This document shows positions 1-28,015 of a stretch of 28,015 nt of DNA, in pieces; positions within the stretch are counted from its first letter, which is position 1, and every line of letters begins with the position of its first letter. Under the pieces are notes generated by a model. That model was given only the letters and a program-made list of their open reading frames with translations, had not been told where the DNA came from and made no database searches. This DNA is from Candidatus Hydrogenedentota bacterium. Lineage in GTDB: Bacteria; Hydrogenedentota; Hydrogenedentia; Hydrogenedentales; SLHB01. The stretch spans positions 1 through 28,015 of the forward strand of contig JAWXCN010000097.1 in NCBI GenBank assembly GCA_034408725.1, written 5' to 3'. The translations under genes and the position numbers were made by a program.

Positions 1-34
1 GTATTCTAAGTTGTTTCACATCCTGTCCGCCTAT

Positions 35-60
35 AAAGACGCGCGAACGTCAGCGCGCGT
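35..60 (-). terminator. Possible intrinsic terminator
   Basis: ACGCGCG(39-45)/CGCGCGT(54-60) inverted repeat, followed by CTTT on the minus strand. Confidence 0.35.
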
Positions 61-229
61 TTGAATCGCTGCCATCACGGTTGCTGTGTTTGCTTCCTTT
101 CCGGGTCTTCTTGTCCTGTTCATAATCTCCTGGCTTGCGCCCGCCCCGTGCCCGGACTTCTTTGTTGGCATCTTTGGTGCGGGCAGGCGATTGACGGCCG
201 CTTTTACGTTGTGGTGGGGTTGTTGCCAT
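50..229 (-). CDS. Small basic hydrophilic protein, 59 aa (MATTPPQRKSGRQSPARTKDANKEVRARGGRKPGDYEQDKKTRKGSKHSNRDGSDSNAR)
   Basis: Translated by hand; falls below the 60-aa cutoff of the ORF track. AGGAG lies 8 nt before the ATG at 229, the TGA is at 50-52, and a hairpin covers the stop. Confidence 0.6.
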   Translation of the reverse strand: MATTPPQRKSGRQSPARTKDANKEVRARGGRKPGDYEQDKKTRKGSKHSNRDGSDSNAR

Positions 230-449
230 GATTCCAACTCCTGTTCTCTTATTTGCTCCAAAGTCGGTAGTATGGGAAAGGGTAGGCGGACCTTAAATCA
301 GATGGAGTCCCGATCGGTTGTAGGAATTCGGGCGTAACCTTTGTGCCCCTGTTCTGCTACCGGGCAACTTGCAATGGCCGCAACGCGGGCGCGCCATTAT
401 TTTTCCGTTATAATTGGCACGCCTGCCATCGGCGATCCTCGGAACCTAG

Positions 450-713
450 CTATTCGCAATCTGCCCGAAAAACGGGGTAAAACGCCAATCCTTGCACATC
501 ACGGACCCACTCAATCCACGATTTCTTTTGTGACCAACCATCGATATCACCATCACCGTTTGTGTCCGCCATACCGTGGGCGGGGTTCTGCTCAACGAAG
601 TTCACAAGATTTTGAAGGATCAGTTCCGCCCGTTTATCGCCATTGGTTACGCAAGGGGCCAAATGGTCTGCAATTTCGTTCGCGCTAACCAATGAGATAC
701 CATTGTTCGACAT
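450..713 (-). CDS. Hypothetical protein, 87 aa; apparent paralog of 771..1016
   Basis: GGGAGG RBS before the ATG; shares motifs with the neighbouring ORF. Confidence 0.7.
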   Translation of the reverse strand: MSNNGISLVSANEIADHLAPCVTNGDKRAELILQNLVNFVEQNPAHGMADTNGDGDIDGWSQKKSWIEWVRDVQGLAFYPVFRADCE

Positions 714-770
714 CGCAAACCCTCCCTATCAATACCTGGCAGTCCCGTGACGCAGCAGGAACTGTGGTTG

Positions 771-1016
771 CTACAGCTGGTGCTCTTCGACGTTCTGCGA
801 AGGAAAGAACCCAGAATATTGGTGCAATCCCTTCACATTTGCCAACCAGTAATACAAGGGACACTGCTTACGATAATCCCGAAATACGAAAGCGTGCTTG
901 TCGCTTTGTATCAGGTTCCGAAGGCTTTCACTAACTTCCTGAGCCTTCCGATCTCCTTTCTCAATTTCAGTTTCTAAGATGCTGATGACATCGTAGGCGC
1001 TTGCTGTCTCATTCAT
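771..1016 (-). CDS. Hypothetical protein, 81 aa (start MNETASAY); apparent paralog of 450..713
   Basis: AAGGA RBS upstream of the ATG at 1016; the ORF-track start at 1064 is probably too long. Confidence 0.65.
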   Translation of the reverse strand: MNETASAYDVISILETEIEKGDRKAQEVSESLRNLIQSDKHAFVFRDYRKQCPLYYWLANVKGLHQYSGFFPSQNVEEHQL

Positions 1017-1180
1017 GAGAAGTTCCTTCATACCCGAAATAGCCGCATACCATAAAGGCAACAATTTAAGGATTTCGCGAATTCCTGATCTCGCAATATC
1101 GGAGCGCGTCCTACAAGCTCGCGGGGGTTCTACGACGAACGGGCCAAGGACCGGCAGAAGTTAGCGGTAGGGCGCAGCCA

Positions 1181-1210
1181 AAAAGGTAGGGCCAAATCAC
1201 CTTACCTTTT
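1181..1210. promoter_or_regulatory. Inverted repeat (operator or terminator-like) upstream of the nuclease gene
   Basis: AAAAGGTAGGG(1181-1191) / CCTTACCTTTT(1200-1210). Confidence 0.35.
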
Positions 1211-1226
1211 GTCGGAGTCTGACACC

Positions 1227-1256
1227 TTGTCACACCACCCTGTCATCCTGTAATAT
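1227..1256 (+). promoter_or_regulatory. Putative sigma70 promoter for 1295..2107
   Basis: TTGTCA-N18-TAATAT; GAGGGGG RBS at about 1281. Confidence 0.4.
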
Positions 1257-1294
1257 AAAACACCTTAAAGTAATCGACCAGAGGGGGAATACGG

Positions 1295-2107
1295 ATGGCA
1301 ATTCCGGGCAAAGTGCTCAACCGATTAACCACCAGCCTGAAACGATTTCAGGGCGTCATCACGTCTGCAAAATCGCGAGACGTAGGCGAATCAGACACAG
1401 TCACGATAGTTGTCGATATGTTGGCGGAAATTTTTGGCTACGATAAGTATTCCGAGATAACGTCTGAATATGTTATTCGCGGGACGTATTGCGATCTCGC
1501 CACAAAGGTTGACGGAGAGCTTCAATCCCTGCTTGAAGTAAAGGCAATCGGTATCGATCTGAAGGATTCGCACGTCAAGCAAGCCGTTGATTATGCCGCA
1601 AATCAGGGCGTTGATTGGGTCGTGTTGACGAACGGCATGTATTGGCGATTCTATAAAATCACCTTTACCAAACCCATTGCCCACGAACTCGTGATCGAAT
1701 TAAATATCTGCGCGCTCAATCCCAAAAGCACCAAAGATGTCGAAGGCCTTTTTCTCTTCTGCAAAGAAGGCTGGGCAAAATCCGTTCTCAGTGAATATCA
1801 CAGCCAGAAACAAGCGTTAAGCAGATTTTTCCTCGGCGCCATGATGCTTACCGAGCCGATACTTGAAGTCGTGCGGCGTGAGCTTCGCCGGGTGTCGCCA
1901 GATGTCCGGATCGATATAGAAGAAATCAAAGCAGTTTTGATAAACGAAGTGATAAAGCGCGAAGTCATGGAAGGCGAAAAAGCCGGAGAGGCGCGCAAAC
2001 GAATTGGGCGAACCGCGAATAAACTCCTTAGAAAGGCCAAGGGGGACGACTCGAAGGACTGCATCGGGGCCACCAGCCTTCAGATTGCGGACGCGGAAGC
2101 CGACTAA
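1295..2107 (+). CDS. Type I restriction enzyme HsdR N-terminal-domain (PD-(D/E)xK) protein, stand-alone
   Basis: Motifs ESDT..FGYD..E..CD..LLEVK, QAVDYA and VVLTNG..W are typical of HSDR_N domains; there is no helicase domain; strong RBS. Confidence 0.85.
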   Translation: MAIPGKVLNRLTTSLKRFQGVITSAKSRDVGESDTVTIVVDMLAEIFGYDKYSEITSEYVIRGTYCDLATKVDGELQSLLEVKAIGIDLKDSHVKQAVDYAANQGVDWVVLTNGMYWRFYKITFTKPIAHELVIELNICALNPKSTKDVEGLFLFCKEGWAKSVLSEYHSQKQALSRFFLGAMMLTEPILEVVRRELRRVSPDVRIDIEEIKAVLINEVIKREVMEGEKAGEARKRIGRTANKLLRKAKGDDSKDCIGATSLQIADAEAD

Positions 2108-2115
2108 AACAAATC

Positions 2116-2145
2116 TTGACGTTTTGGGCTAACCTGCTATAGGAT
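2116..2145 (+). promoter_or_regulatory. Putative sigma70 promoter
   Basis: TTGACG(2116-2121)-N18-TAGGAT(2140-2145). Confidence 0.45.
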
Positions 2146-2295
2146 GATCTCAGTTTAATTAAGCGCGAGCCGCCGACGCTATCAACGTCAACGGCCCGCT
2201 AAACCGGAAAGCATGGTTAGCATGCCAACGGCCTGGGGTTATGTTACCCCATCCCGCCCATGATCGCCATGCTCCCACAGAGGGAGTATCAGACG

Positions 2296-2508
2296 ATGAC
2301 GACCCAACCATTCCGCCTACCAGAGCACTACACCTGCAAGGAAATTCACCCGGACCTTGTAGCGTTCCACAACCCCGACACGAAGCTAACCGCGTTCCGT
2401 GGCCGCATGGTCTGTCTGTTGAGATGGACGGCACCGACACATGGATACCATGCGACCAAGGCAGCACGGAGAACGAATGTCAACGCTGCGGCGGATACCC
2501 TTCACTGA
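2296..2508 (+). CDS. Small hypothetical protein (start 2296 or 2260); possibly frameshifted into the frame ending at 2594
   Basis: AGGGAG RBS at 2281-2286 before ATG 2296; no recognisable family. Confidence 0.4.
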   Translation: MTTQPFRLPEHYTCKEIHPDLVAFHNPDTKLTAFRGRMVCLLRWTAPTHGYHATKAARRTNVNAAADTLH

Positions 2509-2586
2509 CACAAATAGTTGCTGCCCAACCACACTGGACGGAACCACTTTTCCACACCTTTGACAAGGCACAGAAATGCTCTTCTC

Positions 2587-2605
2587 ACGGGTAACATACG
2601 GGTAA
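2587..2605. repeat. Tandem ACGGGTAA direct repeats (candidate integrase arm-type sites)
   Basis: Copies at 2587-2594 and 2598-2605 (11-bp period), about 70 bp from the tRNA 3' end. Confidence 0.4.
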
Positions 2606-2675
2606 GATTATATCTGTAATGCAGTACAGCGAGCACACCGGTCTTCGTTAAGACCTTGGCGTTTATAGATTTGAA

Positions 2676-2752
2676 TGGCGGGGACGACCGGACTCGAACC
2701 GGCGACCTCTGCCGTGACAGGGCAGCGTTCTAACCAACTGAACTACGCCCCC
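2676..2752 (-). tRNA. tRNA-Asp (GTC)
   Basis: GGGGGCGTAGTTCAGTTGGTTAGAACGCTGCCCTGTCACGGCAGAGGTCGCCGGTTCGAGTCCGGTCGTCCCCGCCA: 77-nt cloverleaf, GTC anticodon, TTCGA T-loop, encoded CCA. Confidence 0.98.
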
Positions 2753-2788
2753 GCTGGGGCGCTACGAAGTGCTTCGTAGCAGGTGAAA

Positions 2789-2818
2789 AGGTTAGCATGG
2801 GCAAATTGTGCATGTCAA
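2789..2818 (-). promoter_or_regulatory. Sigma70 promoter of tRNA-Asp
   Basis: TTGACA(2818-2813)-N18-TAACCT with a TGn extension; a perfect 9-bp inverted repeat GCTACGAAG/CTTCGTAGC (2761-2780) lies in the leader. Confidence 0.65.
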
Positions 2819-2913
2819 ACGCGCGACGCTTAAGAACGGGAGTAACTATCCCACTGTGAGGACGAACGAGGCGATAATTCTTCGCGTGCGCACCATCCTT
2901 TATTTGTCACCCG

Positions 2914-5439
2914 TTATTTCACGACGAACCCGGCGAGTTTCCCGGGTACGTAAATCTCTTTCACGATCTGTTTTCCATCCAATTGGGCAGCCACGCGCGG
3001 TTCGGCCTTTGCCGCGGCGATGATGGCTTCCTTCTCCGCGCCAGCATCGACCGTCACAACGCCGCGCAGTTTTCCATTCACCTGCACGGGAATCTCGATC
3101 GTGGTTTCGACGAGCAGGGATTCGTCGTACGTGGGCCAAGGTTCGAAAGCAATGGACGTGGTGTGGCCAAGGCGTTCCCAAAGTTCTTCGCAAAGGTGCG
3201 GCGCGAAGGGGGAGAGGATGCGCACAAACTGTTCGATGTCGGTGTGGGAGATGGATTCGGCTTTCGATGCCGCGTTGAGATACTCCATCATGCGCGAAAT
3301 TGCCGTGTTAAATTGGAGATGGTCTACATCGATCGAAACAGTCTTGATGGTTTGGTGCAGGGCCTTGGTTGTCGCCGCGTCGCCCGCGCTCGAGGATATG
3401 CGCGTCTGAACGGTTCCGTCTTCCGCGATGATCAGCGCCCACACGCGGCGAATAAACCGGTTGATGCCGTGCAAGCCTTCTTCCGTCCACGGTTTGTCGC
3501 GGTCGAGCGGGCCCATGAACATTTCATAGAGGCGTAGTGAATCCGCGCCTTGTTCGTCCACAACCTTGTCGGGGTTCACGACGTTGTAACGCGACTTGCT
3601 CATTTTTTCGACCTGAGTCTGCACCGGTGCCCCGGTGCCTTTCACCGCCCATGCATCACCGCGTTTCTCGACCTGTTCGGGGTAGTAATATTTTCCGCTA
3701 TCATCTCGGTACGAGTACGCCTGTATCTTTCCAGGATTGAACAGGCGCAGGAATGGTTCTTTTGTCGAGACATAGCCGGCGTCGTACAGCACCTTGTGCC
3801 AGAAGCGCGAGTAGAGCAGATGGAGCACCGCGTGTTCCGTCCCGCCAACGTAGAGATCGACAGGCATCCAATAGCGTTCGGACTCCGTTGACCACGCCTC
3901 GTTTGCATTGCGCGCATCAACAAACCGCAGGTAGTACCAGCACGACCCCGCCCATTGCGGCATAGTGTTCGTTTCGCGGACAGCGGATTTGCCCGTTTCC
4001 GGATCGGTGGTGTGCAACCACAGCGTTGCGCGCGCGAGCGGGGGCTGGCCGTCTGCGGTCGGCTTGTACTCGTCGAGCTCAGGAAGCGTGACGGGTAGAT
4101 CCCTCATGGGCACGGCGCGTTGCGTGCCGTCTTCAAGCGTGATGATAGGGATCGGTTCGCCCCAATAGCGTTGACGCGAGAACAACCAATCGCGCAGACG
4201 ATAATTCACCGTGGCCTTGCCGAGTCCACGTTCCTCAAGCCAATCGGAGATTTTCTTTTTCGCGTCCGGCACGGCGAGACCATTGATAAGGCCGGAATTC
4301 ACCAGCACGCCGTCGCCGGTATAGGCCTCTTCCGAGATGTTGCCGCCGCTGACCACTTCGATAATCGGCAGTCCAAATTTAGTAGCGAATTCAAAATCGC
4401 GCGTGTCGTGCGCGGGCACGGCCATGATCGCGCCGTAGCCATATTCCGCGAGGACGTAGTCCGCCGTCCAGATGGGCACGCGCTCGTCGTTCACGGGATT
4501 GATCGCATACGCGCCAGTGAACACGCCTGTCTTCTCGCGCTCGGCGGCCATGCGGTCCTGCGCGCTGCGTTTGGACGCCGCTTCCATGTATTCGTTCACC
4601 GCGACGCGTTGCGAAGGCGCAGTAATGGTCTTCGTCAGCGGATGCTCCGGCGCGAGCACGCAATATGTCGCGCCGAACAATGTGTCCGGGCGCGTCGTGA
4701 ACACCATGAACGAAAGGTCCGAATCCGCAACCTTGAACGTCACGTCCGCGCCTTCGCTTTTGCCGATCCATTCGCGCTGCATCGTCTTGACGTTTTCCGG
4801 CCAATCGAGACCGTCGAGATCGTCGAGCAATCGTTCCGCATAGGCGGTGATCTTCAGCATCCATTGCCGCATCATCCGCTTCTCGACGGGGTCGCCCGTT
4901 TCAACGTATTTACCGTCTTTCACTTCTTCGTTGGCGAGGACCGTGCCGACAGCCGGACACCAGTTCACGGGCGCTTCGGTCTGGTAAGCCAAGCCGGCGT
5001 GATACAGCACTTCAAAAATCCATTGCGTCCATTTGTAATAACCGGGATCAGTAGTGTCGATTTCACGGTCCCAGTCGTAAGACAGGCCAAGCAACTGCAA
5101 CTGCCTGCGGAACGTGTCACAGTTGCGTCGCGTGATGATCGCGGGATGCTCACCCGTGCGCATAGCGTGGCGTTCCGCGGGCAGGCCAAAGGCATCCCAC
5201 CCCATCGGATGCAGAACGTTGAAGCCTTTCATCCGCTTGACCCGGGCAATGATGTCCGTGGCGACGTAGCCGAGCGGATGGCCCACGTGCAGACCGTCGC
5301 CGCTCGGATAGGGGAACATATCGAGAATGTAATACTTCGGCTTTTTAGGATCGATTTCGGATTTGAACGTCTTCTGCTCGGCCCAAAACCCCTGCCATTT
5401 TTTCTCGATCACCTTATGATCGTACAAACCGCTCGCCAT
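2914..5439 (-). CDS. leuS: Leucine--tRNA ligase
   Basis: MFPYPSG-LHVGH (HIGH motif), GWDAFGLPAE, FTTRPDT editing domain, SRQRYWG, KMSKS, VQVNGK; 841 aa. Confidence 0.99.
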   Translation of the reverse strand: MASGLYDHKVIEKKWQGFWAEQKTFKSEIDPKKPKYYILDMFPYPSGDGLHVGHPLGYVATDIIARVKRMKGFNVLHPMGWDAFGLPAERHAMRTGEHPAIITRRNCDTFRRQLQLLGLSYDWDREIDTTDPGYYKWTQWIFEVLYHAGLAYQTEAPVNWCPAVGTVLANEEVKDGKYVETGDPVEKRMMRQWMLKITAYAERLLDDLDGLDWPENVKTMQREWIGKSEGADVTFKVADSDLSFMVFTTRPDTLFGATYCVLAPEHPLTKTITAPSQRVAVNEYMEAASKRSAQDRMAAEREKTGVFTGAYAINPVNDERVPIWTADYVLAEYGYGAIMAVPAHDTRDFEFATKFGLPIIEVVSGGNISEEAYTGDGVLVNSGLINGLAVPDAKKKISDWLEERGLGKATVNYRLRDWLFSRQRYWGEPIPIITLEDGTQRAVPMRDLPVTLPELDEYKPTADGQPPLARATLWLHTTDPETGKSAVRETNTMPQWAGSCWYYLRFVDARNANEAWSTESERYWMPVDLYVGGTEHAVLHLLYSRFWHKVLYDAGYVSTKEPFLRLFNPGKIQAYSYRDDSGKYYYPEQVEKRGDAWAVKGTGAPVQTQVEKMSKSRYNVVNPDKVVDEQGADSLRLYEMFMGPLDRDKPWTEEGLHGINRFIRRVWALIIAEDGTVQTRISSSAGDAATTKALHQTIKTVSIDVDHLQFNTAISRMMEYLNAASKAESISHTDIEQFVRILSPFAPHLCEELWERLGHTTSIAFEPWPTYDESLLVETTIEIPVQVNGKLRGVVTVDAGAEKEAIIAAAKAEPRVAAQLDGKQIVKEIYVPGKLAGFVVK

Positions 5440-5509
5440 GAAAGAGACTGCCTCCGTTGTGACATTTCAAAATTGCTGCCACTGTCGTCTTTTGGGAAAA
5501 TAAGCGGAA

Positions 5510-5537
5510 ATCATAGCACGTAGCGCGGGCGAGTCAG
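5510..5537 (-). promoter_or_regulatory. Putative leuS promoter
   Basis: CTGACT-N16-TATGAT with a TGn extended -10 on the minus strand. Confidence 0.5.
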
Positions 5538-5795
5538 GAATTTTCCGCGGACGCGCGTAGTCCCCGTTCCACACTTCTGCGCTGACGACGGTGCGTTCAA
5601 CATCGCGAATCGCGGCCAGGATGTGAGTGCCCTCCATGGGACAGGAATGAATTCGCGCGTGGCACAGATGGCCGCTGCGATCATGGAGGGGTTGTTGAGA
5701 TCGATTTAGAGAAATTGGGTGCGTCACCGCGCGAAGCGGATATAACTTCGGATCGGCTTCAGCCAGAGCATTTCAATTCCGTCCAACTATCAGCG

Positions 5796-8156
5796 TTAAG
5801 AATGTGCATTTAACCACGCCCGCCAGTTCGCAATCGCTTCCGCTTGGTTGCGCGGAGATTTGTCTGGGTCAAAATCAAATTTCTGGCGAGTGATTTGGCG
5901 TAGAAGTCGGTCCGCATCACGCCGCAGCCTGGGATTTTCATGGTCCAGGTTATCGGCGAGCGCAGGTAGAATCATAGACTTGTTCGCATTCACAAATCCC
6001 TCATAGGAAACCACGTCATGGTCGCCCTCGCCGAAACCTTGTTTGAGCCGATTGAGCAAAACAGCGTCCAAGCGGGGATTTTCCAGGTAGCGTGTAGCGT
6101 GGTGAAAATCGCCCGAAATATCGACGCGCCACCGCGCTGCGATTTCTTCGTTTTCGAGTTCGCGATGTTGCTCGAACAAAACAACAAGTTCGCTGCCTGT
6201 GTCGTCTCCGAGCGCATACAGACCCATGGCAGCAGCTATTCGAGCGCCGATATCGCCGTCGCGGTAAATCTCACGTAGCCGTGGCACGGCATTCGATCCG
6301 CCAGCCCGGGCTAGCGCTAGAATCGCACATTTTTCCAGGCTGCGAACTTCGAAGTCGTACGGATCTTTATTTTCGGCTTCAGCGGCCGCAATTAGAATTT
6401 CCCGATAACCTTCAATCAACGTCTGTTGGGTGAAGGGTAGAATGATAGGCTCCAATTCCGGGTCTTCGAGTTTACCGAGAAATAGAACGATGCCCGTCTG
6501 TTTTGTAATGGCATCGTATATACCACGCCAGTCGCCCGAGGTCGGACGGAGAGTAAGTTGGCCCATCGCGATCTTTCGCGCAAGCTCCTCATCGCCGCAT
6601 GCAGTAAGCGCTTCGAGTACGTATCCGTTCTGGTTGGTTTGAACCAAAACACGCAATTGTGGCAGAAACACCGGGTCAGGAAACGTTCGCGTCGTCATCT
6701 CCGAGAACGCATTCTCCATGCTGTCGTTTCTATCCTTCAGGTGTTCCGGGGGAATCGAAGCGAGTTTGGGAATCCATTCGGAATCGGTCTTAGATATGCT
6801 TCTGAACAGCATTGAAAGAATGCCAAAATCGCCGGATTCATACTGACTCAGCATCTGCCGAATATGCTCGGAACGAGGCATGGCCTTGCTGGAGTACAAC
6901 GTGAGATTTGTCCTGGCATATTCAAGAGTTTTCTGACGTGATTCTTCCCTCCGAACTCCCAGATTGAACGAGTCCGGATTCGCAACAAGTTCGTCGAGGT
7001 AGGTCTTGATTTCAGGTTGGCCGCGCATTGCCATAGCGCGCCACACTCCTGCCAGTGAACCGCTATCTGCGATTGTGAAATCGGCAGGACGCCCCAACAT
7101 CTCAATTAAAAGCGCGTCAATATCGCCGCCGGGAGACTCCGCAATTATTGATAAGACGATGTGATCGGCTTCAATCGGGGTCCGCGATTTCTGTTCGCGA
7201 TTATCTCCCGCCGTCCACGTGAATTGCTTCCCAATCAACCGGCGGAGATGATCGGTGCGTGTATCGCCTCCGCGCGCGCAAATTAAATTGATGAGCATCC
7301 CGGGGACGCCATGATCATCGAAGACACTATACTGACTGCCAAGGTCACGCTCATAAAATTCGATTAGTCTTGAGGTGGAAACCGAATCCCCGATGCGCTC
7401 CAAAAGGTTGAAAGTAATAGGCAAGCTGCGTTGGAAGACCATAATGGCGTCGTAAGGTTCCGCCTGGTCGGCTATCCCAACCTGAAAATTCGCATACTGT
7501 TCTTCGCACGCCGCGATTAAAATTTCCGGAGTGGGGGATTGCTCCGGAAATGCATCAAGCACAACCTGGGCCGCGGAAAACTCCGCCAAAGTGCCGTCTT
7601 TTAATCGGCTAAGCCATTTGTCTTGCGGGCCTTTGTCAACACCGGAAGAAGACTCCGGCCCAAGCCGAAGCGTTGAAACCAAGTCCCATGCTAGTTGCGG
7701 GGGGACATTTCGTATATTGCCGCCCACTGAAGGAAAAAGACCTGTCTTTGGATCAGGTTGATACCAGCCGAAGAAACCGACGGACCCCAGGCTTTTGTAC
7801 GTTCCGTCATCCTGCCGTATCAGCGCTGCGATACATTCCTCATTCACTTTCACCCGCTGAAGTCGCTCCGGCGTTGATGACCAGTGGACAGTTATCCGGG
7901 TTTCTTCGATATGCGGTATAGCGTCTACCAGTTCAATGACAATTTTTACTTCAGTGTCGCCTTGAGAATTAAACCTATGCCGTTCGTCCTCGCTCAGCGG
8001 GTTGATCTCGATGGAGACAATCCGCCCGCGCACCCAGAAATCAGTTTGCTCTGTGATTTCTGCCAGCGGAATGTCTTTGACACTTGAGCCCTCTGTGACG
8101 AATGGAACAGAGAATATTGCAATTACTTGAAGCACTATTAGGAGTCGCGACGACAT
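5796..8156 (-). CDS. Exported HEAT/ARM-like repeat protein, about 786 aa
   Basis: GGAGG RBS before the ATG at 8156 (MSSRLLIVLQVIAIFSVPFV, signal-peptide-like); HEAT-like C-terminus (AILALARAGG..ARIAAAMGLYALGD, LRRDADRLLRQIT). Confidence 0.75.
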   Translation of the reverse strand: MSSRLLIVLQVIAIFSVPFVTEGSSVKDIPLAEITEQTDFWVRGRIVSIEINPLSEDERHRFNSQGDTEVKIVIELVDAIPHIEETRITVHWSSTPERLQRVKVNEECIAALIRQDDGTYKSLGSVGFFGWYQPDPKTGLFPSVGGNIRNVPPQLAWDLVSTLRLGPESSSGVDKGPQDKWLSRLKDGTLAEFSAAQVVLDAFPEQSPTPEILIAACEEQYANFQVGIADQAEPYDAIMVFQRSLPITFNLLERIGDSVSTSRLIEFYERDLGSQYSVFDDHGVPGMLINLICARGGDTRTDHLRRLIGKQFTWTAGDNREQKSRTPIEADHIVLSIIAESPGGDIDALLIEMLGRPADFTIADSGSLAGVWRAMAMRGQPEIKTYLDELVANPDSFNLGVRREESRQKTLEYARTNLTLYSSKAMPRSEHIRQMLSQYESGDFGILSMLFRSISKTDSEWIPKLASIPPEHLKDRNDSMENAFSEMTTRTFPDPVFLPQLRVLVQTNQNGYVLEALTACGDEELARKIAMGQLTLRPTSGDWRGIYDAITKQTGIVLFLGKLEDPELEPIILPFTQQTLIEGYREILIAAAEAENKDPYDFEVRSLEKCAILALARAGGSNAVPRLREIYRDGDIGARIAAAMGLYALGDDTGSELVVLFEQHRELENEEIAARWRVDISGDFHHATRYLENPRLDAVLLNRLKQGFGEGDHDVVSYEGFVNANKSMILPALADNLDHENPRLRRDADRLLRQITRQKFDFDPDKSPRNQAEAIANWRAWLNAHS

Positions 8157-8268
8157 CTTCGTTCCTCCACCAATTACATGTGGGAGATCCCACGTAGTGC
8201 GATGTGTACATGGATTGTACGGGGGATTAATCTCCTCGACAAGAAAGTGATGGCACGTAAGCAACGAC

Positions 8269-9954
8269 CTAATTTTTCTTGTATTTGCCGGTAACCGACT
8301 CGATTTCATTTGCATCGACATTGATAGTTTTGCTGGTGGGGGTTTGGTGGCCTGAGACCGCTTTGAATTGGATGGTATGTTGGCCGGGAGAGACGTCATT
8401 GACGAGATCTTTGTGCTTTCGCCAGGGTGGCGCGTTATCGAGCCGCCAGGCTGCGCCGGCGCGACGGGCGCCCTTGGGTTTGAGCTTCACGCTTACGGAC
8501 CCATTGGGGAAGAAGTTCAGCTTGAAGACGAAGAGGTCTGTGTTTCCCTCGCTTACGAGTGGCGCAAGGAAACTGGGGTTTGGATCAAATACGACGGAAT
8601 CGGAGAATTGTCCGGTGCAATAGGTGTTACCCACAGTATCAACGGTGATAGCGGCACAGAAGTCGAATTCCAGCCCACCGATGGGAAAGGCCCAGGCGAA
8701 GTCGCCATTGGCGAGATATTTCGCTTGAAAAATATCTCGACCGCCCGCGCCGTCGAATTGTACGGTATCGGGTCCGGGATTGAAGTGGGCCGTCCCTTCA
8801 AATGCGCCGCCGACATAGGCATTGCCTTCGTTGTCCGCGCATAACGCGAAGGTATCTTCGTCGTCAAGTCCCCCCATCGAGTCCGCAGCGATTACGGAGC
8901 TCGTTTCACTCGAAAGCTTGATGAGGAAAACGTCGGAACCGCCTTGACTGGTAACTGCGTCTTCAATGTTGAATACGACAGAGTCGTCGAATCTGCCCGA
9001 CGCGTAGACGTCGCGATTGTTGTCGAGAGCCAATCGCCGCACGATTTCATCGCCCGTACCGCCGAACGCATTGGACCAAATATGGTTGCCGTTGAAATCG
9101 AACTTGGCGACGAAGCTATCGTAACCGCCGTTGGTCGACGCGACGTCGATATCAGGGCCCGGGTCAAGATCCACCGTGGATGAAAACGCTCCGGCGACAT
9201 AGACGAAGCCGTTCAGATCTACAACGAGGTCGCTTCCAAATTCGCTTGTCGCGCTGCCGATCTGATTGACCCAATTCAAATTTCCATCGGCGTCAAGTTT
9301 TACAATGAAGATGTCGGAGCTGCCGACGCTTTCGAGTTTCTCCTTCTGGTCACCCGGATCGAAGTCCACACTACCGTAGAAATGGCCAATAAGATAGATA
9401 TTGCCATCGCCGTCGAGTGTTGAGCCGAGCCCGTAAGTCTGGCCTGTCTTTCCGCCAAGTTGTTTTGCCCAGATAAAATCGCCGGCACTGTTTAATTTCA
9501 GGACAAAGTTGTCGGGGTCGCCCTTGGCTGTGCGATTTGCAGTGCCGGCGCCGGGGTTGAAATCAGCCGTCTCCGTAAACGTTCCCGCGACATAGATGTT
9601 GCCGTCGGCATCGAGTTCGAGCGCATACGGGATTTCGGTGCCGGAACCGCCGACCTGCCTGACCCACTGAAATTTTCCATCGGAGTTTAATTTGAGGACA
9701 TAGGCGTCGGCCTCGGCTACTGCGGTGAGCTCGTGCTCTTGCAGGCCGGGATCGAAGTCAACGGTGCCCTGGAAATAGCCGACTACATAAACACTACGAT
9801 TCTGGTCGAGGGCTATTTCCTGGCCGGCGTCGCTGTCAGGGGAACCCATCCCCAAGGCCCATTCGTGGGTGATTGTGTCGGCGGTCGCGCTGGGAACGAC
9901 GAATTGGAAAATTCCGAGCGCCACTGTGAGATAGAGCCCTACCGGATTTCTCAT
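8269..9954 (-). CDS. Secreted SBBP beta-propeller repeat protein with a C-terminal beta-sandwich domain
   Basis: GGAGG RBS before the ATG at 9954; signal peptide; about 7 repeats of D..GN.Y..G.F..T.DFDPG...D.F..KL...G...W. Confidence 0.88.
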   Translation of the reverse strand: MRNPVGLYLTVALGIFQFVVPSATADTITHEWALGMGSPDSDAGQEIALDQNRSVYVVGYFQGTVDFDPGLQEHELTAVAEADAYVLKLNSDGKFQWVRQVGGSGTEIPYALELDADGNIYVAGTFTETADFNPGAGTANRTAKGDPDNFVLKLNSAGDFIWAKQLGGKTGQTYGLGSTLDGDGNIYLIGHFYGSVDFDPGDQKEKLESVGSSDIFIVKLDADGNLNWVNQIGSATSEFGSDLVVDLNGFVYVAGAFSSTVDLDPGPDIDVASTNGGYDSFVAKFDFNGNHIWSNAFGGTGDEIVRRLALDNNRDVYASGRFDDSVVFNIEDAVTSQGGSDVFLIKLSSETSSVIAADSMGGLDDEDTFALCADNEGNAYVGGAFEGTAHFNPGPDTVQFDGAGGRDIFQAKYLANGDFAWAFPIGGLEFDFCAAITVDTVGNTYCTGQFSDSVVFDPNPSFLAPLVSEGNTDLFVFKLNFFPNGSVSVKLKPKGARRAGAAWRLDNAPPWRKHKDLVNDVSPGQHTIQFKAVSGHQTPTSKTINVDANEIESVTGKYKKN

Positions 9955-10303
9955 CGCGCAAACCTCCGGGGAGTGTTGTGTTGGGCCGGGGTCATTTTTC
10001 AAACTCAGGGATATCCACGATGAGCAAATAAACAGTGGGGATTGTCTCCCCGAGGCGCCCAGCCTTTCTATAATACACGTATCCTTACCGGTGCGCACGT
10101 GATTGAAGTCTACAGATCGGGTCGCGGTTCACGCATGACGGCTCAGTTGACAATATAGCCTGCCAAATGTGACCGAAATGATTCCATTCACACAACCTTG
10201 CTGGCACTTGATAGACTTCCGGAGGCGCGCCTGGTGATCTTGAGCGCACGAAAGCGTCGGAAACGGGGACTTCAAACAAAAATATTGGGAGTGTTTATTC
10301 AGT

Positions 10304-12913
10304 ATGTGTAGGACTTTGCTTTGTGGCGCAATTTTGTTCTTGTCGATGACGTACGTGTCACTGGGGGCGGAGTTCAGTGGCATTGAAATTCGTACTGGCG
10401 CGCGTGCAACCCGCGTCGAATTGAAGTGCGCACAATTGTTAGAGGCCCGCTTAACGGAACTAGGTGGTCCAAACGTCCGCGTAGTGTCCGAAACCGGACA
10501 ACCCGTCAACAACACTTCAGGATTGGTCGTACTTCTTGGCGTGCACCCAAATCACGATGCTATTCTTGCCCACTGCGACGCCGAACGCATTAAACCGCTG
10601 CTCGACCGCGATCCCGGCCCCGAAGGCTATCTGGTGCGGTCGTATTTCGATGCGGATCAACCGGTATTGCTTGCCGCCTCGGTGGATCAGCGCGGGACGC
10701 TTTATGCGGTCGGCGAAATTCTGCGCCAGGCAATCGTCAATCCCGATTCCGTTACCTTTCCCGATTCCATCGCGGTCCGCACCGCGCCCGCGTTTGAAGT
10801 GCGCGGAACCCAGTTTGGACAAAGTGGCGTCTCGAAGCGTGTCGCGAAAGTCCGCGACTGGACCGAGGTGGAAACCCAACGCGACATTCTCGATTCCGCG
10901 ATTGCGGGGGCAAATGCGTTCGATGTCGCGCCGGGCCCGATGTTCGAGTTCCTGAAATCGTTCGATTTGATGACCCAGGAAAACTATCACCCCAATGTCG
11001 GCACGGGGCCCGAGGAATGGCTCGCAAAGGAGTCCATTGGCCGGCTGAACTATCTGTGTCCTTCCGTGCCGGAAGCGCGCGCGGCGCTGATCGAAACCTG
11101 TCGAAAATTCTTCGCCACCGCCCCGAAATTTGATTTTGTGAAGATGGTCGGCGGCGACGGCGGCGGGTGTGAATGCGACAAGTGCAATCCCTACGGCCTC
11201 ACGTTCATCAAGCTCTGCGAAGACATGGCCGCGATTATTCACGCGAACAGCCCGAACACCCGCATCTGGTTCACAAACCAAAAGTTTGATGACGAAGACG
11301 ACCAGTCTATCTTCGCGTATTTGCAGGAGAAGCCGCGTGAATGGCTGTGGGCGTGGGGCTATGGTCCGGGTTCGGACGCCATGAGCTGGCAGCCCGGCCA
11401 TCGGCAGACGCATCGTATGGACTTGTTTCGCTATCCCGGGTTCGGGCCCTTCGATCGGTACAACCAGGAAATCATGCACCACCTTCCTCCGCAACAGACC
11501 TTGTTGCACTACAACGAAATCACGCACTGGCGATATGCCCAGCACGCCTACGTGCAGGCCTATCCGCGCGCGGACCGCAACGGCGATCTACCGCCCTCGT
11601 GGAACCATTTCATTTACGAGCGGCAGGCGGACGAAGCGTTGACGATGGTGTACGACCGCCTCACGTTTTACGCATGGCCGCGCTTTTATCATTGGGTCTT
11701 TGGCGAAGTGGTCCGGTACGGCGCGGGCGACATCACGCACTCAAGCGGAACGCACGATCATTTCAACCAATGGATGTGGCAGCGTCTGCTGTGGTCCCCG
11801 CACACCAGCGTTGAAGCCGTGGTGGACGAATACTGTCGCACCTGGTTTGGCCCGGATGCCGCGCCGTTGATGGCCGAGGCAATTTTCCTACTCGAAAAAA
11901 ACCTGCAACACGACCCGGATAAGCCCATCACCGAAAAAGAAGGGATTGATCGGTACTACGATCTGGTGAAACAGGCCGGAGCGAAAATCCCGCCGCACCA
12001 GATGAAAGCCCACTGGCTATGGCGGCAGTACATGCAGAAAGGCGCGCTCGACAAATACATCAAATTGAATGTCCGCGAGCAAGTGGACCTTCAAACTAAA
12101 ATCGAAAAGGAAGTGGGGGAGATCATCGACACCGGAAACCTTGATAGCGCTACGGCCCTGCTTCCTTTATTTGATAACCAAACCGAAACCGACGCCATGA
12201 GCGCGTTGCGCGGAGAGGCAGGATGTCTGGGCGAGGAAAGCAATACGCTCTATGGCGTGCGCAGCGAAGGCTATTACACATTAACCGGACACGATTTCAT
12301 CGGGCTGGGCTGGCTGAAGCGTCAGCTCGAACGCGCCCGCGACGCAAAAAATGACGGAGAAACACGCAAACTCCTGCGCATGATCGTCGCATACGAAGAC
12401 CCGGGCGAGGGCGGGTTCTACGATAACTGCGGCTCGTTTAATGATTGTCCAAACGTCGTGAATGGTTATCCGTATGACCACGGCCAGCCTTACGTCCCCG
12501 GCAAGTTGTTCGAGAAAAACCGGCTTAGCCAGCGCACCATGCACTTCACGCAGGACGAAGCGCAGGGCGTGACCTTGCACTACCGCGGCCTCGACCCCAG
12601 CGCGTCATACCGCATTCGGTTAACGCTGGTGCGCCCCTGGTACCAGGAGCGCTACGCCGATCGAATGAACCAGAAATCCCAAACCATATTCGCCGACGAT
12701 CTTGTCCTCGCGCGCGAAGTAGAACTCCCCGAGCAGATGAGCGATTTCTTCACCTATGACATCCCCCAGGACGCAACGTCAGACGGCGAACTGGTCGTCC
12801 GCCTCGAAAAAGCCGCCGACATAGCCATCGGCGATCGGGTAACCGTCGAGCAATGGCGCAACACCGGCGGCTGGGGCACTTTGTTGTCGGAAGCATGGTT
12901 AATGAAAAAGTAA
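10304..12913 (+). CDS. Secreted putative glycoside hydrolase (GH20/GH67-like N-terminal domain)
   Basis: Signal peptide; GPEGY..L.A..D.RG.LYAVGE.LR..PAFEVRG N-domain; GGDGGGCECDKC; CBM-like C-terminus. Confidence 0.7.
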   Translation: MCRTLLCGAILFLSMTYVSLGAEFSGIEIRTGARATRVELKCAQLLEARLTELGGPNVRVVSETGQPVNNTSGLVVLLGVHPNHDAILAHCDAERIKPLLDRDPGPEGYLVRSYFDADQPVLLAASVDQRGTLYAVGEILRQAIVNPDSVTFPDSIAVRTAPAFEVRGTQFGQSGVSKRVAKVRDWTEVETQRDILDSAIAGANAFDVAPGPMFEFLKSFDLMTQENYHPNVGTGPEEWLAKESIGRLNYLCPSVPEARAALIETCRKFFATAPKFDFVKMVGGDGGGCECDKCNPYGLTFIKLCEDMAAIIHANSPNTRIWFTNQKFDDEDDQSIFAYLQEKPREWLWAWGYGPGSDAMSWQPGHRQTHRMDLFRYPGFGPFDRYNQEIMHHLPPQQTLLHYNEITHWRYAQHAYVQAYPRADRNGDLPPSWNHFIYERQADEALTMVYDRLTFYAWPRFYHWVFGEVVRYGAGDITHSSGTHDHFNQWMWQRLLWSPHTSVEAVVDEYCRTWFGPDAAPLMAEAIFLLEKNLQHDPDKPITEKEGIDRYYDLVKQAGAKIPPHQMKAHWLWRQYMQKGALDKYIKLNVREQVDLQTKIEKEVGEIIDTGNLDSATALLPLFDNQTETDAMSALRGEAGCLGEESNTLYGVRSEGYYTLTGHDFIGLGWLKRQLERARDAKNDGETRKLLRMIVAYEDPGEGGFYDNCGSFNDCPNVVNGYPYDHGQPYVPGKLFEKNRLSQRTMHFTQDEAQGVTLHYRGLDPSASYRIRLTLVRPWYQERYADRMNQKSQTIFADDLVLAREVELPEQMSDFFTYDIPQDATSDGELVVRLEKAADIAIGDRVTVEQWRNTGGWGTLLSEAWLMKK

Positions 12914-12996
12914 TGGCGATAAATCACTAGCCGCGCGGCCAACCACTCAAAGATCTCAATATTTTCCTCGACATCACCACTCGTCGCAGACTCATT

Positions 12997-13465
12997 CCGT
13001 CATCATCATTATCCTCGCCATTTGAAATTCCATCGCCGTCGATATCGCCATCCCCGCCGCTATCGTCTGAATCGTCACCGTCCTCAGTCCCATCACCGTC
13101 GTCATCCGGGTCGGTGTCATCGGGATCGCCGTCACCGTCGTCGTCCGGATCGGTGTCATCGGGATCGCCGTCGTTGTCATCATCACCATCCTGGTAATCC
13201 GGGATCCCGTCACCATCGTCATCAGGGTCAATTGCGTCCGGGATGTTGTCACCATCATCGTCCAAGTCCTCCCCGTCCGGGATGCCATCCCCATCGGTAT
13301 CGACCTTGCAGATACAAAAAGCGCACTCTTCAGGTTCCTCTCCAGGAGTTTGGTATCGCCTCCCTCTCCGTCAGGGTCCCTGTCATCACCTGGGCCATCT
13401 CCATCGCCGACTGGACGAGGTGCACAACTGTCTCGATATGTGTAGGGTAAATAAGGAACTGGTTA
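12997..13465 (-). pseudogene. Decayed duplicate of the Asp-rich repeat region of the Rhs gene
   Basis: 12997-13420 closely matches 15833-16260; net 4-nt deletion near 13350, in-frame TAA at 13463-13465, homology ends abruptly at about 12997. Confidence 0.85.
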
Positions 13466-13501
13466 GTAATTCGTAGTCCGTCCCAGAATTCCTCCGAATT
13501 C

Positions 13502-14674
13502 CTAATTTTTCCCGTCACTCTTAATCTTTGTGGATTGGAGATAGTCAACAACCTTTCTTGCTGAGATTCCGACTGGATTGCTTTTTTCTTGTGTTCCAAT
13601 CTCGTTAAGCGCGCGGACATATTCAGATTCAAGATTAGCAATCATCGCAAAATTGTTCACTGCGTCGCTGCGCAATTCTTGCGGTTTAGTTTGATCCAGA
13701 GCTATTTGCATCAAAAGGCTTACACATTCAGCGCGATGCTTAAACTGAGCCGCTACTGCAAGGACCGTGAGACAGCCGCGACTAACGCCCATATCCTGTG
13801 ATTCGTTAGTGGCTTCATTTGCAATGGCTTGTACCTCGCTGACAGACATCGCTTGCGACACCGAATTCCCCTGAAGCGCAAAGACCGCAGCTTGCCTTAC
13901 AGGAAAATTTGGACTCTGTAGTGCCTCGAGTAAACGTTGAACAATGGCGGGAGAGACAATTGGGCATTTATAGATCGCCCGAAGCGCAGCCCGTTGAACA
14001 GGAATCGCGTCGTGGTGAGAATACTTGAGTAGTAAATCGAGTGCACTGGGTGTACTCTCGGCATTCTCAGCAACAAGTATGAATGCATCCCGCAGAAATG
14101 ATGTATCAAGCTGCTGTTGTATTGCGGCAGAAACCACCGTCGTGAGAGTAGAAATACTTAAAACACCCACGCTCTGCAATGCTCGCATGGTCAAATTGCG
14201 CGCTTCATGATCTGTTTCTCGTTGAAGCGTCGTTATGAGGGATTCTTCCAAATTGTTCAAAGGAGGAAGCTCTGCGCGCGCTCGCACTTCTCCAATACTA
14301 AGAATGATTCTTAGTGCATTTTGTCGATCCCCAACACTACCGTCCGTTAGAGCCTTTAAACTGACGGGTACAACGCGCTCATCGAAATCTAGGCAATCTT
14401 CCTCAGTTGGCTGCCAATTGTCGATAGCGACCAACGAATTTACACTTAATGCCAATTGCGTCAATTTACTGCCCAAGAGCGCTTTCGATTGTTCGTCTTT
14501 CTGCGCTTGTAAAGATTTAACTTCACTCCCTAAATCCATCACGGAAAAGAACAGTTTTGGCGGAACTTCTTGTTCTGCCGTGGCGACAATATGGATAGAT
14601 GCAAATAGCGCAACTGCGAAGCGAAAAATGGTTTGAGTGAGAACTGTTTCTAATCTGGAATCCCAATGGTACAT
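13502..14674 (-). CDS. HEAT-repeat protein with N-terminal signal/TM segment; candidate immunity protein
   Basis: Starts 20 bp after the Rhs stop with an AGGGGG RBS; HEAT motifs (VQRAALRAI, VRQAAVFAL, LRSDAVN); lower GC. Confidence 0.75.
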   Translation of the reverse strand: MYHWDSRLETVLTQTIFRFAVALFASIHIVATAEQEVPPKLFFSVMDLGSEVKSLQAQKDEQSKALLGSKLTQLALSVNSLVAIDNWQPTEEDCLDFDERVVPVSLKALTDGSVGDRQNALRIILSIGEVRARAELPPLNNLEESLITTLQRETDHEARNLTMRALQSVGVLSISTLTTVVSAAIQQQLDTSFLRDAFILVAENAESTPSALDLLLKYSHHDAIPVQRAALRAIYKCPIVSPAIVQRLLEALQSPNFPVRQAAVFALQGNSVSQAMSVSEVQAIANEATNESQDMGVSRGCLTVLAVAAQFKHRAECVSLLMQIALDQTKPQELRSDAVNNFAMIANLESEYVRALNEIGTQEKSNPVGISARKVVDYLQSTKIKSDGKN

Positions 14675-14694
14675 AGCAATGCCCCCTATAATAG

Positions 14695-17600
14695 TTAGTT
14701 TGAAAATGTACCAGTCTCGAAAATTGATGTTGGAATGCTAAGGCCACCTAAACCCAAAGGCGCAAGGAAAGGTGGCGGGTCATTGTGAATACAGTGAGGG
14801 GCCTGGTTTCCCCACGGCCGGTATAGCCAAATTTCGTAGTGGGGGAATTGATCATGCCAACCATCCACCCAATAATTTGTATATTCTAATGGCTGTACAT
14901 CCAAGGTTATAACTATACTGTAATCGATGGACGGCATAACCGCTTCAAGGCCAAAAGGTATACATCCAGGAGTAGCGGTCATGTCGAATGTATATTCCAC
15001 CACGAAGTCGCTCCAACGATAGGTAGTCACGTCGTTTTCCCACGTGGAGCTGAATTGAGCACAGTGCTTAAGCACGCAATCGGACAACGCTGTATCAGCC
15101 CGCGCTGCGGTACTTATCATACTAGCTGTAATAGCGTCCCATGTATAGGTTTCCGATATTTGTCGTAATGAAACAGGAGTGAAGTATAGACCATTGTCAG
15201 CCTCTGAATCGATCCAGGGAGCGGCGCCCGCAGTCATTTTGGTTCGCCAAAACGAAGACTTCCACACTGCGTCGATTCTATTATCCCCTCCGCCGAGCAT
15301 CGGCGGGTCTGGCATATCCGGCTCATTCAACACGCACTGAAGGTTAGGGATGACAAAATGATTTTGTGGAATGAACGTGGCAATATCTATGTCAAATAAT
15401 CTATCGCGGTTGCCGGTTTCAATTGGGCGAAACACTGCCTTTAATGTCCAATCTTTTGTCATTGGAATGTTTACTAGCACGGGTTCCGTGAGCGTACCCC
15501 AACCAGTGATTTCCCAATGGTGAAATTCGTAGCCGGATGTAGTATTGATTGCGGACACCGTTTCTTCAATTGCGGCTGCTTTATTGTATTCGTATGAACC
15601 AGGTGAAGGATCTGTTGCACCATTGCCTGTTACAGAGATGTTAAGCGTAACATCTCCGTCTCCGTCTCCGTCTCCATCGCCGTCGCCGTCGCCGTCGCCA
15701 TCACCATCCCCGTCTCCATCCCCGTCTCCATCCCCACCATCGTCGGTATTGCCACCGCCATCGTCGTTATCCGGGCCATCGGGGATGCCGTCTCCGTCGT
15801 CGTCGGTGTCAACGTCATCATTTTGGCCGTCGCCGTCATCATCATTATCCTCGCCATTTGAAATTCCATCGCCGTCGATATCGCCGTCCTGGCCGCTATC
15901 GTCCGAATCGTCACCGTCCTCAGTCCCATCACCGTCGTCGTCAGGATCTGTCTCATCCGGATCGCCGTCACCGTCATCGTCGGGATCAGTGTCATCGGGA
16001 TCGCCGTCGTTGTCGTCATCGCCGTCCTGGTAATCCGGGATCCCGTCACCATCGTCATCAGGATCAATTGCGTCCGGGATGTTGTCACCATCGTCGTCCA
16101 GGTCCTCCCCGTCCGGGATGCCATCCCCATCGGTATCGACTTTGCAGATACAAACAGCGCAGTCTTCAGGTCCCTCTCCAGGTGGATTTTCGGTCTCGCC
16201 TCCCTCACCGTCAGGGTCCCGGTCATCACCTGGGCCATGCCCATCACCGTCGGGTCGCGGTTTTCCAGTTAGATTTTTAACTTCACGATTTGGGTCTATA
16301 TAATGCAGAACTGGATATTGCATATCGTCGTTGACGCCTGAAACTTGACCTAGGGAGTTGTAAATATAGTTTCTGGTAATGCCAAAGGGGTTTTTCCGGG
16401 AAGTTACTAATCCACGGTGATCGTAGATGTAGCGTGCAGACTCGCTCGGGTCACCGTGAGAAACGTACATTAGAAGTCCTAGCATGTTGTACGTTAACTG
16501 AGTTAATTGACTTTGGGTCGCGGATTCGCTTATCGTAACCAAATTTCGCTGAAGGTAATCATAAGTGTGTACATAGCGAAGGGATTGCACACCACTACTT
16601 TCCAACGTTTTTTCCGCGAGCCGACCTTGCTGGTTGAAGATGTAGTCTGCAGACGTTCCAGCGGCTTCTTCTCTGCGCGTAAGATAGCGCGGATAAGCGG
16701 GGTCAAGATGCTCGAAAGCAACCGCAAGTGCTGCGTCCACCGTCGCAGTCTTCGTGTTTCCGAAGTTATCAAACGTATAAGTCCGTTCCTCTTCCTCGGG
16801 ATCGATTGCCTCGACCAAATTTCCTTGCGTGTCGTACTCAAAATCCCAGGTCTTTCCCGTGCCGCTGACGGCGGCGGTGACCTGCCCGTATTGGTCGTAC
16901 TCAAGCGTGTAACCGGTCGAGCGCCAGACTTCGATGCTGCTGCCATTGGCGATTATCTTTACGTCGTACCACGTGTTGGCTGCGGAACCCGCGGTCAGGT
17001 CATGGGAAAGCGTTGTAAACGTGGACCCAATGCGCTGGAGCAACTGGAGCTTCGTCGGAAAAATCAGCAGGCGCACGTAATCCGACCCGCTGTTGCGAAA
17101 TCCTATGAGCATCGCATTGCCCTGCTGCGTATCATCCGAGCGGTACGAAAAACTGACAATCGGATTCGCGACGGAATTGACCCACTGGAACCCGCCCGTG
17201 CCGCTCGTGCGCTGCATGTAACCGTTCGCGAGGTCCCACGTGGAACTCCATACGCTCCAGCCATTGTAATTTCCATCGTTAAAATAGTCAGCGATCATTG
17301 CCGCGCCCGTGTCCCCGTTCGTCATGCAGATATCGTCGATCCAGCAATGCGTCGAAGACGACGGCATGAATTGCGTCGTCCCGTTCGTGAGCAGTTGCGC
17401 GCTGCTGGTGGCGAGGACTTTCTCCATGCCGCCCGCGCCCGGCCCTTCGACGCGGGTGAGCCGCAGGTTCGCGTCGTATTCGTACCGCGTTTCATCCGCG
17501 CCGGAGATTTTCCGGGTGGGGTAGAGGGACGCATGGAAACTGCCGCCAGTGGGGTAGGTATACGTAATAGGTGTTTCGCCGGCCACCGAGGAGGTCAACA

Positions 17601-18450
17601 ACCGGCCCGCCGCGGTATACGTGAAGTCGGCATACGTGGCCCCGCTCGGGTCTTTGATGCGGACGAGGTCCATATCGTCGTATTCGTATACCCATTCATC
17701 ACCGGTCGAGGAAGTTGGCGTGGGGTAGAAGACGTATTTGGCGGGCCGAAACCCGGCGGGCCCCGAAACGATCTTGAATTTCGTGAGGTCGGTACTGGTG
17801 GTCGTGTCCCGGTTAATGATAGTGACATCGCTGTGGCCCGTTCCGGTCACGCTTCGATCATACGTCGTTTCAAGGCCGGTGGGATACCCAAGTGTTATGA
17901 CATACGCCTGCGGCCCGTAGACCGGGTTCATTTTGTGTTCGCACTCAATGGCGTACTCGTTTCCCAGTTTGTCCGTGATATTGGAAATGTAGCGGCCGCT
18001 GACTGCGCCGGGATCCGCATTCGGATCGGGACTGGGCGACGAATCGTATTCGTATAGCACCGGGTTGCCGCCGTTATCCGTGACGGACGTGAGTTCATTC
18101 CACCCGGTATTGGTGTCTTCCATGTAGGCGTATGAAATCGTTTGAAGAACCGTCGCGCTGATCTTCAATTGAACCGTGCTGATGAGGCCCTCAGTCCCAT
18201 ACGCGAGCTCAAGGTAGCGGCCGTCGTAGGCAGGGGCGTGAATTCGGAAGAGTCTGGCGTCGAGATTCGGGTCGTCATATTCCAGCGTGATGCGATTGCC
18301 GCTGGCGTCCTCGATGTACTCTGGCCGGGCGACGCGCAGGTCGTTGTGAACGAAGAGGACACTGGAAAAACCATATTTCAGCCCCGTGGGCGCGCTGAAG
18401 ACATATCTGCCCGTCGTGGTGTCCCGCGTGATGATTGTACCGCGCACCAT
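14695..18450 (-). CDS. Rhs/YD-repeat protein with lectin-like insert, thrombospondin type 3-like Asp-rich repeats, (GD)n linker, InlB-B/Flg_new-like repeat and DUF3238-like C-terminus; probably 5'-truncated
   Basis: YD repeats (YEYDANLRL, LEYDQYGQV, FEYDTQGNL); DxDGDGxPD repeats; C-terminal FIP..GDNR..IDY..G.HD.FPHYEIW motifs. Confidence 0.85.
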   Translation of the reverse strand: MVRGTIITRDTTTGRYVFSAPTGLKYGFSSVLFVHNDLRVARPEYIEDASGNRITLEYDDPNLDARLFRIHAPAYDGRYLELAYGTEGLISTVQLKISATVLQTISYAYMEDTNTGWNELTSVTDNGGNPVLYEYDSSPSPDPNADPGAVSGRYISNITDKLGNEYAIECEHKMNPVYGPQAYVITLGYPTGLETTYDRSVTGTGHSDVTIINRDTTTSTDLTKFKIVSGPAGFRPAKYVFYPTPTSSTGDEWVYEYDDMDLVRIKDPSGATYADFTYTAAGRLLTSSVAGETPITYTYPTGGSFHASLYPTRKISGADETRYEYDANLRLTRVEGPGAGGMEKVLATSSAQLLTNGTTQFMPSSSTHCWIDDICMTNGDTGAAMIADYFNDGNYNGWSVWSSTWDLANGYMQRTSGTGGFQWVNSVANPIVSFSYRSDDTQQGNAMLIGFRNSGSDYVRLLIFPTKLQLLQRIGSTFTTLSHDLTAGSAANTWYDVKIIANGSSIEVWRSTGYTLEYDQYGQVTAAVSGTGKTWDFEYDTQGNLVEAIDPEEEERTYTFDNFGNTKTATVDAALAVAFEHLDPAYPRYLTRREEAAGTSADYIFNQQGRLAEKTLESSGVQSLRYVHTYDYLQRNLVTISESATQSQLTQLTYNMLGLLMYVSHGDPSESARYIYDHRGLVTSRKNPFGITRNYIYNSLGQVSGVNDDMQYPVLHYIDPNREVKNLTGKPRPDGDGHGPGDDRDPDGEGGETENPPGEGPEDCAVCICKVDTDGDGIPDGEDLDDDGDNIPDAIDPDDDGDGIPDYQDGDDDNDGDPDDTDPDDDGDGDPDETDPDDDGDGTEDGDDSDDSGQDGDIDGDGISNGEDNDDDGDGQNDDVDTDDDGDGIPDGPDNDDGGGNTDDGGDGDGDGDGDGDGDGDGDGDGDGDGDGDVTLNISVTGNGATDPSPGSYEYNKAAAIEETVSAINTTSGYEFHHWEITGWGTLTEPVLVNIPMTKDWTLKAVFRPIETGNRDRLFDIDIATFIPQNHFVIPNLQCVLNEPDMPDPPMLGGGDNRIDAVWKSSFWRTKMTAGAAPWIDSEADNGLYFTPVSLRQISETYTWDAITASMISTAARADTALSDCVLKHCAQFSSTWENDVTTYRWSDFVVEYTFDMTATPGCIPFGLEAVMPSIDYSIVITLDVQPLEYTNYWVDGWHDQFPHYEIWLYRPWGNQAPHCIHNDPPPFLAPLGLGGLSIPTSIFETGTFSN
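15652..15735 (-). repeat. (Gly-Asp)14 hexanucleotide repeat with synonymous variation
   Basis: 14 RTCNCC units on the plus strand. Confidence 0.9.
15760..16140 (-). repeat. Roughly 13-aa periodic Asp-rich (TSP3-like) calcium-binding repeats
   Basis: DTDGDGIPDGEDL / DDDGDNIPDAIDP / DDDGDGIPDYQDG / DDDNDGDPDDTDP and further copies. Confidence 0.85.
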
Positions 18451-18517
18451 GTTGGTACGTCGCCATCAACATCGTAATCGAACAGGAGTCAATAGAACGG
18501 ATTCCCTCACACTTCAC

Positions 18518-18546
18518 TGTGTACCATGAACGCGTGACTGTGTCAA
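18518..18546 (-). promoter_or_regulatory. Possible promoter for the Rhs locus
   Basis: TTGACA-N17-TACACA with TGn; the -10 element is imperfect. Confidence 0.35.
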
Positions 18547-18682
18547 GATGTTTAACTTTTTGATAGGGTGCATAGCCGAATTGCACACAATGCACTCGGT
18601 TCCGCATACTATTATCGAACGTGGACCCGCCGCCAGGGAGTTACGTAAGCCGGGCGGAATGGCGCCTCCCGGAGAGTTCGAG

Positions 18683-20602
18683 ATGTTTACAATTGCATTC
18701 CCGTATGCCCTTGGCGGCTCATGTTTCGATGGTCACCGGTATCCGTCCGGGTTCATGCACGTATTGCATGGCGCCGCGCTCACAGTCGCATCTTTTTCAA
18801 TCAGCGCGGCAGCCGGCGCCGAGGTCCCCTTGGTCCCTCAACGTGTACTCTGGATTGTGTCCGACTCGATGCGGCAGGACCATCTTGGATTCTCAGGTTA
18901 CGAACGCGACACCTCGCCCTATATCGATTCGCTTGCGGCGGAATCCGTTGCGTTTCAATGGGCGATCTCGGCGGGTAACATGACGCATATTTCGGTGCCC
19001 GCGTATTTCACGGGGCGGTACTTCTCTCAGTTGTACGAGAATCCGCTGGTGCATCGCAGCGGTTGGCTGCCGGTTTGGCCGAAGACGATTGCGGAAGCGT
19101 TTCAGGCAAAGGGCTTCAAAACTCTGGCCTGGAGCACGAATATAATCGTGACTGAAAAGACGGGATGCGCGCGGGGGTTTGACTCGTTTTCGTTTGTGAT
19201 GCCGCGAAGCACAACGTACGCGAAGATAGACGAAATGATTCGCGCCGTCCATGATCAATACACGCCATCCGGAAAGTCCGAATTTATCTACGTTCATCTC
19301 ATGGACTGTCATTTACCCTATCAACCGCCGTATCCCTACGACCGTATGTTTTCGAAGGAATACACGCGCGATGCCGTTATCGAGGGCGCGTTGTTGGACG
19401 CGCACGGCGAACACGTTTTTGGCAACGCGCCATTCTATTCGCAGCGGCATGACATGATTCAGGAAGACCTGGACTTTCTCATCGGCCAGTACGACGGGAC
19501 GATTCGCCATTTCGATGATCGGTTGCGCGACTTGTTGGAAGCGCTCGATTACGATCCCGCGCGCGACATGCTTATGCTCTTCGCGGACCATGGCGACCAG
19601 TTTTTTGAACATGGGTACTGGGGGCATGGCCACAAAACGATGCCCGAAGAAACGCGCGTGCCGTTGATTGTCCGGTGGGACGGATTTCCGGCGCGAGCTG
19701 TGTCGCAGCCCGTATCATTGCTCGATCTGTATTCCACGTGCGCTGGCCTGTTTGGATTCGACCCGCCGTTCGGTTCAATAGGACAAAGCCTTGTTCCGCT
19801 GCTGCGCGGTGGCGAAGAAACGGAACGGTATGTTTACAGCGAATTTTTCGATGCGCGCGGCGCGGGTGGCAGCGTGGTCGGACCGGATTATCTCTACTAC
19901 CTCAACACGCGCACCTGGTATCTCGAACCGTGGCGCATTTGGCCGGTTCAGGAATCGATCTACGACCTTCGCAAAGACCCTGCGTGCGCGACGGATTTAT
20001 TCGCGAGCGCAGCCGGCGAGGCGGACCGGCTAAACGCACTATTGCGCGCGATGAACCCGCGATTCGACCGCGCAACACCGGACAAACTGCGCGGCGCGGA
20101 TTCTGATGCTACCTTTGGAGCGAACCTCGTTCCCGTTGACGCCGAGGGCCATCCTGCGTGGCAGATTGCAGAAGCGCCAATCGCGGCGAAGGGCCCGGCC
20201 CTGCAATTTTCCGGGGCGGGGGAAGTTGCGCGACTTATGGTAGACACGCCGGACGATCGCGTATACCTGCTCGAATTCGACTATACACTCGAACATGGCG
20301 TGATCACTGTGGACGTTCAATCCAAAGGACGCAACACATTTCATCTGGAACTCGCCAAGCCCGAAGTCAACGGGCACAGCCGGTTTCTTGTAGTCGCGGG
20401 ACCGCCACAGACCGAGATCACCGCGACGGTCGACGCGACGGGAAAAGGGAGCATCAGCGGCATTCGCTTTTCTTCAGCGCGCATTCCAATGATCGGCCTT
20501 GTTCCCTGGAAAGTCCCGAAAGACGTGCCCCCCGCGAAAGATACGAAGAACCTCGATAGCCAGGAGCGCGCGGTGTTGCGGGCGCTTGGGTATGCAGAAT
20601 GA
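18683..20602 (+). CDS. Sulfatase/alkaline-phosphatase-superfamily protein (start uncertain: 18548, 18683 or 18755)
   Basis: DSMRQDHL, T...PAYFTG, HLMDCHLPY, YDG.I...D, ADHG, GHGH, VPLIV, SLLDL and a terminal LRALGY; GGAG before ATG 18683. Confidence 0.88.
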   Translation: MFTIAFPYALGGSCFDGHRYPSGFMHVLHGAALTVASFSISAAAGAEVPLVPQRVLWIVSDSMRQDHLGFSGYERDTSPYIDSLAAESVAFQWAISAGNMTHISVPAYFTGRYFSQLYENPLVHRSGWLPVWPKTIAEAFQAKGFKTLAWSTNIIVTEKTGCARGFDSFSFVMPRSTTYAKIDEMIRAVHDQYTPSGKSEFIYVHLMDCHLPYQPPYPYDRMFSKEYTRDAVIEGALLDAHGEHVFGNAPFYSQRHDMIQEDLDFLIGQYDGTIRHFDDRLRDLLEALDYDPARDMLMLFADHGDQFFEHGYWGHGHKTMPEETRVPLIVRWDGFPARAVSQPVSLLDLYSTCAGLFGFDPPFGSIGQSLVPLLRGGEETERYVYSEFFDARGAGGSVVGPDYLYYLNTRTWYLEPWRIWPVQESIYDLRKDPACATDLFASAAGEADRLNALLRAMNPRFDRATPDKLRGADSDATFGANLVPVDAEGHPAWQIAEAPIAAKGPALQFSGAGEVARLMVDTPDDRVYLLEFDYTLEHGVITVDVQSKGRNTFHLELAKPEVNGHSRFLVVAGPPQTEITATVDATGKGSISGIRFSSARIPMIGLVPWKVPKDVPPAKDTKNLDSQERAVLRALGYAE

Positions 20603-21788
20603 GTCACCCGCAATAGCCGCATACGACGCCATAATACTCGGCGGAGGCGCGGCGGGGTTGATGTGCGCGATTGAAGCAGGCAAACGCGGCCGGCGCGTGT
20701 TGCTGCTCGAACACAACGAGACTGTAGGCAAAAAAATCCGAATCTCCGGCGGTGGCCGATGCAACTTCACCAACATGCATACCACGCCCGAAAACTTTCT
20801 GTCCGATAACCCCCGTTTTGCGACCTCGGCACTTGCGCGGTACACGCCCGGCGATTTCATTGCATTCGTCGAACGGCACGGCATTGCATACCACGAGAAA
20901 AAATTGGGCCAATTGTTCTGCGACGGCTCGGCGCAATTGATTATCGATGCGCTGCTCCGCGAATGCGCGGATGCACACGTCGAGATTCGCACGGGGTGCA
21001 TCGTTGACGAGGTGCAAAAGCCGGATAATTTTTCCGTCGCCACGTCGCACGGAACTTTCCGCGCCAATGCGCTCGTTGTCGCGACGGGCGGGCTCTCCAT
21101 TCCAAAGCTTGGCGCAACGGATTTTGGGTATCGCCTTGCTCGCCAGTTTGGTCTGAACATCGTTCCATGCGCGCCTGGTTTGGTTCCTTTCACGTTGCAG
21201 CCAATTGATCATCAACAACTTTCCGATCTGCCGGGTATCTCTTTCGATGCGATGGTATCGTGCAACGACATCGAATTCGAAGAAAGTGTGCTTATCACAC
21301 ACCGTGGTCTCAGCGGTCCGGCGATTTTACAAATCGCTTCATACTGGGATTCAGGTCTCGACATCGTGCTCGATCTATTTCCTGGTGTCGCACTGGAAGA
21401 CTCATTGATGCGGACAAAACGCGATTCACCCGCAACCTTGCCGAGGACCTTTCTCGCGACGCGATTTTCCGCGCGCTTCGCGCAACGCCTATGCGAAATC
21501 CACGCATGGTCGCGGCCGTTTGGCGAAATGCCGGACACAGAAGTTCGCGCAATGGCAAATGCGCTGCAACAATGGCGCATCACACCCGCCGGTACCGAGG
21601 GATACGCGAAAGCCGAAGTCACGCGTGGCGGCATCGACACCAAAGCGCTCTCGCCCAAGACAATGGAAACTCGCGGCGTGCCCGGCCTCTATTTCATCGG
21701 CGAAGCCGTCGACGTGACAGGGTGGCTCGGCGGTTACAATTTTCAATGGGCGTGGGCGTCGGGCTTCTCGGCGGGAAACGCGATTTAG
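20592..21788 (+). CDS. NAD(P)/FAD-dependent oxidoreductase, HI0933/YhiN/BaiN family
   Basis: GGGAAG, GKKIRISGGGRCNFTN, ATGGLSIP, THRGLSGPA, AEVTRGG, GGYNFQWAWASG; ATG 20592 overlaps the sulfatase end. Confidence 0.95.
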   Translation: MQNESPAIAAYDAIILGGGAAGLMCAIEAGKRGRRVLLLEHNETVGKKIRISGGGRCNFTNMHTTPENFLSDNPRFATSALARYTPGDFIAFVERHGIAYHEKKLGQLFCDGSAQLIIDALLRECADAHVEIRTGCIVDEVQKPDNFSVATSHGTFRANALVVATGGLSIPKLGATDFGYRLARQFGLNIVPCAPGLVPFTLQPIDHQQLSDLPGISFDAMVSCNDIEFEESVLITHRGLSGPAILQIASYWDSGLDIVLDLFPGVALEDSLMRTKRDSPATLPRTFLATRFSARFAQRLCEIHAWSRPFGEMPDTEVRAMANALQQWRITPAGTEGYAKAEVTRGGIDTKALSPKTMETRGVPGLYFIGEAVDVTGWLGGYNFQWAWASGFSAGNAI

Positions 21789-21861
21789 GATTCCCGCGAT
21801 TATTGTTGTTCCACGCCATTCGCCGTAGAATATGGTCGCGAATCCGCTCGAAGGTTTTGAA

Positions 21862-22299
21862 ATGATCGACCTGTATATCGTCCTCTTCATTGGCATCGCC
21901 CTGTTCGCGTTCCACAGCCGGAAATCGAACAGGATTGCCGCGTCTTCTCCCCGTCGCAAGACCATCATCCAAGTGCTTTGGGGTGCGGCGTTCATCCTCG
22001 CACTGATGATAGGCGTTCGGTTTTCCGGCGGAGCAGGCGTCATGAAGATCGTAATTGCGCTACCGATTGCAATCGCAGTGTTCGCACTCGTCTATTTCCT
22101 CATTCGGGAATTTAGCGTGATTCGTGAAAGGGTTATCTTACTGGTAGTGCGGATACTCGGAGTTCGAAACATTGAAAGATATGGATTGGTCCTGCTGGCC
22201 ATTTTAATTGTGTTGGGAACTACCTTGGCCATTACCTCGCGCATGACAATTGATGACACAGCAAATTCGGCGACACGTTCCGCTCCGTCAACGCCGTGA
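21862..22299 (+). CDS. Hypothetical membrane protein (about 4 TM)
   Basis: Four hydrophobic segments; GAAGG before ATG 21862 (alternative start 21832). Confidence 0.65.
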   Translation: MIDLYIVLFIGIALFAFHSRKSNRIAASSPRRKTIIQVLWGAAFILALMIGVRFSGGAGVMKIVIALPIAIAVFALVYFLIREFSVIRERVILLVVRILGVRNIERYGLVLLAILIVLGTTLAITSRMTIDDTANSATRSAPSTP

Positions 22300-22633
22300 A
22301 TTTTCTCCAAAACGCAGGCTTGGGACAGCCCCACCGCGTTCGCATACTGCCGCGAACGCTATTGGGACAGTCCCCTTTCCCGATTCGGCTGAATTGGGTG
22401 TAAGCGCAGTTAGTCTGCACCGATTTTTCGAAGCGAATGACAAGGCGTAGCGCTTCATTCACAGCTTTGTCACTCGGAAACGCAGTCGCTACGTCCGGCG
22501 CCAACAACACCAGGTTGCTACCTTCCTTATAACGCTTCGCAAACTTGCCCTGAGTACCTTCGTTCAGCAGTGCAGCAAGATTATATTCAGGCCGTAACGC
22601 GTCAGCCTTTGCGCTTTTTGATCTCGTTTTCAT
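22232..22633 (-). CDS. BrnA-like antitoxin with an abnormal C-terminal extension
   Basis: LRPEY..GKFAKRY.EG.NLVLL.PDVA.AFP...AVNEALR; start overlaps the brnT-like end; reads on through REP copy 1. Confidence 0.75.
   Translation of the reverse strand: MKTRSKSAKADALRPEYNLAALLNEGTQGKFAKRYKEGSNLVLLAPDVATAFPSDKAVNEALRLVIRFEKSVQTNCAYTQFSRIGKGDCPNSVRGSMRTRWGCPKPAFWRKFTALTERNVSPNLLCHQLSCAR
22321..22377 (+). repeat. REP-like element family A, copy 1
   Basis: TGGGACAGCCCC...TGGGACAGTCCCC; 53/57 nt identical to 23564-23620. Confidence 0.8.
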
Positions 22634-22770
22634 ATGCTCTCCGTTCCGCCCGTGTCATCTTTCGCGCGCTGATAATTCTGATTCTATCGCCGCGATCAGT
22701 GTATGCAATGATCAACAACTGACTGCGCGCCGATGTGCCAACCAATATATACCGGTCTTCGTTCACCGAG
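22602..22770 (-). pseudogene. brnT: BrnT (DUF497) toxin, C-terminal half only
   Basis: EDRYILVG.S....LLIIAYTDRGDRIRIISARKMT.AERRAYE; the N-terminal FEWD..K...N..KH part is absent. Confidence 0.8.
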
Positions 22771-22789
22771 CTGTCGACGCTACACGTAT

Positions 22790-22860
22790 TGCTGATCGCA
22801 ACGACAGAATCAGAATTATCAGCGCGCGGAAATTGACGTATATAGAATCGAGAGGATTTC
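22790..22860 (+). pseudogene. Inverted second brnT 3' fragment
   Basis: The plus strand encodes ADRNDRIRIISARKLTYIESRGF; 40/46 nt inverted match to 22654-22699. Confidence 0.75.
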
Positions 22861-22861
22861 C

Positions 22862-22909
22862 GTTGTGGCCGGTCTCCCGACCGCGCCACGCCGCCGACCG
22901 GAGGTCTCC
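22862..22909 (+). repeat. REP-like element family B, copy 1
   Basis: GTTGTGGCCGGTCTCCCGACCGCGCCAC..CCGACCG.GAGGTCTCC; inverted copies at 23532 and 23696. Confidence 0.8.
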
Positions 22910-22996
22910 ATTCCCGCGTTTGGACTCCGAGACAGCGTTGTAGGCAGGCGCGTAGTCACCGGACCCGCACGCGCCGAATCGGAATTCAGCGCTACA

Positions 22997-23410
22997 TCAC
23001 AATGCCTTTTTCAACACCTTCAACGCCTTGGTCGCGTCATCGGGGGCGGTGAACGAAATGTGGATGACGACTTTCCTGCCGAACACCACGCCGTTCAGAC
23101 CGCGCATGCTGATGCCGGAATCGCCGAGGGCGCGCGCGGCCTTCGCGCAGAGGCCCGCCTTGTCCGGCCCTTCGATGCGCAACGCAAACAGATCGGAGGG
23201 TTTGCTGAGTCCAGCCGCTTTTGCCGTCTTCGACGAACTCTTGCTCAACGCGACGTACAGCGTGCCTGAGTCGCCGCCCGAGCGCCGCGCGAGCATAAAG
23301 TCGCAATTGTCCTTTCCCTTGGCCAAGGGAGCCAGCGTGTCGGCGAGTCCACCGGGCCGATCCTCAATCCCCGCCTCCCAGATATCAACCTTCTTGATCT
23401 TATACGGCAT
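22997..23410 (-). CDS. ACT-domain protein (two ACT-like repeats), 137 aa
   Basis: IEDRPGGLA..LAPLA and IEGPDKAGL.AK.ARAL.D.GI; GGAGG RBS before ATG 23410; TATAAT at 23469-23474. Confidence 0.85.
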   Translation of the reverse strand: MPYKIKKVDIWEAGIEDRPGGLADTLAPLAKGKDNCDFMLARRSGGDSGTLYVALSKSSSKTAKAAGLSKPSDLFALRIEGPDKAGLCAKAARALGDSGISMRGLNGVVFGRKVVIHISFTAPDDATKALKVLKKAL

Positions 23411-23531
23411 GTTGCACCCTCCTGCATGGAATCCATGCGACCGCACTTCCCCTGACACCACGAATCGCATTATACACCCAGCGCCAGGACCGAGAATGCG
23501 GCGGTTGCCAGGCAAAGGGCGATTCACCGGC

Positions 23532-23767
23532 GTGGCGCGGTCGGAGACCGGCCACAACGGGCATGGGACAGCCCCACCGCATTCGCTTACTGCCGCGGAC
23601 TCTATTGGGACAGTCCCCTTCAACTGCACTTTGTAACGCAATTGCTCCAGAAGCTGCGCTTCGCATTTCCGCCGGCCTCTCAACAAACGGGGGAAGGAGA
23701 CCTCGCGGTCGGCGGGGTGGCGCGGTCGGAGACCGGCCACAACACAATGAATGAGACCGGCCACAAC
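23532..23767. repeat. REP cluster: family B (23532-23558, 23696-23743, partial 23753-23767) and family A (23564-23620)
   Basis: Direct sequence comparison with 22321-22377 and 22862-22909. Confidence 0.8.
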
Positions 23768-24093
23768 ACGAGTGACAACGAACATATACTACCGGCATAA
23801 AAAAAGGGAAATGAGAATCTTTAAGGTCGCAAATTGCGATCTTAGAGAACCGAGGTACCAAACTCGTAAATGTGTTCAACTTGGCACTGCGGCTGTCTGT
23901 GGTGTGTCCCTGAGTTTTCCCGTGATAGAACGCTGAATTCCGATTCAGCGCCTGCGAAGTCAAAGGGCGCTGGCACCAGCATGGCATTTTTGATATCTAC
24001 AAACTCAACGTTCGGACCGAAGACACTTGTAATTGCCATATAGGCTACTATGCTCGCGGTCATATAGATGCATTAAAGAATTGGCGAGGTAAA

Positions 24094-24651
24094 ATGGCAA
24101 ACGGCAAGAAGATTGGGCGTAGTCCGGCAGATAAACAACAGGAGCCTCCAGACTGGGATAGGCTTTTTGAACTCTGGAAAAAATACGAAGAAATAGCGAT
24201 GCACTTCAATGACTTGATTCTAAAGGTAAGGATTCAGGCGTTGGGCGGCGTCGCTGCAGTAATCGCGATACTTTTAGGATTGCTTGGCAGAAAGAAGGAT
24301 GAAGTGGAGGTATCGTGGGGCGCATTTGCTGCTGGCTTCTCTCTGATACTTGCCATGTGGATCGCAATATGGCTTTTGGATTTTTTGTACTACTACCGAC
24401 TATTGAGGGGCGCAGTCTCCAGCATAGTTGATATCGAACGCCAAACCATGGAGCATCCAGATGGCCCCGCGATTCGTCTTAGTAAAGGAATTGAACAAGC
24501 TGTATGGCATAAACGATGGGGACAGGATAGATTTTACGCCGATCCAATTCCGGAGGGTGGAATCGAGTGGGGTATATGGCTTTTCTACGGGATAGTCACA
24601 TTCACCCTCGCATTATGCGTTAGCTATTCGCTGATCCGCTGGTTAAGTTGA
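24094..24651 (+). CDS. Hypothetical 3-TM membrane protein
   Basis: GAGGT RBS; helix YEEIAMHFNDLILKVR, two TM segments, LDFLYYYRLLRGAV..I..IE, terminal TM; lower GC. Confidence 0.8.
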   Translation: MANGKKIGRSPADKQQEPPDWDRLFELWKKYEEIAMHFNDLILKVRIQALGGVAAVIAILLGLLGRKKDEVEVSWGAFAAGFSLILAMWIAIWLLDFLYYYRLLRGAVSSIVDIERQTMEHPDGPAIRLSKGIEQAVWHKRWGQDRFYADPIPEGGIEWGIWLFYGIVTFTLALCVSYSLIRWLS

Positions 24652-24761
24652 TTTAGATTCTCCTTAGCCTCATCCTGCCCAGTCCCGATCTTGAGGCATA
24701 TTAGCCACTTATTGTAAATTGCAATTTCTTGGGGTCACACCGCGAATTGGGGGAATCACGC

Positions 24762-26783
24762 ATGGAATCGTTTACCGAAAAAGCCATACTTGAGGGCCAT
24801 CTTCGGATCGATAAATCGGGTAAAGCGGATAGAGTTGTGTACGTCGCAGGCAATCGCACAGAACGATGGACAGACCCCGAGGAAAAAGTACGCGCCGAAT
24901 TTTACGCCGAACTGATCTACCGCTACGGATACGATCCCGAACGGATCGGCGTCGAAATCACGGTTCCCGATCGCACACCCAAGGATGCCGCGGATATCAT
25001 TGTCTTTCGCGATGCCGAGCGTAAACGGCCGTATGCTGTAATCGAGTGCAAGCGTGAAGGGATAAGCGATGCGGAATTCAACCAATCTGTAGAGCAAGCG
25101 TGGGGCAATGGTAACGCGCATAAGTTTCGAGCTGCATACGTTGGCGTAGTTGCCGGTGGAACGCGCCGATTTCTCGACTGCTCAGACAAATTCGGCGCAC
25201 TCGAACGCGACAAGAATCAGATCGCGGATTTGCCGTTGACCTATGGAAACCCACCCGAATACAAGTACCGCAAGGGCGTTAGTAACAACTGGCAAGATAT
25301 TAAGCCCGTTAACAAGGGAGAACTGATTGCCGCCATCAAAAAATGTCACCAAACGCTTTGGGGCGGGGGGCGCCTTTCGCCACCAGCCGCCTTTGGTGAA
25401 TTCTGCAAAATCATATTCGTAAAGGTCCGGGACGAAAAAGCGCCGCGAAAGAAAGGCGATCCCTATGAATTCCAGATCAAGACCGACGAGCCTTCCCCAG
25501 TCTTGGCCAAGCGCATCAAAGACATGTACGCGAAGGAAATGCAGAGCGAGCCCGACGTGTTTACCGAACCGATCAAGATCGACGATGGAACGCTCAAGAT
25601 GTGCGTCGCTCACCTTGAAGGAATCAATTTCAACAAAACCGATCTCGATACTAAGGGCGTAGCGTTCGAGCAGTTTCTCGATGGTTTCTTCAAGGGCGAC
25701 TTTGGCCAATACTTCACACCTCGCGAAATAATCCAGTTCTGTGTCGAGATGATGAAGCCGACCAAAGACGATTTCGTGCTCGATCCAGCATGCGGCTCTG
25801 GTGGATTTTTGCTCTACGCGATGGACTACCTCCGCCACGAAGCTGAGAATATGTTTGATGATGAAGAATCGGACGCTCGTTTTCGCCATTGGCACGATTT
25901 CGCAAAGGAAAAACTCTTCGGCCTCGAAATAAACGACGAGATAAGTCGCGTCGCCAAGATGAACATGATCCTCCACGACGACGGACATACCCACATCTAC
26001 GGAAACGACGCACTCGACCGATTATCACGGATTGGCGAGCGCAACCGCCGCTTTCAGACGGGTATGTTTGATTTGATTCTAACGAATCCTCCTTTCGGTG
26101 CTGTGATTAAAGAGACCGAGAAGGGTAGCGGATACATGGAAGGATGGGAACTCCTGCGGTACATCGGCAAAGGCGAACAGTCCGATGGCAGCGCCGGAGA
26201 AATGGTCAGTGACTTTAAGGCGGGTAAAAAGAGCATCAAGGCACGAAAGAGCATCAAAACTGAGATTCTATTCTGCGAGCGCGTCTGGCATTTCCTCAAG
26301 CCGGGCACGGGGCGAGCCGCCATCGTACTTCCCGACGGAATCCTGACCAACTCATCATTGCGGGGAGTGCGCGACTGGCTCTTGCTGCGATTCCAACTCT
26401 TGGCCGTGGTCAGCCTGCCGCAAGAAGCGTTTCAGCACGCGGGCGCGGGGGTCAAGGCGAGCGTCGTATTTTTCCGCAAGCGGGCCGAGGATGAGCAGCC
26501 CGACGACGATGAAGCGATCTTCATGGCCGCCCCGGCGAACATCGGCTACGACGCCACGGGCCGCAAGACCGCCCGCGTGAGCGTGAAGAGCGAGAACGGG
26601 CGCAAGAAGGTCGAGATTCACGCGACGGACCTGTTCGACGTCGAAGTGTTATTCGAGAAGGCGGCCAAAGCGGGCACGGGCGAGGAGGAATGGCAGGAGA
26701 AGACCCGCCGGGTGGTAGCGGGTACGGGCGTGCTGGGTCAGTACCGGGCCTTTGAGAAGACGCCCGAATCTTTTTTCGTCTAA
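24762..26783 (+). CDS. Fused restriction endonuclease (HsdR_N-like) and N6-adenine methyltransferase; type IIB/type I-like RM subunit
   Basis: PEEKVR..ADIIVF..VIECK nuclease; GQYFTPR, DPACGSGGFL (motif I), NPPF (motif IV), IVLPDGIL; GGGGG before ATG 24762. Confidence 0.93.
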   Translation: MESFTEKAILEGHLRIDKSGKADRVVYVAGNRTERWTDPEEKVRAEFYAELIYRYGYDPERIGVEITVPDRTPKDAADIIVFRDAERKRPYAVIECKREGISDAEFNQSVEQAWGNGNAHKFRAAYVGVVAGGTRRFLDCSDKFGALERDKNQIADLPLTYGNPPEYKYRKGVSNNWQDIKPVNKGELIAAIKKCHQTLWGGGRLSPPAAFGEFCKIIFVKVRDEKAPRKKGDPYEFQIKTDEPSPVLAKRIKDMYAKEMQSEPDVFTEPIKIDDGTLKMCVAHLEGINFNKTDLDTKGVAFEQFLDGFFKGDFGQYFTPREIIQFCVEMMKPTKDDFVLDPACGSGGFLLYAMDYLRHEAENMFDDEESDARFRHWHDFAKEKLFGLEINDEISRVAKMNMILHDDGHTHIYGNDALDRLSRIGERNRRFQTGMFDLILTNPPFGAVIKETEKGSGYMEGWELLRYIGKGEQSDGSAGEMVSDFKAGKKSIKARKSIKTEILFCERVWHFLKPGTGRAAIVLPDGILTNSSLRGVRDWLLLRFQLLAVVSLPQEAFQHAGAGVKASVVFFRKRAEDEQPDDDEAIFMAAPANIGYDATGRKTARVSVKSENGRKKVEIHATDLFDVEVLFEKAAKAGTGEEEWQEKTRRVVAGTGVLGQYRAFEKTPESFFV

Positions 26784-26812
26784 GCCCCGGCGAACGGGCC
26801 GCACGCTGCGGC
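26771..26812 (+). other. Candidate -1 programmed ribosomal frameshift signal
   Basis: T_TTT_TTC (26771-26777) in the RM frame, 6-nt spacer containing the TAA, then hairpins GCCC/GGGC (26784-26799) and GCCGCA/TGCGGC (26798-26812). Confidence 0.6.
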
Positions 26813-28015
26813 TCCTTTGCTGTTCGACGGGGCGACGTAAACAAACGCGCGAGCGTGGCATGGGGCCTGTTCTGCCTCGAATACCTTCCGCTCTTGCATG
26901 CGGTAAAGTCGCGAGGCCTTTCGGTTGTACCGTTGGGGGCACTTCTGCGCGAACCCTTAATGAACGGCGCATCCAAGAAGCCAGAGAATGCTGGACGCGG
27001 CACGCGGCTCGTAAACGTATTCGATTTGTACGCCGATACCGCAATCGATTTGAATCGCGTGGATCGACTTGAACTTCCTCCACAAGACGTAGAAAAATAC
27101 CGCGCAACTGCCGGAGATGTTTTCTTCACCCGCTCCTCTTTAAAGCCAGAGGGCGTCGCTTGGAGTGCCTACTTAGATGACGACGCCGAGGGCGACGCCG
27201 TATTCGAGTGCCACATCATTCGCGCTCGGGTCGATCGTGACCGAGCGATCCCCGGCTTCGTTTCCAACTACGCCCGAACGAGGATCGGCCGTGCCTATTT
27301 GATCGCACGAGCGGGCGTAACTACGATGGCGACGATCGACCAACAGGGAATCAGCGACCTTCCCGTTATTCTCCCCAAGCCTCCAAAGCAGCGGGAGTTG
27401 CTCGCCGCCCTCGACGCCGCCCGCGCGGCGCGGCGGCGGAAATTAGTAGAGGCCGAATCCCTCCTCGGTGGCCTCGACGCCTTCGTTCTCGAAGTACTGG
27501 GCCTCACCCTGCAACCGCCCGATGGCCACCGCACGACTTACGCGGTTCGCCTCGCCGACGTACGCGAAGGCAAGAAACTCTACCCGGACTACTTCCACCC
27601 CGAACGCTTGAACGCGATCCGCGCCATCGCCGCCGAGTTCGCCCGACTACTCATTGCCTCTCGCCAAGGTCGCAGACTTCCGCCGCGAACAGCGACAGGT
27701 CCAGCCTAACGATCCCTACCTCGGCCTCGCCAACGTCCAGCCCAATACCGGCGTCCGCATCCACAGCACCGAAGAGGACGGCGAGGGCACCGTGTTCGAG
27801 TACGCCGAGAACGATGTTCTCTTCGCCCGTCTCCGCCCGTACTTGAACAAGGTCTACCGGGCTGAGAGCGGCGGCGTCTGCTCCCCCGAGTTCCACGTCA
27901 TGCGCGTGCGCAACAGTAACGACGGCAAGCCGCTTGCGATCCCCGATTACCTCGCCGCCGTCCTCCGCTCCAGCGTCGTGATTGCCCAGACCCGCCACAT
28001 GATGACGGGTAACAC
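26780..28015 (+). CDS. hsdS: Restriction-modification specificity (S) subunit with two TRDs; interrupted by a frame change at about 27641; runs off the window
   Basis: TRD1 GDVFFTRS..FECHIIRAR..TI....I.DLP..LP....Q; spacer helix; TRD2 in the +1 frame YLGLANVQPNTG..NDVLFARLRPYLNKV..GVCSPEFHV. Confidence 0.85.

Follow-up and report, generated by a model that had tools for sequence, protein, structure and literature searches.

This study revealed signals which make it highly likely that the RM gene of a BcgI/BsaXI-like restriction-modification system ends in a programmed -1 ribosomal frameshift site, through which its reading frame would be joined to that of the specificity subunit (S). The signals comprise a slippery heptamer, a six-nucleotide spacer that contains the RM stop codon and a GC-rich stem placed directly behind it, and they are shared by relatives from several phyla. 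The window, by which we mean the whole stretch of 28,015 nucleotides that was analysed (contig JAWXCN010000097.1 of a Candidatus Hydrogenedentota bacterium), belongs to a metagenome bin of 280 contigs that represents a genome of 5.17 Mb.

The RM-S junction in the window

The RM open reading frame counts 684 aa from its TTG, while the public gene call starts at ATG 24762 and gives 673 aa; the 673-aa protein P0001 is 100% identical to the RM of the window. The chain carries an N-terminal PD-(D/E)xK nuclease (Pfam HSDR_N_2, E 2.3e-11) and a gamma-type N6-adenine DNA methyltransferase (Pfam N6_Mtase, E 6.5e-36), and residues D89, E106 and K108 as well as the motifs DPACGSGGF and NPPF are invariant across alignment A1. 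Its best solved relative in the PDB is RM.BsaXI (8w0p, E 3.6e-27). With a nuclease and an N6-adenine methyltransferase on one chain, the gene can be assigned by sequence to a BcgI/BsaXI-like (type IIB-like) system, the similarity being distant. RM ends in ...TPESFFV, its last codons being TCT TTT TTC GTC TAA. The RM end, the heptamer, the GAGAAG element, the hairpin and the S frame, all of them named in a previous sequence-only reading of this DNA, were recovered in place (Table 1).

Table 1. Features of the RM-S locus, in positions of the window
Feature	Position	Strand	Basis
RM gene	24729..26783	+	ORF list; Pfam domains; relatives
Weak Shine-Dalgarno-like GAGAAG, possible 5' stimulator	26754..26759	+	11 nt before the heptamer
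Slippery heptamer T_TTT_TTC	26771..26777	+	X_XXY_YYZ phase with the RM frame (TCT TTT TTC)
Spacer GTC TAA, 6 nt (last RM sense codon and stop)	26778..26783	+	sequence
Putative stimulatory hairpin, 50 nt, GC-rich	26784..26833	+	folds; RNAalifold; compensatory changes
S frame (-1 with respect to RM), entry at the heptamer	26771..27709	+	translations; motif conservation
2-nt deletion in S relative to locus L004 (GAGTTCG--CCCGAC)	27641..27642	+	nucleotide alignment to L004 and L003
Rest of S (TRD2: ...PDYSLPLAKVADFRREQRQVQPNDPYLGLANVQPN...), sharing the RM frame and truncated where the contig stops	27642..28015	+	collinearity

The heptamer contains a run of six T (26771-26776), which Logan contigs from four runs reproduce exactly and gap-free; these runs may share a sampling campaign with the assembly. 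This bears out a count of six rather than seven T, the latter of which would have made the locus a simple in-frame fusion. When the pattern TTTTTTC-NNN-TRR-GCCCC-N12-42-GGGGC was searched for in the 5.17-Mb genome, the site in the window was the single match and the control gave 0 matches. Across 135 genomes of the phylum, 2 matches and 0 control matches were obtained, the first match being the window site and the second carrying TGG, which is not a stop, at the TRR position.

Upstream of the heptamer, the pairing energy with the anti-Shine-Dalgarno sequence reaches its minimum at -17..-13, with a mean of -3.53 kcal/mol against a background of -0.87 +/- 1.14 over offsets -120..-6 (61 loci). 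The same bases encode the conserved charged residues [QE][KR][DEK], and this peak is therefore confounded with coding.

Downstream, the outer stem is formed by GCCCCG (26784-26789) and CGGGGC (26828-26833), and an inner helix capped by an apical hairpin occupies roughly 26796-26814. The 50 nt fold with a minimum free energy of -30.8 kcal/mol (z = -3.65 versus dinucleotide shuffles), and the fold of 100 nt of the window region alone is weak (z = -1.6). No Rfam family matched the hairpin, the best scores being 13.5 and 13.3 bits versus gathering scores of 36 and 71.

The S frame of the window is open from the TGA at 26753, and its first ATG, GTG or TTG is the GTG at 26855, which falls 3' of the conserved N-terminal motif of S. 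That the start-less stretch is part of the protein had been proposed because it encodes FAVRRGDV, paralleling the YAVRLADV that opens the second half of S, and this parallel is confirmed; the pattern FFR[LIMV][ST]P..CFAV[RK]RG is conserved in 64 loci. The predicted trans-frame junction reads ...TPESFF followed by RLSPGERAARCGSFAVRRGDV... The frame spans TRD1, the central conserved region and the beginning of TRD2, and ends early at the TAA at 27707-27709. A deletion at about 27641/27642 shifts the rest of S into another frame, and what follows aligns collinearly with the unbroken S of L004 and L003. The deletion is found, identical and gap-free, in the contigs of the four runs that cover the site. 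The window copy, its S broken by this deletion, may be inactive, and the shifted product of this genome would consist of RM fused only to TRD1 and the central conserved region. The S pieces of the window gave no Pfam match. Among homologous S frames, Pfam Methylase_S was detected in three of the four intact ones tested (456-495 aa), and homologous S frames match solved S subunits in the PDB.

Conservation among relatives and the origin of S

Relatives of RM were retrieved by internal peptides only, and not by the end of the gene. The cassette, defined as xxT TTT TTY, one codon, a stop, a stem 6 nt on and S in the -1 frame, is found in two further genomes of the same phylum (55-64% and 32% identity), in 61 of 80 metagenome loci, one of which has a contig that ends before S is readable, and in five of six genome loci, including a Latescibacterota chromosome at 55% identity. 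The terminal Phe-Phe anticipated for homologues is present in 115 of the 120 closest proteins, which end in FF plus one residue, and the phase is -1 in every cassette locus with a readable S. No cultured member carrying the cassette and no RNA run containing the window locus was found.

For the following comparisons, 64 unique loci were chosen by a pattern that demands one codon and then a stop; an unselected listing of loci shows the same RM ends. The heptamer, in the X_XXY_YYZ phase, is TTTTTTC in 61 loci and TTTTTTT in three. The codon before TTT ends in T without exception (CCT 55, TCT 4, GAT 3, AGT 1, CTT 1), giving xxT TTT in 64/64, whereas elsewhere in the same genes TTT makes up 41% of Phe codons, CCT 18% of Pro codons and T 21% of third positions. 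RM stops at TAA in 42 loci, at TGA in 16 and at TAG in 6. Of the S frames that end within their contig, 45 of 50 are intact, running for 435-738 aa without a stop; on this comparison, the S frame is under selection.

As the sequence-only reading had anticipated, the 3' hairpin is likewise conserved in homologous RM-S pairs, and it shows compensatory changes. RNAalifold returned the same six stem pairs on 61 sequences, in which 99.2% of stem cells pair, compared with 40-58% when the 3' partner is slid. Both sides are altered in 19 stem cells, a number that 0 of 500 shuffles reach. If the Gly codon in the protein motif is used alone to place the 3' arm, each of pairs 1-6 forms in 61-63 of the 63 loci. 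Pair 1 is G-C in 40 sequences and C-G in 17; its 5' base is the second codon position of Ser/Thr and its 3' base the third position of Gly, and it is switched in two separate clades with 100% support, so that the change between G-C and C-G occurred at least twice independently. Pair 5 is C-G in 53 sequences, U-G in five and U-A in two. Compensatory changes affect two of the six pairs and are limited to about three or four lineages; three of the six pairs never vary and are therefore uninformative on structure. The median z of the hairpin is -3.67 (n=61), versus 0.01 across 414 control windows taken from these loci. The structure begins 6 nt 3' of the heptamer, within the 5-9 nt typical of stimulators, and is conserved as a structure.

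With regard to the start of S, a missing start had been named as a test among the homologues, and the outcome is in favour: 27 of the 64 loci, like the window, have a long conserved -1 frame with no ATG, GTG or TTG from the upstream S-frame stop to the FAV motif, whereas the other 37 have some in-frame ATG, GTG or TTG before it. Several loci have an S-frame stop 2-5 codons before the heptamer. An overlapping start of the ATGA type, which would have spoken for ordinary coupling, is not the rule, since it was found in only nine of the 64 loci (ATGA 6, GTGA 3), and the heptamer and stem are kept in these as well.

One alternative is that S is made separately, through termination-reinitiation near the RM stop or through internal initiation, with the heptamer and hairpin serving, for example, to pause ribosomes for coupling. 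Coupled reinitiation could contribute in the nine loci, because a start codon overlaps the RM stop there. More distant relatives use an ordinary ATG a few bases past the RM stop, their S beginning MECFAV../MECFTT..IEGRLDP, and gene callers place S starts at downstream GTG, ATG or TTG codons. Against separate synthesis stand not only the 27 loci lacking a canonical start before the conserved motif but also the codon that overlaps the stop: roughly half of the loci (spacers GTCTAA 30, GTCTAG 3) have CTA there, which is not known to initiate translation in bacteria. Past the FAV motif, the earliest start comes 36-324 nt further downstream, at a varying position inside TRD1, and its use would remove part of this domain. 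Reinitiation also leaves unexplained the fixed synonymous xxT TTT TTY and the constant -1 phase, and we regard separate synthesis of S as very improbable. The beginnings of the distant S proteins indicate that S proper starts with CFAV and that the stretch preceding it is a linker.

A second alternative, to which we give equally little credence, is that RNA polymerase slips on the T6 or T7 run and adds one U, such that some transcripts encode an in-frame RM-S. In its favour, some bacterial and IS genes are known to use transcriptional slippage, the frame change falls on a homopolymer, three of the 64 loci have seven T, and the product (FFR...) would be identical. Most known slippage sites consist of 8-9 or more bases, and the C that caps the run at six is kept in 61 of 64 loci even though T would be synonymous. 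The compensating stem exactly 6 nt downstream has the geometry of ribosomal -1 frameshifting, and we know of no requirement for such a stem in polymerase slippage.

Naturally fused homologues, which had been sought as a further indication of an RM-S chain, do exist, and the comparison with homologues favours the frameshift reading on each of the points that had been put forward for it. In-frame RM-S fusions occur in seven metagenome loci and in L007 (918 aa), and fused representatives of 1000-1190 aa include P0127 (..APFAFAVKRGEIEG) and P0137 (..IPFFRNSLQIFGIGRSQIEGRLD), the latter from a cluster of three members and with a PFFR equal to the predicted trans-frame junction. That nothing is programmed, and that the locus is a decayed, mis-assembled or T-run phase-variable in-frame fusion gene, could draw on these fusions, on the frame-breaking deletion in the S of the window and on the assembly being a bin of 280 contigs, but is extremely unlikely and largely refuted by a split arrangement common to 64 unique loci from many studies, by the absence (0/80 metagenome loci) of a T-run length that fuses the frames, by the 45 of 50 complete S frames that are intact and by the agreement of four runs on T6.

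Two specific candidates were rejected. A phase-variable homopolymer switch does not agree with a run of six T in 61 and seven T in three of 64 loci under a constant frame arrangement, and T6 is short for slipped-strand phase variation. A single-chain RMS enzyme, of the group that we take to be AloI-type, does not agree with RM and S lying in different frames with a stop between them, both in the window and in the 64 unique loci; continuous frames were seen in more distant relatives only.

Predicted products and known counterparts

The signals, their phase, their conservation, the covariation of the stem and their distribution are properties of the loci themselves; it is from the conserved signals that we infer that ribosomes very probably shift at the heptamer, and with what efficiency. 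According to the frameshift reading, most ribosomes would read TTT TTC GTC and stop at TAA, releasing a free RM chain. In a fraction of them, two tRNA-Phe would occupy UUU UUC while the hairpin 6 nt downstream resists unwinding, and both tRNAs would slip one base back onto U UUU UU. Decoding would then resume with CGU CUA AGC CCC..., giving ...FF-RLSP..., the short linker and the S frame in a single RM-S chain. Having no initiation site of its own, S would be made only as an RM-S fusion and in fixed proportion to RM.

The closest counterpart of the signal is dnaX of E. coli (tau/gamma), in which an X_XXY_YYZ heptamer is flanked by a Shine-Dalgarno-like element some 10 nt before it and a stem-loop some 6 nt after it; translation from a single initiation site thereby yields two components of one complex at a set ratio. 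The RM-S site shows a heptamer and a stem in the same geometry, together with a candidate Shine-Dalgarno-like element that is only suggestive. In contrast to dnaX, whose heptamer is A_AAA_AAG and whose shifted product is the short one, the RM-S site has T_TTT_TTC, the 0-frame stop sits within the spacer, and the shifted product would be the long one, fusing two different subunits. In IS3-family orfA-orfB and in G/GT of phage lambda, ribosomes shift by -1 shortly before the upstream ORF ends and so fuse it to a downstream ORF without a start of its own, and a short and a long product arise in fixed ratio. Those are transposase and tail-chaperone genes, whereas RM-S is a defence enzyme, and its stimulator, unlike theirs, consists of a simple extended hairpin whose base, GCCCCG/CGGGGC, is conserved. 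In Sharma et al. (2014, PMC4066793), which sets out general rules of -1 frameshifting, heptamers of the class H_HH.U_UU.Y, into which that of the window falls, are listed among the most efficient in E. coli.

Among restriction enzymes, the system resembles BcgI and BsaXI in that the RM chain combines an N-terminal PD-ExK nuclease with an N6-adenine methylase, and in that a separate S gene, with two putative Methylase_S-type halves, lies directly 3' of RM. An (RM)2S assembly is reported for BsaXI in PMC11997821, which fits a need for more RM than S; a ratio of 2 RM to 1 S set by the site would be consistent with this assembly, and we infer that the purpose of the site is to supply RM plus RM-S to such an enzyme. 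PMC11997821 describes the S of BsaXI with a reading frame of its own, and 'frameshift', 'overlap' and 'start codon' are absent from this paper; it also describes an 'RMS fusion group' of single-chain type IIB enzymes. The predicted shifted product, R-M-linker-TRD1-CR1-TRD2-CR2, shares the architecture of these enzymes, and in-frame relatives of 1000-1190 aa exist as well. A single-chain RMS gene can give RM and S only as 1:1, whereas free RM would be made here too, because the RM-S fusion needs a change of frame. Searches of open-access papers and preprints retrieved no report of frameshift-made RM-S enzymes, in agreement with the previous view that this was undescribed for RM systems.

A second gene family and wider significance

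The same cassette was also observed in an unrelated gene pair, between genes for Mu-type portal and MuF proteins, where it joins the two at all 42 unique junctions from 80 phage loci, with compensatory stem changes as well; this, too, speaks for the frameshift reading. Tentatively, and with slightly less than even confidence, we propose that U_UUU_UUC, one codon, a stop and a GCCCC(G/A) hairpin exactly 6 nt on may form a compact, portable module that fixes unequal ratios in both families. Acting on a single start site, it would set RM to RM-S in a large cross-phylum type IIB-like clade, where (RM)(RM-S) would equal 2 RM : 1 S with no separate S product. With the same FFR.SP peptide, it would set portal to portal-MuF in phages of the Mu type whose hosts are gut and environmental bacteria.

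If this is true, the module stands for a large and novel class of -1 frameshift genes in bacteria and phages, which was overlooked because gene callers assign arbitrary internal starts to S and MuF; the S genes of the clade would be annotated at present with wrong, truncated starts. To our knowledge, few chromosomal bacterial genes use -1 frameshifting, namely dnaX and a handful of others, and the RM-S genes would extend this list by a family whose distinct members number at least in the dozens and come from Planctomycetota, Latescibacterota and contigs of the human gut. They would show that restriction enzymes can be expressed by recoding, and they suggest how type IIB enzymes composed of RM and S may reach their 2:1 stoichiometry, which would also explain why split and single-chain forms both exist in nature. 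The presence of the cassette in a second family, that of phage portal and MuF genes, suggests that the signal is reusable, open to systematic searches and fit to serve as a compact part for setting ratios.

The RM gene and its junction with S

The window is one entire contig (28,015 bp) of a metagenome-assembled genome of 280 contigs. RM lies near its right end; the public gene call starts at ATG 24762 and gives a protein of 673 aa. RM carries the Pfam domains HSDR_N_2 (residues 50-119) and N6_Mtase, and D89, E106 and K108 (a PD-ExK pattern), DPACGSGGF and NPPF were found to be invariant in an alignment with eight relatives. Among solved structures, RM of BsaXI, a type IIB enzyme, is the best match (E 3.6e-27). 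Given these domains, invariant residues and structural match, RM subunit is a fair name.

With regard to the junction, the sequence and its folds place the heptamer, the GAGAAG, the spacer of 6 nt between heptamer and GC-rich hairpin, and the start-less -1 frame where the sequence-only reading had located them. The S frame is open from the TGA at 26753, and its first ATG, GTG or TTG is the GTG at 26855. The translation of the start-less stretch, ...FFRLSPGERAARCGSFAVRRGDV..., parallels YAVRLADV, which opens the second half of S, as that reading had written, and its observation as a whole is confirmed in the sequence. By itself, the 100-nt fold of the window is unconvincing (z = -1.6); the case for a putative frameshift rests on comparison. 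No Rfam family covers the element, the sub-threshold matches to Guanidine-III (13.5 bits) and PyrR204 (13.3 bits) lying far below the gathering scores. The inner hairpin (26796-26814) was considered as a terminator and rejected: a scan gives 4 sites versus 4.9 expected in shuffles, and what looks like a T tail codes for the conserved CFAV and is enclosed by the outer stem.

Features of the RM-S junction in the window and loci of the portal-MuF cassette
Feature	Location	Strand	Detail or basis
RM ORF	24729..26783	+	684 aa
RM gene end	TCT TTT TTC GTC TAA, to 26783	+	sequence
Slippery heptamer T_TTT_TTC	26771-26777	+	sequence
SD-like GAGAAG	26754-26759	+	sequence
GC-rich hairpin	26784-26833	+	-30.8 kcal/mol, z = -3.65
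Portal-MuF cassette loci	L100-L104, L107-L109, L112, L114, L116-L195		IMG/VR contigs; heptamer read as xxT TTT TTC, stem GCCCC[GA] 6 nt downstream

Compared with the homologous locus L004, S in the window lacks 2 nt at 27641/27642 (GAGTTCG--CCCGAC). Because of this deletion S is truncated by a stop at 27707-27709, and the remainder runs in another frame to the contig end. The sequence at the deletion site is identical in contigs of four covering runs (low depth, possibly from the campaign that also gave the assembly); no RNA run was listed among those containing the locus. The cassette (heptamer, one codon, stop, stem 6 nt later, S in the -1 frame) is intact, yet the predicted product would be RM fused to the first target-recognition half of S (TRD1) and the central conserved region, a layout similar to that of natural RM-half-S fusions (genome locus L007, metagenome loci). 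The system encoded here may have lost its activity or changed its specificity.

Elsewhere in the window, a separate 270-aa ORF (1295-2107, +), far from the RM locus, has an HSDR_N_2 nuclease-type domain that is barely over the cut-off (E 8.7e-06). Upstream of the RM gene, two small overlapping ORFs of 133 and 95 aa (22232-22889, -) resemble, as we take it by eye, a toxin-antitoxin pair; Pfam gave no match for the one tested (22232-22630).

Relatives, the heptamer and the S frame

Relatives were collected independently of the junction. A genome scan with the RM protein, with one genome per species, gave six loci, five of which share the junction at 55-82% identity; these belong to Planctomycetota and Phycisphaerae bins and a complete Latescibacterota chromosome. 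In the sixth (L007, 35% identity), RM and a single-TRD half-S are fused in frame into a protein of 918 aa. In a large protein collection, 115 of the 120 closest proteins (70-100% identity, 606-748 aa) end in FF plus one residue, and the residues flanking this terminal FF vary. Metagenomes were scanned using an alignment of nine RM proteins, with two internal peptides as search patterns. Among the best 80 of at least 524 relatives (48-79% identity), 61 show T6[CT], one codon, a stop and a long downstream frame in -1, the contig of one of them ending too early for S to be read. The remaining 19 comprise seven in which the RM frame continues through 226-263 aa resembling S, the nine most distant (48-53% identity), where the downstream gene has an ordinary start, one with RM running off the contig and two with a different RM end near the contig end. 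Where the downstream gene of those nine is S, the protein starts MECFAV...IEGRIDP or MECFTT...IEGRLDP.

The comparison of homologous RM-S pairs that the sequence-only reading had suggested thus finds heptamer, -1 phase and 3' stem to be common, and naturally fused homologues, which it had also envisaged, exist both at such loci and as proteins (P0127, P0137). Within the family, RM and S thus occur as separate genes with an ordinary start for S, as one in-frame fusion, or joined by the predicted frameshift, which makes three layouts. In-frame fusions of RM and a single-TRD half-S of ~820-920 aa were seen at L007, L066, L076, L077, L079, L080, L082 and L086, in the related proteins P0123-P0126 and in others; at L076, L077 and L079, a further gene follows with an ATGA overlap. 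The RM frame is open only from 4544 in L004 and for 40 codons before the heptamer in L027, with tblastn matches spanning the whole RM length, so that these two genes seem interrupted and are possibly decayed copies or assembly errors.

Within the phylum, 10 of 135 genomes had a match, the window's own included. At least two other genomes among these ten, with identities of 55-64% and 32%, carry the cassette; in the genome at 32% identity, the hairpin precedes the codons of the FAV motif (the conserved N-terminal CFAV of S) instead of surrounding them. A plasmid search for members gave 24 records, each with less than 60% identity and, among the matches listed, no more than 43.3%. The best member match in cultured phages reached 32% identity, and the sole match in E. 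coli genomes was 131 nt of the S gene.

Sixty-four unique loci were chosen by a pattern demanding the heptamer, a G, one codon and a stop, and the following counts describe that set. The heptamer reads TTTTTTC at 61 loci, and the other three have TTTTTTT. The codon before its TTT is CCT (55), TCT (4), GAT (3), AGT (1) or CTT (1), always with a final T, whatever the amino acid, and the stop (TAA 42, TGA 16, TAG 6) lies one codon past the heptamer throughout. In the rest of the same RM genes, TTT encodes 41% of Phe residues and CCT 18% of Pro residues, and 21% of third positions are T, so that the fixation of the heptamer concerns its nucleotides; with loci that are related, it carries no formal probability. 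The -1 frame has the consensus FFR[LIMV][ST]P, 5-20 variable residues and CFAV[RK]RG[DE]I..R[LIF]D. S frames measure 435-738 aa in 45 of the 50 that end within the contig, the short ones being those of the window (312), L028 (224), L043 (242), L034 (363) and L072 (38). Intact S frames matched solved S subunits, and three of the four tested carry Pfam Methylase_S.

No ATG, GTG or TTG occurs in 27 of the 64 loci between the FAV motif and the preceding S-frame stop, which in several loci lies 2-5 codons 5' of the heptamer; the first start past the motif is found 36-324 nt further, at no fixed place. The other 37 loci have some such codon before the motif, and in nine, mostly of a clade with human-gut contigs, it overlaps the RM stop (ATGA 6, GTGA 3). 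Synthesis of S as a separate protein, by reinitiation or internal initiation, fails at the 27 loci and leaves the fixed heptamer unexplained; the nine NTGA overlaps leave room for reinitiation, but we regard this explanation as improbable. An overlapping start had been named by the sequence-only reading as evidence against frameshifting; it is present at these nine loci and not at the rest. In the human-gut-contig clade, frameshifting and coupled reinitiation may coexist. In L058, L060, L065, L067, L068, L072, L075, L085 and their neighbours, the spacer is often GCATGA or GYGTGA, and heptamer and stem are kept.

Conservation and covariation of the stem

Single-sequence folds place a stem 6 nt past the heptamer in nearly all loci. 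When the 3' arm was positioned from the Gly codon in the conserved RG motif, without any stem search, pairs 1-6 formed in 61, 63, 63, 63, 62 and 62 of 63 loci (L015, which lacks the motif, was omitted). RNAalifold returned precisely the same six pairs from an alignment of 61 of the 63 distinct cores, from which L015 and L034 (30-nt insertion) were omitted. In this alignment 99.2% of cells pair, versus 40-58% after shifting the partner by 1-3 columns, and the 19 cells with two-sided changes were matched by none of 500 shuffles. Three of the six pairs are invariant and therefore uninformative on structure. At pair 1, 40 sequences have G-C and 17 have C-G; the 5' base falls on the second position of a Ser/Thr codon and the 3' base on the third position of a Gly codon ~45 nt away, a coupling beyond what protein constraint can explain. 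In a FastTree phylogeny of RM proteins (60 rows, L027 dropped for its short open frame), the C-G state is found in two distinct clades, both with a local support of 100%. Pair 5 is U-A in one clade, with U-G intermediates in at least three clades. The inner helix is clade-specific in form but always present.

The hairpins have a median MFE of -26.2 kcal/mol, a median length of 47 nt and a median z of -3.67, with 89% below -2, compared with a median z of 0.01 and 4% below -2 in 414 same-length control windows from the same loci. Across loci, an SD-like peak lies 9-12 nt upstream of the heptamer and coincides with conserved charged codons. At L034 (3474-3570), the 30-nt linker insertion creates an extra strong hairpin directly past the spacer (-47.8 kcal/mol over 85 nt), with the FAV motif later; this hairpin is a putative variant stimulator.

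RNA polymerase slippage on the T-run would result in an identical protein, but the downstream stem and a seventh base that is preferentially C (61/64) argue for the ribosome, and slippage appears as unlikely as separate initiation. Assembly error, decay or phase variation is the least credible explanation, being contradicted by 64 concordant loci, by intact S frames and by the contigs of four runs, which give T6 and not the seven T that the sequence-only reading had named as speaking against frameshifting.

Proposed frameshifting and its meaning

T_TTT_TTC belongs to the H_HH.U_UU.Y class, named in a passage of Sharma et al. (PMC4066793) among the most efficient E. coli heptamers, and the RM-S junction has, judging from its sequence, the arrangement of a bacterial -1 frameshift site. 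The conserved heptamer, stem covariation, -1 phase of S and start-less S support the frameshift interpretation first proposed from the window. We consider ribosomal -1 frameshifting highly probable here, and recoding of some kind at the T-run more probable still. The hairpin would hold ribosomes with tRNA-Phe on UUU and UUC, and a share of them would slip to UUU UUU and read CGU CUA AGC CCC, onward into S. Unshifted ribosomes would stop one codon later and give free RM, and shifted ones would yield RM-linker-S of ~1150 aa in intact loci. That such a chain is viable is shown by the start of S at M-E-CFAV in ordinary-start relatives and by in-frame relatives: P0127, with RM joined to FAFAVKRGEIEG, and P0137 (...IPFFRNSLQIFGIGRSQIEGRLD, which has the PFFR of the predicted junction within one frame), from a three-member cluster and known here from protein sequence. 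The same starts and fusions make the stretch before CFAV a linker, the codons of which double as the hairpin.

A degenerate cassette pattern matched 16 IMG/VR contigs: two RM-S members, four with short frames only, and ten of portal type, in which a Mu-type portal gene precedes the cassette and a start-less -1 frame follows. Pfam on four of these ten gave Portal_Mu (E 1e-62 to 1e-77) and Phage_Mu_F. A search with one portal protein yielded 80 loci at 62-100% identity. In each of the 42 unique portal junctions, T6C is followed by one variable codon and a stop, with MuF in the -1 frame, and 42 of 43 (second de-duplication) have the full complement to the 6-nt 5' arm, with covarying stem states (GCCCCG/CGGGGC 27, GCCCCA/TGGGGC 14, GCCCGG/CCGGGC 1). 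Portal-MuF is probably a second, unrelated family of -1 frameshift fusions, outside the RM-S finding proper, and its junctions lend independent support to the cassette as a putative working recoding signal. In distant cultured relatives, portal and MuF form one in-frame gene (Porphyromonas phage) or separate genes (Flavobacterium phage), and a passage of PMC7302621 notes portal-MuF fusions in Microbacterium phages. In some MuF frames the C-terminal domain is toxin-like (Gln_amidase, CdiA_C).

Among open-access papers and preprints, none was found that describes frameshifting from an RM into an S gene; the gene-cluster lists of PMC3711429 and PMC4066793 sit in supplements, outside this search, and could hold an RM-S cluster. 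Term searches found no mention of restriction systems in a recoding sense in the searched text of the GeneTack survey (PMC3711429), a 2016 recoding review (PMC5009743) and a 2025 preprint on frameshifting (10.1101/2025.10.02.679949). A mention of hsdS in the searched part of PMC4066793 was rejected, as it is merely a strain genotype. Frameshifting by -1 is a known mechanism that does not seem to have been described for the RM-S gene class, where the candidate cases are numerous and directly testable.

That RM and S subunits bind each other is textbook knowledge. According to a passage of PMC11997821, the assembly of BsaXI is (RM)2S, and among type IIB enzymes both RM+S and single-chain RMS forms are found. 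Production of RM and RM-S from one start site would give a 2:1 ratio, which may be its purpose.
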